Source: Candidatus Dormiibacterota bacterium (lineage in GTDB: Bacteria; Chloroflexota; Dormibacteria; Aeolococcales; Aeolococcaceae). Taken from it: a stretch of DNA of 64,000 nt. Positions 1 through 64,000 of the stretch are shown here, piece by piece. The translations under genes and the position numbers were made by a program. The first letter of the stretch is position 1, and the number at the start of each line of letters is the position of its first letter. The notes beneath the pieces were generated by a model, which did not search any database, was not told where the DNA came from, and saw nothing but the letters and a program-made list of their open reading frames with translations. Location: NCBI GenBank assembly GCA_963709585.1, contig CAVPXI010000006.1, positions 192,001 to 256,000 on the forward strand. The letters run 5' to 3'.

Positions 1-499
1 AGATGAACACCGCGCTGTCAACTCCCTGACCGACGAGCGTCGATCCGATGGTTCGCGTCCAGAGGAAGCGGCCGCTGGTCGCGACCTTCAATCTCGCCAT
101 GACGAACGCGTTGAGAAATTCCCCGAGTAGATATGCGCTCAGCGACGCGAGCACGAGGCGCGGGCTCTCACCGAGCACGCGTGCGTACGCCGCCTGGTCG
201 CTGTAGTGCGGATCGGCGGGAACGGCGATTGCGGCGGCGATGAACAGCACGACGATGATGTTCGCGAAGAAGCCGGTCCAAATCACCGTGCGCGCGACGC
301 GGTATCCCCACACCTCGGTGAGCACGTCCCCGAAGAGATACGCGAGCGGGAAGATCACGATTGCCGCGGGCACCGAGAACGGCCCGACCGCGGCGATCTT
401 GACCGCGAGGATGTTCGATGCCACGAGCGTCGCGACGAAGAGCGATGAGATCGTGAGCAGCAGCGGGCTCGGGGGGCGCGTCGGGTTCGGCGGTGTCAT
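1..499 (-). CDS. Queuosine precursor transporter (VUT/YhhQ family), 3' end outside the window
   Basis: Manual minus-strand translation from ATG 499: MTPPNPTRPPSPLLLTISSLFVATLVASNILAVK...IFPLAYLFGDVLTEVWGYRVARTVIWTGF...SAYLLGEFLNAFVMARLK...FLWTRTIGSTLVGQGVDSAVFI, which carries the typical VUT motifs. Absent from the ORF track because it runs off the edge. Confidence 0.85.
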   Translation of the reverse strand, partial: MTPPNPTRPPSPLLLTISSLFVATLVASNILAVKIAAVGPFSVPAAIVIFPLAYLFGDVLTEVWGYRVARTVIWTGFFANIIVVLFIAAAIAVPADPHYSDQAAYARVLGESPRLVLASLSAYLLGEFLNAFVMARLKVATSGRFLWTRTIGSTLVGQGVDSAVFI

Positions 500-529
500 G
501 GGGAGTCGCACAGCGTAGAAGATCTCGCG

Positions 530-1393
530 GTGAGCAGACGCGGCCTGGTGCTCTTCGTGGCGATGTGCGTGATCTGGGGTATCCCGTACCTGCTCATCAA
601 GGTCTCGCTCGAGGGCCTCGGGCCGATCGACCTCGTGTTCGTTCGGTTCGCGCTGGGGGCGCTGCTGCTCGTCCCGATCGCGCTCACCCGTGTCAAGGTC
701 CGTCCGATTCTCGGCCGGTGGGGATGGATCGTCGCCTACACCATCATCGAGATGGGGGTCCCGTGGGTGCTCCTGTCCGATGCGGAGTTGCGCATCTCGA
801 GCTCGCTCTCGGGACTGCTGGTTTCGACGGTGCCGCTCATCGGCGTCGTGATCGGGCTGCTGACGCGGAGCGGGGAGCGCCACGGGTGGCGCCGGATCCT
901 CGGACTCTGCGTCGGGCTCGTCGGGGTCGGCGTGCTCGTCGGTTTCGATGTCTCGTCGTCCACCTTCGGTGCGGTCGCCGAGGTCCTGGTGGTCGCGATC
1001 TGCTACGCCATCGGGCCGTACATCATCAACAGGAAGCTGAGCGACCTTCCCGCCCTCGGGGTGATCGCGAGCTCGCTCCTGCTTGCGGCCGTCGCCTACG
1101 CGCCGGCTGCGATCGTCCAGTTCCCGCATGCGTGGCCCTCAGGGCAGGTGATGGCCGCGGTGCTCACGCTCGGCGTGGTGTGCACCGCTCTCGCGTTCCT
1201 GCTCTTCTTCGCTCTCATCGGCGAGATCGGGCCGGTCCGCGCGACCGTGATCACGTACGTGAACCCCGCGGTCGCGGTGACGCTCGGGGTGCTGTTGCTG
1301 CACGAGCCGCTGACCGGCGGCATCGCCCTCGGGTTCGCCCTCATCCTGGGCGGATCGGTGCTCGCCGCGCGGGCGGCGCCGTCACGGGCCTGA
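530..1393 (+). CDS. DMT/EamA family transporter
   Basis: 287 aa, about 10 TM segments; IWGIPYLLIK and TYVNPAVAVTLGVLLLHE motifs. Confidence 0.9.
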   Translation: MSRRGLVLFVAMCVIWGIPYLLIKVSLEGLGPIDLVFVRFALGALLLVPIALTRVKVRPILGRWGWIVAYTIIEMGVPWVLLSDAELRISSSLSGLLVSTVPLIGVVIGLLTRSGERHGWRRILGLCVGLVGVGVLVGFDVSSSTFGAVAEVLVVAICYAIGPYIINRKLSDLPALGVIASSLLLAAVAYAPAAIVQFPHAWPSGQVMAAVLTLGVVCTALAFLLFFALIGEIGPVRATVITYVNPAVAVTLGVLLLHEPLTGGIALGFALILGGSVLAARAAPSRA

Positions 1394-1400
1394 CCCCGGG

Positions 1401-4037
<2,637 letters not shown>

Positions 4038-4079
4038 GGTCGGTTAATACCACCGCCCGGCGGCGGCTAACCTTGTGCG

Positions 4080-4817
4080 ATGCGTTTGACGGTGCTCGGC
4101 AGCGGCAGCGCGTTCAGCACCTGCGGCTGCAACGCCGGGTACCTCGTCGACGGACGCGTGCTCGTGGACTGCGGCGCGCCCGTGCCCGCACTGATTCGCC
4201 GTGCGGCCACGTCGATCGACGCGATCTCGCTGATCCTGCTCACGCACTTCCACGCGGACCACTGCTTCTCGCTGCCGACCTTGCTCGGTGCCAGGGCGTT
4301 CGCGGGCACCCCCACGCCGGGCGCGCTGGCGATCGCCGGACCGGTCGGGACGCGTGAGTACGTGTCGCGCCTGCTGGGTGCCGGCTACGGCTCGCACATC
4401 CAGCACGACGTCGACGTCAACGTCGCCCCCGAGTACGTGGTGCTGCAGGAGGGCAGCGACGTCGAGATTGCCGGCTATCGGGTGCAAAGCCATGCGGTGG
4501 TGCACAGCACCGGCCCGTCACTTGCGTACCGTTTGAGCGACACCGCGGGTGCCTCGGTCGGGTTCTCCGGTGACAGCGAGCTGTGCGCCGGGCTCCGCCG
4601 TTCGATCGCCGGATGCGACCTCTACGTATGTGAGTGCACCGGGTGGGACGGCCCGACTCCCGGCGGTCATCTGTGGCGCGACGAGGTCGCGGAGCTGATC
4701 GCCGAGAATCCGAGCACGCGGTTTCTGCTGAGCCATCTGAGCGAACGCCGCCACCTGCCGGGCGCACTTGTCGCCCACGACCTGCTCAGCCTGGAGATCG
4801 CCTCGGCCGCAAGGTAG
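4080..4817 (+). CDS. MBL-fold metallo-hydrolase (RNase Z/PhnP-like)
   Basis: LGSGSA, THFHADH, FSGDS, ECT and LSHL motifs. Confidence 0.85.
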   Translation: MRLTVLGSGSAFSTCGCNAGYLVDGRVLVDCGAPVPALIRRAATSIDAISLILLTHFHADHCFSLPTLLGARAFAGTPTPGALAIAGPVGTREYVSRLLGAGYGSHIQHDVDVNVAPEYVVLQEGSDVEIAGYRVQSHAVVHSTGPSLAYRLSDTAGASVGFSGDSELCAGLRRSIAGCDLYVCECTGWDGPTPGGHLWRDEVAELIAENPSTRFLLSHLSERRHLPGALVAHDLLSLEIASAAR

Positions 4818-7077
4818 CCTGGCGGAGCGCTCGTCGCCAGATCCGGAGCGCCTGCGCTCGCTCGGACGGCGTGGCGCCGGATGCGCTGAACTCGGCGCGC
4901 GCGGTCACGTTCGCGAGCTCGCCGAGCGCCGCTCGAGCCCGGGGTCGAGCCCGGGCAAGCCGCGACGCAAATGCCCGGTGGGTCTCGGCTGATCGCCGGT
5001 CGACCCCGGAGATGACCCCTAGGGTCTCCACGCGCTTCCAGGCGCCGGCCAGTGAGCGCGGCAGCAGCATCCAGAGCAGCGCCGCGGCGATCAGGACGAC
5101 GATGCCGCCGAGCGCCGCCAGCGAGATCATTACCGACGCCGGGAGGGATGCGTGGCCCTTCGGAGTCTGGGTCACCTTGGGAGTGCCCACATCCGCAAAG
5201 CCGGGCTTCGGGGTCTTGCCCGAGGCGCTGGTCGGCACGGGAGTCGGCGTCGCGATACCGGCGCCCAGCTGGCCGCGGGGGAATGGTTGATAGTTGCCCT
5301 GGCCGGATGGCGGCGTCGGCTCGAAGGGGATCCACCCGTAGCCGGGAAAATACGCCTCGACCCAGTTGTGGGCGTCACTCGTGGTCACCTCTTCCTGGCG
5401 CTGGCCGGCGCGCCCGCTCTGCGCCCGCGCTGTTCCGGGACCGTATCCACCCACCAGCCGGGTCGGGATCTTGAGGCTGCGCAGCATCGATCCCATCGCC
5501 GACGCGAAGTACTGGCAATAGCCCTTGTGGCTCGTGGTCAGGAAGTAGACGACGTTCCAGGTGTTGGGGTCTGAATTCTGCGGTGGGTTCAGCGTGTATT
5601 GGAAGAGGGCGGGATCACGCAGGTGCTGCTCGATCGCGACCGCCTCGTCGTACGGATCCGCCGGCACCCCCTTGATCCACTGCAACGCGAGGCTGTGGAT
5701 CGCCTCCACACCCTGGCTGACGTCGTCGAGCATCACCGTGTACTGGCGCGTCCACCCCGGATAGTTCGTGCCCGCGGCGCTCAGCTGCGCCGCGGTGGCG
5801 GTCGGGATGTACGCGGTCGTGGCGATGGTGGTGCCCGCGACGATGTCGTGATTGAGTTGCACCTCGTCGACGCTGAGCAGCTGGTTCGCATCAGGTCCCC
5901 CCAGCGTTCCGTACGCGGTGCCCGGAAGGTTGGCTGATGCGGGGTCGCCCGTGAATGGGGCGAGCGGTTCCTCACCGGTCGCGTGCGGCTGCATGGTGAG
6001 CGTTGCCGTGATCGTCTGTTCGCTGCTGCCGACGCCACCGTCCGCGAGATTCGTGTCCCGCGGCAGCGGGCCCGGGGAATACAGGACCCCATTCCCACTG
6101 CCATTCTCTGGATACCAGCTGCCGTTGACGAATTGGGTGTCGTCGGCAATCCGGATGTAGACAGGGGCGATGGTATTGACCGAGTACGTCATGACGAGTT
6201 GCGGATGGCTGGTGAGCGGGCCGCCGAGGGTCACCGACGGGCTGAAGCCGATGGTGTCGGCACCGCCCACCGTGGTGGTCCCGGTGCCTCTCGGGTTCGA
6301 GCCGCTGCCGAGCCCGTGGGGGAAGAGCCGCGCCGAGATGTCCGTCGTCGACACCGGAGGGAGCAGCAGCGCCACGATGGTCAGCACCACCGCAACCCCC
6401 GCCGCGCTGCTCCCGAACCGCCAGCCGAGGCCGTCGAGCGCGGTGATGCGCGACGCCGCCCAACGATCGCCCAGGGATCCCAGGTAGGCGGCGGCGACCA
6501 CCGCGAGCGCGAGCACCACCGCGATCGTCTCGGGCAGGGCGATGGGGTCAGGGTCCTGCGCGTTGACGACATTTGTGGCAAGAACCGAGAAGACCGGAAT
6601 CACCGCGAGAACGCCCCGATGTTCGCGCAGGACCATCCATCCGAGCCAGTACCCGCAGAGGAAGAGGATCGCGCACAGGCCCACCGTAAAATCCCAGTCC
6701 TGTGTCGAGGCGAGCCCGGACACGAGCGCGCTCAGATAGTGCCCGGCGATAACGCCCGCGGTCTGGCCTGGAACAGCCGGCATCGCCGCGAGTGTCGTCG
6801 GGACGATGGCCGCGAGCCCGAGAAATGGGGCGGCGACCGCGGCGGCGATGCGCGGGGCGCGCGCCTGGGCGAGCAGCGCCGCCTCGATCACCGATGTGAC
6901 CGCGACCACGATCGCGCCGCCGCCGCCCTGAACCCAGCCGGCGGCCAGCACCGCCCAGGCCGTCGCCGCGATCAGGGCGACGCAGAGGACCGCTGCTATC
7001 TCGAAGCTGTAGCTCCTGCCCGATGCGGTTCGTGCCCGATCGCGGAGTTGGACGGTGCGGTCGACGTAGGCGTCCAT
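4786..7077 (-). CDS. Membrane transglutaminase-like protein (TgpA-like)
   Basis: N-terminal multi-TM region; catalytic GYCQYFASAM, AHNWVE, FEPTP; last gene of the MoxR-DUF58 operon; start placed at MDAYVD. Confidence 0.88.
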   Translation of the reverse strand: MDAYVDRTVQLRDRARTASGRSYSFEIAAVLCVALIAATAWAVLAAGWVQGGGGAIVVAVTSVIEAALLAQARAPRIAAAVAAPFLGLAAIVPTTLAAMPAVPGQTAGVIAGHYLSALVSGLASTQDWDFTVGLCAILFLCGYWLGWMVLREHRGVLAVIPVFSVLATNVVNAQDPDPIALPETIAVVLALAVVAAAYLGSLGDRWAASRITALDGLGWRFGSSAAGVAVVLTIVALLLPPVSTTDISARLFPHGLGSGSNPRGTGTTTVGGADTIGFSPSVTLGGPLTSHPQLVMTYSVNTIAPVYIRIADDTQFVNGSWYPENGSGNGVLYSPGPLPRDTNLADGGVGSSEQTITATLTMQPHATGEEPLAPFTGDPASANLPGTAYGTLGGPDANQLLSVDEVQLNHDIVAGTTIATTAYIPTATAAQLSAAGTNYPGWTRQYTVMLDDVSQGVEAIHSLALQWIKGVPADPYDEAVAIEQHLRDPALFQYTLNPPQNSDPNTWNVVYFLTTSHKGYCQYFASAMGSMLRSLKIPTRLVGGYGPGTARAQSGRAGQRQEEVTTSDAHNWVEAYFPGYGWIPFEPTPPSGQGNYQPFPRGQLGAGIATPTPVPTSASGKTPKPGFADVGTPKVTQTPKGHASLPASVMISLAALGGIVVLIAAALLWMLLPRSLAGAWKRVETLGVISGVDRRSAETHRAFASRLARARPRARAALGELANVTARAEFSASGATPSERAQALRIWRRALRQATLRPRRSPG

Positions 7078-7081
7078 GCCG

Positions 7082-8276
7082 TCAGCCGGTTGCCGACGCG
7101 CGCTCGCCCGACCCGAGCACATCGCCGCGACGGACCACCCACCAGTCGAGGGCAAGGCGCCACGACGCCGGTATGCGCAACGCCTGTCCGGTAGCTCCGA
7201 ACGACGTCGGCTCGATGAAGATGCAGAGATGGCGCTGGCCGCGGGTGGCGCTGTCGACCAGCGCCTCCACCCAGGCGCTCGAACGGTTGGGGGTGATCAC
7301 CACCATGCCGCCGCGTCCACGCCAGCCGTCGCCGTACTTGCTGATCGTCTCGGCCAGACTCCGCACCCCGTCGTCGGTGGCGAGCGCGAGAAAGTCGAGG
7401 AGCCGGAGGCGCTGCACCTCGCCGCGCCCGGCGCCGAAGTTCGTGGCGTTGCGCGAATTGGTGACCAGGCCCACGGCCTGACCGCGCCGGATCGCCCCGT
7501 GCAGCACCGACGCGGTGATCGAGATGGCGTATTCGATCGAGGAACTCAATGCCGGTGCCGGCATGCACGCCGCGTTCGAGGTCGAGAACGATGAGCAGGT
7601 CGGCGCTCTGGCCGGTGTCGAACGTCCGGCTGATCAATCTGCCGGTGCGCGCGGTCGACGCCCAGTGGATGCGGCTCAGCCCGTCGGTTGGGGCGTAATC
7701 GCGGATGGTCGAGACGTCGGGCGGCACGTCAACCGGCTGGCCGCGATGCGCCTCGGCGACACCGTTGCCACTCCATTGCGGCACGCTGTGCAGAAGCGCG
7801 TGAATCGCCGGGTAGACGACCACCTCGTTCTCGGGCGCGACCCGGATACGTCGCGGAAAGAGCCCGAAGGGGTCGCCGAGGCGCGCCTCGAGCGGACCGA
7901 AGTGATGCACACCGCGGAGGTTGAACATGCCCCGCGCGGTCCAGGTGACCGTCCCGCCGGCAGCCAGCGCGAAGGCACGTCCGGGCGTGTAGCCGGGGAG
8001 CTTGGTGCCGTCGCGAACCTCGCAGTAGGGAAGGCGAAGCCCGCTTTCATTCTTGACCGTGAAGGTCTCCTCGAACGGCTCACCCATCATGAACGACCCC
8101 TGCGGCGATTCGCGAGTGACCCGGAGCTTGCGGGCGAGCAGGCGAGACCAGACGTAGGCCACCGCCAGGAGCAGTACGAGCACGTACGCCAATGTGTACG
8201 CAAGACGGACGCCGGTGATCCCGGCAAAGAATGCGAGGACCGCCACGCACGCGATCAGCGGCACGCGCGCGGTCAC
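7082..8276 (-). CDS. DUF58 domain protein, split by a +1 insertion at ~7543 (probable sequencing error)
   Basis: DPFGLF, IRDYAPTDGLSRIHWASTAR; removing one base (GAGTTC to GAGTC) joins ORF 6996..8276 to ORF 7082..7564 as GTGIESSIEYAISITAS. Confidence 0.8.
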
Positions 8277-8307
8277 GACGCGCTCCGGGCGCGCGCCGCG
8301 ATGCCGG

Positions 8308-9264
8308 TCACGCCAGGCGCCGGCCCGTCATCGGCACCGACTCCGTCGCCAGCACCTCGTCAAGCACCGAGGCGGCGGTGAGACCGCGCAGTTCGGCATT
8401 GGGCCGGAGCATGACCCGATGCTCGAGCACGTTGGCGGCAATGTCCTTGATGTCGTCGGGGAGCACGAAATCGCGACCGGCGAGCGCTGCACGGGCCTGT
8501 CCCGCATGGAGCAGGCCGAGCGTGCCGCGAGGGGAGGAGCCGAGCGATACGTCTCGGTGCTCCCGGGTGCGCCGAACGATGCGCACGCAGTACTCCTTGA
8601 GCGACGCGTCGCAGTAGATGCCGCGGCACACCTCCTGCGCCGCCTTGATCTCGTCGGCGTCGGTGACCGGTGTGAGCGCTTCCAGCGGGCTGCCTGACTG
8701 GAAGCGATCGAGCATCGCCACCTCTTCGTCGGCGGGAAGGTACCCGAGGCGCAACTTGAGGAGGAAACGATCGACCTGCGCCTCGGGGAGCGGGAACGTT
8801 CCACCGAGCTCGATGGGGTTCTGCGTCGCCAGGACCATGAATGGCTCGGGGAGTGGATGGCTGGTGCCGTCCACGGTCACCTGCCACTCCTCCATCGCCT
8901 CGAGCAGCGCCGACTGGGTTTTCGGCGTCGCTCGATTGATCTCGTCGGCGAGCAGCACCTGGGCGAAGATCGGTCCCCGGCGGAACTCGAAGGTTTGCGC
9001 CTGCGGGTTGTAGACGCTCACCCCGGTCACATCACCGGGAAGCAGGTCCGGGGTGAATTGCACCCGCTCGAAGCTGCACCCGCTGCTCCGGGCCAGTGCC
9101 TTGGCCAGGAGCGTCTTGCCGGTGCCCGGAACGTCCTCGATCAGAAGGTGGCCGTGGCACAGAAGCCCCACGATGCAGAGTTCGATCTCCGCTTCCTTCC
9201 CGACGATGACCGTCCCAAGGCTCTCCCGCAGACGCCGTGCCATTGCCTGGACATCGACGTTCAT
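8308..9264 (-). CDS. MoxR family AAA+ ATPase
   Basis: IEDVPGTGKT, RVQFTPDLLPGD, LADEINRATPKTQSALLEAM, ATQNPIE. Confidence 0.95.
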   Translation of the reverse strand: MNVDVQAMARRLRESLGTVIVGKEAEIELCIVGLLCHGHLLIEDVPGTGKTLLAKALARSSGCSFERVQFTPDLLPGDVTGVSVYNPQAQTFEFRRGPIFAQVLLADEINRATPKTQSALLEAMEEWQVTVDGTSHPLPEPFMVLATQNPIELGGTFPLPEAQVDRFLLKLRLGYLPADEEVAMLDRFQSGSPLEALTPVTDADEIKAAQEVCRGIYCDASLKEYCVRIVRRTREHRDVSLGSSPRGTLGLLHAGQARAALAGRDFVLPDDIKDIAANVLEHRVMLRPNAELRGLTAASVLDEVLATESVPMTGRRLA

Positions 9265-9452
9265 GGTGATCCTCGCGCCTTCTCAACCGGGCTGGTGAGT
9301 CAGTTGACCTTGCCCGGAGTATACGGTCGTCGGCTACAGTTCCAGCATCACCCAACAGGGTGACCGGCACGACCGCGCCAAAGCGTTGTATAACTGCACC
9401 TTGAGATCCATGGCTGGGGTCTCCATACGCGGACGGTCTGGAGGAGGAGGAA

Positions 9453-9710
9453 TTGGCAGAGCGCGAGGAAGAGATCCTCACAACTGGCGAAGCGGCGGCA
9501 CTCTGCGGTGTGTCCCGTTCGACGCTCCGTCGCGCCGTCGCTCAGGGTCACTTGCGCGCCTGGCACACGCCCGGAAAGCACCTTCGGTTCACGCGCGCCG
9601 CGTGTCTGGAGTTCGCGCAATCACTGGGCAGGGTCGACCTCATCGGCCAGTCCTATCGCGAGGTTCCTGTTACCGGGCAACCCGCGCAGGCAGGGGTCGT
9701 CGGGGGCTGA
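9453..9710 (+). CDS. Excisionase/MerR-like helix-turn-helix DNA-binding protein
   Basis: LTTGEAAALCGVSRSTLRRAV...TPGKHLRF; strong SD (GGAGGAGG) before a TTG start. Confidence 0.75.
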   Translation: MAEREEEILTTGEAAALCGVSRSTLRRAVAQGHLRAWHTPGKHLRFTRAACLEFAQSLGRVDLIGQSYREVPVTGQPAQAGVVGG

Positions 9711-9735
9711 TCCGCGATCCTGCCGGGTGTCGCCT

Positions 9736-10245
9736 CTAGCGTTTTCCGGACAGCAGGCCGCCGACCGAGCCACCGAACAGAGCGAGCAGGTCGCCGCTGA
9801 AGAGATTGCCCAGGTCCATCGGGCCGAGGTCGATCAGGTGATGGCTGTTGGTGGCGAGCGACGCCGCGATGGTCGATGACTCCTGGAAGAAGGTGTAGAC
9901 CGCGCCGACCGCAATGAAGCCGACGGCGACGACGATGCCCTGGTAGAGACCGAAACGGCCCGCGAGCCTCGCGGCGAGCCAGCCGCCGAGGATCACCGCG
10001 AGGAGGGTCGCCACACCGACGACGCCACCGTCGAGGCTGCCCGATGAGCCGAAGGCCGCGTTGGCGGCGATGAGCCCGGCGTTGCTGATGACCAGGAGGG
10101 CGACCTCGCCGACCAGCAGCCCGACCAGGCAGTGACGCCAGGAGATCGTGTGCCCCGAGTAGACCGCCGCCGGGGCCGGCGAACGCCGCGAGCCGGTGCT
10201 GGCCGACGTCTGCCGCCGCTTCGGAGACCGCGTTTCGGTGGCCAT
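9736..10245 (-). CDS. Small multi-pass membrane protein
   Basis: About 4 hydrophobic helices; TATACT -10 box 7 nt upstream of ATG 10245. Confidence 0.7.
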   Translation of the reverse strand: MATETRSPKRRQTSASTGSRRSPAPAAVYSGHTISWRHCLVGLLVGEVALLVISNAGLIAANAAFGSSGSLDGGVVGVATLLAVILGGWLAARLAGRFGLYQGIVVAVGFIAVGAVYTFFQESSTIAASLATNSHHLIDLGPMDLGNLFSGDLLALFGGSVGGLLSGKR

Positions 10246-10322
10246 CGCGTGGAGTATACGAATCTGTCGCCAGCCGGCCGCGATCGGTTTTCGCGGCAGC
10301 GCGGCATCTACGCTGCGCTCGC

Positions 10323-11924
10323 ATGACAACCCTCGTCCGCGCCGCGCCAGCGCCACCCGCGCCCGCAGCGCCAAGGCCGCCGGGACGCCTGCTCGCCTGG
10401 CTTTCGGATCCGCGCAGCGCGCTGCTGGCGGCGGCCCTGCTCCTGAGCGGCGCCGTCGGTCTCGACGCGCTGAGCGACCCGGATGTGTGGTGGCATATCC
10501 GGCTCGGCGACTGGATCATCGCCCACCACCAGATTCCGGCCGGCGAGCTGTTCGCCTACACGGCATTCGGCAATCCGCTGGTTGCGCACGAATGGCTGTC
10601 GGAAACGATCTTCGCCGCCCTGGCTGCGGTCGGAGGATTGCTCCTGGTCACCGCGCTGATGGGGCTCGTGGCCTGGAGCGCCATGGTCGCCACCGTGCTC
10701 CGCGGTCGTCTTCGCGGCGCCGGTCCGGTGGTGCTCGCAATCGGACTTGCCCTTGGCGCCCGTGCCGCGGAGCCGGTGCTCGGCACGCGACCCCAGGTGT
10801 TCACCTTTGCGCTGGTCTGCTGGACGCTCTGGATCGCCGAGTCGTACCTGCGCTCCGGCGGCCGGCGCCGGTGGTTGCTGCCCCTGCTGTTTTTGCTGTG
10901 GGCAAACCTGCATGCCGGTTTCATCGCGGGCATCGGCTTGCTCGTGATCGTCGTCGTCGTCGAGGCCGTCAAGCGACGGTGGTCGATCGGGGCCGTCGCG
11001 TCGCGGCAACACATCACCGGCCTCGCCGTCGCCGTGGGCGCTTCGGCGCTCGCGGCATGCCTCAACCCGTACGGACCGTGGCTCTACATCTTCGCTGCCA
11101 CGACCGGTGCCACCGAGCGCCAGAAGGGCATCATCGAATGGCAGTCGCCCAACTTCGCGGACCCGGCGATGTGGGTGCTTCTCGCGCTCCTGCTCAGCTT
11201 CGCGGCGCTCACCGTCACGGTCCTTGCCCGTCCATCGTTGCGGCGTCACTTCGAGCTTCGCGACTTCGCGCTCGCCGCGGTCGGTGCGGCGCTCGCGCTC
11301 ATGTCGGTGCGCAACACCGCCATCTGCGTCGCGGTGATGATCCCGGCATGGACGGCGATGGCTGCGGGGTTGCTGCGTTCGCTGGACATTCGCCGCTCGC
11401 GGCAGTCTGCGGGGGCGCGATCACGACGCGCTGCGCCGGTCATGGGTGCGGCGCTGATCGCGATCGGCGTGTTCGGTGTCGGCGCCGTCGGGGCACGGGT
11501 CGCGCGGAGCGCATCGCCGCAGGGGATCGCCGCCGCATATCCGGCGTGCGCGACCGCGCTGCTCGCGCGCAGTCCCACCACTCAGCGCGTGTTCACCGCG
11601 TATGGGACCGGCGGCTACGTGATCTACCGGCTCTGGCCGCAGGCATCCGTATATGAGTACGGGGAATCGATATCGCTCGGCACCGCGGTCTTCGACCGCT
11701 ACCTGCGCATCGCCGCCGGTGTGACCACAACGCCGACCGCGTTGCAGTTGCTGGCGTCGAGCGGCACCACCGCGGTGCTCTCATCGAGGGGCGCTCTCAC
11801 CGACGAGCTCAGCGCCACGCCGGCGTGGACGCTGAGCGTCGACGACCACGGCATGCTCCTGTTTCTCCGTGGCGACCCCTCGTGGGCGATGGGCGCCTCC
11901 TGCGCGACTGCCGCGCCGGGCTGA
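10323..11924 (+). CDS. Polytopic membrane protein, possible GT-C glycosyltransferase
   Basis: DPDVWWHIRLG, HEWL, RPQVFT, LWANLHAGF, NPYG and IIEWQSP motifs; about 11 TM segments. Confidence 0.7.
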   Translation: MTTLVRAAPAPPAPAAPRPPGRLLAWLSDPRSALLAAALLLSGAVGLDALSDPDVWWHIRLGDWIIAHHQIPAGELFAYTAFGNPLVAHEWLSETIFAALAAVGGLLLVTALMGLVAWSAMVATVLRGRLRGAGPVVLAIGLALGARAAEPVLGTRPQVFTFALVCWTLWIAESYLRSGGRRRWLLPLLFLLWANLHAGFIAGIGLLVIVVVVEAVKRRWSIGAVASRQHITGLAVAVGASALAACLNPYGPWLYIFAATTGATERQKGIIEWQSPNFADPAMWVLLALLLSFAALTVTVLARPSLRRHFELRDFALAAVGAALALMSVRNTAICVAVMIPAWTAMAAGLLRSLDIRRSRQSAGARSRRAAPVMGAALIAIGVFGVGAVGARVARSASPQGIAAAYPACATALLARSPTTQRVFTAYGTGGYVIYRLWPQASVYEYGESISLGTAVFDRYLRIAAGVTTTPTALQLLASSGTTAVLSSRGALTDELSATPAWTLSVDDHGMLLFLRGDPSWAMGASCATAAPG

Positions 11925-11967
11925 TCCCTGCTCCAGCTGCGGCGCTGCAGGAGTACGGTCGACGACC

Positions 11968-12561
11968 ATGCGACTGATCGGCGTCACCGGGGGAATCGCA
12001 ACCGGCAAGAGCACCGTTGACCGGATGCTCGCCGACCATGGCGCGATCGTCATCGACGCCGACGAGCTCGCCCGCGAGGCGGTGCGTCCCGGCGAGCCCA
12101 CCCTCGACGAGGTGGCAACACGCTTCGGACGGGATGTGATCCGGCCCGACGGCACCCTCGACCGCGGCCGCGTCGGCGAGATCGTGTTCGCCGATGCCGA
12201 GGCACGCCGCGACCTCGAGCGGATCACCCATCCGCGGATCATGGAGTTGATGCAGGAACGCATCGCCGCCGCGCTCGCAAGTCCGGTGCCGCTGGTCGCA
12301 GTCGACGTCCCATTGCTCTTCGAGAGCGCGCGCGAGGCCATGTTCGAAGGGGTGCTGCTCGTCTACGCGCCGCGCGACGTGCAGCTCCGGAGGCTGCGCG
12401 AGCGCAATGGCCTCGACGAAGACGCTGCGCTGCAACGTCTCGCCGCCCAGCTGCCGATCGACGAGAAGCGCGACCGGGCGACCTGGATCATCGACAACAG
12501 CCACGGCATCGACGCGACGGCGCGCGCCGTCGACCTCTGGTGGGCGACCGCCGTCAGATAG
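11968..12561 (+). CDS. coaE: Dephospho-CoA kinase
   Basis: IGVTGGIATGKST, DADELAR, THPRI, DVPLLFE. Confidence 0.95.
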   Translation: MRLIGVTGGIATGKSTVDRMLADHGAIVIDADELAREAVRPGEPTLDEVATRFGRDVIRPDGTLDRGRVGEIVFADAEARRDLERITHPRIMELMQERIAAALASPVPLVAVDVPLLFESAREAMFEGVLLVYAPRDVQLRRLRERNGLDEDAALQRLAAQLPIDEKRDRATWIIDNSHGIDATARAVDLWWATAVR

Positions 12562-13207
12562 CCGCGCGCCCTGCGAGGCCGTCGAGCAGCATCTCGAGCA
12601 TCTGCGTCTCGTCGCCGGCGAACGCCGCGGGAGCGTCACGGCGCAGGGTGCCCATCACGTAGCCGCTGAGCACCATCTCGGCCGCGCCGAAGACCACGTA
12701 GCTGGCAAGCTGGGGATCAACGCCGGCACCGACTTCGCCACGGTCGCGTGCTCTGCGGATGATCTGCTCGATTGCCTCGAAAGCCACCATCACGGTGCCG
12801 ATATCGTGCGATTCGAGAAACTCGTACGAGCAAGTCACCTCGTTGATCATCACGGTCATCAAGTCGGGCTCGCGTCGGTAGACCTCGACCCAGAAGTGCA
12901 CCAGCAGGCGCATCTGCTCGCGGAAGCCGACGTCCGTGTCGCCGACCTCGTGGAGGTAGGTGACGTACTGCGCCCAGCGCTCGGTGAAGATCGCCGCGAG
13001 GATGTCCTCCTTGTTGTGAAAGTAGTGATAGACGAGCCCGTACGCGATGCCGGCGTGCTCGGCGATCTCGGCGACCTTCGCACCGTGGAACCCGGACCGA
13101 GCGAACACCTCGGTGGCAGCGGCGATGATGCGTTCACGCGTCTGCGCGCTCCGCGTGGTTCGAGGCGCGTGGCGCGGCGTTTGCGCCGCCTGGCCGGCCG
13201 GGGTCAT
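12554..13207 (-). CDS. TetR/AcrR family regulator
   Basis: N-terminal HTH FARSGFHGAKVAEIAEHAGIAYGLVYHYFHNKEDIL. Confidence 0.92.
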   Translation of the reverse strand: MTPAGQAAQTPRHAPRTTRSAQTRERIIAAATEVFARSGFHGAKVAEIAEHAGIAYGLVYHYFHNKEDILAAIFTERWAQYVTYLHEVGDTDVGFREQMRLLVHFWVEVYRREPDLMTVMINEVTCSYEFLESHDIGTVMVAFEAIEQIIRRARDRGEVGAGVDPQLASYVVFGAAEMVLSGYVMGTLRRDAPAAFAGDETQMLEMLLDGLAGRAAI

Positions 13208-14373
13208 GCGATCGCCCCGGCTGCGCGCAGTGCGGCGAGTTGATCGGCTCCATCGCCGGCCTCGGTAAGCACCTCCTCGGTGTGCTCACCGTAACCCGGC
13301 GCCGCGCGCCGGTAGGCGGCCGGAGAATCCGTCAGGCGGATGGGAAAGCCGGTCTGCGCCGTCGGTCTGCCCTCACCGGCGTCCAGGCGCATCCCGCGGC
13401 TGCGCACCTGAGGATGCTCGAAGGTCTCCCCCACATCGAGCACCGGCTCGACACACACGTCATGACCTGCGAGCGCTTCCTCCCATTGCGCGCGCGTTCG
13501 CGTGCGCAGCACCGCCTGGACCGCCGCGACCGTGCGCTGTCCCGCCTCGCCGTCGACGAGGCCGTTGCCGGCGAGCTCGGGCAGGCCGATCACCTCGACG
13601 AACGCACCCCAGAATTTGGGCTCGAGCGCTCCGACGGAGAGGTACCCGTCGGCGCACGCGTAGATCCGGTAGCAGGGATACCGGCCGGTCAGCATCCCGT
13701 CGCCGGGTGCCGGCGCCTCGCCGGTGGCGAACAGCTGGGAGGCGTGCACACCCGCCCAGCTGATCAACCCGTCGACCATGGAGACGTCGCAGTGCTGACC
13801 CCTGCCGGTGCGAGCCGCGTGGTGGAGCGCGATCATGATCGCGAGTGCGGCGTGGAGCGCACCGCCGCCGAGGTCTCCCACCTGCAGGCCCGGCATCGCC
13901 GGAGGGTCATCGGCATTGCCCCCGAGCAGCAGCACGCCGGCGACGGCCGCGTAGTTGAGGTCATGGCCGGCACGGTCGCGAAACGGTCCATCTTGACCAT
14001 AACCGCTGATGCTGCAGAGCACCAGCTTCGGATTCACCTCCCGGAGGTCGGCGAACCCGATGCCGAGACGGTCCATCACCCCGGGGCGAAAGCTCTCCAC
14101 GACCACGTCGGCGGTCTGTGCCAGGCGGAGAAACGCCTCACGCCCCAAGGCGTTCTTGAGATCGATCGCGACCGAGCGCTTGTTGCGGTTGAGCGGGTGG
14201 AACATCGCCGAGGAGGCGTCGACGAGCGGTGGCATCCAGCGCATGTAGTCGCCACCGGCCGTGTCCTCGACCTTGATGACATCGGCGCCGAAATCCGCGA
14301 GCAGCACTGTGCAGAACGGTCCTGGGAGCAACCTGGTCAGGTCGAGGACTCGAACGTCGTCGAGTGCCGGCAT
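13204..14373 (-). CDS. Family III CoA-transferase (CaiB/BaiF, AMACR-like)
   Basis: VLDLTRLLPGP, LADFGADVIKVE, NRNKRS, ESFRPGV, AGHDLNY. Confidence 0.93.
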   Translation of the reverse strand: MPALDDVRVLDLTRLLPGPFCTVLLADFGADVIKVEDTAGGDYMRWMPPLVDASSAMFHPLNRNKRSVAIDLKNALGREAFLRLAQTADVVVESFRPGVMDRLGIGFADLREVNPKLVLCSISGYGQDGPFRDRAGHDLNYAAVAGVLLLGGNADDPPAMPGLQVGDLGGGALHAALAIMIALHHAARTGRGQHCDVSMVDGLISWAGVHASQLFATGEAPAPGDGMLTGRYPCYRIYACADGYLSVGALEPKFWGAFVEVIGLPELAGNGLVDGEAGQRTVAAVQAVLRTRTRAQWEEALAGHDVCVEPVLDVGETFEHPQVRSRGMRLDAGEGRPTAQTGFPIRLTDSPAAYRRAAPGYGEHTEEVLTEAGDGADQLAALRAAGAIA

Positions 14374-14490
14374 GGTCGCGCGAGTGTAGCAATCACTCCA
14401 CGCCCTCGATTCGCGCAATTACTGTGTTAGATTCGTTCTCGGGGTTGACGTGATGAGCAACGCGAACGTCCTGTTGAGTGAGGCTCGCTG

Positions 14491-15018
14491 ATGGACGAGC
14501 TGGTCATCAAGGTGCCCGCGCCGTTCAGCGGCATCGAGGATCTGGGATTCTCCGCACGCTACCCGGCGCAGGAGCGAAGCGAGCCGCTGCGGGACATCCC
14601 GCTCTTCGTCGAGGGACCGGCCGGTCCGATGCAGATGCTCGTGGAACGTCTCGCGCTCTTCAGCGACAAGGAGCGCATCGTCGGTTCGCTCGCCGCTGAC
14701 GACCAGTACTCGTGGACCGCGCCCGTGCAGCTGACCGACCAGGTCTGCGTGCTCGCGTTCCAGGACCGGAGCATGCGCGCGGGCGACGCGCTGCTCGAGC
14801 CCGCCGAGACCGCCCAGGCCGTCCGCGGCTACGTCTGGAACCTGGTGCGCCCGATGGCATTCACCTTCCTTCGTGACTGCGTGCGCATCGGCGGCCTGCG
14901 CCTCTCAGAGCGCATCTTCGTGGTGATCGACACCGGCCATCCACCGTCGGTGGACATCGAGCTGCAGCGCTCGTCGATCAGCCCCGAGAACGGCAACCGG
15001 CTGCTGTTCGCCCTCTGA
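14491..15018 (+). CDS. Hypothetical protein
   Basis: 175-aa ORF with genome-typical codon usage filling an intergenic gap; no recognised motif. Confidence 0.6.
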   Translation: MDELVIKVPAPFSGIEDLGFSARYPAQERSEPLRDIPLFVEGPAGPMQMLVERLALFSDKERIVGSLAADDQYSWTAPVQLTDQVCVLAFQDRSMRAGDALLEPAETAQAVRGYVWNLVRPMAFTFLRDCVRIGGLRLSERIFVVIDTGHPPSVDIELQRSSISPENGNRLLFAL

Positions 15019-15029
15019 CCGGGGTGGCC

Positions 15030-15485
15030 TCAGCCCGAGGCAGGCGTCGGGGTCCCGGTCGGCAGCGGCGTTGAGTTCGGCGGGGTCGTGGGGACCGGGG
15101 TCGGCGTCGGGGTGGGCGTCGGGGTCGCGCCGACCGCTGTCGGGGTGACCCTGGGGGTCGGTGTCGGGACCGCGGTCGGCGGGAGCGGTGGCGTCGGGCA
15201 GCCCTGGAGCTGTGCGCTGAATGGAGTCGGCGTCGCTACCTGTGTCGGAACCGGCGTGGGCGTCGCCGTCGGAGTCGCCTTGCCGCTCACCGTGGGCTTC
15301 GGCGTGGCGGTCGGCGCCGGGGTCGGGGTGACCACGTACGGCGTGTACGACGGGCAGGGAGGCGCCGACTGCAGAGGGGTCCCATGGGATGCGGATACTC
15401 CCAGCGAGATCGCCACGGCCACCGCGCCGATGAGGATCGTGACCACGAAGGTGACCGCACCCCACTCACGGCGAAGCGCGTTCAT
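15030..15485 (-). CDS. Pro/Thr-rich membrane-anchored or secreted protein
   Basis: N-terminal hydrophobic helix followed by (PT)n tracts and two Cys; start overlaps the galU stop. Confidence 0.65.
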   Translation of the reverse strand: MNALRREWGAVTFVVTILIGAVAVAISLGVSASHGTPLQSAPPCPSYTPYVVTPTPAPTATPKPTVSGKATPTATPTPVPTQVATPTPFSAQLQGCPTPPLPPTAVPTPTPRVTPTAVGATPTPTPTPTPVPTTPPNSTPLPTGTPTPASG

Positions 15486-16345
15486 GCCGCGCCCGCCCCG
15501 TCGATACGGGCCACGGCGTTGCGGAACTCGGGGTGCTCTCGCGCCAGGCGCATGTTCGTGGCCAGCCAGCCGGCAGGGGTTCCGACGTCGAGAAGCTCGC
15601 CCTCGAACTCCAGGCCCCAGACGTCCCCTGCCTCGAGCATGCGCCCGATCGCGTCGGTGAGCTGGATCTCGCCGAGGGCGCCGGGCTTGGTCTCGCGCAG
15701 CGCGGGGAAGATCGCCGGGGTCAGCACGTACCTGCCCATCACGGCGAGGTCACTCCTTGCCTCCGCGGCCGGCGGCTTCTCGACCAGGCCGCTCAGCCGG
15801 TGGAGCTTGCCACGCAACTCGGCGATCTCGGCGCAGCCGTACCTCGAGATCTGATCGTTGGGCACGCGCATCAGTGCAAGGATGGACGTCCCGAGCTCCT
15901 CATGCGCGTTCCAGAGCTGGCGCAGCAGGGGCGGCTCCGCCAGGGACAGGTCGTCGGGAAGCATGCAGAGGAAGGTCCGCCCCCCCACCGCGCTCGCGGC
16001 ACACAGCACCGCGTCGCCGAGACCACGCGGCGAGGCCTGACGAGCCACGGTGATCCTGCTCAGATTCCCCGCCCTGCGCACGGCTTCGAGCTCTGCCATC
16101 TTGCCGCGCTCCTCGAGCAGGCGCTCGAGCGGAAGATCCGGGCGCAGGTGCGCGGCCAGCGCCTCCTTGCCCTCCGCCAGGACGAGGATGATCTCGTCGG
16201 CGCCGGAGGCGACCGCCTCCTCGACCGCCCACTGGATCACCGGGCGATCGAGAACCGGGAGCAACTCCTTGGGAAGCTCCTTGGTGGCAGGGAGAAAGCG
16301 CGTCCCCAGGCCCGCGGCCGGGATCACACATGGTCGCAAGTCCAC
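15482..16345 (-). CDS. galU: UTP--glucose-1-phosphate uridylyltransferase
   Basis: VIPAAGLGTRFLPATKELPKELLP, GLGDAV, VEKP, GEIQLTDAI. Confidence 0.92.
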   Translation of the reverse strand: MDLRPCVIPAAGLGTRFLPATKELPKELLPVLDRPVIQWAVEEAVASGADEIILVLAEGKEALAAHLRPDLPLERLLEERGKMAELEAVRRAGNLSRITVARQASPRGLGDAVLCAASAVGGRTFLCMLPDDLSLAEPPLLRQLWNAHEELGTSILALMRVPNDQISRYGCAEIAELRGKLHRLSGLVEKPPAAEARSDLAVMGRYVLTPAIFPALRETKPGALGEIQLTDAIGRMLEAGDVWGLEFEGELLDVGTPAGWLATNMRLAREHPEFRNAVARIDGAGAA

Positions 16346-16402
16346 GGCGGCGCATTGTCGCCGGTCGGGACGCGGCCGTGCACCCCGTTACCCTTGCGCG
16401 AT

Positions 16403-18289
16403 ATGCCTGACACCCGGATGCTGCTCATCGAGGCCGTGCGGCGTGCGCTCGACGATCTCGGCGTGGACGCTGCGTTCGAGGTGGTGGTCGAGCGCTCGGC
16501 GCGCCCCGAGTTCGGCGACTGGTCGACGCCGGCGCCACTGGGCCTGGCGCGCATCCTCCGTCGCGCGCCCGCCGCGATCGCCGCCGACCTTGCGGCCCGC
16601 CTCGAGGCGGCGCCCATGCCCCGGGTGCACGCATGGACCGTGACCCCGCCGGGGTACGTCAACGCCCACCTCGACGTCCGCACCTGGACGGAGTCGGTGC
16701 TCGCCGTGGCGGCCGATCTCGAGACGACCGGCAGGCTCGAGCTGACCAACGCCCGGGCGTCCGCCGCCGGGAAGACTCTCGTCGAGCACACCGCCACCAA
16801 CCCCAACAAGGCGGCGCATGTCGGCCACCTGCGCAACGCGTGCATCGGAGACACGGTCGCGCGTGTGCTCCGGCGCACCGGCCATGCCGTCGAGGTGAAC
16901 AACTACATCGACGACACCGGCGTCCAGGTTGCCGACGTTGTGGTCGGAATTCGCGAGCTCGGCATCGAACCGAAGCCGGACGAACCGTTCGATCAGTACT
17001 GCTCGCGGGTCTACATCGCGGTGTCCGCGCGGTATGAGACCGATCCCGAGCTGCTCGACCGGCGACGCGTCGTGCTCCGTGAGGTCGAGGAGGGGGGCAA
17101 CCCGACGGCGGTGTTCGTCAAGGAGGTCGCGAGGCGGATCGTCAACGCGCACCTCGCCACCATGCGCCGGTTCGACATCGCCTACGACCTGCTGACCTGG
17201 GAGTCCGACATCATCGCCCTCGGGTTCTGGCGCCAGGCCTTCGAGCTGCTCCGGGAGTCCGGTGCGATCGTGCTCGCCGAAACCGGGAGGCTAGCCGGCT
17301 GCTGGGTCATGCCCGCCGAGACTGCCGAGGACGATGGCGATGACGACACCAAGGTTCTAGTCAAATCTGACGGTATCGCGACGTATACCGCGAAGGACAT
17401 CGCATACCAGCTCTGGAAGTTCGGCTTGCTGGGACGCGACTTCCATTACGCTCAGTGGGAGGGCGATCCGACTCTGGTGACCACGTCGGCCCTGCCGCAG
17501 CCGGACGGACCCCTCGCGCACTTCGGCGCTGCGCAGCGGGTGATCAATGTCATCGACGCGCGTCAGGCGTACCCGCAACGGGTGGTGCAGCGCGCCCTGC
17601 GCCGGCTGCACCACGAGCGCGAGGCGGACAACTCGATCCACCTGAGCTACGAGGTCGTGGCCCTGACCCCGGCGGCCGCCGCCGAGCTTGGCGTCGAGAT
17701 CGAACAGGGTCGCGACAGCGTCGCACTGAGTGGGCGGCGTGGTATCGAGGTTCGCGCCGACGACCTCCTGGATCGCGCGATTGCGCGCCTGCGCGCCAAC
17801 GCCCGCGACGTCGCGACCGCGACCCTGGTCGCCGCGGGAGCGGTGCGCTACTACCTGCTCAAGTTCTCACTGAATCAGATCATCGCCTTCGATTTCGACG
17901 AGGCGCTGCGTGTAACCGGGGACACCGGCGTGTACCTGCAGTATGCGCACGCTCGCGCTGCCGGCATCCTGCGGAAGGTCGCCGATGACGGCACGACCAT
18001 CCAGGTGCCTGAGGTGCTGCACCCGGCCGAGCGCGAGTTGCTGCACAGCATCGAGGCGTACTCCCGCGCGCTTACCGAGACCGCGCTCGCGCTCTCGCCG
18101 TCGCTGCTGACCACGTATGCGTTTGGCCTGGCGTCGGCCTTCAGCGACTTCTACGAGCACACCCCGGCGATCGTCCGTGAGGAGGACGCGCGGGCGCGGC
18201 GGTTCCGGCGTGAGCTGGTCGCCGCGACGCGAGCGACGCTCGCCGATGCCCTGCACAGTCTCGGCATGGGTGCGCCGGACCAGGTCTGA
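16403..18289 (+). CDS. argS: Arginine--tRNA ligase
   Basis: EHTATNPNKAAHVGHLRN (HIGH-like), KSDGIATYTAKDIAY, LSGRRG, YLQYAHARA; the N-terminal extension of ORF 15533 is antisense to galU. Confidence 0.95.
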   Translation: MPDTRMLLIEAVRRALDDLGVDAAFEVVVERSARPEFGDWSTPAPLGLARILRRAPAAIAADLAARLEAAPMPRVHAWTVTPPGYVNAHLDVRTWTESVLAVAADLETTGRLELTNARASAAGKTLVEHTATNPNKAAHVGHLRNACIGDTVARVLRRTGHAVEVNNYIDDTGVQVADVVVGIRELGIEPKPDEPFDQYCSRVYIAVSARYETDPELLDRRRVVLREVEEGGNPTAVFVKEVARRIVNAHLATMRRFDIAYDLLTWESDIIALGFWRQAFELLRESGAIVLAETGRLAGCWVMPAETAEDDGDDDTKVLVKSDGIATYTAKDIAYQLWKFGLLGRDFHYAQWEGDPTLVTTSALPQPDGPLAHFGAAQRVINVIDARQAYPQRVVQRALRRLHHEREADNSIHLSYEVVALTPAAAAELGVEIEQGRDSVALSGRRGIEVRADDLLDRAIARLRANARDVATATLVAAGAVRYYLLKFSLNQIIAFDFDEALRVTGDTGVYLQYAHARAAGILRKVADDGTTIQVPEVLHPAERELLHSIEAYSRALTETALALSPSLLTTYAFGLASAFSDFYEHTPAIVREEDARARRFRRELVAATRATLADALHSLGMGAPDQV

Positions 18290-18518
18290 GGACGTCCCGC
18301 CCGGTGTAACGGCGATATGTGCGTGTCGTCACACGCCATCGGCGCCGATCATACGATCGTGTAACGACGGCACCACGGAGTATCCGATCCCGATCGTGCT
18401 GATGGGCCAGGCTCCATAGGGTGTGGCCGAAGCGCACAACGACTCCTCGCTGCACGCCATGCCCTTCACGGGCAACCTAATGGCGCAGTGGGGTGCGAGG
18501 CGCAAAAGAGGACCTCAT

Positions 18519-20513
18519 ATGATCCGACGCCTTTCGTTGATGCTGTCGATCGCGGTGACCATCGGGCTCTTCGCGACGACATCGCGCGTCTTCCTCGCCT
18601 CGCAGGCAGTTGCGAATCCTCATGCCCACGTGATGGTGATCGCCGAGGAAAATCACGCGTACTCATCGATCATCGGGCAGTCGGCCGCTCCGTACATCAA
18701 CAGCCTTGCCAGCACCTACGCACTGGCGACGAATTCGTATGCGAGCACTCACGATTCCCTTGGGAATTATCTCGGACTGATCAGCGGCAGCATCCAGGGC
18801 GTTCCGTTTGGCACCGATAAAACGCCACTCTGCTACCCGTGCTCCGCTCCGACGCTCACCGACGAGCTGACCCACCAGGGAACATCGTGGAAGGCGTACA
18901 TGGAATCGATGCCGGCCACCTGCGACACGACCCTTGGCTCATCAGGCAACTACGCGGCACGCCACAACCCATTCGTGTACTTCTCGGGTGTGACCACCAC
19001 GCCCGCAGAGTGCAACAGCGTGGTTCCCTTCACAACCGCACAGATCGCGACCGACCTCAACAGCAGCGCCGCGCCCGACTTCGTGTGGATGACCCCGAAC
19101 CTCGTCGACGACATGCACAGCGGCACGATTCAGGCGGGCGACGCGTGGCTCCAGAGCACGATGGCCACGGTGCTGGCTTCGGCCTGGTACCAGGACAACG
19201 GCGTGGTGATCATCACCTGGGACGAGAGCGCCGGCTCTGACAGCTCTGGGTTCAACGGTACCGTCGGTGGCCACATCGCCACCATCGTTGTGTCGAAATC
19301 GAGCCACGGATCCTGGAGCGCCGGCCTGAACCAGTACGGGACGCTCCGTGCCATCGAGGAGACGTATGGAGTCGGACTGCTCGGTGCCTCGGCGGACATC
19401 GCCAACGGCGATCTCTCAGGTGCGTTCGCCGGCGGCACGCCACCACCGCCAACGCCGACGCCAACGGCGACGCCGACGCCGACGCCGACGGCAACGCCGA
19501 CCCCCTCGCCTTCTCATTCCCCCGCACCGACACCAACCGCCTCGCCGACGCCCGCCCCGCCCGCCGGACTCAAGCCCGAGCTATCAGGACTGCTGGATCG
19601 GCAGCATGCGCCCGCGCTCCAATTGGCGCCTGATCTCGGTGGTTGGGTCGTCAATGTGACCTGGGCTTCGCTGCAGCCAACGCAAGGGGGTCCCATCGCC
19701 GCCAACAACGCCATCGATCAAGCGATCGCGCTGATCCGCAGCAATCCCGCATACGCGCATATGCATCTGCGCTTGCGAGTGACTGCAGGAGTTGGGTCGC
19801 CGGACTGGGTCAAAACTCTTGGCGGTGCGCCCGTGTACATCTACAACAACACGGACAGCGTGGGCGGCACCGTGCCTCGCTTCTGGACTGCCCCCGTCGA
19901 GCAGGCGTATGCGAGCTTCCAGACGAGCCTCGCCGCGAAATATGACAACGCTCCGGAGATTCAGGATGTCTCCATCACCGGCTGCATGACCATCTACGCG
20001 GAGCCGCTGATTCGCGAAACCTCGAGCGCTCTGACGGTCAGCGATCTTCTCGCCGCCGGCTACACATTGGCCGCTGACGAGCATTGTCAGGACCAGGAGA
20101 TCATCGCTCACGAAGCCTGGAACCACACGCACTCCAGTCTCGCCTTCAATCCGTACCAGGTCATCAACGCCAACGGAACCACCGGAGTGGACAAGGTATT
20201 CACGCAGAGCCTCATGGGATATTGCCGTCAGATGCTCGGCTATCGCTGCACCCTTGGCAACGATTCGATCCGGACTCCGATCAACACCCTGGGCCCGAAC
20301 TATCCGGCGATGTATGCGTCGATACAGGCTGCAGGTCCGACCAGCTTCTTTCAGACCTCCACCCTTGCGAGAGTCGGCAACCTCCAGCTCACCATCCGCT
20401 GGGCGATCAGCCAGGGCGCGAGCGATGTCGAATTGCCAAGTGGCTATGGAACGACGCTCTCGTCAAGCACCATCGGGTGGGACGACCTCGCGCTGAGCGG
20501 GAACGCAACCTGA
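18519..20513 (+). CDS. Secreted phosphoesterase-family protein with PT linker and C-terminal glycoside-hydrolase-like domain
   Basis: Signal peptide; EENHAY, SLGNY, RHNPF, DDMH, ITWDE; (PT)n linker; WASLQP..G, SPDWV, VPRFW; SD GAGGA before ATG 18519. Confidence 0.8.
   Translation: MIRRLSLMLSIAVTIGLFATTSRVFLASQAVANPHAHVMVIAEENHAYSSIIGQSAAPYINSLASTYALATNSYASTHDSLGNYLGLISGSIQGVPFGTDKTPLCYPCSAPTLTDELTHQGTSWKAYMESMPATCDTTLGSSGNYAARHNPFVYFSGVTTTPAECNSVVPFTTAQIATDLNSSAAPDFVWMTPNLVDDMHSGTIQAGDAWLQSTMATVLASAWYQDNGVVIITWDESAGSDSSGFNGTVGGHIATIVVSKSSHGSWSAGLNQYGTLRAIEETYGVGLLGASADIANGDLSGAFAGGTPPPPTPTPTATPTPTPTATPTPSPSHSPAPTPTASPTPAPPAGLKPELSGLLDRQHAPALQLAPDLGGWVVNVTWASLQPTQGGPIAANNAIDQAIALIRSNPAYAHMHLRLRVTAGVGSPDWVKTLGGAPVYIYNNTDSVGGTVPRFWTAPVEQAYASFQTSLAAKYDNAPEIQDVSITGCMTIYAEPLIRETSSALTVSDLLAAGYTLAADEHCQDQEIIAHEAWNHTHSSLAFNPYQVINANGTTGVDKVFTQSLMGYCRQMLGYRCTLGNDSIRTPINTLGPNYPAMYASIQAAGPTSFFQTSTLARVGNLQLTIRWAISQGASDVELPSGYGTTLSSSTIGWDDLALSGNAT
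19438..19560 (+). repeat. Low-complexity Pro/Thr linker repeat (ACGCCG-like units)
   Basis: Tandem acgccg/acgcca units encoding TPTPTATPTPTP. Confidence 0.8.
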
Positions 20514-20607
20514 TTCGTCGTTGCAGTTGACCCTCGCACCGAGCGAGTAACCAGCCCCGGCGATGCGATCCATCGCCGTGGGCTGGCGGGCAACTCCTAG
20601 AAGGCGA

Positions 20608-21792
20608 TCACGGCTCCAATGCGACCAAGGCATACGCGCCTTGAGTCGCGAAGTTGAAGGTGCAGATGTAGACCCGTCCATTGGCGATCACCGCGCTCCC
20701 CGTGAACTCTCGCCCGGCGGGGCTCCCCACGCTGCCGATCCGCGCGCCCGTGCTGCTGTTGTACATGACCAGACTGCTGATCTCCGGGAAGTCGACGTAC
20801 ACAACACCGTTGGCGATGCTCGGCGCAAAGAGCTGCCCGAGTGAATCCGGCTGTGACCACACAGTGCGGCCGGTCGAGGCATTGAGAGCGAATGTGCCGG
20901 GGTAGGTGCCCAGGGCGGTGACGAAGACCAGTCCGCCGGCGACAGCGGGGGCGCTGATCGACGAACCGATTTTGTTTGAGTGCCACAGCATTGCTCCGTT
21001 GCCGGCGGAGAGCGCATACACAGCGCATCCACTCACGAGGAGGCTCGACCCCGAGACGGTCACCGCCGATTCGCCACAGCTGTCGACGAAACGCGTCCAG
21101 ACGAGTGCGCCGGTCTGAGCATTCAGTTTGTAGACATCACCAGTCCCCGGGGACCCGATGAACAGCCAGTGGCCATCGGTGCTGACCGCGGGGGTCGCCA
21201 ACGGCGGGCCGCCGGACCGTCCGCAGTGGACACATGTCTTCCACAGCATCGTGCCGGTTGTGGCGTTGATCGCGACGACCACCCCGTCCGAACCGCCCGC
21301 GAAGACGATGCCTTGATACGTGGAAGGTGGCGTCGTGTAGAGATCACTTTGCAGGCACGCGACGGTGCTTCCAGCGGTGCTGATGGCTGCGGTTCCCGGA
21401 TCATCGAGGCCGACCCAGACCTTGGCGGCCGCGAAGGCCGGGGCGGTGGTCTGCTCTCCGGTGTTGCATGCATTTCCCGTCCAGTTGATCGATCCGGTCA
21501 CGGCGTTGATCGACTGGACCGATCCGTCGGGCGACGCCGCCAGATACACCGCGCCGTTGGCCACCACGGGGTCGGGTCCGGTACCGATCGGCGTGTCGAA
21601 TGCGGGTACCAAATGGCTGACGTTGGAACGACTGAGCGTGGTTTCGAAAAGGTTGGCATTGGTGTGCTGAGCGTTGAAGCCGGCCTGCGTCCAGTTCACA
21701 CCCGATGTGGCGGCGACTGCACCGACGCTCCCCGAGAGCGAGACGATGCCGGCGACGAGCGCTGCGGCGTTCCCCAGTCTCAGACGGTTCAT
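20608..21792 (-). CDS. Secreted PQQ-like beta-propeller repeat protein
   Basis: Signal peptide; repeated A-[LI]-N-A-x-T-G-x-x-x-W blades. Confidence 0.8.
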   Translation of the reverse strand: MNRLRLGNAAALVAGIVSLSGSVGAVAATSGVNWTQAGFNAQHTNANLFETTLSRSNVSHLVPAFDTPIGTGPDPVVANGAVYLAASPDGSVQSINAVTGSINWTGNACNTGEQTTAPAFAAAKVWVGLDDPGTAAISTAGSTVACLQSDLYTTPPSTYQGIVFAGGSDGVVVAINATTGTMLWKTCVHCGRSGGPPLATPAVSTDGHWLFIGSPGTGDVYKLNAQTGALVWTRFVDSCGESAVTVSGSSLLVSGCAVYALSAGNGAMLWHSNKIGSSISAPAVAGGLVFVTALGTYPGTFALNASTGRTVWSQPDSLGQLFAPSIANGVVYVDFPEISSLVMYNSSTGARIGSVGSPAGREFTGSAVIANGRVYICTFNFATQGAYALVALEP

Positions 21793-21989
21793 CGTCCCCC
21801 CCTCCGTGACGCGATCGCTCGGGACCAGTCATCCGACGTCGTGTGAGCCCGTCCGTGGGATCGCCGCGGTGACTCGTGAGCGCAGGCTGACGGTTATCGC
21901 CGCGAATGCTACGCTCCAGCACTGGCTCGCGGCGCCGGCGCGGCCCGTCGGCCACGAGCAGTGTGACGGGACCCTTCCGAACCGCCCAT

Positions 21990-22066
21990 GCCCCGTTCGT
22001 CTAGTGGCCCAGGACACCGCCCTCTCAAGGCGGAGACCATCGGTTCGAATCCGATACGGGGTACCA
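21990..22066 (+). tRNA. tRNA-Glu (anticodon CTC)
   Basis: Cloverleaf with GCCCCGT/ACGGGGT acceptor stem, CCGCC-CTCTCAA-GGCGG anticodon arm, ATCGG-TTCGAAT-CCGAT T arm and encoded CCA. Confidence 0.97.
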
Positions 22067-22238
22067 GACTTCCGTGGCGCGTGGACATGTATCCGTGCAT
22101 CCGGCGATCCACGTTCGCGAGGTCGTCGACCGGATGCTGCGATGAAGGTCACGAGGCGCATCCGAGGCGTAACAAGATGGATGCACCTGCCGCGATTGGG
22201 CCCGTCCTGCGACTACGCTGTGGTCCTGGCGCCGCTTC

Positions 22239-22961
22239 GTGGGTGCCGAGGAGTTACCAACGTTGGACAAGCTGAAGCCGTGGCAGCGGCTCTCACGGAA
22301 ACAGTCGGGCGACGCCGGGTCGGCCGACGGGGACCATGACGGTCTGGGCAAGTGCCTGGACGGCGAATGCTCCAAGCCTGCGACCTGTCGCTGCACGTAT
22401 GTCGACCGCCGTCAGGTGAGGTGCGGCACGACCTGGTGCGATGAGCACAGCAGGATCGTCCTCGGCCTTCCATACTGCCGCCGCCACGCGACGGTTGCCC
22501 CCTCTCTGTCGAACGGCTTCTTCACCCACATGCTCCCCGACGTCGAGAACCGCGCGCCGTCCCTCGCCACCTGGGTCGGCGGCGAACTGGACACTGCGGT
22601 GCGCATCGCGCTCACCGCCGACGCCCCCCACAAGGACGCCTACGTGGTCAGCGGTGCGGTGCGTCCGGTGCGCGTCCCGGGAAGCACGATGCCCGTCTGG
22701 CTCCGCTCATGGACGCTCGTCGACAGCACGGGCGTCCTTCAGCACGTGTCCATCGAGGTCGATGAGGAGGACGATCGCGCCGTCGTGGTGCGCGTCGCCG
22801 GCGAGCCCATGGGGCGCCACCAGCCGCCGTGGATCGGCCGCCCACGCACCGAGTCGATCGAACCCGAGCTCGACGCCGCGGCGCGACAGGCGTTCCGCAT
22901 CACGGTGATGCACGACATCGAGCTCGGATTGCTGGGTGCTCGCATGGAAGTCGCTTCCTGA
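22239..22961 (+). CDS. Hypothetical protein with Cys/His-rich putative Zn-binding N-terminal region
   Basis: CLDGECSKPATCRC...CGTTWCDEH...YCRRH; start uncertain. Confidence 0.6.
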   Translation: MGAEELPTLDKLKPWQRLSRKQSGDAGSADGDHDGLGKCLDGECSKPATCRCTYVDRRQVRCGTTWCDEHSRIVLGLPYCRRHATVAPSLSNGFFTHMLPDVENRAPSLATWVGGELDTAVRIALTADAPHKDAYVVSGAVRPVRVPGSTMPVWLRSWTLVDSTGVLQHVSIEVDEEDDRAVVVRVAGEPMGRHQPPWIGRPRTESIEPELDAAARQAFRITVMHDIELGLLGARMEVAS

Positions 22962-22995
22962 TCTGATCCGCCTGCGGCGCTATGCTTGACGCCGC

Positions 22996-23097
22996 ATGTT
23001 TGCAACCACTGCACCCGGCCTCTCGGTGGTGATCGGCCTCCCCATCGCGTTCGTGCTGCTCGCCGCCGGAGCGTGCCTGACGCTCTTCATCCTCTGA
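22996..23097 (+). CDS. Putative 33-aa single-TM small protein
   Basis: MFATTAPGLSVVIGLPIAFVLLAAGACLTLFIL; TATGCT -10-like box 9 nt upstream. Confidence 0.4.
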   Translation: MFATTAPGLSVVIGLPIAFVLLAAGACLTLFIL

Positions 23098-23123
23098 ACT
23101 CGGCCGGCTCCTAGGATCGGGGC

Positions 23124-23657
23124 TCAGGCCAGCGAGACGAGCTCGACGTCGACCACCAAGGTTGCGTTGGGCGGCACATTCGCCGAGGAATTCCCGGCCG
23201 CTCCGAACCCCAGCGCCGGCGGGACGACCAGCCGCCGGGTTCCACCAACTCGCATGCCGGGCACGCCAAGTCTCCAGAACTCGAGCGTCGACGGGTTCGC
23301 GAGCTGGAGAGCATTGGCCGGCTGGTTCGCTCCCCGGGTGGTGATGATCTGCTTCCCGGTCGAGAGCCAGACCGTGAACTGGACGTTCACGTTGGCGGTG
23401 GCCTTGGCGACCGCACCGCAGCCGAGGCTCAGATCGGCGAACTGAAGCCCCGACTGGCCGGATTGGAGCGGTGTCGAACTCGCGAAGGAGTCCGAGGCCG
23501 AGACCGGACGCGGCGTGGAGCAATTGGGCGGTACCGGGGTGATGTGGCTGCTCACGGGCACCGCGTTGCCACACGCGGCGAGCGCCAGAACCGCCAGCGC
23601 GGCCCCGGCCAGAGTGCCCGCGAGACGGCGGCGCAGAGTGCCGAGGTGGTGAGGCAT
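23124..23657 (-). CDS. FKBP-type peptidyl-prolyl isomerase, lipoprotein
   Basis: Lipobox LAAC; GMRVGGTRRLVVPPALGFG...VPPNATLVVDVELV. Confidence 0.85.
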   Translation of the reverse strand: MPHHLGTLRRRLAGTLAGAALAVLALAACGNAVPVSSHITPVPPNCSTPRPVSASDSFASSTPLQSGQSGLQFADLSLGCGAVAKATANVNVQFTVWLSTGKQIITTRGANQPANALQLANPSTLEFWRLGVPGMRVGGTRRLVVPPALGFGAAGNSSANVPPNATLVVDVELVSLA

Positions 23658-23727
23658 CGGCGGCGAATCGTACCCCGACGCCGCGTACAATCGAATCAGC
23701 CCATCTCTTCAAGGAGCCCCAGCAACC

Positions 23728-23925
23728 ATGGCAAACACGATCAAGGAATCCAAGGGTGTCGCCTCCCAGCGTGACATCCTCACCCACGTCCGGTGCCCGA
23801 TCTGCAACAACCTCATGCGTCAGAACGAGATCGGGGTGGAGATCGCATTCCGGCACAGCCGCCGTCCCGGAGAGCCCCGGCGCGAGCGGATCATCAAGCA
23901 CACCAAGAACTGCAAAGCCGCGTAG
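23728..23925 (+). CDS. Small basic protein with a CxxC...HxxxC motif
   Basis: SD AAGGAG, upstream TACAAT; RCPICNN...KHTKNC. Confidence 0.65.
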   Translation: MANTIKESKGVASQRDILTHVRCPICNNLMRQNEIGVEIAFRHSRRPGEPRRERIIKHTKNCKAA

Positions 23926-23958
23926 GGCAGCGCTGATGCGGGCGTGGACCAGCGCGTA

Positions 23959-24609
23959 ATGGCCATCGAAGTCCCGCTGTTTCCGCTCGGCACCGTGCTC
24001 TTCCCGCACATGCCCATGTCGCTTCACATCTTTGAGGAGCGCTACAAGACGATGATGCGTGACTGCCGCAGGTCATCGACGACCTTCGGCATCGTGGCCA
24101 TCCGCTCGGGCCAGGAGACGGGCAGCGGCGCGGTCCCGTTCGAGGTCGGCACCCTGGCGCAGCTCGACGAGATCGAGGAGCTCCCGGACGGCGGGTACAA
24201 CCTCGTGGTCGTGGGAGCATCGCGCTTTCACATCGATGCGCTCAGCCACAACCGGCCGTATCTCGTCGGAACGGTTCACTACCTCCAGGACGTCCCGGCC
24301 CCGGCGGGCGACACCGAACGCCTCGCATCAGCGGTGACCTCGGCATTTCGCGGGTACGCCGGGCAGCTCCGCGGGATCGGTCAGGAAGATGCTTTCGAGT
24401 TCGGTGTGCCCACCGACCCGGAGTTGCTGTCGTATCTCGTCGCCGCCGCGATGCAGGTCGAGACCGCGCAACGGCAGCGCTTGCTCGAGATCGACGGCAC
24501 CGCAGAGCGGCTCGCGGCCTGTCTGCGCCTGCTCCGCCGTGAAGCGGCGCTCCTCGACCGCATGCTGGTTCGCTCGAAGGACCACGCCGGCACCTCCAGC
24601 CTCAACTGA
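23959..24609 (+). CDS. LON peptidase substrate-binding domain protein
   Basis: VPLFPLGTVLFPHMPMSLHIFEERYKTMM, VGTLA, PYL. Confidence 0.88.
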   Translation: MAIEVPLFPLGTVLFPHMPMSLHIFEERYKTMMRDCRRSSTTFGIVAIRSGQETGSGAVPFEVGTLAQLDEIEELPDGGYNLVVVGASRFHIDALSHNRPYLVGTVHYLQDVPAPAGDTERLASAVTSAFRGYAGQLRGIGQEDAFEFGVPTDPELLSYLVAAAMQVETAQRQRLLEIDGTAERLAACLRLLRREAALLDRMLVRSKDHAGTSSLN

Positions 24610-24611
24610 AC

Positions 24612-25379
24612 GTGACCATCGCAGAGCGGTTCTCCCTCGACGGACGCGTCGCCCTTGTCACCGGTGGGAGCCGGGGCATCGGACTGGCGATCGCCACAGC
24701 GCTCGCCGAGGCGGGGGCAACCGTCGCCCTCAACGCCCGTCATGCGGACGCGTGCGAGGCCGGGGCGGCGCAGATCATCGCCGGCGGCGGCACGGCGATC
24801 GCCGTGCCCGGACACGTCGGTGACGCCGCGACCTGCGAGGCGATGGTCGCGGGTGTGATGCTTCAAGCGGGACGGCTCGACATTCTGGTGAACAACGCCG
24901 CAACCAACCCCCAGTTCGGGCCCATCCTCGACGCAGACGAGGGGGCGATCAACAAGATCTGGGACGTCAACGTCATGGGTCCGATCCGGCTCACCCGCCA
25001 CGCGGTCGCCGCGTGGATGCGCGAGCACGGTGGCAGCGTCATCAACATGGCGTCGGTCGCGGGGATACGCCCCGAGGCCCTCACCGGCGCTTACAACGCC
25101 AGCAAGGCCGCACTCATCACGCTCACGCGTACGCTCTCGCGGGAACTGGGACCGCTCGGGATCCGGGTCAATGCGATCGCCCCGGAACTCGTCGAAACCA
25201 AGCTCGCGCGCTACCTCGTGGAAACCCCCGAGGTCCACGAGCGCATCCTTGCGCAGACCGCGCTCGGCCGCCACGCCGTTCCCGACGAGATCGCGGGCGC
25301 CGCGCTGTTCCTCGCATCGGACGCAGCGTCGTTCGTGACCGGGTCTGTCCTGGTCGTCGACGGAGGATGGAGCGCGTAG
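24612..25379 (+). CDS. SDR family oxidoreductase (DHRS4-like)
   Basis: TGGSRGIG, NNAATNP, YNASKAA. Confidence 0.93.
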   Translation: MTIAERFSLDGRVALVTGGSRGIGLAIATALAEAGATVALNARHADACEAGAAQIIAGGGTAIAVPGHVGDAATCEAMVAGVMLQAGRLDILVNNAATNPQFGPILDADEGAINKIWDVNVMGPIRLTRHAVAAWMREHGGSVINMASVAGIRPEALTGAYNASKAALITLTRTLSRELGPLGIRVNAIAPELVETKLARYLVETPEVHERILAQTALGRHAVPDEIAGAALFLASDAASFVTGSVLVVDGGWSA

Positions 25380-25447
25380 GCGAAACATTCCCATGTCGCG
25401 AATGGGAGAATCGCGAAGAGACGAGGGCACTCGGAGGGTTATCAGCA

Positions 25448-27023
25448 ATGTCGAACGACCAGGGACTCGGTTTTACGCTCAGCCGGCGGGCCGAGCTCAA
25501 TCCAGATGCCACCGCCCTCATCTTTCGCGAAGAACAGTGGACCTATGCGCAGCTCAACCAGCTCACCAACAAGCTGGCTCACGGGACTCCATGCGCTGGG
25601 TGTGAACCCCGGCGACCGGGTCGGCTTCCTCGGGCTCAACCACCCTCGCTTTCTCTTCACGCTGTTCGCGGCGGCAAAGCTCAATGCAATCTTCGTGCCG
25701 CTCAATTTCCGGCTGACGGGCCCCGAGCTCAGCTTCATCATCAGCGACGCGGGGATGCACACCCTCGTGTACGAGGAGGCGTTCGCGTCCATCGTCAACT
25801 CGATCCGTGGCGACCTGAGCGTGCAGGAATACGTCTGCGCCGTCGAGCAGAGCGGCGCGCGTGGCTTCGACTCACTGCTGCACGATCAGCGCGACACCGA
25901 GCTCGACTACCCGGTTGCGATGAGCGACGTTGCGCTGATCATGTACACCTCGGGGACGACCGGCCGTCCGAAGGGCGCGATGCTCACCCACGGCAACGTC
26001 ATCTGGAACAACATCAACGCGTTGCTCGCTGACGATGCAACCTCCCAGGAGATCACCCTCGTGGTCGCGCCGCTGTTTCACATCGGCGGGCTGAACGTCA
26101 CGCCGCTTCTCTGCTTGTTGAAGGGAGCGACCGTCGTGATGGAGCAGATGTTCGAGCCGGGCATGGTGCTCGAGAACATCGAGAAATACCGTGTGACGTC
26201 GATGTTCGGCGTGCCTGCCATGTATCTGTTCATGGCCCAGCACCCCGACTTCGCCACGCGCGATCTGAGCAGCATCCGCGTCCTGTCGTGCGGCGGCGCG
26301 CCGGTACCGGAAGCGCTGATCAAGATCTACGCTGCGCGCGGCCTCCCATTCAACCAGGGCTACGGCCTCACCGAGACAGCTCCGTTCGCATCCTTCCTTC
26401 CGTCGTCAATGGCGACACAGAAGCTCGGTTCCGCGGGCATCGCGCCGTTCTTCACCGACGTCAAGATCGTCGACGACGACGGCCACGACGTCCCCGACGG
26501 CGAGCGCGGCGAAATCGTCGTTCGCGGCCCGAACGTGATGAAGGGCTACTGGAACCGCCCCGACGCCACCGCGGAGGTACTCGTGGACGGGTGGTTCCAC
26601 ACCGGTGACGTGGGAACTCGTGACGCCGACGGCTACTTCTTCATCGTCGATCGCAAGAAGGACATGATCATCAGCGGCGGCGAGAACGTATATCCGGCCG
26701 AGATCGAGGACGCGCTCTACCGGCACCCCGGTATCAAGGAGGTCGCGGTCATCGGCGTGCAGCATGCGAGCTGGGGCGAGACGGTGCGCGCCGTGGTGGT
26801 GCGCAAGGACGGGGTGTCACTCACCGAGCAGGAGGTCATCGAGTTCTCGCAGGACAAGCTGGCTCGATACAAGCAACCCAAGTCCGTCGTCTTCGTCGAC
26901 GTGCTGCCGCGGAATCCCGCGGGAAAGGTGCTGAAGTTCGATCTCCGCGAGAAGCACGGTCAACCCATCACCGAAGCCGCGTCACCCACCGCGCCCGAGG
27001 GGGCCGCAACCACCGCGGGATGA
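25448..27023 (+). CDS. Long-chain acyl-CoA synthetase (FadD13/MenE-like), split by a +1 insertion at ~25584 (probable error)
   Basis: SD GGAGG plus MSNDQGLG...KLAH joins GLHALGVNPGDRV after deleting one G (GGGACTC to GGACTC); YTSGTTGRPKG, GYGLTE, WFHTGD, NPAGKVLK. Confidence 0.88.
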
Positions 27024-27033
27024 GCCCGCAGAG

Positions 27034-28986
27034 CTACGTGATGTCGATGACGAGGCGAGCGCCCGATAGGTAGTACGCGTCGAACGGCGCGTTCTTGCGC
27101 AGCGTGATCTTGAAGATCAGGCGACCGGTGTTGCGCACCATCGGGAGCGGCACCACCGACGCGACCACCTGCCCCGGCGGCATCACCGCGACGTTCGCCG
27201 CGCCGTTGACGCCGCTGAACTCGACGTACAGCGTCGTCGATCCCGCGTAGCCGATCACCGTCGCCGGGCTTCCCGTGACGGAGTTGGGGAACGCCATGTC
27301 GAAGACCAGGCGGAAGTCGTTGGGATGCTCACCGTAGCGAACGTCAGCCACCGAGAACCCGCTGCTCCCTGTGCCGAGGGTCTTGGCTCCGGTGAGTTGC
27401 TGCGGCGTCGGCGCTGCGGGGATGATGGCGGTGGGCGCGGGAGCGGGGGTCGCGACCGGGAGCGGCGCCGTCGTGGGCGGTGTGGTGGCGCGTAGCGTCG
27501 GCGTCGACCTGGGAATGTTGGAGGCGACCAGCGGGCCTGTGGTGGTCACCTGCCTGCCGATGAGCAGACCGACCAGCATCAGGAGCACTGTCACGGCGCC
27601 AAACAGCCACAGGCGCCGGTCGCGATCGGCTGCCCCGACCGCGGGACCACCGAGCGGCAGCACGTGACGACCGGTCACCGGTTGGGCCGGGTTCCACCCA
27701 CGGCGATCCGACCGCTGCGAGTGGAGGCGGCGGACGTGACGTCCCGGAACCGGTAGAGACGCCGGCTCTGCGTTGACCCCGAACTGCGTTTCGTCCCCTG
27801 GAGAATCCGCGATGTCGATCTCGGGGGTGGGCATAGGGGCGACAACGGCGCTGAGATCCTCGACCGTAGCCGCAGCCGCCGGGTCCGCTGGGATGGGCGA
27901 GCGTTCCTGTGGAGCCGCGAGGCCGGCCACCTCGTTGAGCACGTCGGCCAGCTCGAGCGGCGCCGCGGCTTCGTTCGTCTGGCCTGGGTCGTGCACCGCG
28001 GGCACGTCGGAATCCGGCGAGTCGTTCTCGACGACCGCCTCGCTCGACACCGGCTCGGCGGTGATGCGCGCCATGAACCGGTTGACTCGTTTCGATTTGA
28101 CCGGTGGCGGCGGTGAGGCCTCGACGGCTTCAGGGGCGGCTTCGGCCACGATCGGCGCGGTGTCGCTCCAATGCTGGGAGCGAGCGCGCTGATTCCATTT
28201 CGGTGCGCCCACGCCGCTGACGATCTCAACTCCCGAATCGAACTTCGACCCCGCTCCACGCCGGAGCGCGAGGCGAACCGCGAGCGCGTCGCGGAGGCGC
28301 TGGAACGCGTTCGGCCCGGCGACCAGACGCGGTGCTGCCGGCACAGGTGCCGATGTGGACAGGTCGGGTGGTTGCGGCTCGGTTGAGGCCTGGGGCGGCT
28401 GCGGCGCGCGGAACGCGGCTTCATCCCGCGGGCGAGCGTCCGGCTGCGGCTCGGCGTCGAGGTCGGCCGTCGGCTGGGGGTAGGGCATGATCATCGGTTC
28501 GGGGGCGGAAAATGCGTGCACCGGGGGCGGCGCGGGGATCGTGGTTGCGATCTGGTCGATGGTCTCGTCCCAGAGTAGGAGTTCTGGCGGATCGGCGACC
28601 GCGATGGTCGGCGAGCGTTCGCCGATCAGTTCGCGGGGCTGCGCCTGGTCGTGCCCTTTGCGCGGCGACCATGGCAACGCGGCTCCGCGTTCCGCGCCGA
28701 ACCACGGTGGAGCCTCGACTGAAGCCGGTCGGTCGTGGCGCACAGGTCCTTCGGGCAAGTCGTCCTCCTCGGCGATCAAACCGATCTGGCTGAACAGGTC
28801 GTGCACGGCGTCGTCGGGCACGTGGACGCGCGCGAGATCCCCGATGCGCCCCGATTCCTCGCGGAGGTGGCCGATCGCCGTGCGGCAACGTTCGCACGCG
28901 ACGAGGTGCGCCTCGAGCTCACCGGTCGGCTCGGGGTCGAGCTCGGCGTCGATGTAGCTGCTGAGCGCGAGGAGGCTGCACCTCAT
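27034..28986 (-). CDS. Zinc-finger (zf-HC2) anti-sigma-like membrane protein with long Pro/acidic linker and C-terminal AMIN-like domain
   Basis: LSSYIDAEL...EAHLVACERC (HxxxCxxC); single TM LWLFGAVTVLLMLVGLLIG; DVRYGEHPNDFRLVFD...RLVIDIT. Confidence 0.75.
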   Translation of the reverse strand: MRCSLLALSSYIDAELDPEPTGELEAHLVACERCRTAIGHLREESGRIGDLARVHVPDDAVHDLFSQIGLIAEEDDLPEGPVRHDRPASVEAPPWFGAERGAALPWSPRKGHDQAQPRELIGERSPTIAVADPPELLLWDETIDQIATTIPAPPPVHAFSAPEPMIMPYPQPTADLDAEPQPDARPRDEAAFRAPQPPQASTEPQPPDLSTSAPVPAAPRLVAGPNAFQRLRDALAVRLALRRGAGSKFDSGVEIVSGVGAPKWNQRARSQHWSDTAPIVAEAAPEAVEASPPPPVKSKRVNRFMARITAEPVSSEAVVENDSPDSDVPAVHDPGQTNEAAAPLELADVLNEVAGLAAPQERSPIPADPAAAATVEDLSAVVAPMPTPEIDIADSPGDETQFGVNAEPASLPVPGRHVRRLHSQRSDRRGWNPAQPVTGRHVLPLGGPAVGAADRDRRLWLFGAVTVLLMLVGLLIGRQVTTTGPLVASNIPRSTPTLRATTPPTTAPLPVATPAPAPTAIIPAAPTPQQLTGAKTLGTGSSGFSVADVRYGEHPNDFRLVFDMAFPNSVTGSPATVIGYAGSTTLYVEFSGVNGAANVAVMPPGQVVASVVPLPMVRNTGRLIFKITLRKNAPFDAYYLSGARLVIDIT

Positions 28987-29504
28987 AGGGCGATCTCTCG
29001 ATAGATCGAACCGAACTCCCGGCGCGCGGCCGCGACCAGCCGGGCTGCCGCCTCGGGCGAGCACTCCAGCGCCCTCGACATCTCGCTGTAGTCGAGACCG
29101 CACAGATCGCGGAGCAGCAGCGCCGCCCTTCGGTCGAATCCGAGCATGGCAAGGGCGCGCTTGACGGTGTTGATGCGACCGGCGCTGACGTCGTCGACCT
29201 CGACGCGAATCGATCCGGAGCCACGCCGGAACATCCGGCCGATGCCCTGAGGGCGGGGTGGAAAGCGCTGACCGTGCCGGCATGCGCGGGTCACCGCGCG
29301 ATAGAGGGCCGCCCGGCCGTCGACGCGCAGACGCGCGGGTGGGTAGCGGCTCGCGTGATGGATGCCGCCGGCGACGTACGCCACCGCGTCGGCCTGGTGA
29401 TTCACCAGGTGGGTGGCAAACGTGACGAGATCATCGAGCTGCTCGCGTGCGGTAGCGGCAAGCTCGCGCGCCTCGGGAGCGATGTGTGCTGAGACGTTGA
29501 TCAT
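28983..29504 (-). CDS. Divergent ECF sigma factor-like protein
   Basis: Region-4-like RRAALLLRDLCGLDYSEMSRALECSPEAAARLVAAARREF; stop overlaps the anti-sigma start; region 2 poorly conserved; start uncertain. Confidence 0.6.
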   Translation of the reverse strand: MINVSAHIAPEARELAATAREQLDDLVTFATHLVNHQADAVAYVAGGIHHASRYPPARLRVDGRAALYRAVTRACRHGQRFPPRPQGIGRMFRRGSGSIRVEVDDVSAGRINTVKRALAMLGFDRRAALLLRDLCGLDYSEMSRALECSPEAAARLVAAARREFGSIYREIAL

Positions 29505-29578
29505 GACGTTTGCGCTGTTGGGGCGCGGAGTACGGTCGAAGAATAGCCGGGACTCCGCTCTGCGGTCAAGGCGCGAGA

Positions 29579-30316
29579 TCAAGACGAAGTGTGCACCAAC
29601 TCCCCGCCGGTGATCCCGGGCGGCCGTTCGAGCCCGGCTCGAAGCCACGCGGTCGCGGGCATGCCGATGTCGGCGACCCAGATGGCGCCGGCGTGACTCG
29701 CGCCATCGCCTCCCTGCAGACCGCGCTTCATCGCGGTCAGCGTGCAGGTCAGGGTGGCCTGCACCGTCGGGTCGAACGCCTCCCCGGTCGTGGCATCCAG
29801 ACCGCTCGGAACGTCGACGCTGAGGACTGGAATCCCGGACCGGTTGAGCGTTCGGATCGCGCTCGCCTGGGGCTCGCGGGGCGCGCTGCGCAACCCGGTG
29901 CCAAGGATCGCGTCAATCACCAGTTCGGCTCCCCTCACGACGCGGCGAACGGCTGCAGGGTCCGCGTTCACCACCACGTCGACGCCGCAGGAGCGCGCCG
30001 ACACGACGTGATCGCGCACGACACCGGTCACCTGCGCCTCATCGCCGAGCACGGCCGCCCGTACCGCACATCCCCAGGTCGCGAGATGTCTCGCGGCGAC
30101 CAGTCCGTCGCCTCCGTTGTTGCCATACCCGGCGACAACGCCGACACCGGACGGCCGCCCCAGATGGCGCCACGCACACCGCGCAACCTGCCATCCGGCG
30201 ATCTCCATGAGCTGGAGCGTGGACACGCCGCACTCCGCGGCCGCGGCGTCGAGGCGCGCCACGTCCTCCGACGTCAGCTCGCCGAGCCCTCCGTCGGTCT
30301 CGGGGCTCGCGCTCAC
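29579..30316 (-). CDS. nnrE: NAD(P)H-hydrate epimerase
   Basis: LMEIAG, GYGNNGGDGLVAARHL, IDAILGTG, SVDVPSG. Confidence 0.9.
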   Translation of the reverse strand: MSASPETDGGLGELTSEDVARLDAAAAECGVSTLQLMEIAGWQVARCAWRHLGRPSGVGVVAGYGNNGGDGLVAARHLATWGCAVRAAVLGDEAQVTGVVRDHVVSARSCGVDVVVNADPAAVRRVVRGAELVIDAILGTGLRSAPREPQASAIRTLNRSGIPVLSVDVPSGLDATTGEAFDPTVQATLTCTLTAMKRGLQGGDGASHAGAIWVADIGMPATAWLRAGLERPPGITGGELVHTSS

Positions 30317-31083
30317 GCCAGCTCGACCTCCACGGTGTCACCCGCGCGCGGACCACCGACAGCCACGGCGCCGGTGCCGTGGCCGGCAATCTCGAGGTGA
30401 CCGGCGCTGCCGATCAACGCGCTCGATCCGGCGGCGATCTGCGCGTATGTGGCAACCATGGCGGCGGAGCGGCCACCCGGCCAGGTGACCGAACGGACGG
30501 CTGCGCCACCGAAGTCGCCGGCGCGGATGGTCGTGATCGCGTTGCCAAAGTGGTCGACCACGACGACCCTCCCGGTGATGCGGTTGCCCACCCGCACCGC
30601 GAAGGCGCCGGCGAGGACGACCGGGTCGTCGATCGGATCGCCGGGGACGTCGAACCGTTCCTTTGATGACAGCTCCGCCGCGAAGGGCGCGAAGACGTCG
30701 CGACCGTGGAACGTCGGCGACGCGTCCCGCGCGATGTCGATGCTCACAGCCCGACGATCCTCCGGCGGGGTCTCATCCCAGAGGTACGACACCAGACCGT
30801 TGTCCGGAGCGACGCAGCGGGTGCTGCCCACTTTGATGGCGATTGCGCGTCGCTCCGTGCCGACGCCCGGGTCGACCACGGCGCAGAACACGGCTCCTCC
30901 GCTGAAGGCCCGCGCCAGCGCCTTGAGCTGGTACGCGCCCGCGAGCACATCTCCAAAGGAAATCCCATGCGTTCCCTCGACACAGATGGCGTGGGGGTCG
31001 ACACGCAGGGCAGCGCCGGTGAGCGCCGCCGCATATGCGTCGTCGCGTCCGAAGTCGGTGACGAAGACGATCGGCTGCCGCAT
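30313..31083 (-). CDS. SAM hydrolase / SAM-dependent halogenase family (DUF62)
   Basis: FVTDFG, AVVDPGVGTERR, APDNGL, SPTFHGRDVFAP, VDHFGN. Confidence 0.88.
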   Translation of the reverse strand: MRQPIVFVTDFGRDDAYAAALTGAALRVDPHAICVEGTHGISFGDVLAGAYQLKALARAFSGGAVFCAVVDPGVGTERRAIAIKVGSTRCVAPDNGLVSYLWDETPPEDRRAVSIDIARDASPTFHGRDVFAPFAAELSSKERFDVPGDPIDDPVVLAGAFAVRVGNRITGRVVVVDHFGNAITTIRAGDFGGAAVRSVTWPGGRSAAMVATYAQIAAGSSALIGSAGHLEIAGHGTGAVAVGGPRAGDTVEVELA

Positions 31084-31108
31084 GGCGGACTTCGCTACCG
31101 TACCAGCG

Positions 31109-31500
31109 ATGGAGAATCCGCCGAGCGCCCCCGAGCAGGTACCGGTGGCGGCGGCCACGGAGGACCGCGCGCGCCGAAGAAGGCCGGTCTGGGGGATGCC
31201 GGTCGCGGTGATCGCGCTGGTCGTGATCGTGGTGCTGTTCGTTGTCGGCTTCACCGGGCTCTTCGCCAACCCGGTGCGATCGGTGAGCTCCGACGGGACT
31301 ACGACGCTCTCAGGAAGCTTCGAGCCCTACCAGTGCAACCCGGCGAGCTGCGACGGGTACATCTCCGCCGGGGCACGCAGCGTGTTCGTGGTTTTTCCGC
31401 ACGGATGCGCACCGCCTCAGCGCGCCGCGACGATCACCGTACCGGCAAACCCGCGCCGGATCTGGGCAACGCCTCGTACCGGGCGACCGCCTGCCCCTGA
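31109..31500 (+). CDS. Single-TM membrane protein with Cys-containing external domain; apparent 1-nt deletion near 31440
   Basis: MENPPS...TM...YQCNPASCDG...GCAPP; a frame change near 31440 gives TGKPAPDLGNASYRATACP*, four Cys in total, and removes the overlap with the convergent gene. Confidence 0.5.
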
Positions 31501-31524
31501 ACGGCTACTCCCAGCGGAGGCTCT

Positions 31525-32068
31525 TTACGCGGCGGGTGCGATCCCTGTCAGGCGCCATCCACGATGGGCCACCAGCCAGCCCCCATCAGCCACCTCGTGA
31601 GCCTCGTCGTCCGCGGCCGTGTCGACCGCCGGGTCGCGCTCGAACGTCCAGTCCTGGGTGCCCGAGGTGCTGCCGTTGATGCTGAAACGGACGACGGCTC
31701 GCTCCCGACCGTTCGCGACGGTTGCCGCTGTGACTTCCGCCGACACGATGTCCGCATCCAGCGCGGGCGCTCCGTCGTTATGGGCGTCCTGGAGCACGCG
31801 AAACGCATCTCTGGCGATCAGCAGAAAGCGATCGGGGCTGAACTCGGGGTCAATACGTGTCACCGACTTCGAGATCGAGGCCAGGAACGGCTGCTTCGCC
31901 ACGTTCGTGAAACTCACGGTCGAGGTCGGTGAGCATCGTGGTGTCCAGCGCGTCGAGTTGCGCTTCGTCGGCCTCACGTTTGGCGAGACGGCTCCCGATC
32001 CCGGTGACGTGCAGGAATCCGGAGCCGAGTGACTCCCCGAGGGAGTGGTCTGGCAGCGCGTCGCTCAT
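31525..32068 (-). CDS. Tim44-like domain protein, split by a +1 insertion at ~31911
   Basis: SD AGAGG plus MSDALPD...LDRE joins (F/S)TNVAKQPF...IDPEFSPDRFL...QDWTFER...GWRLTGI. Confidence 0.55.
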
Positions 32069-32183
32069 GGAGATACCTCTGAAGCCGGATTCGCAGTTCG
32101 AATCTACTCAGCGCCGCTCCATGCCAGTCCGGGTGTCGGCGGGTTGTAGCCGATCGTTGATCGAGTCATCGCGACTGTCAGAT

Positions 32184-32221
32184 AAAGAAAAGAGCGGCCC
32201 GGGAATCCCGGACCGCCCTTT
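32184..32221 (-). terminator. Intrinsic terminator of groEL
   Basis: Minus strand AAAGGGCGGTCCGGG-ATT-CCCGGGCCGCTCTTT followed by TCTTT, about 22 nt after the groEL stop. Confidence 0.85.
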
Positions 32222-32243
32222 CAGGAATCGGATCAGTTGCCGA

Positions 32244-33854
<1,611 letters not shown>

Positions 33855-33900
33855 GGTTCCTCCTGGTTTGATCCTCTAGCCTAGGGTTCCAGGAGCTAGT

Positions 33901-33950
33901 TTAGCACTCGGGTGGTCTGACTGCTAGCGGGTGGCAGGGGGGAGTGCTAA
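33901..33950. promoter_or_regulatory. CIRCE (HrcA operator) plus an extra half-site upstream of groEL
   Basis: TTAGCACTC-N9-GACTGCTAG at 33901-33927 and a perfect half-site GAGTGCTAA at 33942-33950; extended -10 TGcTAAACT on the minus strand. Confidence 0.88.
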
Positions 33951-33954
33951 ACGA

Positions 33955-33998
33955 CGGCCGCCGGATCGCACCACCGCTGGTGCGATCCGGAAGGGCCG
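33955..33998 (-). terminator. Strong hairpin downstream of the acidic peptide gene
   Basis: Perfect 13-bp stem CCGGATCGCACCA-ccgc-TGGTGCGATCCGG (33961-33990) plus outer CGGCC/GGCCG pairing; only a weak U-tract. Confidence 0.65.
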
Positions 33999-34019
33999 CC
34001 CATTCCCTTCGGAACTCGG

Positions 34020-34208
34020 TCAGCGACCGGGGTTCTTGACGTGGCCTTCGGTGTCGTCCTCGTCAGGCGTCGCCCGAGGGAAAACCGAGGGCTGCTCGTC
34101 GGGGTCGGCGCTCCTGTTTGGGTACTTGTGTCCGGAGGTGTCCTCTTCGTCGGTCTCGTTGATCCGGACCCCCGGGGCTTCCTGCTCGTCTGCCTTGTCC
34201 GTGCTCAT
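34020..34208 (-). CDS. 62-aa acidic peptide with two D-E-[E/D]-D-T-[S/E]-G-H repeats
   Basis: SD AGGAGA 6 nt before ATG; MSTDKADEQEAPGVRINETDEEDTSGHKYPNRSADPDEQPSVFPRATPDEDDTEGHVKNPGR; own -10 box and 3' hairpin. Confidence 0.75.
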   Translation of the reverse strand: MSTDKADEQEAPGVRINETDEEDTSGHKYPNRSADPDEQPSVFPRATPDEDDTEGHVKNPGR

Positions 34209-34281
34209 TGCCTGTCTCCTGTGGCGGCTGGGCCGCTGCTGTTGTGTTGCCCACATTCTGCGGAATCGAGATGGGGGAGTC

Positions 34282-34320
34282 AGTCGTCCACCTGACAGCT
34301 TCCGTGTCGGCGATCTGACA
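34282..34320. promoter_or_regulatory. Tandem Crp/CooA-type boxes upstream of the peptide gene
   Basis: AGTCG-N6-TGACA (34282-34297) and TGTCG-N6-TGACA (34305-34320, inside the CCGTGTC/GACACGG inverted repeat); minus-strand -10 CAGAAT at 34260-34255. Confidence 0.6.
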
Positions 34321-34361
34321 CGGCGGGGCAGCGACGACAGCGCAGGGAGGAGCCGGCGAGA

Positions 34362-35057
34362 TCAGTCGTGCTGGCCTGCTCTCCGTTGCAGCAGTTCCGG
34401 CTTCCGGATCACGATGCGCCGGCCGTCCAGCTCGACATATCCCAGCCGCTCAAAGGCGTTGAGGACCTGGTTGACGCTCTGCCGCGAACCGCCAACCATG
34501 TTGGCGAGGTCCGACTGAGTCAGATGCAGGTCCAGCGCCCGCCCCCCCGGTACGGGGGTGCCGCGCTCGTCCGCGAGGCGGAGCAGCAGTTTCGCGACGC
34601 GACCGTGCAGGTCCAGGAAGACCAAGTCGGCGGCTTGGTCGGTGAGCCGGCGCACCATCGTTCCCAGCGACCGCAGGAGACGGTCGACCAGCTCGGGCGA
34701 ACCCCGAAGCGCTTCCAGCAACGCAGTTCGACTGATCAGCAACACTGTGGTGGCCTCGACCGCCGCGGCCGATGCCGACCTCAGACCGCCATCGACCGTG
34801 GGCAGCTCACCGAACACCGATGACGGTTCCAGGGTCACGAGCAGCATCTCGTCGCCGTCGGGCGAGCTCCGGTAGACCTTCACGAGGCCGGTGACGACAA
34901 CACACAGTGCGTCACCGGCGTCGTCCTCACGGAAGATGACCTCTCCGCGCGCATACGACCGCCGGACCGCTCTCTCGGCAAGCCGCTCCACGGCGTCCGG
35001 CGGAAGCGTCCCAAAGAGGGAGGTGTTCTGCAGGAGCGCCTCATCGCCGCTGGTCAT
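34362..35057 (-). CDS. Crp/Fnr family transcriptional regulator
   Basis: SD GGAGG; cNMP pocket FGELPTVDGGLRSASA; HTH LTQSDLANMVGGSRQSVNQVL. Confidence 0.93.
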   Translation of the reverse strand: MTSGDEALLQNTSLFGTLPPDAVERLAERAVRRSYARGEVIFREDDAGDALCVVVTGLVKVYRSSPDGDEMLLVTLEPSSVFGELPTVDGGLRSASAAAVEATTVLLISRTALLEALRGSPELVDRLLRSLGTMVRRLTDQAADLVFLDLHGRVAKLLLRLADERGTPVPGGRALDLHLTQSDLANMVGGSRQSVNQVLNAFERLGYVELDGRRIVIRKPELLQRRAGQHD

Positions 35058-35133
35058 TCGACGTGCCTCCCTGGGCGTCACGTTTACAGGCGCGCTCCGA
35101 CGGCGCCGGCGAATTGTAGAGTGCCGGAACACC

Positions 35134-35883
35134 ATGGGTGATCGCGATTCGACGAGAGACGTGCTGGCAGATCTGACACAGCTCGCGGCCGACCTCGGCC
35201 CGGTGCTCCGCCCCCGCCGCGACGAGGAGTTTCTGCAGGCAATCGTCGAAACCGCGCGCCTCGTCTTCGACGCAGCGGCCTGCTCGATCGCGCTCTTCGA
35301 CGAGCGCGAGGAGGAACTCGAGTTCCGTGTCGCCGCTGGGAGTGGCGCCGAGGCGACCATCGGCCTGCGTATCCCCGCAGATCGCGGGATCGCGGGCTGG
35401 GCGCTCATGTCCGGACAGTCGATCGCCGTCGACGACGTCCGCCAGGATCCCCGCTTCGCCGCGGATGTCGCCGAGCGCACCGGCTACGTGCCCAACGCGA
35501 TCATGGCCATGCCGCTGGAGAGCGATCGTCAGACCTTCGGCGTTATCGAGGTGCTCGACCGTCAGCGGGGTGGCGGCGAAGGCGTCGACGACATGGAGTT
35601 GCTCGCCTTGTTCGCCCGACAAGCGACCCTTGCGGTCGAGACATCGCGGATCTTCTCGGGCCTCGGACAGGCGATCCTCGAGTCGGCCGCGCTCGCGACC
35701 CAGCGAGACGACCTTCGCCTCGCCCTTGAGCAGCGAGCCGCTCAGGCACCGCGACCCCAGGCGGAGCTTGCCGAACTCGCGCTGCTCTTTCACGATCTCG
35801 GCGTCCTCGGGCCCGAGGAACGGCGTGTCGCAGCCCGCATTGCAGACGACTTTCTCGCATACGCACGCAAGCAGCGCCGGTGA
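35134..35883 (+). CDS. Stand-alone GAF domain protein
   Basis: AAACSIALFD, GIAGWA, VRQDPRF, AIMAMPL, FGVIEVLD; helical C-terminal extension. Confidence 0.88.
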   Translation: MGDRDSTRDVLADLTQLAADLGPVLRPRRDEEFLQAIVETARLVFDAAACSIALFDEREEELEFRVAAGSGAEATIGLRIPADRGIAGWALMSGQSIAVDDVRQDPRFAADVAERTGYVPNAIMAMPLESDRQTFGVIEVLDRQRGGGEGVDDMELLALFARQATLAVETSRIFSGLGQAILESAALATQRDDLRLALEQRAAQAPRPQAELAELALLFHDLGVLGPEERRVAARIADDFLAYARKQRR

Positions 35884-36686
35884 AGCCGGCCTGGGCGTGG
35901 CAGTTCGACCCGGCGACCCTGCAGCGAGTGCGGGCGTCGCTCCCATCGGCGATCTCACGTGAGTGGGCGTGGGAGGGGAGCACCGGGGCAGGCGTCAAGG
36001 TGGCGGTCATTGACAGCGGGATCGATGCTGCTTATCCCGGAGTCGGGCCCCTCGCCGGTGGTGCGGTCGTCGTTGCCGATGCCGACGCGCCGCGAGGCGC
36101 TCGTGTTATCGAGGGGCCGCACGAGGATCTCTTCGGCCACGGCACGGCGTGTGCCGCGATCATTCGCCAGGCCGCGCCTGATGCCGAGCTGTACAGCATC
36201 AGGGTCCTTGGCGAACGGCTGACGGGACGCGGCATCGTGTTCGCCGAGGGCATGCGCTGGGCGCTCGCTGAAGGCATGCAGGTGCTCAACATGAGTCTGA
36301 GCACGTCGCGCGCAGACTACTTCGGGGTGTTCCACGAGATCGCCGACGACGCCTATTTCCAGGGAGCGATGGTCGTGTGCGCCGTCAACAACGTCCGCGC
36401 GCCAAGCTATCCGTCGCAGTACGCGTCGGTGTTTTCCGTCGCCGCTCACGAGGGACGGGATCCATTTCGCCTCGACTACAACCTCTCGCCACCGGTTGAA
36501 TTCGGAGCGCCTGGGATCGACCTCGAGGTCGGCTGGCTCGGCGGGAGGACCATTCGCGCGACCGGCAACAGCTTCGCGGCGCCGCACATCGCCGGATTGA
36601 TCGCTCGCATCCTCGGCAAGCATCCGGCGCTGACTCCGTTTCAGATGAAGACGGTCCTGATGGCGCTGGCGGACAACGCCTCGTAG
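35880..36686 (+). CDS. S8 (subtilisin-like) serine peptidase, apparently cytoplasmic
   Basis: Catalytic triad motifs VIDSG, HGTAC, GNSFAAPH; no signal peptide; GTGA overlap with the GAF gene. Confidence 0.92.
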   Translation: MKPAWAWQFDPATLQRVRASLPSAISREWAWEGSTGAGVKVAVIDSGIDAAYPGVGPLAGGAVVVADADAPRGARVIEGPHEDLFGHGTACAAIIRQAAPDAELYSIRVLGERLTGRGIVFAEGMRWALAEGMQVLNMSLSTSRADYFGVFHEIADDAYFQGAMVVCAVNNVRAPSYPSQYASVFSVAAHEGRDPFRLDYNLSPPVEFGAPGIDLEVGWLGGRTIRATGNSFAAPHIAGLIARILGKHPALTPFQMKTVLMALADNAS

Positions 36687-36701
36687 TCCGCGTCTGCCGC
36701 T

Positions 36702-36717
36702 TGTCGCTCTGCTGACA
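36702..36717. promoter_or_regulatory. Crp/CooA-type box upstream of a cNMP-binding gene
   Basis: TGTCG-CTCTGC-TGACA, centred about -42.5 relative to the -10 GACAAT (36740-36745). Confidence 0.55.
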
Positions 36718-36752
36718 GACATTGCACCCCCGTTTCGCTGACAATGCGAGAC

Positions 36753-37178
36753 ATGACTGACAAGAAAACGCTGGTCAACCTGCTGAGTCGCAATCAACTC
36801 TTCGACGAGCTGAACAAGAAGGATGTCCTCGCGCTGATCAACTCGGCGAAGGAAGTTGACCACCGCGAGGGTCAGATGATCGTGGTCGAGGGGCATCCCG
36901 GAGTCGGTTTTCATCTGCTTCTTCAGGGCACCGCGATCGTGAGCAGAAATGGCCGAAAGCTCCGGACGCTGGGGCCTGGCGAGACGTTCGGCGATATCGC
37001 GGTCATCGACGGAGGACCTCGCAGTGCGTCGGTGCAAGCAGCGACCGCGCTCCGCACCCTGTCTCTGCCGCCATGGGAGTTCAAACCTCTGCTCCTGGAG
37101 CACCCGCGGATCGCCTACAGGCTGCTCGTCAAGCTCTGCACGCTGCTCCGAGAGGCCGAGAAGCGGCCGCCGCTCTAG
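36753..37178 (+). CDS. Stand-alone cyclic nucleotide-binding protein 1
   Basis: LGPGETFGDIAVIDGGPRSASVQA; no HTH; alternative start at 36744. Confidence 0.9.
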   Translation: MTDKKTLVNLLSRNQLFDELNKKDVLALINSAKEVDHREGQMIVVEGHPGVGFHLLLQGTAIVSRNGRKLRTLGPGETFGDIAVIDGGPRSASVQAATALRTLSLPPWEFKPLLLEHPRIAYRLLVKLCTLLREAEKRPPL

Positions 37179-37219
37179 TCGCCTCGGGGCTGTGAACGCG
37201 GGGCTGATGCGTTCACACG

Positions 37220-40200
37220 TCAGGCACGCGCTTGTTGAGCCTCGGCCGCCGCTCCGGCGTCGAGCATGAGGGCGTCAACACGTTCGATCCACGGCGCGGC
37301 GGCGAGTTCGACGAATGACGTCCGCGCGGGTACGAACAACGCTTCGGCCTCGCCGCGCCGGCCACGATGCACGAGTGTGTCGCCGAGTTCCAATCGTGAG
37401 ACGGCGACCCAGAACGGCATCTGCCGCTGCTGAAACGCTGCGATCGCAGCGAGCGATTCTCGCATCGCGTCCTCTTCACGTCCCTCGAGCTCATCGAGGC
37501 GCGCGCGGAACCGCAGGATATGGGCATGCACGATCGGCCACACCGCGAGCGGGAAGCGTTCGGTTACCGCCTCGAGTAGCCGGCGTACCATCTTGAGGTC
37601 GCCCACGGCGAAAGCGGCTTCCACCGCCTCGACGATCGCCCAGCGCGAACCGTCGACAAAGTCCGAGGCGCCGCTGAAACGCTTTACGACGTCACCCATC
37701 AGCGCAAGGGCTTCACCGCTGCGCCCTTGCGCGCGGAGAATCGCGGAGCTCGCGGCGTCATGCGAGAGTTGATACTCGGGTCCCGCTCGCGCGCAGATGT
37801 CGGCCAAACGCTCGACGAGCCTGCGCGCATCGGGCTCCTCCCCGCGCCACACGTGGGGCCACGCCGCGAAGACCAGCTCGGCTCCGAGCAGCAAGTCCAC
37901 CACCACCACTTCTTTGGCAAGCAAGTCGGCCACCACGCCGCTGGCTTCATCCCAACGACCGAGGTCCACCAGCACGGGTATCCGCCCGATGAGAAATTGG
38001 ATCTCGTCTCGACGCAGTCCCATCAACCGTGCGAGGTCGAGCGCTGCGGCGGTGTATTCTGCCGCGCGCGCGGGTTCGAAACCCTGTAAAGAGGCAGCCA
38101 GGTTGTTATACGCACGCAACGCCGCTCCGTGAAGATCCGACGCAAGAGCCTGGTCGAGCGCACACGTCAGCAGGGCACGCGCCTCCTCGTGCCGTCCGCG
38201 ACCGCCGAGGATGAGTTCCTTGGTATTGACCGCCTGGCAGAACACCTGCGCATGTCCGTGTCGCTCGGCGAAGTCCAGGGCAAGTTCGACCCGCTCCATG
38301 GCGACGACGCCGCTGCGGCCGGACAGAACCATCCGGCGCGCGACCTCCGCCGCGACCACCGCCAGGTCCTCCTCGTGGTTGGCATCGCCAAACTCCACCG
38401 CGCTGAGCTCAACGAACGCGCGCTCCATCCGATCCGCGGCTTGGTCACGCTTCAATTCGTGAGCATCGATTTCGGCCAGGGTGATCGATGTCCGAGCAGC
38501 CGCGCCGAGACGACCGGCCGCCGCGTGCAGCGCAACCGCCTCGTCGAGATGCCGCCTGGCCTTTTGTGCATGGACCTGCTGCCACGCCATCTGTCCGGCG
38601 CGAGCGTGCAGCGTGGCCAGGTCAGCGGCGTCAGCGAGCTCAAGCGCACGTTCGTAGTAGTGCTCGGCGGACGCGGCGGCAGCGAGCGATGCTGCATGGT
38701 CGCCTGCTCGCACCAGCGCATCACGTGCACGCTGGCGGAGTCCCCCTGCGTCGAGGGCATCAACGTCAGCCTCGAACGCCTCGAGGAGGTGCGAGGCGAT
38801 GACTTCGGCAACTCCTTCCTCCTCGCTCCACGCGCTCTCCAGGTATGCGGCCGCGCTCAGGTGGCGCACCTTGCGATCGCGTCGGGACAGTGTCCCGTAC
38901 GCGACGCTCCGCACCAGGTCTTGCACAAAGACATACTGGCCGCGCTCGGGTGATCTCGGGTCCGACTGGATGGCAAGCAGATCTTTGCTGACCAGCGTGG
39001 CGAGGCCCGGCTCGACTGTGTCCGTCGCGAGCGCCGTGACCGCCCGCAGCCCTGCGGCGGTAAAGGATTTGCCGAGGACCGCCGCATCCTGCAACAGCTG
39101 ACGCTCGGCACCACCGATGCTGTCCAGCCGTGCGGCGATCAGAGCGTGGAGGGTCTCGGGGACCTCCAGCGAGTTCGAGCGATCCCTCGACGTGGAACGT
39201 GCCGCCCCTCGCGACGAGGAGGCCGCGGTCCATCAGCATCCGCACCGTTTCGACTGCGTAGAGAGGCACGCCCGCGGCGCGCTCGAGAATGCGCGCGCTC
39301 AGGTCGTCGGGAAGGCCTGGTGCCATGCCGGCCAGCAGCTGCGACATGGCCTCAGGCGGAAGCGGATCCAGAGAGAGCGAGGTGGACCCTCGCTTGCCCG
39401 TGCCCCAACCTGAACGACGATCGGCCATCTCCGGGCGCGCCAGCGTGATCACAAGGATCGGGGAGTTGCGCGACCACTCGAGGAGGTATTCGATGAAGTC
39501 AAGCAGACCGCTATCGGCCCATTGCAGATCCTCGAACACAAGGACGGTGAGGTTCTCTGCAGCGAGGCGCTCGAAGAAGAAGCGCCACGCCGCGTAGAGA
39601 TCGCGCGGATCCGTGGCGACGCGCTCCTCGAGACCGACGAGGTGCGCGAGGCGGGGTTCCACCCACCGCCGCTCCTCACCCGGCTCGACGAATTCCTCGA
39701 CGGTACGCCGCAACTTCTCACGCGCCAACTCCGGTGGCTCGTTGTCGAGAATGCCGGCACGCATACGCACCATCTCGCTCAGCGCCCAGTAGGCGACACC
39801 ATCTCCGTAGGCGAGACAGCGCCCGCGATGCCACCAGATGGGTTCCGTGACCCCGTCGACGTACTTGAAGAACTCCCAACCGAGGCGCGACTTCCCGACG
39901 CCGGCAAGGCCGACGATCGAGAGCAGGCGCGCCGTGCGCTCCTCGCCGGTCGCGTGCAGGAACTCCTTGATCAGTCGCAACTCCCGGTCGCGTCCGACGA
40001 ACGGCGGTTCCAGTCCGGTCGGGCGGAGCGCCCCTCCGGCCGCCGCAACGACGCGTTGCGCTCGCCACAGACGCTCCGGTTCAGGCTTTCCCTTGAGCTC
40101 GTGCACCCCAGTGTCCTCGTAAGCGATCGCGGCTTCCGTGGCGACGCGAGTCCCGTCACCGACATAGACAGCTCCGGGCTCAGCCGCTGCCTGCACGCGA

Positions 40201-40799
40201 GATGCAGTGTTGATGAGGTCGCCGGCGACCATCCCCTCGCCTCTCACTCCGACGCTGACCGCGACTTCGCCGGTCATCAGCCCCGCTCGGGCCTGCAGAC
40301 CGGCCGCACCGACCTCGTCGCCAAATGCGACGACGGCATCGACCAGCTCGAGCGCTGCGCGCACCGCTCGCTCGGCGTCGTTTTCTTGACTGGTGGGCAC
40401 GCCCCACACGGCCATGACAGCGTCGCCGATGAACTTTTCAACCTGGCCACCGTAGCGAGCGATGATCGTGCGCGCGGTGTCGAAGTAGCGACTCAGGAGT
40501 TCGCGGACGTCCTCAGCGTCGCGCTGCTGAGAGAGTGGTGTGAATCCCACCAGGTCGGCAAACAGCACGGTCACATGGCGGCGTTCGGTGAGACGCGCCG
40601 GCTCGATATGGGCTGGCGCAGATGAGGGGCTCGTCCGCGAGGGTTCCGCCGACAGCTGTGCGCCGCACCCGCCGCAAAAACGCTCGTCCTCGTCGTTCGG
40701 CGCCCCGCAGGCGGGGCAAGGCCGGTCCAGAGAGGAGCCACATTGGCCGCAAAAGCGCCGGCCCGCCCGGTTTGCGGAACCGCAGGCGGTGCAGGTCAT
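37220..40799 (-). CDS. Double zinc ribbon / class III nucleotidyl cyclase / STAND ATPase / TPR-like protein, split by a +1 insertion at ~39174 (probable error)
   Basis: Four CxxC; FADLVGFT, EKFIGDAVM, GDLINTASR; Walker A GLAGVGKS, Walker B VFEDLQWAD; restoring GACTC gives LDSLEVPETLHALIAARLD continuing into ORF 37220..39094. Confidence 0.9.
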
Positions 40800-40947
40800 C
40801 CGGGCAAGACTACTCGCCGCTGAGTAGGGTTGACGCTCGAGCCAGGCGAAGGCCGGGACCTTCAGCGATCCGGGGGGCGGGTCGAACTCAAGGTGAGCCC
40901 CGGTTACCTATGATGCACCGCGTCGACAGTGGAGTTGGGAGAACGCC

Positions 40948-41373
40948 ATGACAAGTCGGAGCGCGCAGGTCAACTTGCTCAGCGGGGTCGCGCTCTTCGC
41001 CGGGCTGACCAAGAAGGAGGCCGGGTTCGTGCTCCAATTCATGCGCGATCATGACTATCCGGCTGGGAAGGTCATTGTCGAAGAGGGCGAGATGGGTGGC
41101 CGTTTCTTTCTCATCGTCTCGGGCACCGCAGTGGTAACGCGACGCGGACGTCGTATTCGCAGACTGGGTCCTGGCGATTCGTTCGGAGACATCGCGCTCA
41201 TCGATGGAGGTCCACGATCAGCGACGGTGGCGGCGGAAACACCCGTCAGTACGTTGTCGCTGGCAGTCTGGAATTTCAAGGCAACGCTGCTCGAGAGTCC
41301 GAGCATCACCTACAAGCTGCTGCTGGCCCTTTGCAGAAGACTGCGTGATGCGGAGTCGCGCGCGCCGATCTGA
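40948..41373 (+). CDS. Stand-alone cyclic nucleotide-binding protein 2
   Basis: LGPGDSFGDIALIDGGPRSATVAA; clear paralog of 36753..37178. Confidence 0.9.
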   Translation: MTSRSAQVNLLSGVALFAGLTKKEAGFVLQFMRDHDYPAGKVIVEEGEMGGRFFLIVSGTAVVTRRGRRIRRLGPGDSFGDIALIDGGPRSATVAAETPVSTLSLAVWNFKATLLESPSITYKLLLALCRRLRDAESRAPI

Positions 41374-41383
41374 CCCCCGAGCG

Positions 41384-42658
41384 TCAGGCCACGTCCTGAT
41401 GCCCGACACTCGCGTCGGCGACATTCCCTTCGATGGCGACAACGCGGTCCAGCACGCCCTGACGCAACCCATCGAGCCCGTTACGCACGTCGCCGGTTGC
41501 AGTCGCGATAGAAGTGAGCTTGGACTTCATACCGGCGATCGCATTGAGCTGCGAGCGAATGCCCTCGAGGTCGCGACGAACCGCCGCGGCATCGACAACG
41601 TCCGCATGATCCCTGACCGCGACGAGCGCCAGGGCGCGAGCGAGACGCACGGCGGCCGTGAACGCCGTGTCGTCCGGATCGTCCGGATCGAGTTCGCAGA
41701 TGATGTGCTCGCCGTGCAGCGTGAACGGCGCGCATCCTGCCGGAGAGTTGCCCGCGCGATACACGGCCACAGCCACCACCGCATCGCGATTGCGCCGGGT
41801 CTCATCGAGATCGCGGCAGAGCTTGGCCAGCCCGACCCGACCGCTCTTGGCCTCGACCGCAACGCGGACGGGAAGGCCGCGCGTCCACGAGGGATCAAGC
41901 GTGATCAGAAAGTCGCCTTTGCGACTGCGTACGCTGTTGCCGACAGCGGTCCCGGTCGGCTCGACAAGATCACCGGTCCCGCGCAGCAGCGTGTCGAGAC
42001 GAGCCTCGACGGCATCCTCGAAGTCCAGCCCCTTGGCGGTGCCCTTCTCCCGCTCGTCTGAGCGCGCGTCGCGTGCGGCCTCGAGGCGAATCAGGCGATC
42101 GCTGACGTCCTTCAGCATCTCGCGCATCTCGCCGCGAAATCCATGCAGTGGACTGGCCGCGAGACGCGGATCGAGCATCCGGCTGATGATCGCGCCGTCG
42201 CCGTCGAAATAGCCGGACAGCAACGTGCGCATGCGGCCGATCGCGCTGTCGCGCCGCTCCTCGTCGAAGAGATCGTCGACCAGGCGGCGCAAGGTGCCGT
42301 TCTCGCCGAGGAATTGGTCAAGCGTCCTTGGGAGCTTCCCATCCTTGGCGGCGAACGTCTCGCGCAGTGCGACGTCCAGGGCCGCGGCCGCTCTGTCATG
42401 CGACTCGTCGGTGCGATGCATGAGCCGCTCGAACTCGCGTGCGACGAAGTCGACGTTGAGCGTGACGCCGGCATTGCGCAGCGCGATGAGGCCGACCTTG
42501 AGCCCGCGCTCTACCACCGCCGGCCGATCAACCTCGGGGTGATCGCCGACGTACGCCGCCAATTCGGCGTCGTAGAGGGAAAGACCCGTGACGGCGATGT
42601 GGTCTCCCTCGACGCGAACGTCGCATCCAAGGGTGATGGGTTCTACCTTCCTGAGCAT
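41384..42658 (-). CDS. Coiled-coil protein with PD-(D/E)xK-like nuclease domain (RmuC/DUF2130-like)
   Basis: KGLDFEDAV...KGDFLI...VAVEAKSG flanked by helical or coiled-coil regions; SD GAGGA. Confidence 0.6.
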   Translation of the reverse strand: MLRKVEPITLGCDVRVEGDHIAVTGLSLYDAELAAYVGDHPEVDRPAVVERGLKVGLIALRNAGVTLNVDFVAREFERLMHRTDESHDRAAAALDVALRETFAAKDGKLPRTLDQFLGENGTLRRLVDDLFDEERRDSAIGRMRTLLSGYFDGDGAIISRMLDPRLAASPLHGFRGEMREMLKDVSDRLIRLEAARDARSDEREKGTAKGLDFEDAVEARLDTLLRGTGDLVEPTGTAVGNSVRSRKGDFLITLDPSWTRGLPVRVAVEAKSGRVGLAKLCRDLDETRRNRDAVVAVAVYRAGNSPAGCAPFTLHGEHIICELDPDDPDDTAFTAAVRLARALALVAVRDHADVVDAAAVRRDLEGIRSQLNAIAGMKSKLTSIATATGDVRNGLDGLRQGVLDRVVAIEGNVADASVGHQDVA

Positions 42659-42861
42659 CGCTCTTCCTCACTTCTCTACCCCGCCACGGATCTCCGGCTG
42701 TGAGCGTCGGGTACCCCGGCGACAGGTGCCTGTCGCGTCAACCGCGCTCAGCGAGGACGTGCGCGCGCTGTCCGGGTCGGCCAATCAGGATCGCCACATG
42801 ATGGGGCAGGTCACCCCACGAGGGAGCAAACCGCCTCTGTGGGGTACGATACAATCGTGTC

Positions 42862-43194
42862 ATGACACAATCGCACGAGTTGCGATCCACCGCCGCCTCG
42901 ATCCTCGCCCTGGCCCGGCTCAAAGCCGGTCTCAGTCAGCAACAACTGGCGCAGCGGGCGGGCGTCTCGGCGACCATGATCTCGGCGTACGAGCGCGACC
43001 TTCGTCAGCCGACCGTTCCGACCCTCGAGCGCCTTCTTGCAGCTGCCGGCCTCGAACTGCGCTACCACCTCGAGCCGCGCGACCTCCATGACGAGGTGCT
43101 TGCAAAGCTTGACTCCCACAGGACGCCTGCCGAGCGGAAGCGACGCGACCGGCAGATCGAAGTCTGGCGTCGGGCAACTCGCCTTCCTGGATAA
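42862..43194 (+). CDS. XRE-family HTH protein (putative antitoxin)
   Basis: ARLKAGLSQQQLAQRAGVSATMISAYERDLRQPTVPTLERLL. Confidence 0.9.
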   Translation: MTQSHELRSTAASILALARLKAGLSQQQLAQRAGVSATMISAYERDLRQPTVPTLERLLAAAGLELRYHLEPRDLHDEVLAKLDSHRTPAERKRRDRQIEVWRRATRLPG

Positions 43195-43197
43195 GCA

Positions 43198-43731
43198 ATG
43201 GCTCACGTCGTTCCGGACCCCCAGCTCAACGCGACAAGAATCGTCTCGATTCTCAACAAACACGGCGTCCTGTACATCGTCATCGGAGCCTTCGCGGCAA
43301 TAAGTCAGCGCGCTCCGATTCCGCCGACCAGGCATATTGACTTCACGCCCGAAACAAGCCGACCCAACCTCGACCGGCTCTCCGCCGCGCTCAAGGAGCT
43401 CAATGCTCGAATCCGCACCGCTACCGTTCCGGGAGGCCTGGCCTTTGACCATGACGGGGCGTCGCTCGCCAACGCGACCGTCTGGAACCTGATCTGTCCG
43501 GATGGTGAGTTCGACCTGTCGTTTCAGCCTGCGGCATTTGCGGGCGGCTACTCCGATCTCGCACCCCAGGCACACCGCATTTCGGTTGGGGGTGTCGAGG
43601 TTCTCGTCGCGAGCCTCGCTGATGTCATTCGATCAAAGGAAGCTGCTGGACGGCCCAAGGATCTGCGTGTCCTGCCCACACTCTACCGCCACCTCGAGCG
43701 GCTCGACAAAGAGACCGAAAGCACAAAGTAA
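43198..43731 (+). CDS. Nucleotidyltransferase-fold protein (putative TA partner)
   Basis: YIVIGAFAA...PTRHIDF...FDL...ASLADVIRSKEAAGRPKD; starts 3 nt after the XRE gene. Confidence 0.75.
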   Translation: MAHVVPDPQLNATRIVSILNKHGVLYIVIGAFAAISQRAPIPPTRHIDFTPETSRPNLDRLSAALKELNARIRTATVPGGLAFDHDGASLANATVWNLICPDGEFDLSFQPAAFAGGYSDLAPQAHRISVGGVEVLVASLADVIRSKEAAGRPKDLRVLPTLYRHLERLDKETESTK

Positions 43732-43740
43732 TCCGCGCGA

Positions 43741-44130
43741 TCAGGTCTTGATCTTCCCGCGTAACCGCTCGACCGCCTCGGCAAGGTCCCACACCATCTC
43801 GAGCGCAAGGTTGAGCTCGCTCGCCGTCGGCGGAAGCTCGTACGCACGGTGATGGCACGCGCTCGAAAGCGACTGCCAGGTCAGGGTCGCACGGCCACCA
43901 AGCTCTCGGTCGTTGAGCATGTCGCCGACACAGAGCAGCTGACAGCGCGTCGACGTGCGCTCGAGCCCGGGCGCGGTCACCTCCCAGAGTCGCGCCATTG
44001 CGAGCTCGAGTCCCTGTCGCGCGAGCAGCGCTGCTGCACGCGGCCAGAGGCCGGAGGTCGCACTGTCGTCGTCCCGGATGAGATCGCGCGCGGCAGAGAC
44101 GAGCGCATGCGCGTCGGCCGTCGTGCTCAT
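43741..44130 (-). CDS. Small alpha-helical HEPN-like protein
   Basis: AAALLARQGLE (RxxxE) and LSSACHH; lies directly downstream of the Rad50-like ATPase. Confidence 0.55.
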   Translation of the reverse strand: MSTTADAHALVSAARDLIRDDDSATSGLWPRAAALLARQGLELAMARLWEVTAPGLERTSTRCQLLCVGDMLNDRELGGRATLTWQSLSSACHHRAYELPPTASELNLALEMVWDLAEAVERLRGKIKT

Positions 44131-44138
44131 GCGCGGCG

Positions 44139-46566
44139 TCAACGTTCGAGCACCTTCTTCGTCAACTGCTCGACGCTGCGTATGAAGTCCTTCGCATCGC
44201 CGTACAGCTTCCCGCTGTGCGTTCCGCGATTGCACTCCCTGACCGCATCGACCGCCCAGGGGTGATGCTTCGTCAGAAACGCGGTCACGTCGCCGCTTCG
44301 TTCCGGGTCATGCAAGAGCGCCAGCGCCAGCCACATGTTCAACGTCGTCGGCGTGGCGAGGATCGCACGCACCTCCGCATACGTCTTGCCCTCGCGAAGC
44401 AGGCGTCGCGTGGCGGCGAGCGAGGACGCGGCCTCGAGTGAGAGCCTGCAGAACCCCGGGATGACGCGAAGCGCCTCCACGGGGACATCCCTGCTCATCG
44501 CAACAGCGAAGGCGTCGTCGATGTATCGCTGCACCGGATCCTGGATGCGGCGCAACTCGACGACCGACTGCTCACGCCGCACCACCTCGACAACGGTGGC
44601 GGCGATGTCGAGCGCACTCATCGCGTCGGCGAGGCGTGTGTCGTGCGTGAGCACGACCACCTGCCGTTCCCGTGCGGCGCGCGCGAGCACGGTGGCGAGG
44701 CCCGCCACCTTGGATGGATCCATCGCCTGCACCGGGTCATCGATGACAACGAACCGGAACGGCGACTCGGGCATCGATGCGCGCGGCAGGAACAACGACA
44801 AAGCCAGGCAGTTGAGCTCCCCCTAACTCATCACGCCGAGCGCCGAGCCATCCTCACCGTCGACCTTCACGTCAAGCGAGAGTCGGCGCTGCGTCTGAGC
44901 GCCCATCAGGCGCAGGTCGCCGAGCGAGACGTTGCTGTCCTGGCGCAGCTCGGTCCAGTTCGCCTGCACGGCGCCTGCGATGGGACGAAACCGTTCCTCG
45001 CGCAGCTCGTCATGCGCGTCCCTGAGCCATCGTTCGGCGTCTTTCAGGCGTACGGCTTCGCCCTGGGCCTCCTGCGCCCTGCGTCCGAGCGGCAGCCACA
45101 ACGCAATCGCATCGGCGGCGGGCCGCCATGCGCGTTCCAACCGGTCGAGTTCGGCTGCCGCCGCCCTGCGCAGGTCGCCGACCGCGGCGATGAGCGACGA
45201 ACCGCGCGTCTCGAGGTGGCTGGCCAGCGCGAGCGCATCGTCGTCGCCGGCAACAGCGGCCCATCGCTCCCAGAGCTCGATCACGGGCGCGACTTCGATG
45301 CCGGCGCCGGCGCCATCGCGAAGCGCAACCGGCGGCGCGGTCACCAGCTGCCGAGCCTGGCGCATCGCGCTGGCGAGCATGTCGCGGCCCTTGCGCACCG
45401 CGTCGGCCGCTGCGCGCAGCGCGACCACCTGGTCGCGCGCCTGCACACGCCACTGGTAGGTCAGCACGCCCTCGGTGCCACAGACGGGACAGCGTTCTCC
45501 CTCCGCGTGGGCGTGCACGTCGAGCGCCTGCTGCAGGAGTGAGGCGACCTCGTGGGCTCGGCCGGCGTCGGTGCCTCGCAACCGCTCGCCGGCCGCATGC
45601 GCCTCGCGCAGGGCCGCGACCGCTTCGTTGAGTCGCTCTCGATCGAGCACCGGGAGCCCCGCCAGGTCGCGCAGCTTGCGAAGGACGCTGCGCTCGTCGC
45701 TCTCGGCCTCGCCGCCGATCGTGCTCGCAACGGCCTCGAGATCCCAGGCCTTCGCGGAGAGCGATGCAGCCACGAGTCCCGCCCGTTCGTCGGTGGTCCG
45801 GTCGAGCAGCGCGCGCAGCGCCGGCAGTGCTTCGCGGGCCTGCTTGACCAGATGCTCTCGATCGAGACGCGCCCGCTGCAACACCTGCTGCGCGGTTGCG
45901 AGGTCGCCGAGCCCGAGGATGCCGGCGAGCGCGTCGTAGAGCTTCGATTGCTCGCGATCGAGCGCGTGTTCGAGCTCATTGTGTGAAAGAAGCGGTGGGT
46001 AGCCGGCCAGCTGCGGCGCCCAACCGAGCGCGTCGGCCGGCGCGGGCTTGCCGTCAATCGTCAGCGTGGAGGCGTCAACCCCGTCGCCGTCCTTCCAGAT
46101 GCGGGCCACGTCGAGCGGCTGCTTGCGCCCGTCCACGATGAAGCGCGCGGCGACCCGGGTGTGCCGGTGGTGCAGGTTCTGCCAGCCATCGCGCCACACC
46201 TTGACGCGCTGCTCCCAGCGCTGATTGGTGCCGAGCAGGACCATCTCGAGCGCCTCCGAGAACGAAGACTTCCCAGACCCGTTGCGACCGACGACCAAAG
46301 TGAGCCCTGGACCCGGCTCGATCGCCAGCGTCGTGGGCGGGCCGATCCCGCGGAAACCCTCGACCTCGATGGCGGTGAGATACACCCCGCTGGGTGCTGC
46401 CCCCGCGGTACGGCTTGCCGGCGCGGAACCAGGCTCGCCGCGGAGCGCGGCATCGACAGGCTCCGCGCCCTGGAAGGCGGCGAGGATCAGGTCCGCGGCC
46501 CCGCCCGCCGGCGGATTCGAGTTCGAACCGGTCGACCACCAGGCCGAGCAGCGCGGCGTCAGGCAT
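44139..46566 (-). CDS. Rad50/SMC-like ABC ATPase with zinc hook and C-terminal HEPN-like domain (RloC-like architecture); +1 insertion at ~46522 and TAG at 44823-44825 (probable errors)
   Basis: VEGFRGIG, GRNGSGKSS, CPVC, MS[*]GE, VIDDPVQAMD, LTHD, CRLSLE, RECNRGTH; both breaks are repaired by restoring GACTC/GAGTC. Confidence 0.8.
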
Positions 46567-47062
46567 CCGGTGCCGATGGTGTGCCTGTCACACGTTTCAG
46601 GACGATCTCGTCGGGCGTCCTCCCGTGGTCGACAAAGTAGGTCGCGCGCCTACCGTCCTTCTCGAGGTGGACGAGCGAGCCGACCTTGAAGGTGTCGGCG
46701 GGCATGGTCAGCGGCGGCGTCCGCGACGGGCGGCCGAGGTGGGGAGGTCTGGCGGCCGGCGACGGCGGCGCCATCGACGGCATGGGAACCATTGCGGCGC
46801 CGGTCGCGGCTGCGGCCCGATGCACGTGCTGGCGGTGCACGGTCACGCTGACGGCGATCGCGGTGAGCACCAGAACCGGGACGCTGATGTACCAGTACGC
46901 GATACCGAGGGCGAGGACGACGACCAGGACGACGAAGCCCACGCAGCCGACACCGCCGGTCGCATGGGCAGCCTGTCGGGCTGCGCGATGGGGTCGCCGC
47001 CCGTAGGTCGAGAGGCCCGCCCAAAATCCTCCCGGGAGACGATGGCCGAGGTAGAAGCGCAC
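46559..47062 (-). CDS. Small two-TM membrane protein
   Basis: GTG start 6 nt after CAGAAT; two hydrophobic segments; stop overlaps the ATPase start (ATGCCTGA). Confidence 0.6.
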   Translation of the reverse strand: MRFYLGHRLPGGFWAGLSTYGRRPHRAARQAAHATGGVGCVGFVVLVVVLALGIAYWYISVPVLVLTAIAVSVTVHRQHVHRAAAATGAAMVPMPSMAPPSPAARPPHLGRPSRTPPLTMPADTFKVGSLVHLEKDGRRATYFVDHGRTPDEIVLKRVTGTPSAPDA

Positions 47063-47128
47063 GGGGCCATTCTGGCTCCCGCGCGCCGGCACCTTCGCGG
47101 CCCGCCTACGGCGACCGACAATGACCGT

Positions 47129-47732
47129 GTGCCCGAATCGACCGCCGCCCCGCCTCTGACGGAACGCTTCGCCGCCGCATTGACCTTCGCCTGGCGGGTG
47201 CACGGCCGGCAGTTCCGAAAGAAAACCGGGATCCCGTACATGGCCCACGTCCTGGCCGTCTGCGCCATCGCCCTCGAGCACGGCGCGGATGAGGACGTCG
47301 CCATCGCCGCACTCCTCCACGACGCGGTGGAGGAACTCGGAGGATGGTGCCGCGACCCGCGACCAGATCGAAGAACAGTTCGGCCACCGGGTGGCTCGGA
47401 TCGTGATCGCCTGCAGTGATGCCATTGCGGTACCCGGTCAGCCGAAACCGGACTGGCGGCAGCGCAAGGAGACGTACCTTCGCCACCTCGCCAACGCCGA
47501 AGAGGACGCGCTTCTGGTGTCCGCCTGCGACAAGGTCCACAACGCCGGCTCGATCGTCGCCGATCTGCGCGCCGAGGGCGATGCTGTCTGGCAGCGATTC
47601 ACGGTCAAGGATCCACGCCTCCAGCTCTGGTACTACGCCGGCGTCACGGAGATCCTCATGCGCAGGCTGCCCGGGCCGTTGACCGCGAAGCTCGGGCGGA
47701 TCGTCGAGGAATTGAGCGAGCTGGCTGCCTGA
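47129..47732 (+). CDS. HD-domain hydrolase, Mesh1/SpoT-hydrolase-like; +1 insertion at ~47334 (probable error)
   Basis: HGRQFRKKTGIPYMAH, ALLHDAVE(D), VSACDKVHN, LWYY. Confidence 0.85.
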
Positions 47733-47823
47733 CTGACAGCCCGGCTGCAACCGCGCTGGGGATCAGGCTCAGCCGAGAATCCGCCGGCGCCGGTGGACGC
47801 GGCGGCGCATATGATCCGCGCCA

Positions 47824-48669
47824 ATGAGCGCCCAACGCCCACTCGACGGCCGCGTCGCGGTGGTCACCGGATCGAGCCGCGGCATCGGGCGCGCGATGGC
47901 GCTCCGACTGGCTCGTGAGGGCGCCGCGGTCGTGATCACCGGCAAGTCCGAGAGGGGTACCGAGAAGCTTCCCGGCAGCATCCACACCGTTACCGCGGAG
48001 GTCGAGGCGGCCGGAGGGTCGGCCCTCGCTGTCCGCGTGGACGTGCGCCACGAGGACGAGGTCGAGGCGATGGTCGACGCGACCGTCGAACGCTTCGGCC
48101 GGCTCGACATCCTCATCAACAACGCGGGCGCGCTCTGGTGGCAGCCCATCCTGCAGACCCCGCCCAAGCGCTATGACCTGATGTGGGAGATCAACGTTCG
48201 CGCCGCCTATCTCTGTGCCTACTACGCGCTCCCCCACATGGTGCGGAATGGTTGGGGCCACGTCATCAACTGCTCGCCGCCCATCAGCACGCAGCCAAGC
48301 CCCGGCCACGTCGCCTACATGACCACCAAGATGGGGATGACCCGGCTCGCCATCGGGATCGCGGCCGAGCATGCCAGCGACGGCATCGCCAGCAATTCCC
48401 TCTGGCCGGTGACCATCATCGAGAGCCTGGCGAGCATCAACTGGGGCCTCGGGGACCGCAGCCAGTGGCGGTCTCCGGAGATCCTCTGCGACGCGATGAT
48501 GGAGATCGTCACCACCGAGCCGCCGTCGCTCACGGGACAGCAGATCCTCGACGAGCCGTTCCTCCGCGAGCGGGGCTGGACCGACGAGCGCCTCGACGCT
48601 TACTGGCTGGAGGGCAAGCCTCCCGAGCACCCGGTTTACATCGACGGGCGCTCAGGCTCCTCGATGTAG
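47824..48669 (+). CDS. SDR oxidoreductase (HSDL2-like)
   Basis: TGSSRGIG, KLPGSIHT, NNAGA, AYMTTKMGMT, NSLWP. Confidence 0.9.
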   Translation: MSAQRPLDGRVAVVTGSSRGIGRAMALRLAREGAAVVITGKSERGTEKLPGSIHTVTAEVEAAGGSALAVRVDVRHEDEVEAMVDATVERFGRLDILINNAGALWWQPILQTPPKRYDLMWEINVRAAYLCAYYALPHMVRNGWGHVINCSPPISTQPSPGHVAYMTTKMGMTRLAIGIAAEHASDGIASNSLWPVTIIESLASINWGLGDRSQWRSPEILCDAMMEIVTTEPPSLTGQQILDEPFLRERGWTDERLDAYWLEGKPPEHPVYIDGRSGSSM

Positions 48670-48733
48670 GCTCCGATCGGTCGGCGGTCCACCCGTATGA
48701 TCGAATCATGCAGTTCCTGCCAGTCGCGGAGAC

Positions 48734-49834
48734 ATGGTCCGGCGGTCGCTCGCGGTGGGAGCTGTGGGCGCGGGAGCCGTGTTGTCCGTACGTGCGCTGC
48801 TTCGCCCGCAGCTCAAGACGCAGCGGCGCCTGGTGGACTGGGCAGACGTCCGCCGCATCGCCATGTCGCGGGCCGGCGACGCAGGTGGTGGCGTCGCGAT
48901 CAATGCCGAGGCGCTCGAGGCGGCGTACTCGGATATGGCCGCGCGGGTCGCGCCACTCCTGACCGAGGTCTGCCAGGTCCCGCTCAACGCCTACCCGCGA
49001 TTCGTCGCGCTCGATCGTCGCGGCTTCATCGACGCCAATCTCGGCATGGTGCAGCGCCTGCTTGCCCCGGTCGAGCGAATCCGCGCGACTGTCCCCGAGT
49101 CGCTCGCCACCGGTATGAGCCGGCGTGTGCTCGACCGGTACGTCGGGGAGCTGTTCGGGCTGATGTCGCGGCGGGTCCTCGGCCAGTACGACCCGGTCCT
49201 CGACCTCGAGGACGTGCCCGCCGCCGCGCGCCAGGCGAGCGCGCTCTACCTTGTCGAGCCGAACATCGCCGGGATCGAGCGCGACCTCTCGCTCACCGGC
49301 ACCGACCTCCGCCCCTGGCTGATCCTTCATGAGCTCACCCACGCCTGGCAGTTCGAGCTCCATCCCTGGCTGGGGGAGCACCTCGAGACCGTCATGCGCG
49401 GACTGATGCTGGACGCGCTGTCCGCGGACGGGGAGACGCTCCTCCCCTCGCGCCAGATGGTTCGCAAGCTCACCGATACCGTGCGTCATCAGCTCCAGAC
49501 CATCCGCCACGTTCAGGCGGTGATGAGCGTGCTCGAGGGGTACAGCAATTTCGTGATGCATCGCGCCGGGCGCACCGCCATTCGCGGATCAGACCGTCTC
49601 GAGGCGGCGATGCAGAAGCGCCGGCGCCAGCGCGGGCCCGTCGAGCGTCTCGTCCTTGCGATCACCGGCCTGGAGTTGAAGATGCGCCAGTACGAGGTCG
49701 GTGAACAGTTCGCCGTCGGCGTCGTCGATCGGGCCGGGCTCAGCGCGCTCAACCGGGTCTGGGAATCCGCGGACATGATGCCGACGCTCGACGAGCTCCG
49801 CCATCCCGAACGCTGGCTGGTGCGGGCGGCCTGA
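48734..49834 (+). CDS. Zinc-dependent metalloprotease-like protein (DUF2342 / F420-associated)
   Basis: VLGQYD, LVEPNI, LHELTHAWQF (HExxH), MSVLEGY, KMRQYE. Confidence 0.85.
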   Translation: MVRRSLAVGAVGAGAVLSVRALLRPQLKTQRRLVDWADVRRIAMSRAGDAGGGVAINAEALEAAYSDMAARVAPLLTEVCQVPLNAYPRFVALDRRGFIDANLGMVQRLLAPVERIRATVPESLATGMSRRVLDRYVGELFGLMSRRVLGQYDPVLDLEDVPAAARQASALYLVEPNIAGIERDLSLTGTDLRPWLILHELTHAWQFELHPWLGEHLETVMRGLMLDALSADGETLLPSRQMVRKLTDTVRHQLQTIRHVQAVMSVLEGYSNFVMHRAGRTAIRGSDRLEAAMQKRRRQRGPVERLVLAITGLELKMRQYEVGEQFAVGVVDRAGLSALNRVWESADMMPTLDELRHPERWLVRAA

Positions 49835-49837
49835 GCG

Positions 49838-50281
49838 ATGCCGGCAGCAGCGCCCACCACGGTCAAGGATCGCCTCGCAGCCCACGGACATCGGCTGACG
49901 CTGCAGCGAATGATCGTCGCAAGCGCCCTTGCCCGGACTCCGCACACCGTGAGCGCCCAGGAGCTGTACGACTCGCTCCGGGTCGAGCACCCACTGCTGG
50001 GTCGGGCCACGGTCTTCCGGACTCTGGACTTCCTCGTCGAGAACGGTCTCGCCCAGCGATTCGAGGCCGAGGGCCACATCCACGTTTACACCTCGTGCGC
50101 GGACAACCATCACCACCACCTCGTGTGCCGCATCTGCGCGTCGACCACGGAGATCGACGACACGGCGGTCGATCAGCTCATCGATGCGGTGCGCGGCGGG
50201 TACGGCTTCGCCCTCGACCACGCCGCGCTCGACTTCTACGGCACCTGCGCCGCCTGCGCGGCAGCGATCACCAGCTCCTAG
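49838..50281 (+). CDS. Fur family transcriptional regulator
   Basis: RLTLQR, ATVFRTL, HHHHLVCRIC, YGTCAAC. Confidence 0.92.
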   Translation: MPAAAPTTVKDRLAAHGHRLTLQRMIVASALARTPHTVSAQELYDSLRVEHPLLGRATVFRTLDFLVENGLAQRFEAEGHIHVYTSCADNHHHHLVCRICASTTEIDDTAVDQLIDAVRGGYGFALDHAALDFYGTCAACAAAITSS

Positions 50282-51237
50282 TAGATCGGGGTGAGCCAGG
50301 CCGCGTATTTTGGATCGCGTCCGGTCACGACCTGGTGGTATGTGTCCTGGACACGATTCGTGAGCGGACCGGGTTCGCCGTCGCCGATACGCCTGCGGTC
50401 GATCTCGATCACCGGTGCGACCTGCGCTCCGGTGCCGACCAGGAACACCTCGTCGGCGATGTAGAGCTCCGAGCGGTCGATCGACCGTTCGCGCACGTCG
50501 AGTCCGAGCTCCTCCCGGACCAGGTGCATCACGGTGGCGCGGGTGATGCCTTCGAGAATGTTGTCCGAGGGGGGCGGTGTGATGATCTCGCCCTTGCGCA
50601 CGATGAAGATGTTCTCGGCACTGCCCTCGCAGACATGGCCGTCGCCGGAGAGCATGATCGCCTCGTCGAATCCGCTTTGCAGCGCTTCGCTCTTGGCCAG
50701 CGCGGAGTTCACGTACAACCCGGTGCACTTGGTCCGCACCGGCGCCATCGCATCGTCGATGCGACGCCATGACGACACCATGCAACGGATACCGCCGTTG
50801 CCGACGTACAGGCCCATCGGAGCGGTCACGATCGCGAAGCTATCGGGGACGTCGTGGAGCTTCACGCCGATGATCTCGGCCGACTTGAAGGAGAGCGGCC
50901 GCACGTAGGTGTCCTCGCGGTACTCGTTGCGGCGCAGCAGATCGATGGTCGTTGCGACCAGTTCCTCGACGCTCCACGGAATCGTCATCAGCAGGGCGCG
51001 CGTGTTCTGATGCATGCGCTCGAAGTGCTCCGCAAGGCTCAGCGCGAAAAGCTGTTCGCGGTCCGCGTTCCAGTACGCGCGAATGCCCTCGAAAACACCG
51101 GTTCCGTAGTTGAGCCCGTGGGTGAGCAGGCCGACCTTGGCGTCGGCGTAATGAACGATCTCGCCGTTGAAGAACACCCAGGACTTCTCCCGGAGCGACG
51201 TGGCCTCAGCGATGGGAGCGGAAGCAGTTTGAGTCAT
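50278..51237 (-). CDS. ilvE: Branched-chain amino acid aminotransferase
   Basis: HGLNYGTGVFEGIRAY, KCTGLYVNS, EGSAENIF, LEGITR, GTGAQV. Confidence 0.95.
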   Translation of the reverse strand: MTQTASAPIAEATSLREKSWVFFNGEIVHYADAKVGLLTHGLNYGTGVFEGIRAYWNADREQLFALSLAEHFERMHQNTRALLMTIPWSVEELVATTIDLLRRNEYREDTYVRPLSFKSAEIIGVKLHDVPDSFAIVTAPMGLYVGNGGIRCMVSSWRRIDDAMAPVRTKCTGLYVNSALAKSEALQSGFDEAIMLSGDGHVCEGSAENIFIVRKGEIITPPPSDNILEGITRATVMHLVREELGLDVRERSIDRSELYIADEVFLVGTGAQVAPVIEIDRRRIGDGEPGPLTNRVQDTYHQVVTGRDPKYAAWLTPIY

Positions 51238-51389
51238 CAGCCACAGCCTACAACCATGAGCGTGGGAAACCGTTGCTCCTGCCCACCTCGCGGAACCCTT
51301 TGCTATGCTCGCGAGGTCCGGAAAGCCTGCCTGGAACGACGATCGAGGTCGAGCGGGGGGGATCGCGACCCAGGGATATTGGAGGAGTC

Positions 51390-52949
51390 ATGGCCGACGT
51401 CATCAAGAGCCATGCGAGCGCCCTTCCCGCGGCTCGCAATATCCGCTGGAACCCCTCCCCCGCGGAGCTGCGCGAGTTGACGTCGCGCATGCCCAATGCC
51501 CGGTACACCGAATTTGACAACTACAACGTGCAGACCAGGGTCGTCTCCCGAAGCAAGGCGAGCACGTACGTGGTCACCGACAGGCCCGAAGAGCACTCCG
51601 ACCAGACGATGAGCCGCGCCGACGGCGCGAAGGTCGCGGAGCGCCAGGATGCGTACATCCGCGACCAGGAGATGCTGGTCGTGGACGGGTACATCGGCAA
51701 CGATCCCGCGCGGCGCGTCGCTGCGCGCCTCTACATCGAAGCAGCCAACGCGAACATCGCCGGAATGCAGCACTGGCTCTACTTCGACGCCGAGAATCCG
51801 GGCGCCGATTTCGCACCGGTTCTGACCGTCATCTACACGCCCAACCTGACCGCTCCCGGATATCCCGGCGACCGGGTTATCGCCGTCGATCTGGAAGCCG
51901 GTGTCACCCGCGTCCTGAACAGCGACTACTTCGGTGAGTTGAAGAAGGGCGGCCTGCGCATGTGGAACAAGCTCACCTACGACCAGGGGGGCCTCTCGTT
52001 GCACGCAGGCTGCAAGGTGGTCCCCACCGCTCGCGGGGACCAGGCGCTGTTGATCATCGGCCTCTCCGGCACGGGCAAGACGACGACGACATTCACTCGC
52101 CAGAACGACAGCAAACCGGTGCAGGATGACTTCGTCGGGCTGTATCCGGCCGGCCGCATCGTCGCAACCGAGAACGGATGCTTCGCGAAGACGTTCGCGC
52201 TCGATCCGGAATTCGAGCCCACCATCTACGGCGCGGTCTGCAGACCCGAGGCGTACCTCGAGAACGTTTCGCAGAACGATGCCGGCGTCGTCGACTTCTT
52301 CGACACCGCCTACACCCAAAACGGGCGCGCCGTCTTCCGCATGGACGCGCTGGGCTGGCACAAGGATGCGCGCGAGGTGCAGGCGGTCGACCACTTCCTG
52401 ATCCTGAATCGCAACGACAACCTCATCCCAGGCGTTGCACGCCTCAATCGTGAGCAGGCAGCCCTCTACTTCATGCTCGGCGAGACCCGCGGAACATCGG
52501 CGGGTGGCAAGGAGGAGGCCGGCAAGTTCCTGCGGGTTCCCGGCACCAACCCCTTCTTCCCGCTTCGGCACGAGCAGCAGGGGAACCGGTTTCTCGAGCT
52601 GATGGACAGCAGCAACTTCCAGGTCTATCTGCTCAACACGGGCCGCGTCGGCGGGACCGACGAGGATGAGCGCGGCAAGAAGGTCTCCATCCCATACTCG
52701 AGCGCGATCGTCAAGGCGATCTCGGAGGGCACCGTCGAGTGGGAGTTGGATCCGGATTTCGGCTACGAGGTCGCGTCGGTCCTGCCCGGTCTCGACGACC
52801 CGGAAATCCTTCAGCCCCGCAAGCTGTACGAGCGCCAGGGCCGCGTCGAGGAATACCGAGCGCTCGTGGGGAAACTCAAGGCGGACCGCCGCGCGTACCT
52901 CGCCACCTTCCCCGGTCTGCGTCAGGAGATCGTCGACGCCGTCGCGTGA
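51390..52949 (+). CDS. pckA: Phosphoenolpyruvate carboxykinase (ATP), divergent type
   Basis: SD GGAGGAG; LHAGC, GLSGTGKTT, QDD, ENGCFAKT, LENV, TQNGR, YLLNTG. Confidence 0.88.
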   Translation: MADVIKSHASALPAARNIRWNPSPAELRELTSRMPNARYTEFDNYNVQTRVVSRSKASTYVVTDRPEEHSDQTMSRADGAKVAERQDAYIRDQEMLVVDGYIGNDPARRVAARLYIEAANANIAGMQHWLYFDAENPGADFAPVLTVIYTPNLTAPGYPGDRVIAVDLEAGVTRVLNSDYFGELKKGGLRMWNKLTYDQGGLSLHAGCKVVPTARGDQALLIIGLSGTGKTTTTFTRQNDSKPVQDDFVGLYPAGRIVATENGCFAKTFALDPEFEPTIYGAVCRPEAYLENVSQNDAGVVDFFDTAYTQNGRAVFRMDALGWHKDAREVQAVDHFLILNRNDNLIPGVARLNREQAALYFMLGETRGTSAGGKEEAGKFLRVPGTNPFFPLRHEQQGNRFLELMDSSNFQVYLLNTGRVGGTDEDERGKKVSIPYSSAIVKAISEGTVEWELDPDFGYEVASVLPGLDDPEILQPRKLYERQGRVEEYRALVGKLKADRRAYLATFPGLRQEIVDAVA

Positions 52950-52953
52950 GCCA

Positions 52954-53574
52954 CTGATCACCGAGCCGGTCACGGCCGCCGATGTGGTCGCCACCCGTGA
53001 CCGGGTGCTCGGGTTCCTGAGACCGCTCCGCGGTCGCGACTGGCAAGCGCGGGTGCCGGACCTGGAGTGGAGCTGCGAAGAGACGTTGCGCCACGCGATC
53101 CACACGCAGCTTTTTTACTCGGCGCACCTCGCAAGCCGGGCGACGCGGCGGCTTGCCGTCGGGTGGGAGGTCGACTCCCGCGGCGACGTGGATGGACTGC
53201 TCGACAACCTCGAGGCGCAGACCTCGATCCTCGCAGCGGTGATTCGAGATGCGCCATCCGACGCGCGCTCCTGGCACAACTCGGGCATGACCGACCCGTC
53301 GGGGTACAGCGCCATGGCGTGCAGCGAATTGCTCATCCACACCTGGGATATCGGTCGCGGGCTCGACGTCCGGTTCGTGCTGCCTGGCGACCTCTGCGGC
53401 CGCGTGGTGAAGCGTCTCTTCCCGATGTGGCTCCCGATCGACGCGGCCTCCGAGGACGCGCTGCTCTGGTGCAACGGGCGGATCGCGCTCCCGGATCGAC
53501 CGCGGCTGGCTCCCGACTGGGGATGGTGGTCCAGGCCCCTCGATGAGTGGGACGGGACCGACCCCGACGCGTGA
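52954..53574 (+). CDS. DinB/maleylpyruvate isomerase N-terminal domain protein (start uncertain)
   Basis: WSCEETLRH, ELLIHTWDI, LLWCNGR. Confidence 0.7.
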   Translation: MITEPVTAADVVATRDRVLGFLRPLRGRDWQARVPDLEWSCEETLRHAIHTQLFYSAHLASRATRRLAVGWEVDSRGDVDGLLDNLEAQTSILAAVIRDAPSDARSWHNSGMTDPSGYSAMACSELLIHTWDIGRGLDVRFVLPGDLCGRVVKRLFPMWLPIDAASEDALLWCNGRIALPDRPRLAPDWGWWSRPLDEWDGTDPDA

Positions 53575-53589
53575 CCGGCTCCGACGGTG

Positions 53590-54228
53590 TCAGCCGTCGT
53601 GGCAGAAGTGCACTCTCTCCGGCATCAACGCCTTGAGGCCGGAAAGCGAGTCATGCCAGGCGTCGACATCGGCGGCCTGACCGTCCGGCAGGTTCGCCAT
53701 ATCCGGGTGATTCCAGATCGCACGGGTGTATGCCGCGTCGCCGATGAACAGCTCGGTCCCCAGCTGCGTGGTCGCGACCACCGACTGATGCCCCGAGGTA
53801 TGCCCGGGCGTGGTCGCGATACGCAGGTCTGAGGCCAGCGCGAGGTCGCCGTCCACGAGCTCGAACGCCATGCCCGACGCTTCGATCCAGTCGGTGACCT
53901 CGTCGCGCTCTCGAATGATCCGTTCGTGCTCGGAGCGCTGCACCATCAGCGGCGCGTGGGCGAATGCCGGGTTCTGCCCGCAGTGATCGAAGTGCAGGTG
54001 CGTGTTGATCACCATGGTCACGTCGATCGGCGCGAGCCCATGGTCGGCAAGGGCGTCGGCGACGGAGCGGTTGACCACCTTGAAATATCGCAACACCTCG
54101 TCAGGACCGCCGCATCCCGTGTCGACGAGGATGACGCCGAGCTGATCGTGCAGGATGACGTACCCGTGCACCGGCCACTCATGGGTCGTGACCACAAGAT
54201 GGCCGAGGTCGAGCCGCTTGATCTCCAT
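53590..54228 (-). CDS. N-acyl homoserine lactonase family MBL hydrolase
   Basis: VDTG, NTHLHFDHCG, TPGHTSGHQS, GDA, FCHD. Confidence 0.85.
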   Translation of the reverse strand: MEIKRLDLGHLVVTTHEWPVHGYVILHDQLGVILVDTGCGGPDEVLRYFKVVNRSVADALADHGLAPIDVTMVINTHLHFDHCGQNPAFAHAPLMVQRSEHERIIRERDEVTDWIEASGMAFELVDGDLALASDLRIATTPGHTSGHQSVVATTQLGTELFIGDAAYTRAIWNHPDMANLPDGQAADVDAWHDSLSGLKALMPERVHFCHDG

Positions 54229-54253
54229 GCCGTGCTCCTTTCGATCTGGTCGC

Positions 54254-55036
54254 TCAGGCCGCGATCCGTCCCCACAGCAGGATCCGCTTGAACGGGTAGA
54301 AGTACGGCCGCTGATCGCCGAGTGCCGCGTTCAACTGCTCGCGGTAGCGTGCGACGAACTCCGCGTACATCGCCTCCGGCATGCGCGACTCGTAATCGGT
54401 CAGGAGCGTGCCGCGGACCCACTCCACGACGGCATCGGGCGACTCGAGCACGTGGCCGTACACCTGCAGGCGAACCGATTGCGCGACGAACCCGAGCTCG
54501 TGGAGCAGCGCCGCATACTCCTCGGGCCGCAGCACCGCGAACGTCCGAACATATCCCCGCATCGCGCCGGTGAACGGCTGCTCGCGAGCGATCTCGGCCG
54601 CGAGCGTATGGGAGACGTGATCGAAATTGGCGGGCACCTGCACGGCGATCTCGCCACCGGGCACGAGCATCGCCTTCAGGCGCGCAAACAGCGCGGGATG
54701 ATCGCCAACCCACTGCAGCGCAGCGTTGGAGAAGACGACATCAAGGGGCGCGGCCGGCCGCCATTCATTGATGTCGCCGCGCTCGAACGCCAGGCCTTCG
54801 ACCTCGAGCGTGCGCGCGCGCTCGAGCATCGCCTCCGACGAATCGACCCCGAGCGTCTCCTCGGCGCCGAGCTCGCGATGCAGCGCCGCGGTGAGGACGC
54901 CGGTGCCGCATCCGAGGTCGACGATGCGACCAGCCGGGCGCCTGGTGATGAGCGCGACCAGGTCGTGAAAGGGTTGCTCGCGTTCGGCGCGAAAACGCTC
55001 GTATTGCGTGGGGTTCCACGTGTCGCGCGCGGTCAT
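54254..55036 (-). CDS. tam: Trans-aconitate 2-methyltransferase-like SAM methyltransferase
   Basis: WNPTQYERF, DLGCGTG, FSNAALQWV, QVPAN, WVRGT, YPFKRI. Confidence 0.85.
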   Translation of the reverse strand: MTARDTWNPTQYERFRAEREQPFHDLVALITRRPAGRIVDLGCGTGVLTAALHRELGAEETLGVDSSEAMLERARTLEVEGLAFERGDINEWRPAAPLDVVFSNAALQWVGDHPALFARLKAMLVPGGEIAVQVPANFDHVSHTLAAEIAREQPFTGAMRGYVRTFAVLRPEEYAALLHELGFVAQSVRLQVYGHVLESPDAVVEWVRGTLLTDYESRMPEAMYAEFVARYREQLNAALGDQRPYFYPFKRILLWGRIAA

Positions 55037-55099
55037 GCGACGAGCCGCGAGACAGGCATGGAAGTCGTGGGCATCGGCGGACAGGATAGCGTTGCCCCG

Positions 55100-56626
55100 G
55101 TGCGATCCAGAGCGTGGACGGGGCTTGCTATAGGCGTGGCGCTCGGTGCCGCCACCGGGTGCACCGCAACCCCCGCGGCTCCGACCGCCGCTCGGCTCAC
55201 CCCGGGACCGACCGCGACGTCGCTCGCGGCTCCCGCGCCTCCACCCCTCACGCTCCCGCCGGTACGCCCGCTTGTCTTCAGATCGTGTGCAGGCGCTGAT
55301 GGCCTCCAGTGCGCGACGATGACGGTGCCGGTCGACTACGCGGAACCGAGCGGTTCGACGATCGCGATCGCGGTCGCGCGGCTGCCTGCCGTCGCCCGGC
55401 ATTCGAGCGGCTCGATCATCGTGAACCCCGGGGGCCCAGGCGAGTCCGGTATCGACTACCTGGAAGCGGCGGCGAGCCAGTTCGCGGCGCTGCGCGCCTC
55501 CTATGACATCGTCTCGTTCGACCCACGCGGTACGGGCCGGAGCGAGCCGGCACGTTGCCTGACACCGCCGGACCTCGACGCGTATTTCGCGCTCGACCCC
55601 ATCGACACGGCCGCTGCGAATCAGCAGGCCATCGAGACGCTCTCGCAGCGGTTCGCCGCGGGGTGTCTGGCCAGGAACGGCCGGCGGCTGCTGTTCCTCG
55701 GCACTCAGTACGTCGCCCGAGACCTCGAGGAGTTGCGTCGCGCGCTCGGCGAGCCGAAGCTCACCTACCTCGGCTTGAGCTATGGCACCTACCTCGGCGA
55801 GGTGTACGCCTCGCTGTACCCGCAGAACGTGCGCGCGATGGTGCTCGACGGCGTCGTGAACCCAGCCCTCCCGCTCCTGACAGAGGGCGAACAGCAGGCC
55901 ACGGCGTTCGAGCGCGACCTCCGCGACTTCGAATCGGGGTGCGCACGGGGCTGCGGGTTCTCGGTATCGCCCGGCTCGACGATCGCCCAGGTGCTGGCCA
56001 AGGCTGCCGCGGATCCCCTGCAGGCGAACGGGCGGTCGCTCACCCGTGGTGAGGCGCTCACCGGCATCATCACCTACCTCTACGAGCCTGCCGAAGATCG
56101 CAACCCGGAACGCGCTCTCGCGAACGCGCTGACCCAGGCAGCGGGTGGCAACGCGGACCTGCTGCTCCGCTCCGCCGACAACTACGCGGGCCGGCTCGCC
56201 AACGGCACGTACTCCCCGGTCGCCGAGGCAAACGCATCGATTGCGTGCGCGGACAAGCCGGTTCCCACGACGCCTGCCACGTACGTGACCGAGGCAGAGC
56301 GAATGAACACCGTCGATCCGCGTTTCGGCGCCGATGTGGTGTGGGGCCTCCTCGTCTGCGCGTACTGGCCCTTCCAACCGCCGCCCTCCAGTTTCCACAC
56401 AGTCGGCACGGTGCCGCTGCTGCTGGTCGGCGCCACCGGCGACCCCGCGACACCGTACGCGTGGGCGAGCGGCACCCTGCCGTATTTCCCGGGATCGGTG
56501 CTCCTGACCCGCGACGGTGATGGGCATGTGTCCTTCGGCAAGAGTCGATGCGCCGGCGCATACGAGGCCGCGTACCTCACGCGCCTCGTGCTGCCGCCAC
56601 CCGACGCGGTATGTCCGACGGACTGA
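55100..56626 (+). CDS. Alpha/beta hydrolase lipoprotein (TAP/Hip1-like peptidase)
   Basis: Lipobox AATGC; NPGGPGESG, FDPRG, GLSYGT, GDPATP, DGH. Confidence 0.88.
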   Translation: MRSRAWTGLAIGVALGAATGCTATPAAPTAARLTPGPTATSLAAPAPPPLTLPPVRPLVFRSCAGADGLQCATMTVPVDYAEPSGSTIAIAVARLPAVARHSSGSIIVNPGGPGESGIDYLEAAASQFAALRASYDIVSFDPRGTGRSEPARCLTPPDLDAYFALDPIDTAAANQQAIETLSQRFAAGCLARNGRRLLFLGTQYVARDLEELRRALGEPKLTYLGLSYGTYLGEVYASLYPQNVRAMVLDGVVNPALPLLTEGEQQATAFERDLRDFESGCARGCGFSVSPGSTIAQVLAKAAADPLQANGRSLTRGEALTGIITYLYEPAEDRNPERALANALTQAAGGNADLLLRSADNYAGRLANGTYSPVAEANASIACADKPVPTTPATYVTEAERMNTVDPRFGADVVWGLLVCAYWPFQPPPSSFHTVGTVPLLLVGATGDPATPYAWASGTLPYFPGSVLLTRDGDGHVSFGKSRCAGAYEAAYLTRLVLPPPDAVCPTD

Positions 56627-57939
56627 CGCCCGAGCCGGGTATTCCCGACCCGGGGCTGATCCCCGAAGGCGGCCCGAAGACCGCGCCGATGCGCCGGCCG
56701 ATCGCGACCCGAGCCTTTCGTTCGCTCGCGGTCGACGCGCGGTCGCTGCGCGAGTCGCGACCGTTTCGCCGGCTCTGGGTCGGCCAGCTCATCTCCCTGG
56801 TCGGTCGCCAGATCACCCTGGTCGCGGTGCCGTTCCAGGTCTACTCGCTGACTCGCTCCGCGCTGGATGTCGGCCTGCTCGGCATCGTCCAGGCGGTGCC
56901 GCTGATCTGCGGCTCGCTCGGTGGCGGAGCGATCGCCGATCGATTCGACCGCCGTCGCGTCCTGATCGTGACCCAGCTCGGCCTCGCCTCGTGCTCCGGG
57001 CTGCTCGCCCTCGGGGCGTTCATCGGCAATCCACCGCTCCTGGAGATCTACGCGGTCGTGGCGGTGGCGGCGCTGGTCGGGGCCGTCGACGCTCCGACGC
57101 GCACCGCGATCATTCCGAACCTCGTCGGCGTGGACCGGCTGGCCGGAGCGCTCTCGCTCAACATCGTGCTGTTTCAGACCACTTTGGTTGCCGGCCCGGC
57201 GATCGGCGGGCTGGTGATCGCTCACCTGGGTCTTCCGGCAGCGTATGCCGTCGACGTGGTCACGTTCAGCGCGGCGCTCACCGCGGTGGCGCTGCTCCCA
57301 CCACAGGGTCGCTCGTCGTCGGAGCGTGAACGTCCGGTGGCGGCCATCCTGCGCGGCCTGAGCTTCGCGCGCCGCCAGCCGGTGATCCTCGGCGGGTTCG
57401 CGATGGATCTTGCCGCGATGATCTTCGGCCTCCCGCGCGCGGTGTTCCCGGTGCTCGCGGCGACCACGTTCCACGCCGGTCCGCAGGGTCTCGGTCTGCT
57501 CTACGCAGCCCCAGGATTGGGAGCGGTGATCGCCGCACTGGCGAGCGGGGCGGTGGCTCGGTCGAAGCAACTCGGGCGCATCATCGTGATCGCGATCGTG
57601 GCCTGGGGCCTGGTCATCATCGCCTTCGGATTCGCGCAGACGCTGTGGGTCGCGCTGCTGCTGCTCGCCGTCGCCGGTGGCGCGGACAGCCTCAGTGCGG
57701 TCTGCCGGACGACGATCATGCAAAGGATCGCTCCCGACGAACTGCGCGGCCGGCTGACCTCGCTGTATTTCATGGTGGTCGCCGGAGGTCCGTACATCGG
57801 TGACGTCGAGACCGGCATCGTGGCGAACGCCCTCGGCGCCGAGGTTGCGATCGTCACCGGCGGAGCCCTGTGCCTCGTCGGGCTCGGCGCGGCGGCGGTC
57901 GCGTTCCCGTCGGTGTGGCGCTATCGGACCGACGCCTGA
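56611..57939 (+). CDS. MFS transporter (EntS-like)
   Basis: [29 protein letters not shown]; about 12 TM segments. Confidence 0.92.
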
Positions 57940-58043
57940 CGGTTGTCCTATCGGTCAGCTCTTCGGCTCGGGCAGGCGAGGGAAAAACGGTCGGCGTAGG
58001 CGGTCCGCCCGGGGTGGGCGGCCCGTGTATCGTCCGAGGCCGC

Positions 58044-59285
58044 ATGCCAAATCCGGATCTGACCGACGTCGGCTCCATGCCGCGCCTTGGCGAGGTTCCG
58101 GCACGGATGCACGCGCAGGTGATCCGACCCGAGCGCTACGGGGATCCTCAGACCGCGTTCGTCGTCGAATCGGTGGCGACGCCGCGTCCGGGGCCCGGGC
58201 AGGTTCTTGTCTACGTGATGGCCGCGGGCGTCAACTACAACAACGTCTGGGCCGCGCTCGGTCGACCGGTCGACGTCGTCGCCGCGCGCCGGAAGGCCGG
58301 TGAGAGCGAGGATTTCCACATCGGCGGCAGCGATGCCTCGGGCATCGTGTGGGCGGTCGGCGAAGGCGTTGACGGCGTTCGGGTCGGCGACCATGTCGTG
58401 GCCCATTGCGGGGTCTGGGACTCCGCCGACCCGTGGATCACCTCCGGCGGTGACCCGATCATCGCGCCGAGCGCGCGGATCTGGGGGTACGAGACCAATT
58501 GGGGGAGCTTCGCCCAGTACACGCTCGTCCAGGCACACCAACTGCTCCCCAAGTCTGCGCACCTGAGTTGGGCCGCAGCGGCTGCGTGCACGCTGGTCGG
58601 CGCGACGGCGTATCGCATGCTCTGCTCCTGGCAGCCCCACACCGTTGCCGAGAACGACGTTGTCCTGATCTGGGGTGGCTCCGGCGGCCTCGGCTCACAG
58701 GCGATCCAGATCGCGAAGGCCAAGGGCGCGATCCCGATCGCGGTGACATCGGGTCCGGAGCGGGGCCGCTACTGCATCGACCTTGGGGCGCGCGGCTTCA
58801 TCGACAGGCGCGAGTTCTCCCACTGGGGCGTGATCCCCGACTGGCGGGACGACGCGGCGTTCGCCACCTGGATGGCGGGCGCCCGAGCGTTCGGCACCGC
58901 CCTGTGGGACGTGCTGGGCGAACGCCGGAATCCGAGGATCGTTTTCGAGCACCCGGGCGAGGACACCATCCCGACATCGATCTTCGTCTGCGACAACGGC
59001 GGCATGGTGGTCATCTGCGCGGGTACGACCGGGTACCACGCGGCGGTCGATCTGCGCTATCTCTGGATGCGGCAGAAGCGGCTCCAGGGCTCGCACTTCG
59101 CCAACGACAACGAGTGTGCCGCGTTCAACGCGATGGTGACCAGCGGCGAGGTCGACCCCTGCCTTTCGAGAACGTTCGCGTTCGATGAGGTCGGTCTCGC
59201 GCATCAGCTGATGCGCGAGAACCGGCACCCGATGGGCAACATGTCGGTGCTGGTCGGCGCGCGCGACGCGGAGCAGCGCGACTGA
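58044..59285 (+). CDS. ccrA: Crotonyl-CoA carboxylase/reductase
   Basis: [67 protein letters not shown]. Confidence 0.93.
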
Positions 59286-59286
59286 T

Positions 59287-59952
59287 CTATCGCTGCGAGG
59301 CGAGGTACACGAGCGCGGCCTTGACACGACGATGCACGTCCGGCTCTTCGGAGAGGTCGAGCTTCGAGAAGATCGCGTTGATGTGCTTCTCGACGGCGCG
59401 CTCGGTGAGAAACAGCGCCACCGCGATGCCCGCGTTGTTCTTGCCCATCGCAACCTGCTGGAGCACGTCGCGTTCGCGAGGTGTGAGCTGGGCGATCGGC
59501 AAGTCGCGCACCGCACTGCGGGCGGCGACGAGGACCTCGACGACACGCGGGTCGATCACCGATCCACCACGTGCCACCTCACGGACCGCGCCGACAAGCT
59601 GATCGATGTCGGACACACGCTCCTTGAGCAGGTACGCGCGACCGCTCGCGCCCTTCTCGAGCAGCGCCAGCGCGTACTCGGGTTCGGCGAACTGGCTGAG
59701 CACGACAACCCCGACGTCCGGACGCTCGGCGCGGAGGCGCTCTGCGGCGCGCAGACCCTCGTCGGTGCCTGTCGGTGGCATCCGGATATCGGTGATCACG
59801 ACCGCTGGGCTGTGCTCTTCAATCGCTCGCTCGAGTTCGGGAAGGTCGACGCAGGAGGCCACAAGCTCCACCTCGTCGGATGTTTCCAGAAGCTGCCGGA
59901 TGCCCTCTCTGAGCAGGTAATTGTCCTCGGCGAGGACCACGCGGATCGGCAC
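59287..59952 (-). CDS. NarL/LuxR family response regulator
   Basis: LAED, DIRMPP, YLLK; HTH LTPRERDVL...VEKHINAIFSKL. Confidence 0.95.
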   Translation of the reverse strand: MPIRVVLAEDNYLLREGIRQLLETSDEVELVASCVDLPELERAIEEHSPAVVITDIRMPPTGTDEGLRAAERLRAERPDVGVVVLSQFAEPEYALALLEKGASGRAYLLKERVSDIDQLVGAVREVARGGSVIDPRVVEVLVAARSAVRDLPIAQLTPRERDVLQQVAMGKNNAGIAVALFLTERAVEKHINAIFSKLDLSEEPDVHRRVKAALVYLASQR

Positions 59953-60056
59953 ACAGAGAGGATAGGGGTGAGCTGGTGCCGGGTGCCTGCATCACTGGAA
60001 CAGTGAGGCAAGTACGCTTGCCACTTCTCCGCCGCCGGGATACCGTGCGAGATACA

Positions 60057-60440
60057 ATGAGCGTGAGAGTGTTGATCGTCGACGATCAGGCGCCGTTTCG
60101 CGATGTCGCGCGGACGGTTGTCGAGTTGACCGACGGCTTCGAGGTGGTCGGCGAGGTCGAGACGGGCGAGGATTCGGTCACCGTGGCCCGCGATCTCCGT
60201 CCCGACCTCGTGCTCATGGATGTGAACCTTCCGGGCATCAGCGGGCTCGACGCAACCCGGCAGATCCTCGCCGGCGTCGAGGCAAACCGGCCGGTCGTGG
60301 TGCTGGTCCTGTCGACCTACGAGGCCGACGAGTACGCGCCTCGGGCGGCCGAGGCAGGCGCGGCCGGGTTCATCTCCAAATCCGATTTCAGTCCCGACCG
60401 GCTGGCGGAAGCGTGGGCCTCCGCGACGGGAACCGCATAA
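60057..60440 (+). CDS. Stand-alone receiver-domain response regulator
   Basis: LIVDDQ, MDVNLPG, LSTY, FISK; no output domain. Confidence 0.9.
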   Translation: MSVRVLIVDDQAPFRDVARTVVELTDGFEVVGEVETGEDSVTVARDLRPDLVLMDVNLPGISGLDATRQILAGVEANRPVVVLVLSTYEADEYAPRAAEAGAAGFISKSDFSPDRLAEAWASATGTA

Positions 60441-60447
60441 GCCGAGG

Positions 60448-62649
60448 TCAGGCGAGGACAGCCTCGCGCACCGGTGCGGGAAGGTCAGCGCGAACGTGTG
60501 TCCCCGCACCCGGTTGGGAGACCACCTCGACAGTGCCGCCGAGGGCCTCGACACGATCGACCATGTTGGTGAGCCCTGAGCCAGGCTTCACGGTCGTGGT
60601 GTCGAACCCCGATCCGTCGTCGGCAACCTCGAAGGTCAGCGCGCCGGCGGTACCCCGGAGGCGGACCATGACGTGTCGTGCCCCGGCATATTTCTGGACG
60701 TTCTGCAGCGCTTCGAGGACACAGAAGTACACGGCCGCCTCGACGTCCTGTGGATAGCGCTCCACGTCTTCCGCATCGACGGTGATCGGTAACACCGCTT
60801 TGCGCGCCTGCAACTCGAGCGCAACCACCAACCCCTTGTCGGCCAGCAGCGGTGGATAGATTCCGCGTGCGAGGTCGCGCAACGTCTCGAGCACTTCGTC
60901 GGCGTCGGCCTTCAGCTGGGTCACGGCGGCTTTCGCCTGGTCCGGCTTCGAGTCCACCAGCGACTGCGCAAGCCCGAGATTGACCTTGAGCGCGACCAGG
61001 TGTCGCTGTGCTCCGTCGTGCAAGTTGCGTTCGAGACGGCGACGTTCCTCGTCCTGAGCCCGCACCAGCCGCTGGCGCGAGGCGCGCAGTTCGTCGAGGC
61101 GGTCTCGGAGCTCAGCAGCAAGACCCACGTTTCTCAAGACCAACCCTGCCTGGTGCGCGAGGTCGTCGATGAGCTTCTGCTCGGTGGGGGTCACGGGGTC
61201 ACCCCTGCGCTTGACGATGCTCAGCGCGCCGAGCAAGCGGCCCTGATGCTCCACGGGAACTGCGGTCGTCGCGCCCAGGATCTCGGGCAGCGAGCCGGTA
61301 GACATCGGCAGTGGTGCTGGAGACGACGCCTCCGCATCCGGATGCGTCGCTGCAGGATGCAGGGTTGCCGGACCCTTGAGCCACACGGTCGCCGACTGAG
61401 CACCGGTCGCCTCCTGGAGCACACGGGCCATGCGTGGCAAGACCTCGTCCGCTGCATATGCCTCCGCGACCTGGCCCGAGAAAGCGGTGAGCACCTCGTA
61501 TGGGGTGGCGCGATTCCCGTACACGAGCCGGTTGGCAATCTTCTGGACACGCTCACGAACGGGCTGGAACCCAACCGCAACGATGATTGTCGCGACGATC
61601 GACAGCCAGAGATTCGGCTGGCCACCGCTACCAACCAGCGTGCCGATGCCGACCGCGATACCGATGTAGACGGCGGTGATGAATGCCGCAAGGACGCCGT
61701 AGACGAGGGTTCGGCTGATGATGACGTCGATGTCATAGAGGCGGTATTTCAGGACGGCAACACCGATTCCCGTGGGTACTCCCAGCACGGCAACTGACAC
61801 CAGCAATGCGACACCGGTGCCGACCAGTGGACCTGGATTGGTAAAGACCGTGCTGGGAAGGAAGTTGACGAGAAGGATCGTCACCACCAGGAACAGCGCC
61901 GCCGAGGCGACCCACTTGATCTGGTGGCGCGTGTCGGAATCGGCACCACGAAGGCGCAGGAAGACGGCCACGATGACGGCTGCGCTGAACAGGTTCGAGA
62001 GCACGTTCCACAGAGTGCTCAGCGTGTTCACCAGCGGTGCTGAACCGGGAATGGCCAGGACACTCGACGGGGCGGCGACCCCCGGTTGGGAACTCGAAAT
62101 AATGCCCAGCTCTCCGGGAGTCGGATTGATGACAGACAAGACAAGCCCCGACAGTCCCACTCCCAGAACCGCATACATCAGCCAGCGCAACTTCGGCGAA
62201 AGCAGATGGCCGTTGGGAAAGACGAGCAGCATGATGGTGAACAACACCGCCACATTCCCGCCCGGGGCATTCCAGAATGCTGAGAGCAGCAGAATGTAGC
62301 CGCCGAAGCCGTCGTGCGCGTCCAAAAGGACCGAGCCTACAAGCGAAGAGAGCGACCCGAGAGCGAGAACACCAGATCCGCAGATGCACAGCCAGCCCAC
62401 CGGGTTGGCGGGTCTGCGCATTGCGATAACGGCGCCGACGATCGTAAACGAACAAAAAGGGAATACAAAAGCAGCGCTCAGGGCACCCGTCGCCTGAAAC
62501 AATGCCGGCGGGGTGAGCGGAGAGTAGAAAACCACTCCGAAAGCCACGAACATCGCAACGATGACGGCGAGGAGCACCCATGCGGTTGCCGGCCTCGCGA
62601 GCCGTCGCGTGGCCGAAGGTTCCATGCGCGGCGTCGCGATAGCAGACAT
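60448..62649 (-). CDS. Membrane sensor histidine kinase (HisKA_3) with GAF-like domain
   Basis: Multi-TM N-terminus; ERNLHDGAQ, EALQNVQKY, DDGSGF, GSGLTNM. Confidence 0.93.
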   Translation of the reverse strand: MSAIATPRMEPSATRRLARPATAWVLLAVIVAMFVAFGVVFYSPLTPPALFQATGALSAAFVFPFCSFTIVGAVIAMRRPANPVGWLCICGSGVLALGSLSSLVGSVLLDAHDGFGGYILLLSAFWNAPGGNVAVLFTIMLLVFPNGHLLSPKLRWLMYAVLGVGLSGLVLSVINPTPGELGIISSSQPGVAAPSSVLAIPGSAPLVNTLSTLWNVLSNLFSAAVIVAVFLRLRGADSDTRHQIKWVASAALFLVVTILLVNFLPSTVFTNPGPLVGTGVALLVSVAVLGVPTGIGVAVLKYRLYDIDVIISRTLVYGVLAAFITAVYIGIAVGIGTLVGSGGQPNLWLSIVATIIVAVGFQPVRERVQKIANRLVYGNRATPYEVLTAFSGQVAEAYAADEVLPRMARVLQEATGAQSATVWLKGPATLHPAATHPDAEASSPAPLPMSTGSLPEILGATTAVPVEHQGRLLGALSIVKRRGDPVTPTEQKLIDDLAHQAGLVLRNVGLAAELRDRLDELRASRQRLVRAQDEERRRLERNLHDGAQRHLVALKVNLGLAQSLVDSKPDQAKAAVTQLKADADEVLETLRDLARGIYPPLLADKGLVVALELQARKAVLPITVDAEDVERYPQDVEAAVYFCVLEALQNVQKYAGARHVMVRLRGTAGALTFEVADDGSGFDTTTVKPGSGLTNMVDRVEALGGTVEVVSQPGAGTHVRADLPAPVREAVLA

Positions 62650-64000
62650 CAAGCGGCCGCCGGAGACACGACGTCGACGGATAACGTCCCGCTGATGGTA
62701 GTTCCACGGTTCGGGCTTGACGTCAAGTTTAGCGAGCCGCCGAGCGCGTCAAGACGGTCTGCCATATTGACGAGTCCAGCACCCTTCCTCGCGATCGCAG
62801 TGTCGAACCCCACGCCGTCGTCACTGATCTCGAAGGTCAGGCGCTCACGTTGCCCGCGAAGGCGCACTTCGACGTGTGATGCCCGTGCGTACTTCTGCAC
62901 GTTCTGCAAGGCTTCGAGCACGCAGAAGTAGACGGTCGCCTCGACATCCTGCGTGTAACGCTCCACGGCCTCAGCGCGCACACTCACGGAGACGATCGCC
63001 TTGCGCGCCTGCAAGTCCAGCGCCACCACCAGCCCCTTGTCGGCGAGGAGCGGCGGGTAGATCCCGCGCGCCAGGTCACGCAATGTCTCGAGCGCCTCGT
63101 CGGCGTCGCCCTTGAGCTGTTCCAGCGTCGCCATGGCTTTCGGGGGATCGCGACCAAGGAGCATCTCGGCAAGGCCCAGCTTCACCTTGAGCGCGACGAG
63201 GTGTTGCTGAGCGCCGTCGTGCAGGTTGCGTTCGAGCCGGCGGCGTTCGAGGTCCTGCGCCTGCACCAGCCGTTGGCGTGACGCCCTGAGTTCGTCGAGG
63301 CGCACCTGGAGGTCAGCGCTGAGGCCAACGTTCTTGAGCACCAGTCCCGCCTGATGGGCCAGGTCGTCGACGAGCTTCTCTTCGATCGGCGTCAGCGTTT
63401 CGCCGCGACGTTTGGTCACGCTCAGCGCACCGAGCAGTTCCCCTTGGTGGCGCACCTCCACCGCCCTGGTGGCGTCGCCAAGAGCGGGCAGCGTCCCGTT
63501 ATTCATGGGCAACGCTTGGTGGGTGCCCATGCTCTCTGGATGCGTTGCTGCTGGTCGGAGTTCGGTCAAACCTCGCAACCACACGGTCGCTGACTCAGCC
63601 CCGGCCCCTTCTTGGAGCACACGGGCCATACGTGGCAGTACATCGTCCGCTGCATAGGTCTCCGCCACCCGGCCCGAGAACTCGCTGAGTACCTCGTACG
63701 GTGTCGCCCGCCGGCCGTACACCAGCCGGTTCGCCACCTTCTGGACCTGCTCCCGCACCGGCTGGAACCCGATCGCCACGATCGCCGTGGCCAGGATCGA
63801 GAGCGCCAGGTTGGGCTTGCCCCCGCTCCCCACCAGGGTCCCGATCCCCACCGCAATGCCCACGTACACCGCTGTGATGAACACGGCCAGTGAGCCGTAC
63901 ACCAGCGTCCGGCTGATGACAATGTCGATGTCGTAGAGACGGTACTTGAAGATGGCGATCCCGGCCGCGATCGGCACCAGGATGCCGAATCCGATCGCGA
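62649..64000 (-). CDS. Paralogous membrane sensor histidine kinase (5' part outside the window)
   Basis: KYRLYDID, ERNLHDGAQQ, EALQNVQKY, DDGVGF; TGATG overlap with the downstream paralog. Confidence 0.92.
   Translation of the reverse strand, partial: AIGFGILVPIAAGIAIFKYRLYDIDIVISRTLVYGSLAVFITAVYVGIAVGIGTLVGSGGKPNLALSILATAIVAIGFQPVREQVQKVANRLVYGRRATPYEVLSEFSGRVAETYAADDVLPRMARVLQEGAGAESATVWLRGLTELRPAATHPESMGTHQALPMNNGTLPALGDATRAVEVRHQGELLGALSVTKRRGETLTPIEEKLVDDLAHQAGLVLKNVGLSADLQVRLDELRASRQRLVQAQDLERRRLERNLHDGAQQHLVALKVKLGLAEMLLGRDPPKAMATLEQLKGDADEALETLRDLARGIYPPLLADKGLVVALDLQARKAIVSVSVRAEAVERYTQDVEATVYFCVLEALQNVQKYARASHVEVRLRGQRERLTFEISDDGVGFDTAIARKGAGLVNMADRLDALGGSLNLTSSPNRGTTISGTLSVDVVSPAAA

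Follow-up and report, generated by a model that had tools for sequence, protein, structure and literature searches.

A conserved cyclic-nucleotide-linked gene module with a repeat peptide and a GAF-paired S8 protease in a soil Dormibacteria genome

Genes and regulatory elements of the locus

We analyzed a 64-kb stretch of DNA (the window) from a soil-dwelling member of Dormibacteria, a candidate bacterial group, in which seven genes encode a repeat peptide, a Crp regulator, a GAF protein, an S8 protease, two cNMP-binding proteins, and a cyclase-STAND protein (Table 1). The original prediction had read these seven genes as a cyclic-nucleotide signaling system; all were found in place, and each of its domain calls is confirmed. 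Its overall reading is partly supported, in that there is a conserved cyclic-nucleotide-linked module that includes the protease and the repeat peptide, but the cyclase is not its hub. It knew of no named system with this composition, and our literature search likewise found no description of this gene combination.

Table 1. Features of the locus, in window positions
Feature	Position	Strand	Basis
Stem-loop, likely terminator	33957..34019	-	RNA fold, sequence read
Gene for repeat peptide of 62 aa with two (D/E)D-T-x-G-H motifs, unannotated family	34020..34208	-	ORF, Shine-Dalgarno, orthologues
Two tandem Crp-type boxes upstream of peptide gene	34282..34320	-	Alignment
Crp/FNR-family regulator, 231 aa	34362..35057	-	cNMP_binding + HTH_Crp_2
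Divergent crp/GAF intergenic region	35058..35133	.	Alignment, 10 Dormibacteria loci
GAF protein, 249 aa, GAF domain + C-terminal helical region	35134..35883	+	GAF 2.3e-18
Cytoplasmic S8 (subtilisin-like) protease, 268 aa	35880..36686	+	Peptidase_S8 1.2e-24
Crp-type box between protease gene and first cNMP-binding gene	36702..36717	+	Alignment
Stand-alone cNMP-binding protein 1, 141 aa from 36753; ORF opens 36744	36753..37178	+	cNMP_binding 4.6e-15
Zinc-ribbon/class III cyclase/AAA_16 (STAND)/TPR protein, about 1190 aa	37220..40799	-	Domains
Stand-alone cNMP-binding protein 2, 141 aa	40948..41373	+	cNMP_binding 3.4e-17

The repeat peptide is a small disordered protein that carries the motifs DTSGH and DTEGH, has no signal peptide, and matches no Pfam or NCBIfam model. 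Its orthologues in 17 loci contain two to six copies of the motif Asp-Thr/Val-Glu-Gly-His, written (D/E)n-(T/V)-E-G-H, in which only Asp, Glu, Gly, and His are invariant; the repeats are near-identical inside one peptide, and the spacers vary among species, being rich in histidine in locus L036. We found 162 metagenome homologues, with no Pfam domain among the 120 matches listed of these 162. Of 151 genomes sampled, 4 gave a match to a profile of the Dormibacteria peptides; each of the 4 contains the protease, and the three matches outside the window's own genome lie 1–2 kb from the protease gene. As predicted, the gene has its own Shine-Dalgarno sequence (GGAGAC), which, like the N terminus, is shared by the Dormibacteria orthologues. 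The 3' hairpin noted earlier is also borne out (−49.4 kcal/mol, z −5.2, with 0 of 200 shuffles as stable) and, lying directly after the stop codon, is likely a terminator.

The Crp protein combines a cNMP_binding domain (1.6e-22) with HTH_Crp_2 (2.1e-18) and is one of nine proteins in the genome that pass the HTH_Crp_2 cut-off; its cNMP pocket was called intact, and FGE...RSA can be read in its sequence. The box TGTCG-N6-TGACA, reported to precede the peptide gene as well as a cNMP-binding gene, occurs in exact form twice in the 64 kb (34305 and 36702), and with one mismatch allowed there are four matches in the window versus 4.9 expected. Genome-wide, exact box matches number only four, at this locus and at two MarR promoters. 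The count alone proves little, and we regard the box as real because it is conserved across loci, in position as well as sequence. TGTCRG-N4-CYGACA lies 111–116 bp before the peptide ATG in 16 of 16 Dormibacteria sequences; the window box at 34305-34320 matches it exactly, and the box at 34282-34297 is degenerate. The first peptide box has TGT-N10-ACA exactly in 12 of these 16 and differs in its last base in the other 4; the second follows 7 bp downstream (box starts 23 bp apart) and is itself followed by a conserved (C/A)AGAAT element. The two-box layout is shared by a second peptide copy in the genome (C4:305778-305957). Before the first cNMP-binding gene, TGTC-N8-GACA followed by GACAA is kept in 7 of 7 aligned loci. 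The promoter claimed for the peptide gene is inferred from the conserved (C/A)AGAAT element; a simple sigma-70 scan gave no match there. In the crp/GAF intergenic region, an invariant GTAGAGTGCC lies 9–18 bp before the GAF start in 10 Dormibacteria loci and no Shine-Dalgarno sequence precedes that start; GTAGAGTGCC may be the −10 element of a short-leader transcript.

The GAF and protease genes overlap by 4 bp (GTGA) in the window and in 20 of 25 related loci, consistent with the translational coupling proposed for them. The protease was said to lack a signal peptide, and it indeed has no hydrophobic N terminus; a domain search found no propeptide domain. It is encoded by a single-copy gene and matches subtilisin BPN' (3e-29) with the triad aligned, and the invariance of D45, H87, S231, and N170 in 24 sequences shows, at the level of sequence, that the catalytic triad is intact. 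The two cNMP-binding proteins on either side of the cyclase are paralogous, as claimed (51% identical). Orthologues of protein 1 are 69%–95% identical in seven Dormibacteria loci, and its gene more likely starts at 36753, because there it aligns with the orthologues' GGGAGA-N-GACATGAC start region.

The cyclase protein contains DZR, Guanylate_cyc, and AAA_16 domains and a weak C-terminal TPR_10 match (0.0038). In the window it reads as two frames (38766-40799 and 37220-39094), with one extra base near 39174 that is not present in about 20 relatives and is left out in contigs from all four public soil runs compared (one study), indicating that the cyclase is intact in nature and that the split is an assembly error. 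The orthologue in locus L007 is intact at 1193 aa.

The conserved unit across loci

We compared 43 loci from Dormibacteria (20), Actinomycetota (8), and other Chloroflexota (15), some on incomplete contigs. The GAF gene adjoins the S8 gene in 41 of the 43, 36 have a Crp gene no more than 5 kb from the protease, and the peptide is present by profile in 27, with no profile match in the other 16, where some contigs are incomplete. Just 18 have a cyclase no farther than 8.5 kb from the protease (15/20 Dormibacteria, 1/8 Actinomycetota, 2/15 other Chloroflexota). S8/GAF pairs had been expected to keep company with Crp, peptide, and cyclase genes; the first two do recur, but the cyclase does so only in this minority. 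The conserved unit is Crp, repeat peptide, GAF protein, and S8 protease, not the cyclase, and this gene association is kept across three bacterial groups. The core is usually accompanied by a cNMP-binding protein, either free-standing, as in the two copies of the window, or, in most lineages, joined to an MFS exporter in one protein. In other Chloroflexota the gene order is cNMP-MFS, Crp, box, peptide, GAF, S8 on a single strand.

The MFS-cNMP fusion, missed by the original prediction, is a commoner partner than the cyclase: an MFS gene lies within 5 kb in 22 of the 43 loci and none does in 21, again with some contigs incomplete. The window contains no exporter, and export is therefore argued from other genomes. 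The window genome's own MFS-cNMP gene lies on another contig, C23, between two cyclases and is 81% identical to that of L007. The L007 protein hits models of antiporters and of EntS-type efflux, with scores under the model cut-offs. Peptide-maturation genes were seen in 2 of 14 loci scanned with Pfam, namely L037, where a lanthipeptide-synthetase-like gene adjoins GAF-S8, and L029, which has YcaO-TfuA and weakly matches Frankia_peptide (35.4 bits, cut-off 48). Beside the peptide, these 14 loci have no modification enzyme in common.

A system built around the STAND cyclase, as originally proposed, does not agree with these counts, nor with the sister contig L001 (95% identical, collinear), which lacks exactly window positions 37189-40870, that is, the whole cyclase gene, and keeps the other genes, with cNMP-binding gene 2 directly after gene 1. 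The genome moreover holds 19 cyclase domains, including those of six further zinc-ribbon cyclase-STAND copies, which are 58%–71% identical across the entire N-terminal part. We read the cyclase as an accessory input, characteristic of Dormibacteria: an optional neighbor and not the hub.

Proposed function and alternatives

The AlphaFold model of the GAF protein has a pLDDT of 82, and a model of the GAF-S8 complex scored 0.78 (best of three controls, 0.00); solved complexes attain that mark in 116 of 157 cases and mismatched pairs in 2 of 215. The runs share at least 86% of contacts, with partner pLDDT of at least 70. In the model, a GAF hairpin enters the protease catalytic cleft, and the interface spans D45, H87, and S231 plus segments 110-115, 139-146, and 168-175. 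Since subtilisin-inhibitor complexes are common among solved structures, this cleft-filling pose may partly reflect their frequency. Among 14 diverse GAF partners, the hairpin glycine is followed by Gln in 11 and by Glu in 3, and strict substrate mimicry is thus not a conserved trait.

The most likely function of the locus is cNMP-controlled peptide processing. We give a probability of about 55% to the locus being a copy of a conserved cNMP-wired cassette with a Crp-switched repeat peptide, GAF-gated S8 processing, and MFS export. In such a cassette, cAMP or cGMP from the neighboring cyclase-STAND protein or any other cyclase of the genome would load Crp, which would then bind the tandem boxes and induce both the peptide gene and the gene of cNMP-binding protein 1. 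The GAF beta-hairpin (residues about 89-99) would keep the protease inactive by occupying its substrate cleft until a small ligand, possibly a cyclic nucleotide too, bound GAF and freed it; the protease might then cleave the peptide at its conserved motifs or next to them, and the fragments would exit via the cNMP-gated MFS transporter.

The repeat protein might instead be no substrate at all, but an acidic, histidine-bearing, disordered metal-binding or stress protein induced by Crp, with GAF-S8 a separately regulated housekeeping protease. Its four invariant residue types would suit metal binding, the spacers of L036 are histidine-rich, and the window peptide gene adjoins groEL, although this adjacency is limited to the window and L001. 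We consider this unlikely: in L031-L034 and L042 of the other Chloroflexota (L041 by profile only), the peptide gene immediately precedes GAF-S8 in the same orientation, elsewhere it lies within about 2 kb, and near-identical repeats of a short motif with species-specific spacers fit a multi-copy precursor better. The lack of a propeptide domain, the strict GAF-S8 pairing with translationally coupled genes, and a modeled interface over the cleft that subtilisin propeptides and inhibitors both occupy would also fit GAF as a trans-acting folding helper that replaces the missing propeptide, not a ligand-gated switch, but GAF is closest in fold and sequence to ligand-binding cNMP GAF domains, and we view this role as distinctly unlikely. 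Folding help and inhibition overlap as readings, the former being compatible with the latter.

More doubtful still, and unsupported, is the closed loop of the original prediction, in which the peptide or a cleavage product is the TPR/STAND ligand and the cyclase drives positive feedback with Crp and the protease. TPR domains bind short acidic peptide motifs, and besides its frequency near the protease in Dormibacteria, the window cyclase has a syntenic orthologue in at least 10 Dormibacteria loci, with C-terminal identity of 70% in L007 and L008, 61%–63% in seven others, and 76%/58% in L005, where it is in two pieces. In L007 the MFS-cNMP gene immediately follows the cyclase gene in the same orientation, and L037 has a cyclase-NB-ARC-TPR gene after GAF-S8-MFS. 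Set against this are the cyclase-free L001, the rarity of nearby cyclases in the other two groups, and the other cyclases of the genome, whose abundance makes nearness partly background. PADLOC gave domain-level matches of PycC to the cyclase domain (best 3.2e-20) and of PycTIR to the cNMP-binding proteins (about 4e-13), but a Pycsar-type anti-phage cyclic-nucleotide defense is extremely improbable, given that these matches are confined to those domains, that the 141-aa cNMP-binding proteins have no fused TIR or membrane effector, and that a Crp with conserved operators, cross-phylum synteny, and housekeeping neighbors such as groEL are unlike a defense island.

Comparison with known systems

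The window cyclase has the cyclase, AAA_16, and TPR region in common with the Rv0386 group, mycobacterial-type class III adenylyl cyclases with an ATPase/STAND and TPR module; a domain search found no LuxR-type helix-turn-helix in it. The best NCBIfam match of its N-terminal half is the TOMM kinase/cyclase fusion family TIGR03903 (6.7e-45), tied by name to peptide-maturation clusters, but its 153 bits fall far below the cut-off of 706, and the window protein has an N-terminal double zinc ribbon in place of a kinase. The Crp protein has the same domain make-up as those CRP/FNR regulators that have TGTCA-type operators, for example CooA, and here too the box is palindromic, with 5–6 bp arms and a position suiting activation. 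Its TGTC(A/G)G differs from the E. coli CRP half-site TGTGA, and at 82.8 bits the protein is below the CRP equivalog cut-off of 266.

By profile, the nearest solved relatives of the GAF protein (5.7e-34 to 3e-20) are the cNMP-binding GAF domains of Anabaena CyaB2 (5.7e-34) and Leptospira Lcd1 with cAMP (7.4e-28), then PDE2, PDE5, and PDE10; Lcd1 with cAMP also ranks first in the fold search, at 30% identity. Those are regulatory domains of a cyclase or phosphodiesterase, whereas the window GAF is a separate protein predicted to dock on a protease. Ala113 maps by profile alignment to CyaB2 GAFb Asp356, which contacts cAMP according to PMC4411481. Solved cNMP-binding GAFs have Asp or Glu at this position, and Thr in 4 of 4 where the window protein has Pro120; because of these two residues, its ligand may not be a cyclic nucleotide.

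Among NCBIfam models, the protease best matches QhpE (NF049966, quinohemoprotein amine dehydrogenase maturation; 1e-30), an S8 enzyme of the cytoplasm that trims a small peptide subunit. Its 106.7 bits fall short of the 165 bits set for that family, and the loci scanned showed no amine-dehydrogenase genes. S8 proteases also process multi-copy precursor peptides, as in cyanobactin PatE with PatA/PatG and yeast alpha-factor with Kex2. Here too, the gene of a small protein, a putative precursor, neighbors that of a subtilisin-family protease, and the repeat peptide likewise sets a short conserved motif between variable stretches in a copy number that varies among species. Unlike in PatE/PatA/PatG, the 14 loci scanned with Pfam share no heterocyclase, oxidase, or macrocyclase domain, and unlike PatA/PatG and Kex2, the window protease is a bare 268-aa catalytic domain, paired instead with a GAF protein and under Crp/cNMP control.

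Composition of the cassette and the place of the cyclase

At the window locus, in a genome of 67% G+C, genes were defined by ORF listing, start-codon inspection and Pfam, which recovered the seven genes and the domains that the original prediction had described. Because ORFs, Pfam domains and the expected 3' hairpin of the peptide gene (strong, z -5.2, directly past the stop codon) were all found, that description of the locus was accurate.

Features of the window and of related loci (positions without a prefix are in the window; C4, C15, C21 and C23 are other contigs of the window's genome, G000; L029 and L037 are related loci)
Feature	Position	Strand	Remark
groEL	32244-33854	-	outside the gene set studied
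CIRCE-like repeat	33901-33950
Repeat peptide, 62 aa	34020-34208	-	carries DTSGH and DTEGH motifs
Peptide leader stem	34221-34239	-	GCGG/CCGC in RNA, just ahead of Shine-Dalgarno
Crp-family regulator	34362-35057	-
GAF protein	35134-35883	+
S8 protease	35880-36686	+	overlaps GAF gene by GTGA
Protease N-terminal extension	35880-35970		residues 1-30
cNMP-binding protein 1	36744/36753-37178	+
Segment missing in sister contig L001	37189-40870		entire cyclase gene
Zinc-ribbon/cyclase/AAA_16/TPR protein	37220-40799	-
cNMP-binding protein 2	40948-41373	+	51% identity to cNMP-binding protein 1
Stretch unlike L001	41377-43740		2.4 kb
ORF, 424 aa	41384-42658	-	D...EAK nuclease-like motif
ORF	42811-43575
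ORF	43198-43731
Second cyclic-nucleotide island	C23:194001-208000		cyclase-STAND (+), MFS-cNMP exporter (-), cyclase-STAND (+)
Second peptide copy	C4:305778-305957
MarR/glyoxalase-family pair	C15:29570-29613		divergent
MarR/glyoxalase-family pair	C21:124662-124706		divergent
Locus with lanthipeptide synthetase gene	L037:4379-13193
Locus with YcaO-TfuA fusion	L029:8861-13942

With the protease as query, species-representative genomes yielded 28 loci, and 151 genomes sampled from the phylum yielded full-length protease relatives (48-56% identity) in 21 of them; 14 loci from this second set were taken for comparison, to which the unpublished G145 contributed nothing. Across these loci the cassette genes are associated, and in other Chloroflexota they follow a one-strand order of MFS-cNMP, Crp, operator-like box, peptide, GAF and S8. 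Grouping the ORFs of the loci by single linkage was uninformative, as all of them fell into a single cluster.

Genes found near the S8 protease gene in 43 loci, the window included; contig ends cut several of these loci
Gene	All	Dormibacteria	Actinomycetota	Other Chloroflexota
GAF gene adjoining S8	41/43	19/20	7/8	15/15
Crp within 5 kb	36/43	19/20	6/8	11/15
Peptide (profile) within 5 kb	27/43	17/20	2/8	8/15
MFS within 5 kb	22/43	11/20	4/8	7/15
Cyclase within 8.5 kb	18/43	15/20	1/8	2/15

Running Pfam on 130 proteins out of 14 distant loci, we found that the weak cNMP matches in these loci belong to an MFS_1/MFS_3 transporter, of which they form the C-terminal domain. In L007, a Dormibacteria relative, the cyclase is followed closely, and in the same orientation, by a 600-aa MFS-cNMP fusion of this kind. 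The exporter of the window's genome is 81% identical to it and is found on contig C23 with a cyclase-STAND paralogue on either side, the cassette being split over two contigs in this genome; at the window locus, two free-standing cNMP-binding genes take the exporter's place.

The original prediction had built the system around the STAND cyclase, a central place that the comparison does not sustain: the cyclase is near the protease in only 18 of the 43 loci and is absent from the sister contig L001, which is 95% identical to the window, collinear with it across 16.8 kb, has 26 bp in place of the gene and carries both cNMP-binding genes in tandem. The window's genome (3.5 Mb) holds 19 cyclase domains, including six other zinc-ribbon cyclase-STAND copies that are 58-71% identical over the whole N-terminal part. 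The window's orthologue is syntenic in at least 10 Dormibacteria loci, and the link of the cyclase is real within Dormibacteria yet outside the cassette core. A feedback loop from peptide to STAND protein, as first proposed, is possible in Dormibacteria, though with no specific support.

The cyclase is split into two overlapping frames in the window assembly, and this frameshift is an assembly artefact. Aligned against some 20 orthologues and paralogues, the window copy has one extra base (GAAC vs GAC), and one letter at 39174 is left out in the contigs assembled from 4/4 public soil runs, all of one study, one run being near-identical and maybe the source sample. The gene is thus intact in the population (about 1190 aa, comparable to the 1193 aa of the L007 orthologue), and the soil-run contigs together with the alignment rule out a decaying pseudogene. 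Both cyclase genes on C23 change frame likewise, between their N- and C-terminal parts, probably through further assembly indels, which suggests that such errors are scattered. An apparent hub gene of one window may therefore prove an optional neighbour, and a seeming pseudogene an assembly error. The product is a class III cyclase with a STAND module (PF00211, 77.1 bits; PF13191, 77.9 bits; the TPR_10 match is weak), and its metal-binding Asp residues and NTASR motif can be read directly in the sequence. A hypervariable TPR region was considered and dropped, since the C-terminal half is 61-70% identical in nine loci (76% and 58% as two pieces in the related locus L005); the N-terminal half is 80-89% identical in the same comparison.

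Two further observations concern the flanks. The stretch beyond cNMP-binding protein 2 is unlike L001, where 1.1 kb stands instead, and may be a small variable island; the first and last of its three listed ORFs had no match in Pfam, NCBIfam or PADLOC. Upstream of groEL, read against the CIRCE consensus, stands the inverted repeat TTAGCACTC-N9-GACTGCTAG, its right arm with two mismatches, followed 14 bases beyond by a perfect GAGTGCTAA arm; it looks like an HrcA operator having a duplicated right arm.

The Crp regulator and its predicted operator

The window Crp belongs to the Crp/FNR family, its N-terminal cNMP-binding domain (PF00027, 79.7 bits) and C-terminal Crp-type helix-turn-helix (PF13545, 66.5 bits) both scoring above their cut-offs, and scores 82.8 bits against the CRP equivalog NF008732, below the cut-off of 266; FGE...RSA can be read in its sequence. 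A first tblastn impression that it is the only Crp in the genome was wrong, as nine HTH_Crp_2 matches above cut-off mark Crp/FNR-type proteins there, the window Crp among them. It is probably a local regulator.

A shared box had been proposed ahead of the peptide gene and one cNMP-binding gene, and both placements recur. Ahead of the peptide gene, TGTCAG-N4-CCGACA lies at a fixed distance, 111-116 bp from the ATG, in 16/16 Dormibacteria sequences, 12 of which fit TGT-N10-ACA while the remaining four deviate in the last base alone. A second, looser box follows 7 bp further downstream (starts 23 bp apart), and a (C/A)AGAAT element stands about 45-50 bp ahead of the ATG; taken as a -10 box, it would put the operators near -41 and -64, an activator layout. 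A sigma-70 scan gave no match at the starts of the peptide, GAF and cNMP-binding genes. Downstream of the protease gene and ahead of the first cNMP-binding gene, TGTC-N8-GACA is found in the window and in seven further Dormibacteria loci, including L023, where the cNMP-binding gene is far away; the actinomycete locus L018 has two copies of this pattern between its peptide and cNMP-binding genes, and several Chloroflexota loci have it immediately behind crp. The box is thereby shown to be conserved as a predicted operator.

Genome-wide, the strict box pattern has only four exact matches, three of them in two MarR promoters. These promoters, in near-identical MarR/glyoxalase-family gene pairs on C15 and C21, contain TGTCAG-N4-CTGACA palindromes in tandem, spaced 28-29 bp apart, whose spacers are AT-rich; these are probably MarR operators, and their likeness to the Crp box would be due to chance or to common descent. 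A wider Crp regulon was rejected because the other exact matches fall in these duplicated promoters.

The repeat peptide and the GAF-protease pair

In 17 loci there is an open frame in which the (D/E)D(T/V)EGH motif occurs two to six times. The 15 Dormibacteria frames have a common GGAGAC Shine-Dalgarno sequence and a related N-terminus, and an SDPDF motif is found in many of them. Invariant residues are limited to the start Met, the Asp, Gly and His of two motifs, and the Glu of the second; in distant loci, peptides have up to about eight near-identical repeats, with spacers wholly different from species to species. Among 5.8 billion proteins searched by profile, 162 relatives were found; the 120 listed contain no Pfam domain, any named ones being called 'hypothetical protein', and the window peptide matched nothing in Pfam or NCBIfam. 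The peptide is a real gene family without annotation. The profile matched in 4 of the 151 sampled genomes, all four with the protease, and is too narrow for that search to give usable absence data. The repeat protein may be the substrate of the protease; with its invariant Asp and His it could also be a metal-binding or stress protein that is not processed, which we regard as possible.

The second peptide copy, on C4, is more degenerate (DDDTKGH and a decayed last motif) and lies far from any GAF-S8 pair; its promoter, too, has two boxes and an AAGAAT element in the same arrangement. A stem in the peptide 5' leader, kept in 15/15 Dormibacteria loci, was rejected as a structured element: with four of the five pairs invariant, covariation lends the structure no support.

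The protease is an S8 enzyme (PF00082, 87.6 bits vs a cut-off of 21.8) whose alignment with subtilisin BPN' (3e-29) has the Asp-His-Ser triad in place; D45, H87, S231 and the oxyanion N170 are invariant across 24 protease sequences. As first described, it has no signal peptide, nor does it have a propeptide, and its gene is coupled to the GAF gene, by a 4-bp overlap in the window and in 20/25 related loci. Its N-terminal extension carries a P-A-W-x3-F motif, likewise invariant in the 24 sequences, across three bacterial groups, and outside the predicted GAF interface.

A model of the GAF-S8 complex scored 0.78, a value attained by 116/157 solved complexes and 2/215 mismatched pairs, against 0.00 for the best of three controls; contact agreement between runs was at least 86% and partner pLDDT at least 70. 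The model thereby supports binding: in its confident contacts, GAF residues 89-99 meet D45, H87, S231 and cleft-lining segments, which puts a GAF hairpin where a substrate or inhibitor would sit. Many solved subtilisin-inhibitor complexes exist, and their abundance may bias this pose; we know of no solved GAF-subtilisin complex. The GAF protein could, possibly, be a folding helper of the protease, whose lack of a propeptide is noted above, rather than a ligand-gated switch.

The GAF model itself has a pLDDT of 82. The top 12 profile matches are all cNMP-binding GAF domains but one (4mcw), and the first-ranked fold match is Lcd1 with cAMP. Compared with solved cNMP-binding domains, T116 is kept and Pro120 stands where four of them have Thr; in our own mapping from the profile alignment, Ala113 takes the place of Asp356 of CyaB2 GAFb, a cAMP contact according to PMC4411481. 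Since the nearest relatives bind cNMP, a cyclic nucleotide is a plausible GAF ligand, though Ala113 and Pro120 differ.

A cNMP-controlled peptide-processing reading and known systems

Of the readings compared, a cNMP-controlled cassette of peptide processing has the best support, and for it we infer ligands, cleavage and export: Crp would induce the repeat protein, a cytoplasmic subtilisin held back by GAF would process it, a cNMP-gated MFS pump would remove the products in most lineages, and neighbouring cyclases would serve as inputs. A more detailed and tentative version, with a probability of roughly 0.3, joins these steps into a peptide factory gated at three levels (Crp, GAF-plugged subtilisin, MFS pump) by one second messenger. 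Crp would switch on a polyprotein of near-identical repeats; GAF would plug the subtilisin as a pseudo-substrate until released upon ligand arrival; the protease would cut at (T/V)-E-G-H, yielding many copies of a species-specific peptide; and the MFS protein would export the peptides as a signal or metal-binding agent.

Side support for peptide processing comes from peptide-maturation neighbours in 2 of the 14 Pfam-scanned loci. In L037, from a Chloroflexota genome of 46% G+C, GAF-S8 has a RamC_N/kinase/LanC-like lanthipeptide synthetase gene on one side and an MFS gene on the other, with a cyclase/NB-ARC/TPR gene coming next; the flanks examined contain neither Crp nor a DxEGH peptide. In L029, the genes after GAF-S8-Crp are a sulfotransferase-like gene, one with a weak Frankia_peptide match (35.4 bits against a cut-off of 48) and a YcaO-TfuA fusion, which are signs of a nearby thioamide-type peptide pathway. 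The best NCBIfam names also point to peptide maturation, all below cut-off: QhpE (NF049966; 106.7 bits vs a curated 165) for the protease, the TOMM kinase/cyclase fusion (TIGR03903; 153.4 bits vs 705.75, the kinase domain being absent) for the cyclase, and a bacteriocin-transport-associated cNMP protein.

If the processing reading is true, widespread uncultured soil bacteria (Dormibacteria, other Chloroflexota and some Actinomycetota) would use cyclic nucleotides to control the making of processed peptides encoded by a gene family unnamed by any annotation, and part of the puzzlingly large cyclase and cNMP-binding protein sets in these genomes would gain a function. It would also be a new way to restrain an intracellular subtilisin, and a ligand-released GAF plug on a protease would be an unprecedented principle of regulation; the cassette pieces are small and soluble.

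Among the 8.4 million papers and preprints searched, supplementary files aside, we found no description of this gene combination, and the peptide motif letters led only to unrelated papers. A Pycsar-like cNMP defence system fails as an explanation because the effector domains are missing: both cNMP-binding proteins are single-domain, 141 aa long and free of a TIR or transmembrane effector. The cassette also differs from a cyanobactin-type pathway: in place of a PatE-like precursor the window has a precursor family outside Pfam, and as to heterocyclase or macrocyclase partners, the sole YcaO among the 130 proteins from 14 loci is that of L029.

Follow-up and report, generated by a model that had tools for sequence, protein, structure and literature searches.

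The window analysed here, a stretch of 64,000 nucleotides from a Candidatus Dormiibacterota bacterium, contains a small protein gene, in the following referred to as PEP, which is surrounded by genes for a Crp/FNR-family regulator, a GAF-domain protein, an S8 subtilase (S8) and a stand-alone cNMP-binding protein (Table 1). A preliminary description of the sequence had proposed a 62-amino acid acidic peptide with a duplicated DE[E/D]DT[S/E]GH motif at this position, and translation confirms both features. The full-length protein has a mass of 6.9 kDa, contains 17 aspartate and glutamate, 7 lysine and arginine and 2 histidine residues and has a computed pI of 4.3 and a GRAVY of -1.69. The good Shine-Dalgarno sequence and the lack of a signal peptide, which had been noted as well, are likewise found: AGGAGA is located 6 nt in front of the ATG, and the N-terminus, MSTDKADEQEAPG, is acidic and without a hydrophobic stretch. 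An AlphaFold2 model based on the family alignment is devoid of secondary structure (mean pLDDT 61, pTM 0.13); PEP is predicted to be disordered, as would be expected for a carrier of linear motifs.

Table 1. Features of the PEP region and of larger proteins with the same motif. Positions refer to the window unless a locus (L) is named.
Feature	Position	Strand	Remarks
PEP, small protein gene	34020-34208	-	62 amino acids plus stop; translation, homologues, dN/dS, RNA contigs
Motif copy 1, DEEDTSGH	34128-34151	-	PEP residues 20-27; translation, repeat analysis
Motif copy 2, DEDDTEGH	34041-34064	-	PEP residues 49-56; translation, repeat analysis
Shine-Dalgarno sequence AGGAGA	34215-34220	-	6 nt 5' of the PEP ATG; read from the sequence
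Stable hairpin	33953-34000	-	just 3' of the PEP stop; -54 kcal/mol for a 101-nt stretch, z -3.8
Promoter-like hexamers CTGACT-17-CAGAAT	34255-34283	-	weak, 8 of 12 matches; read by eye
Crp/FNR-type palindrome TGTCAGATCGCCGACA	34305-34320		starts 112 nt upstream of the PEP start
Crp/FNR-family regulator	34362-35057	-	231 amino acids; cNMP-binding domain and HTH_Crp_2; directly upstream of PEP
GAF-domain protein	35134-35883	+	249 amino acids; C-terminal helical part; stop overlaps the S8 start
S8 subtilase	35880-36686	+	268 amino acids; catalytic core only; Pfam Peptidase_S8 1.2e-24
Second TGTC-N8-GACA palindrome	36702-36717		begins 42 nt 5' of the gene for the cNMP-binding protein
Stand-alone cNMP-binding protein	36744-37178	+	144 amino acids; domain scans; lies after S8
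Larger motif-bearing protein	L088 4269-5162	+
Larger motif-bearing protein	L093 3996-4856	-
Larger motif-bearing protein	L094 4462-5226	+
Larger motif-bearing protein	L149 1158-1838	-
Larger motif-bearing protein	L097 6840-7652	+

The aspartate, threonine, glycine and histidine residues of the motif are invariant across the alignment of PEP relatives (A1). At the DNA level, the two copies form a 24-nt direct repeat with 75% identity and a spacing of 87 nt (29 codons), and an exact 9-nt repeat, CTGCTCGTC on the plus strand, which encodes DEQ, recurs with a spacing of 90 nt. The repeat analysis found no further repetition in the DNA between the motif repeat and the DEQ repeat, which bears out the earlier observation that the spacer DNA between the conserved DEQ and the motif has diverged. 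A paralogous PEP of 60 amino acids is encoded on contig 4 of the same genome (G000, 305775-305957, minus strand; L002 1501-1683). Its first motif is intact (DDDTKGH) and its second is decayed, and the gene sits between oxidoreductase-like genes, far from any gene for a Crp, GAF or S8 protein.

Among the neighbouring genes, the Crp-family regulator matched no specific characterised subfamily above the cut-off. The model of the GAF protein (pLDDT 82.5) shows a GAF core followed by four helices, and a fold comparison places it closest to GAF domains that bind cAMP or cGMP, with the GAF domain of Lcd1 with cAMP as the top match (E 5e-13, 29-30% identity); judged by this nearest fold, the protein is predicted to be of the cAMP type. 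The S8 subtilase possesses neither a signal peptide nor a pro-domain, and its best solved relative, subtilisin BPN', aligns over the mature enzyme only. Since the catalytic residues D45, H87 and S231 and the oxyanion residue N171 are invariant in 45 orthologues, we expect the protease to be active. Among known families, it comes closest to QhpE (NF049966) and mycosin without belonging to either of them. In a PADLOC search, S8 obtained a generic 'subtilase' match only, the cNMP-binding domains matched PycTIR-type effectors, and PEP and the GAF protein had no match. The small cNMP-binding protein gene is followed by a cyclase-ATPase gene. In the window, this adenylate cyclase-AAA_16 gene (37220-40799, minus strand) is found in two overlapping frames, 38766-40799 and 37220-39094; relatives carry a single ORF of about 1190 amino acids (e.g. 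L036 11170-14739), and the two frames probably result from a frameshift or from an error in the assembly.

On the other side of PEP lies groEL (32244-33854, minus strand), an adjacency that is not conserved (L004). The region upstream of groEL (33895-33955) contains the CIRCE half-sites TTAGCACTC and GAGTGCTAA, which are about 33 nt apart instead of the 9 nt of the CIRCE consensus; weaker arms lie between them, so that the region reads as two overlapping imperfect CIRCE-like elements.

PEP is a genuine small-protein gene. Its GC content by codon position (0.67/0.46/0.83) follows the pattern expected of a coding frame and thus counts for a real gene. Relatives with the start of PEP were found for 13 of 15 candidates in a sequence search, a second search yielded 16 cluster representatives that share this start, and a narrow profile (A2) matches 64 of 492 candidates. 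These relatives differ in length by whole repeat units or whole codons. The expectation that annotation pipelines would miss or mis-start the gene turned out to be wrong: the 62-amino acid protein and its relatives are already present with the same start in predicted-protein collections, and an NCBI 'hypothetical protein' is 83% identical to PEP. A longer version of PEP starting at the ATG at 34256 was considered and rejected, as the relatives begin at MSTD or MTTD.

Summed over all pairs of seven orthologues of the genus, dN/dS of PEP is 0.38. Divided by columns, the same orthologues yield a dN/dS of 0.18 for the columns of the motifs and the N-terminus and of 0.57 for those of the spacers, a contrast that is partly circular because the former columns were picked by conservation. 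In comparison with the closest relative, dN/dS of PEP amounts to 0.82 on only 40 synonymous sites; the corresponding values are 0.057 for crp, 0.078 for S8 and 0.025 for groEL. Most of the chain is hence barely constrained, whereas the motifs and the N-terminus are. Selection on the peptide motif, as had been suggested from the diverged spacers, fits these values within the limit set by the choice of columns. That PEP is a chance ORF or a non-coding RNA has a practically negligible probability: such an origin might be suspected from the small size of the gene, the high GC content of the genome and the long spurious ORFs that run across the gene on either strand, but the protein sequence, start and frame of PEP are conserved, its indels keep the frame and its dN/dS is below 1. 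With regard to a non-coding RNA, no Rfam family reached the threshold in the PEP region; the only match was sX13 on the opposite strand, with 23.5 bits versus the required 50.

The preliminary description had named translation as a point to be checked; PEP is found in RNA libraries. Three soil metatranscriptome runs from three studies yielded contigs of 222 nt (34020-34232), 307 nt (33937-34234) and 272 nt (33951-34206), all of which carry an identical in-frame 9-nt insertion that matches a 65-amino acid allele from the protein search. Two of the contigs begin 24-26 nt 5' of the ATG, within 2 nt of one another (34232-34234), and two extend to 33951 and 33937, 2-16 nt beyond the hairpin that follows the PEP stop; such contigs prove neither transcript ends nor levels. 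The hairpin is the likely 3' end of the PEP transcript, and the contigs hint at a short monocistronic mRNA. In the same three runs, the cover over 34313-36000, which comprises crp and the GAF gene, is zero; a fourth run, probably of DNA, does cover this stretch and serves as its control, and neither the depths nor the missing cover of crp and the GAF gene are usable to rank expression. A scan for sigma-70 promoters upstream of PEP found no site at a threshold of 9 of 12 matches. At 34221-34239, just 5' of the Shine-Dalgarno sequence of PEP, the minus strand contains a GC-rich hairpin (GCGGC-CCA-GCCGC); the RNA contigs begin inside it, and in the scan it was classed as terminator-like for the plus strand.

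Upstream of PEP lies a palindrome of the form TGTC-N8-GACA. Two such sites are present in the window compared to 0.4 expected, and the whole 3.5-Mb genome contains 16 compared to 5 for a control pattern. The palindrome was found in 24 of 40 upstream regions of PEP genes, and in 23 cases it starts at -110 to -137 from the start codon, a position that is conserved in several families and also occupied in the window; shuffled upstream regions contained it in 0.10 cases on average and in 2 at most. Given its form and the neighbouring regulator gene, the palindrome is most simply read as a candidate operator through which the adjacent Crp controls the PEP gene. Operators of the TGTCA-N6-CGACA type are known for CooA, a member of the Crp/FNR family. 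The PEP locus shares with CooA sites a 16-bp palindrome with TGTC and GACA arms upstream of the target and beside a Crp-family gene; however, the Crp found here matches no characterised subfamily above the cut-off, and its palindrome is a candidate operator only. TGTC-N8-GACA also precedes the gene for the small cNMP-binding protein in the window and in three relatives, and it is found ahead of genes for family-5 (oligopeptide/nickel-type) solute-binding proteins that adjoin S8 in two relatives (L044 11144 and L046 10739). This distribution suggests a small local regulon.

The PEP family is undescribed and modelled in neither Pfam nor NCBIfam: scans against both databases found no model for PEP or for 10 members of the wider family, and the ESM Atlas returned only unnamed clusters for PEP at 0.83, a value under the level that counts. 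In the literature, as far as titles and the openings of abstracts tell, we found no description of the motif family or of the Crp/GAF/S8 module. Those relatives of PEP that have source names are proteins from Candidatus Dormibacterota metagenome-assembled genomes, all of them annotated as 'hypothetical'. A profile built from more distant members (A3) finds at least 490 clusters of small proteins among 8000 candidates. Conserved in this family is only a unit of an acidic block followed by [TV]-[ES]-G-H, which is present in one to eight copies with free spacers; in some members of the D-[TV]-[ES]-G-H family, the copies are perfect tandem 14-18-mers. PEP belongs here by its two motif units, by its match to the profile and by its module with Crp, GAF and S8. 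With the narrow profile, PEP was detected in 22 of 374 genomes of the class, namely in 21 of the 42 genomes of its own genus, the genome studied here included, and in one genome of a second genus. The wider profile is positive for 19 of 401 genomes of the phylum sample, with a concentration in one family (12 of 16 genomes).

The PEP gene is a fixed part of a cyclic nucleotide-wired module, which consists of Crp, PEP, GAF and S8 and often includes MFS::cNMP, a transporter of the MFS_3 'secretion effector' type fused to a cNMP-binding domain. Loci of the own genus keep crp-PEP beside GAF-S8; in the window, the module is rearranged, with GAF-S8 divergent from crp-PEP, and the MFS::cNMP orthologue of this genome (77% identical) is encoded on another contig and has no perfect palindrome in its vicinity. 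Of 14 loci from other families of the phylum, 11 contain Crp, PEP, GAF and S8, mostly in that order on one strand; two loci carry Crp and PEP only, with S8 absent from the region (L087 and L098), and one is a false match. Overall, the genes that recur around PEP are only those for Crp, GAF, S8, MFS::cNMP, cyclase-ATPases and cNMP-binding proteins. ORFs with the same motif thus adjoin S8, GAF and Crp genes in many genomes, and the comparable small ORFs near homologous loci whose lack would have spoken against the preliminary description exist.

To quantify this linkage, 65 regions were tallied, the window and 64 loci, among them 30 loci of S8 orthologues. In this sample, which is biased as 34 of the 64 loci were chosen through a PEP match, S8, GAF and Crp occur together in 41 of the 65 regions; 33 of these 41 encode a PEP with at least two motifs of the strict pattern, four more contain a looser or decayed PEP-like ORF (L155, L158, L153 and L040), and in at least four no PEP-like ORF was found. 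MFS::cNMP is present in 24 of the 41. Fifteen regions encode S8 and GAF without Crp, with PEP in one of them, a region that begins at a contig end, and MFS::cNMP in two (L054 and L156); S8 and GAF alone are found in 13 of the 65 regions. The occurrence of GAF-S8 pairs without PEP implies that the protease has other substrates or needs none of the PEP kind. In L153, the position between crp and the GAF gene is occupied by a 114-amino acid ORF (4765-5109, plus strand) with FHP[ST]PTG repeats and a single decayed unit, EDTEGQ; this slot retains a repeat protein even with the motif decayed.

Presence and absence in whole genomes follow the same line. Both PEP and S8 are encoded in 21 of the 42 genomes of the genus, S8 only in one, in which S8 is located 1.6 kb from a contig end, PEP only in none and neither gene in 20; as these genomes are related and not independent, the table shows that the genes travel together, no more. 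In the phylum sample, an S8 orthologue was found in 44 of 401 genomes (G145 counted), which include 18 of the 19 genomes that are positive for the wider profile, and PEP adjoins S8 in at least 24 of the 44.

From this gene context, PEP is best read as a protein under Crp control that serves the GAF-coupled S8 subtilase as a substrate or multi-copy precursor, an interpretation to which we give a probability of roughly 0.45. Three proteins of the module carry cyclic nucleotide sensor domains, and PEP is taken as the cargo since the other module proteins are all regulators, enzymes or transporters. According to this reading, the adjacent Crp would turn on the PEP gene as its nucleotide ligand rises, and the GAF-coupled subtilase would bind the PEP motif as a short linear recognition site and cut the chain at or near each copy, thereby making PEP a multi-copy precursor or a degradable substrate, whose fragments may be exported in those cases in which the module includes the gated MFS transporter. 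The swap between threonine and valine, the tolerant third position and the invariant Gly-His would fit P4 to P1 of a subtilase substrate, and our guess is a cut after Gly-His with the β-branched threonine or valine in the S4 pocket. The preliminary description had considered a protease substrate or a multi-core precursor; in this general form its proposal is the best-fitting one, whereas a strict RiPP precursor lacks support, since the scanned ORFs contained no peptide-modifying enzyme.

A more elaborate version, in which a single cNMP gates the expression of PEP, the licensing of S8 via GAF and the export by MFS::cNMP, is tentative and, as a whole, doubtful. Here, cAMP or another cNMP would turn on PEP through Crp, the GAF partner would let the subtilase dice the chain at each D-[TV]-[ES]-G-H, and the cNMP would open the MFS::cNMP pump, so that short acidic histidine-containing peptides would be exported and serve in signalling or in the binding of metals; if the chain were cut in front of [ES]-G-H, for example, an amino-terminal X-X-His copper/nickel site would be exposed. 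However, with 14-29 residues the fragments would be bulky substrates for an MFS pump. Several observations also speak against the substrate reading itself. The tightest neighbour of PEP is crp and not S8, and a pair of regulator and target would explain this arrangement without proteolysis; PEP paralogues exist outside the module, including the copy on contig 4; many GAF-S8 pairs occur without PEP; in the own genome the MFS::cNMP orthologue lies on a different contig; and, judged by the dN/dS of 0.82 against the closest relative, selection hardly acts on most of the PEP chain. A complex prediction for S8 (alignment A4) and PEP (alignment A2), run without controls, gave ipSAE values of 0.00 and 0.01, compared to a mark of 0.32, and speaks neither for nor against the substrate reading.

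PEP could instead act uncleaved, as an abundant, Crp-induced, hydrophilin-like acidic protein for stress protection or metal buffering, with the protease merely being a neighbour. Hydrophilins, which are induced by water deficit, are defined by a glycine content above 6% and a mean hydrophilicity above 1, and PEP, with 4 glycines among 62 residues (6.5%) and a GRAVY of -1.69, has this composition. Hydrophilins and LEA-like repeat proteins such as B. subtilis GsiB are small and disordered, consist of a tandem hydrophilic unit and have an abundant mRNA. PEP resembles them in its size, predicted disorder, strong hydrophilicity and tandem unit, the copy number of which differs among species; the motif differs, however, and PEP is tightly linked to a module of protease, GAF protein and regulator. 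In line with a stress or metal function, the RNA contigs of PEP in soil metatranscriptomes are short and separate, with the neighbours unseen, the gene has a dedicated Crp-type palindrome as predicted operator, and groEL adjoins it in the window. Moreover, the Asp/Glu/His units might bind a divalent metal, and some relatives carry histidine-rich tails after the motif, such as EGHHHHG in L146. Nevertheless, we regard this explanation as unlikely, considering that the groEL adjacency is not conserved, that the PEP family is found almost only in genomes with an S8 orthologue, and that the strict five-residue motif with its invariant Gly-His and its threonine-valine swap resembles a docking or cutting site more than a loose repeat.

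The gene linkage would also fit if PEP were a regulatory subunit, i.e. a pseudo-substrate inhibitor or adaptor, which docks via its motifs on GAF or S8 and frees the protease upon nucleotide binding. S8 has no pro-domain to restrain it, GAF and S8 are translationally coupled, and the fold matches of the GAF model include phosphodiesterase 6 complexes with P-gamma, a disordered inhibitory subunit on this GAF-containing enzyme. One to eight motif copies with free spacers would, however, be odd for a stoichiometric subunit, and the many GAF-S8 pairs without PEP also count against this role, which we consider rather improbable. Very little speaks for PEP as a partner of Crp, in which the acidic chain would bind Crp, for instance as a DNA mimic or co-factor, and tune its activity: crp is the most constant neighbour, also at the two loci where Crp and PEP occur without S8 in the region (L087 and L098), and PEP is highly acidic, but the adjacency of a regulator and its target together with the conserved palindrome explains the pairing more simply, and a DNA mimic would not need the conserved histidine and glycine. 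Scarcely conceivable, finally, is a classical RiPP precursor, the cores of which would be chemically modified before cleavage. PEP does share with multi-core RiPP precursors the repeated conserved cores and variable spacers, and an S8 protease is at hand; yet when 20 ORFs, 10 from the neighbourhood of PEP in the window and 10 further module neighbours in relatives, were scanned against Pfam, no peptide-modifying enzyme (YcaO, radical SAM, LanM, ATP-grasp or similar) turned up, and none belongs to the set of genes that recur around PEP.

Multi-core precursors that are cut by S8 proteases are known from the cyanobactins, with PatE and the proteases PatA and PatG, and from yeast and fungi, in which the α-factor or repeat precursors are processed by Kex2. 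As a substrate or precursor of S8, PEP and its module would work most like these systems: PatE and the α-factor precursor are likewise small ribosomal products with repeated units, variable spacers and a copy number that varies between species, and have a subtilisin-family protease alongside. In contrast to the cyanobactin system, the 20 ORFs scanned include neither a heterocyclase or macrocyclase nor any other modifying enzyme, and S8 is a bare cytoplasmic core without a match to PatA or PatG. The PEP module further differs from the cyanobactin and α-factor systems in that the conserved unit comprises only about 6-8 residues, that cyclic nucleotide sensor domains are present throughout and that cleavage is inferred.

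In Bacillus, the Phr signalling peptides are processed by subtilisin, Epr and Vpr and are re-imported by Opp. Like these, PEP would give rise to short unmodified peptides from a small precursor via an S8 protease, and genes for family-5 binding proteins (SBP_bac_5) adjoin the module in three of 64 loci (L044, L046 and L054) and, according to one of two queries, in a fourth (L152); no match to such a protein was found anywhere in the 64-kb window. Unlike the Phr precursors, PEP carries no N-terminal secretion signal, as its N-terminus is acidic and the protein strongly hydrophilic, its protease is cytoplasmic, and no receptor of the RRNPP type was seen. The best family match of S8 (E 1e-30), QhpE, is the cytoplasmic subtilisin-like leader peptidase in the maturation of quinohemoprotein amine dehydrogenase (NCBIfam NF049966). 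Both proteases are small and lack a pro-domain and a signal peptide, and QhpE acts on a small peptide inside the cell, as S8 would do. However, S8 scores only 106.7 bits where the curated cut-off demands 165, so that it is no member of this family, and no QhpC- or QhpD-like genes were present among the ORFs scanned.

What the window adds is a rearranged Dormibacteria version of the module with only two non-identical units, together with the transcript evidence, the co-occurrence table of the genus and the operator statistics. If the preferred reading of PEP as a substrate or precursor is correct, abundant uncultured soil bacteria, of which Candidatus Dormibacterota metagenome-assembled genomes are the nearest named relatives of the host of PEP, would make short peptides by a route without a described parallel, in which a repeat mini-protein, a sensor-coupled cytoplasmic subtilisin and a nucleotide-gated pump are under the control of one second messenger. 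Small 'hypothetical' proteins of at least 490 clusters would thereby obtain a function and cAMP signalling in these phyla a concrete output, and the module would provide a natural, compact genetic system for regulated intracellular peptide release. Should the version with export also hold, it would represent a new kind of unmodified, multi-copy ribosomal peptide system of soil Chloroflexota. Even if PEP is not cut, it is a member of a transcribed, Crp-linked family of predicted disordered proteins that is modelled by no database.

The motif is not restricted to small proteins. The match of profile A3 in contig 50 of G213 (L097) was rejected as a PEP; it is a membrane protein that carries the motif. 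A second family of larger proteins, for which there is no Pfam model and no match in the own genome, contains D-[TV]-[EQS]-G-H twice (e.g. ...DDTEGHAISVRFPT...). In these proteins, the motifs are located N-terminally and precede a single hydrophobic helix and a long tail rich in Ala, Gly and Pro, and an S8 gene adjoins four of the five genes (Table 1).

What the first reader, a model, noticed from the sequence alone, without database searches (positions are those of the whole stretch)
34255..36745. CooA-type operator boxes at class II spacing match the local Crp recognition helix
Seen: TGTCG-N6-TGACA at 34305-34320 and 36702-36717, and AGTCG-N6-TGACA at 34282-34297. Taking the first base of each putative -10 box (CAGAAT 34260-34255 on minus; GACAAT 36740-36745) as -12, the box centres fall at about -41.5 and -64.5 for the peptide gene and about -42.5 for the cNMP-binding gene. 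The Crp helix reads S-R-Q-S-V-N-Q. Known: E. coli CRP (R-E) binds TGTGA-N6-TCACA, whereas CooA (R-Q) binds TGTCA-N6-TGACA, and -41.5 is the class II activation position. Inference: these boxes define the regulon of the local Crp and tie the peptide to the cNMP circuit.
Basis: partly seen in the sequence, partly recalled or inferred. Interest (0 to 1): 0.75.

Follow-up and report, generated by a model that had tools for sequence, protein, structure and literature searches.

The report
Conserved Crp operator boxes, Dormibacterota promoters
Three 16-base palindromes next to a cyclic-nucleotide-type regulator gene are real, evolutionarily conserved promoter elements that most likely are that regulator's binding sites, a tidy but ordinary kind of gene switch in an uncultured soil phylum.

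Summary
The three boxes are at the stated coordinates and the position arithmetic is right. Counts within the window are weak evidence: 2 exact matches against 0.40 expected, and no enrichment at one mismatch.

The comparative evidence is strong. The window resembles Candidatus Dormibacterota genomes. In 20 of 20 loci that reach far enough, two boxes exactly 23 bp apart precede the same small acidic DDTEGH-repeat protein gene. They are followed by a -35-like xTGACx, a -10 whose A(-11) and T(-7) never vary, a ribosome-binding site and the start codon. The flanking DNA is not conserved. The third box recurs after the S8 peptidase stop in 9 of 21 loci with the same box/-35/-10 register.

The local Crp is a cNMP-type regulator closest to the solved chain 3d0s_A (recalled as mycobacterial Crp), not to CooA. 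Its helix SRQSVNQ is invariant in the 20 intact orthologues. Published work links Gln at the Glu181 position to TGTCG-type operators.

Best reading: the local Crp binds these boxes and controls the two promoters, probably as a class II/tandem activator. Binding, the transcription start and the sign of regulation are untested. This is a new member of a known kind.

The parts
34305..34320 (-). Distal operator box. On the gene strand it reads TGTCAGATCGCCGACA. Its centre is about -64.5 from the inferred start.
   Evidence: Present in 20 of 20 loci. TGTC is invariant and GAC(A/G/C) nearly so.
34282..34297 (-). Proximal operator box. On the gene strand it reads TGTCAGGTGGACGACT. Its centre is about -41.5.
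   Evidence: It lies exactly 23 bp from the distal box in 20 of 20 loci. Its last base is T in 19 of 20.
34278..34283 (-). -35-like hexamer CTGACT. It overlaps the last 2 bases of the proximal box and lies 17 nt from the -10.
   Evidence: Sequence. The GAC just after the box is conserved in 18 of 20 loci. The core promoter matches only 8 of 12 consensus positions and was not called by the consensus scan.
34255..34260 (-). -10 hexamer CAGAAT. The inferred transcription start is A at 34248, within a conserved CA(A/T)CA.
   Evidence: A at position 2 and T at position 6 are invariant in 20 of 20; the hexamer is CAGAAT in 12 of 20. The start site is inferred, not mapped.
34221..34239 (-). Inverted repeat GCGG..CCGC in the 5' UTR, just before the ribosome-binding site.
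   Evidence: 4 pairs, nearly invariant, no covariation. Function unknown.
34020..34208 (-). Target gene 1: a 62-aa acidic protein with DDTEGH repeats.
   Evidence: an ORF with GGAG and a start codon in 20 of 20 loci, carrying 2-6 repeats. No Pfam or NCBIfam family. 13 related clusters; the only names given are 'hypothetical protein'.
34362..35057 (-). Crp/Fnr-family regulator, 231 aa, with recognition helix SRQSVNQ.
   Evidence: Pfam cNMP_binding 1.6e-22 and HTH_Crp_2 2.1e-18. Best solved chain is 3d0s_A at E 1.5e-42. The helix is invariant in 20 of 20 intact orthologues.
36702..36717 (+). Third operator box TGTCGCTCTGCTGACA. Its centre is about -42.5.
   Evidence: A matrix trained only on the double boxes finds it at the syntenic place in 9 of 21 loci (sequences).
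36716..36721 (+). -35-like hexamer CAGACA. It overlaps the last 2 bases of the box and lies 18 nt from the -10.
   Evidence: GACA follows the box in 7 of 7 loci shown.
36740..36745 (+). -10 hexamer GACAAT. The inferred start is at 36752/36753, giving a leaderless or nearly leaderless mRNA.
   Evidence: a NANNAT hexamer lies 21-22 nt after the box in 7 of 7 loci. Only the window and L001 have the ATG 7 nt after it.
36753..37178 (+). Target gene 2: a stand-alone cNMP-binding protein of 141 aa. The conserved start is MTDKK at 36753, not the ATG at 36744.
   Evidence: Pfam cNMP_binding 6.1e-15. The orthologues' start codons align at 36753.
35134..36686 (+). GAF-domain protein (35134-35883) and S8 peptidase (35880-36686), divergent from crp. 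This is context; there is no box upstream.
   Evidence: Both lie beside crp in 20 of 21 loci. The divergent region has no TGTC box.
37220..40799 (-). Class III adenylate/guanylate cyclase fused to an AAA_16 domain and a long C-terminal part. It is a likely source of the cyclic nucleotide. In the window it is split over two frames.
   Evidence: Guanylate_cyc 1.7e-21, AAA_16 1.7e-21. The cyclase-bearing part is found in 9 of 21 loci.

Best explanation
The three boxes are operator sites of the adjacent Crp/Fnr-family regulator. That regulator is a cNMP-binding Crp whose recognition helix carries Arg-Gln, with Gln at the Arg185-equivalent position, in place of Arg-Glu. It therefore reads TGTC(A/G) half-sites rather than TGTGA.

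One dimer sits at about -41.5, flush against a weak -35-like xxGACx element, at two promoters:
- the promoter of a small acidic DDTEGH-repeat protein, where a second dimer sits 23 bp upstream at about -64.5;
- the promoter of a stand-alone cNMP-binding protein.

When loaded with cyclic nucleotide, probably cAMP from the class III cyclase often encoded nearby, the regulator most likely recruits RNA polymerase to these weak core promoters (class II, or tandem class III-like, activation).

Shown: the boxes, their conservation, their fixed register with conserved -35/-10-like elements, the invariant helix, and the conserved cNMP phosphate-binding residues.

Inferred: that this protein binds the boxes, the transcription starts, the effector, and activation rather than repression.
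For: 1. Geometry. The sites are 5-N6-5 inverted repeats, the Crp/Fnr format.

2. Conservation at target gene 1. The double box, with 23-bp spacing, is upstream of the same small gene in 20 of 20 loci that reach far enough. The crp orthologues at these loci are 74-98% identical to the window's. The commonest base in the arms is held by 93-100% of sequences, against 47-56% in the flanks and spacer.

3. The boxes belong to the promoter. They travel with the small gene when other DNA separates it from crp: L002, L012 and L016, and 3.7 kb away in L018.

4. Independent recovery of the third box. A matrix trained only on the double boxes finds 11 further hits of 13 bits or more in about 174 kb. Nine lie at one syntenic spot after the S8 stop codon and point at the downstream gene. 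All 7 loci shown have the same box / GAC / 21-22 nt / NANNAT register.

5. The -10 element. Its A and T are invariant in 20 of 20. The core promoter matches only 8 of 12 consensus positions and was not called by the consensus scan, which fits dependence on an activator.

6. The helix. GGSRQSVNQVL is invariant in 20 of 20 intact orthologues. Of the closest 120 protein clusters, 117 carry RQS[VI]N[QH].

7. Published residue-to-base code. CooA sites have the consensus TGTCGGCnnGCCGACA, including TGTCaGCcAGCCGACA (PMC545781). E. coli CRP with Gln181/Thr185 activates an operator with positions 7-8 changed from GA to CG (PMC2677863).

8. Effector pocket. FGE...RSA is kept in the 20 intact orthologues and aligns with the solved chain 3d0s_A.

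9. Genomic context. A cyclase, a GAF protein, cNMP-binding proteins and MFS-cNMP fusion proteins lie in the neighbourhood.
Against: There are no binding, transcription-start or expression data.

Within the window the motif is only marginally enriched: 2 against 0.40 expected, with 5 of 100 shuffles reaching 2, and no enrichment at one mismatch.

Helix and boxes are both invariant, so no co-variation ties them together. Linkage to crp could simply reflect synteny of the small gene.

Cmr, with Pro rather than Gln, binds almost the same motif (PMC4705688). The box therefore does not point to a single helix type.

At M. tuberculosis whiB1, tandem Crp sites 21 bp apart act in opposite senses: the site at -58.5 activates and the site at -37.5 represses (PMC2844151). 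Geometry alone does not give the sign of regulation.

A centre at -64.5 is 23 bp from the proximal site, not 21. By my recollection this is not one of the standard E. coli class I positions.

No box lies upstream of crp itself or of the GAF-S8 genes.

A fourth strong matrix hit, at 62119-62134 with 17.5 bits, lies inside a coding ORF. In 30 composition-matched simulations the best score reached 17 or more in 5 of them.
Confidence: 0.65

Rival explanations
1. The same Crp binds the boxes, but the proximal site at -41.5 represses, or the pair gives a biphasic response. In that case the upstream site would activate at low occupancy and the promoter-proximal site would shut the promoter at high occupancy.
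For: The whiB1 promoter of M. tuberculosis has exactly such tandem Crp sites, at -58.5 (activating) and -37.5 (repressing), 21 bp apart (PMC2844151, abstract and passages). The proximal box overlaps the -35-like element by 2 bp. The proximal box carries a conserved imperfect half-site, GACT, in 19 of 20 loci, which suggests lower affinity.
Against: The third promoter has a single box in the same register with its -35-like GAC and no upstream site. A repressor-only site there would leave a core promoter that matches only 8 of 12 consensus positions without an activator. The fixed box-to-(-35) register at two unrelated promoters suggests a precise contact with polymerase.
Confidence: 0.2
2. The boxes are operators of another, unlinked transcription factor that recognises a TGTC-N8-GACA palindrome. 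The neighbouring Crp would then be coincidental.
For: No binding data exist. Helix and boxes show no co-variation. The boxes follow the small gene, not crp, when the two are separated.
Against: The 5-N6-5 format and the TGTC(A/G) half-site match the published specificity for Arg-Gln helices. crp lies within 4 kb of the boxes in all 20 loci. The second target is itself a cNMP-binding protein. No other DNA-binding regulator was seen among the conserved neighbours.
Confidence: 0.12
3. The boxes are chance palindromes or RNA-level hairpins, for example a crp terminator, with no operator function.
For: Window counts are weak. Each box could form a short hairpin.
Against: The boxes are present in 20 of 20 loci with invariant arms while the flanks drift. 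The arms are invariant rather than co-varying. The A/C mismatch at the fifth position of the two half-sites is itself conserved in the distal and proximal boxes, which is the opposite of what an RNA stem would show. The boxes stay with the small gene when it is moved away from crp.
Confidence: 0.03

Closest known systems
CooA operators of Rhodospirillum and Desulfovibrio (consensus TGTCGGCnnGCCGACA)
   Same: Same 16-bp 5-N6-5 palindrome with TGTC(G/A) half-sites. The D. desulfuricans cooSC site TGTCaGCcAGCCGACA (PMC545781) is close to the distal-box consensus here, TGTCAGnTCGCCGACA. By design of the CRP7 mutant, the CooA model has Gln at the Glu181 position (PMC2677863).
   Different: The regulator here is not a CooA. 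CooA chains score E 3.1e-13 to 1.8e-10, against 1.5e-42 for the best Crp chain. The cNMP phosphate-binding residues are kept. The genes directly downstream of the boxes are a small repeat protein and a cNMP-binding protein, not CO-dehydrogenase genes. The residue at the Arg185 position is Gln here, against Thr in the CooA-based mutant.
Mycobacterium tuberculosis Cmr (Rv1675c)
   Same: The consensus from SELEX and footprinting is TGTCANNNNNN(C/T)GACA (PMC4705688). That is the same box class, in a Crp/Fnr protein linked to cAMP signalling.
   Different: Cmr has Pro at the Glu position (PMC4705688); here it is Gln. Sequence similarity is weak (5w5b_A, E 9.2e-10).
Crp-type solved chains 3d0s_A, 3i54_A and 4cyd_A (recalled as M. 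tuberculosis Rv3676 and Corynebacterium GlxR)
   Same: These are the closest solved relatives, collinear over residues 7-227 without gaps (E 1.5e-42). They share the cNMP pocket residues. Tandem sites at a promoter have a precedent at whiB1 (PMC2844151).
   Different: Their helix reads SRETVNK (alignment). CRPMt binds NGTGNNANNNNNCACA (PMC2844151). Here the helix is SRQSVNQ and the boxes read TGTC. The organism names for these entries are recalled; the tool output does not give them.
Engineered E. coli CRP Gln181/Thr185 (CRP7) with operator Om7
   Same: It is an experimental demonstration that Glu181 to Gln, with a change at position 185, lets a cAMP-type CRP activate from an operator with positions 7-8 changed from GA to CG, that is TGTCG (PMC2677863).
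   Different: It is a synthetic mutant and was active only at low expression. The protein here is natural, conserved across a clade, and has Gln rather than Thr at position 185.

Membership tests
Crp/Fnr-family operator site | 16-bp two-fold symmetric site, 5-N6-5 | tested here: met
Crp/Fnr-family operator site | A Crp/Fnr regulator (cNMP-binding-like domain plus C-terminal HTH_Crp) is encoded in the genome, here adjacent | tested here: met
   PF00027 at 1.6e-22 and PF13545 at 2.1e-18..
Crp/Fnr-family operator site | Half-site sequence agrees with the residues at the Arg180/Glu181/Arg185 positions | tested here: met
   The helix is R-Q-S-V-N-Q. The agreement is by analogy, not by measurement.
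Crp/Fnr-family operator site | Direct, sequence-specific binding by the regulator | not testable with these tools
   Needs EMSA, footprinting or DAP-seq.
Class II Crp-dependent promoter | Site centred near -41.5 from the transcription start and abutting or overlapping the -35 region | tested here: inconclusive
   Centres of -41.5 and -42.5 follow only if the conserved hexamers are the -10 elements. No transcription start data exist.
Class II Crp-dependent promoter | Transcription depends on the regulator (activation) | not testable with these tools
   The weak core promoter, 8 of 12 consensus positions and not called, is suggestive only.
CooA (CO-sensing haem regulator) regulon | The regulator is a CooA orthologue | tested here: not met
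   CooA chains score 3.1e-13 to 1.8e-10 against 1.5e-42 for the best Crp chain. The cNMP pocket FGE..RSA is kept. Haem ligands were not examined residue by residue.
CooA (CO-sensing haem regulator) regulon | Targets are coo (CO dehydrogenase / hydrogenase) operons | tested here: not met
   The genes downstream of the boxes are a DDTEGH-repeat protein and a cNMP-binding protein.
Cmr-type regulator | Pro at the Glu181-equivalent position together with a TGTCA-N6-YGACA motif | tested here: not met
   The motif is met. The residue is Gln, not Pro (PMC4705688).

The most novel reading that the evidence does not exclude
The locus could be a self-contained, cyclic-nucleotide-gated peptide module of Dormibacterota. 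In this reading the Gln-helix Crp switches on a tandem-repeat DDTEGH precursor protein. The divergently encoded GAF-domain protein and S8 peptidase then sense a signal and cut that precursor into repeat-unit peptides or a metal-binding product. The co-regulated stand-alone cNMP-binding protein would buffer or feed back on the signal. The evidence is only suggestive: conserved synteny of crp, GAF, S8 and the repeat protein in 19-20 of 21 loci, and a repeat number that varies from 2 to 6. No call tested any protease-substrate relation.
Probability: 0.1. Interest if true: 0.65.

Novelty: new member of a known kind. Interest (0 to 1): 0.4.

Why it matters
This gives a clean, testable regulator-operator-target assignment in Candidatus Dormibacterota, a phylum without cultured, genetically tractable members. 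I found no paper on transcription-factor sites in this phylum: one search returned 0 papers, and among the 12 of 26 papers listed none concerned this.

It also supplies a natural counterpart to the engineered Glu181-to-Gln specificity switch. At least 54 of 128 cluster representatives among the closest relatives carry Arg-Gln at these positions. The TGTC-type box may therefore be the rule for a sizeable and, as far as my searches show, uncharacterised branch of cNMP-type Crp proteins.

It singles out a small DDTEGH-repeat protein of unknown function as the main conserved output of a local cNMP circuit.

The mechanism itself, a Crp dimer abutting the -35 region, is textbook.

Tried and rejected
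- Window-only statistics are too weak to decide. The exact motif is 2 against 0.40 expected and there is no enrichment at one mismatch.
- The fourth matrix hit, at 62119-62134 (17.5 bits), lies inside the histidine-kinase ORF 60448-62652 and was treated as chance. Its orthologues could not be checked.
- The lower hits at window 16-31, 38891 and 56275 were not followed.
- Off-target hits in L008 (position 1340) and L010 (position 1341) were not followed; the L010 hit lies inside an MFS-cNMP coding ORF.
- Autoregulation: no box in the crp/GAF divergent region.
- RNA reading: Rfam found only a tRNA in the window. The 5' UTR inverted repeat shows no covariation.
- The consensus promoter scan found no promoter in 33850-37250.
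- The small protein has no Pfam or NCBIfam family, and the Atlas search gave only sub-threshold leads of 0.83.
Names came only: Dormibacterota above about 70% identity, and some Actinomycetota metagenome-assembled genomes near 60%.
- Literature: (Crp + TGTCG + cAMP) listed 12 of 39 papers, none on a Gln-helix Crp. Supplements of the cited papers were not opened.
Full report
**What is in the sequence**

- TGTCGGCGATCTGACA at 34305-34320;
- AGTCGTCCACCTGACA at 34282-34297;
- TGTCGCTCTGCTGACA at 36702-36717.

The hexamers are also there: CAGAAT (reverse complement of 34255-34260) and GACAAT (36740-36745). With the first base of each hexamer taken as -12, the box centres fall at -41.5, -64.5 and -42.5, as stated.

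The first two boxes lie between the stop codon of a Crp/Fnr gene (34362-35057, minus strand) and a small ORF on the same strand. The third lies just after the stop codon of an S8 peptidase gene and just before a cNMP-binding protein gene.

Pfam gives these assignments:
- Crp: cNMP_binding (1.6e-22) and HTH_Crp_2 (2.1e-18);
- 35134-35883: a GAF-domain protein;
- 35880-36686: Peptidase_S8;
- 36753-37178: a cNMP-binding protein;
- 37220-40799: a class III cyclase with an AAA_16 domain;
- the small ORF: no family.

**Chance**

Inside the 64-kb window the evidence is thin. TGTCR-N6-YGACA occurs twice against 0.40 expected, and 5 of 100 shuffles reach two. With one mismatch there are 6 matches against 9.71 expected. 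The AGTCG box is therefore unremarkable on counts alone.

A matrix built only from orthologous loci ranks the three boxes first in the window, at 18.8, 18.6 and 18.2 bits. A fourth hit follows at 62119-62134 (17.5 bits). That hit lies inside a histidine-kinase ORF. In 30 composition-matched simulations the best score reached 17 or more in 5.

**Orthologous loci**

A scan of one genome per species with the Crp protein returned 28 loci. Twenty of them (L001-L020, 74-98% identity) are titled Candidatus Dormibacterota/Dormibacteraeota/Dormibacteria metagenome-assembled genomes. L009 ends 84 nt after crp and cannot be judged.

In the window and all 19 other loci, the pattern TGTC-N8-GACN-N7-NGTC-N8-GACN occurs once on the crp strand. 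L005 also matched on the reverse strand at the same place.

The alignment is a textbook footprint:
- The 20 nt upstream are unconserved; the commonest base is held by 47% of sequences on average.
- The arms TGTC, GACA, TGTC and GACT score 93-100%.
- The 7-nt spacer between boxes scores 56%.

Downstream of the boxes the following elements are conserved:
- GAC directly after the box, in 18 of 20 loci. With the last two box bases it makes a -35-like CTGACT.
- A 17-nt spacer.
- A hexamer whose A at position 2 and T at position 6 are invariant; it reads CAGAAT in 12 of 20.
- A conserved CA(A/T)CA where the transcription start would fall.
- A GCGG..CCGC inverted repeat.
- GGAG and the start codon.

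In L002, L012 and L016 other DNA separates crp from the boxes. In L018 they are 3.7 kb away. In every case the boxes stay directly upstream of the small gene. They are therefore part of that gene's promoter, not the 3' end of crp.

**The small gene**

It encodes an acidic protein built from repeats ending in (D/E)D(T/V)EGH. There are 2 to 6 repeats depending on the locus, and the protein always ends a few residues after the last repeat. It has no Pfam or NCBIfam family. It has 13 related clusters, and the only names given are 'hypothetical protein'. A hairpin follows its stop codon, and groEL downstream has its own CIRCE-like halves. groEL is adjacent only in the window and L001.

**The third box**

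A matrix trained only on the double boxes finds 11 further hits of 13 bits or more in the 21 loci, about 174 kb in total. Nine are at one syntenic spot just after the S8 stop codon: the window, L001, L003, L004, L005, L009, L012, L013 and L017.

A cNMP-protein orthologue follows S8 in 9 loci.
- In 7 of them the box lies within 160 nt of its start.
- L006 has a degenerate copy.
- In L017 the box is 557 nt upstream.
- In L012 the same box instead precedes a 649-aa ORF that I read, from its sequence alone, as a lipoprotein or solute-binding protein.

In the 7 loci the box is followed by GACA and, 21-22 nt after the box, by a NANNAT hexamer. Two unrelated promoters thus share one box/-35/-10 register. 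In the window and L001 the ATG lies 7 nt after the hexamer, which suggests a leaderless transcript. The other loci have a leader with a ribosome-binding site.

**The regulator**

The best solved relatives are collinear over residues 7-227: 3d0s_A at E 1.5e-42, with 3i54, 4byy and 4cyd close behind. I recall these as M. tuberculosis Crp and Corynebacterium GlxR. CooA chains score only 3.1e-13 to 1.8e-10, and Cmr scores 9.2e-10.

The cNMP pocket motif FGE...RSA is kept in the 20 intact orthologues.

The recognition helix GGSRQSVNQVL is invariant in 20 of 20 intact orthologues; L020 is interrupted. The aligned helix of 3d0s_A reads GASRETVNKAL.

Tallies among relatives:
- Of the 120 closest 90%-identity clusters, 117 carry RQS[VI]N[QH]. 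Names are Dormibacterota at high identity and Actinomycetota MAGs near 60%.
- Of the 150 best 50%-identity representatives, 128 of 195-300 aa were aligned and 22 were dropped for length. At least 54 have Arg-Gln, at least 40 Arg-Glu and at least 16 Arg-Pro.

The helix type is thus a clade character, not a local oddity.

**What is in print**

- PMC545781 (passages and tables) gives the CooA consensus TGTCGGCnnGCCGACA and the site TGTCaGCcAGCCGACA.
- PMC2677863 (passages and section 11) shows that E. coli CRP carrying Gln181/Thr185, modelled on Desulfovibrio CooA, activates an operator with positions 7-8 changed from GA to CG.
- PMC4705688 (passages) shows that M. tuberculosis Cmr binds TGTCANNNNNN(C/T)GACA although it has Pro at that position.
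- PMC2844151 (abstract and passages) shows tandem Crp sites 21 bp apart at whiB1, where the upstream site activates and the site at -37.5 represses.
- Searches for transcription-factor sites or cAMP work in Dormibacterota found nothing relevant. A search for Crp with TGTCG listed 12 of 39 papers, none on a Gln-helix Crp.

**Mechanism**

I conclude that the boxes are operators in two conserved promoters and that the adjacent Arg-Gln Crp is by far the likeliest binder.

The weak core promoters match only 8 of 12 consensus positions and were not called. The box-to-(-35) register is fixed at two promoters. Both points favour class II-type activation. At the small gene a second dimer 23 bp upstream probably helps occupancy of the imperfect proximal site or contacts polymerase.

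The whiB1 precedent keeps repression or a biphasic response alive as a rival. The effector is probably cAMP. The evidence is the intact pocket, and a cyclase-bearing ORF in 9 of 21 loci. This is inferred.

**Classification**

The DNA motif is CooA/Cmr-like. The protein is neither a CooA nor a Cmr. It is a member of a Gln-helix branch of cNMP-type Crp proteins. This is a new member of a known kind. It is solid and useful for an uncultured phylum, but mechanistically ordinary.

Noticed in passing
window 33901-33950: The two CIRCE half-sites TTAGCACTC and GAGTGCTAA lie upstream of groEL but are separated by 32 nt instead of the canonical 9. No such pair occurred in 100 shuffles.
   Followed up: partly
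window 37220-40799 (minus strand), junction near 39070-39094: The zinc-ribbon / class III cyclase / AAA_16 gene is split into two overlapping ORFs in different frames (38766-40799 and 37220-39094). In L002 the two parts match in one frame. This is either a frameshift (pseudogene) or an assembly error.
   Followed up: partly
window 34221-34239 (5' UTR of the small gene): A nearly invariant GCGG..CCGC inverted repeat lies between the inferred transcription start and the ribosome-binding site in 20 loci. It shows no covariation. It could be a second operator or a stabilising hairpin.
   Followed up: partly
window 35113-35136 (crp/GAF divergent region): The element GTAGAGTGCCGGAACACCATG is strongly conserved: a TAGAGT -10-like hexamer 11 nt before the GAF start codon. 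This suggests a very short leader for the GAF-S8 operon. There is no TGTC box here.
   Followed up: partly
window 34020-34208 and orthologues in L001-L020: The small protein is made of 2-6 copies of a unit ending in (D/E)D(T/V)EGH, often preceded by SDPDFGSQ-PS. Copy number differs between close relatives. It has no known family.
   Followed up: partly
L006 1-1803, L009 2-1801, L010 610-2358, L014 502-2349, L015 502-2358: These are large ORFs that look like membrane transporters (MFS-like by my reading) fused to a C-terminal cNMP-binding domain, sitting beside the same locus. They are further cNMP signalling parts in the neighbourhood.
   Followed up: no
window 62119-62134: AGTCGGATTGATGACA followed by GAC scores 17.5 bits with the box matrix but lies inside the histidine-kinase ORF 60448-62652. 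It is probably chance.
   Followed up: partly
window 35880-36686: The S8 peptidase is small (268 aa). Its best NCBIfam similarities, both below cut-off, are to the QhpE maturation protease (1e-30) and to type VII mycosin (1.3e-27).
   Followed up: no
L020 4001-4694: The crp orthologue in L020 is interrupted near residue 68, matching in two pieces in different frames. The double box and the small gene are nevertheless intact.
   Followed up: no
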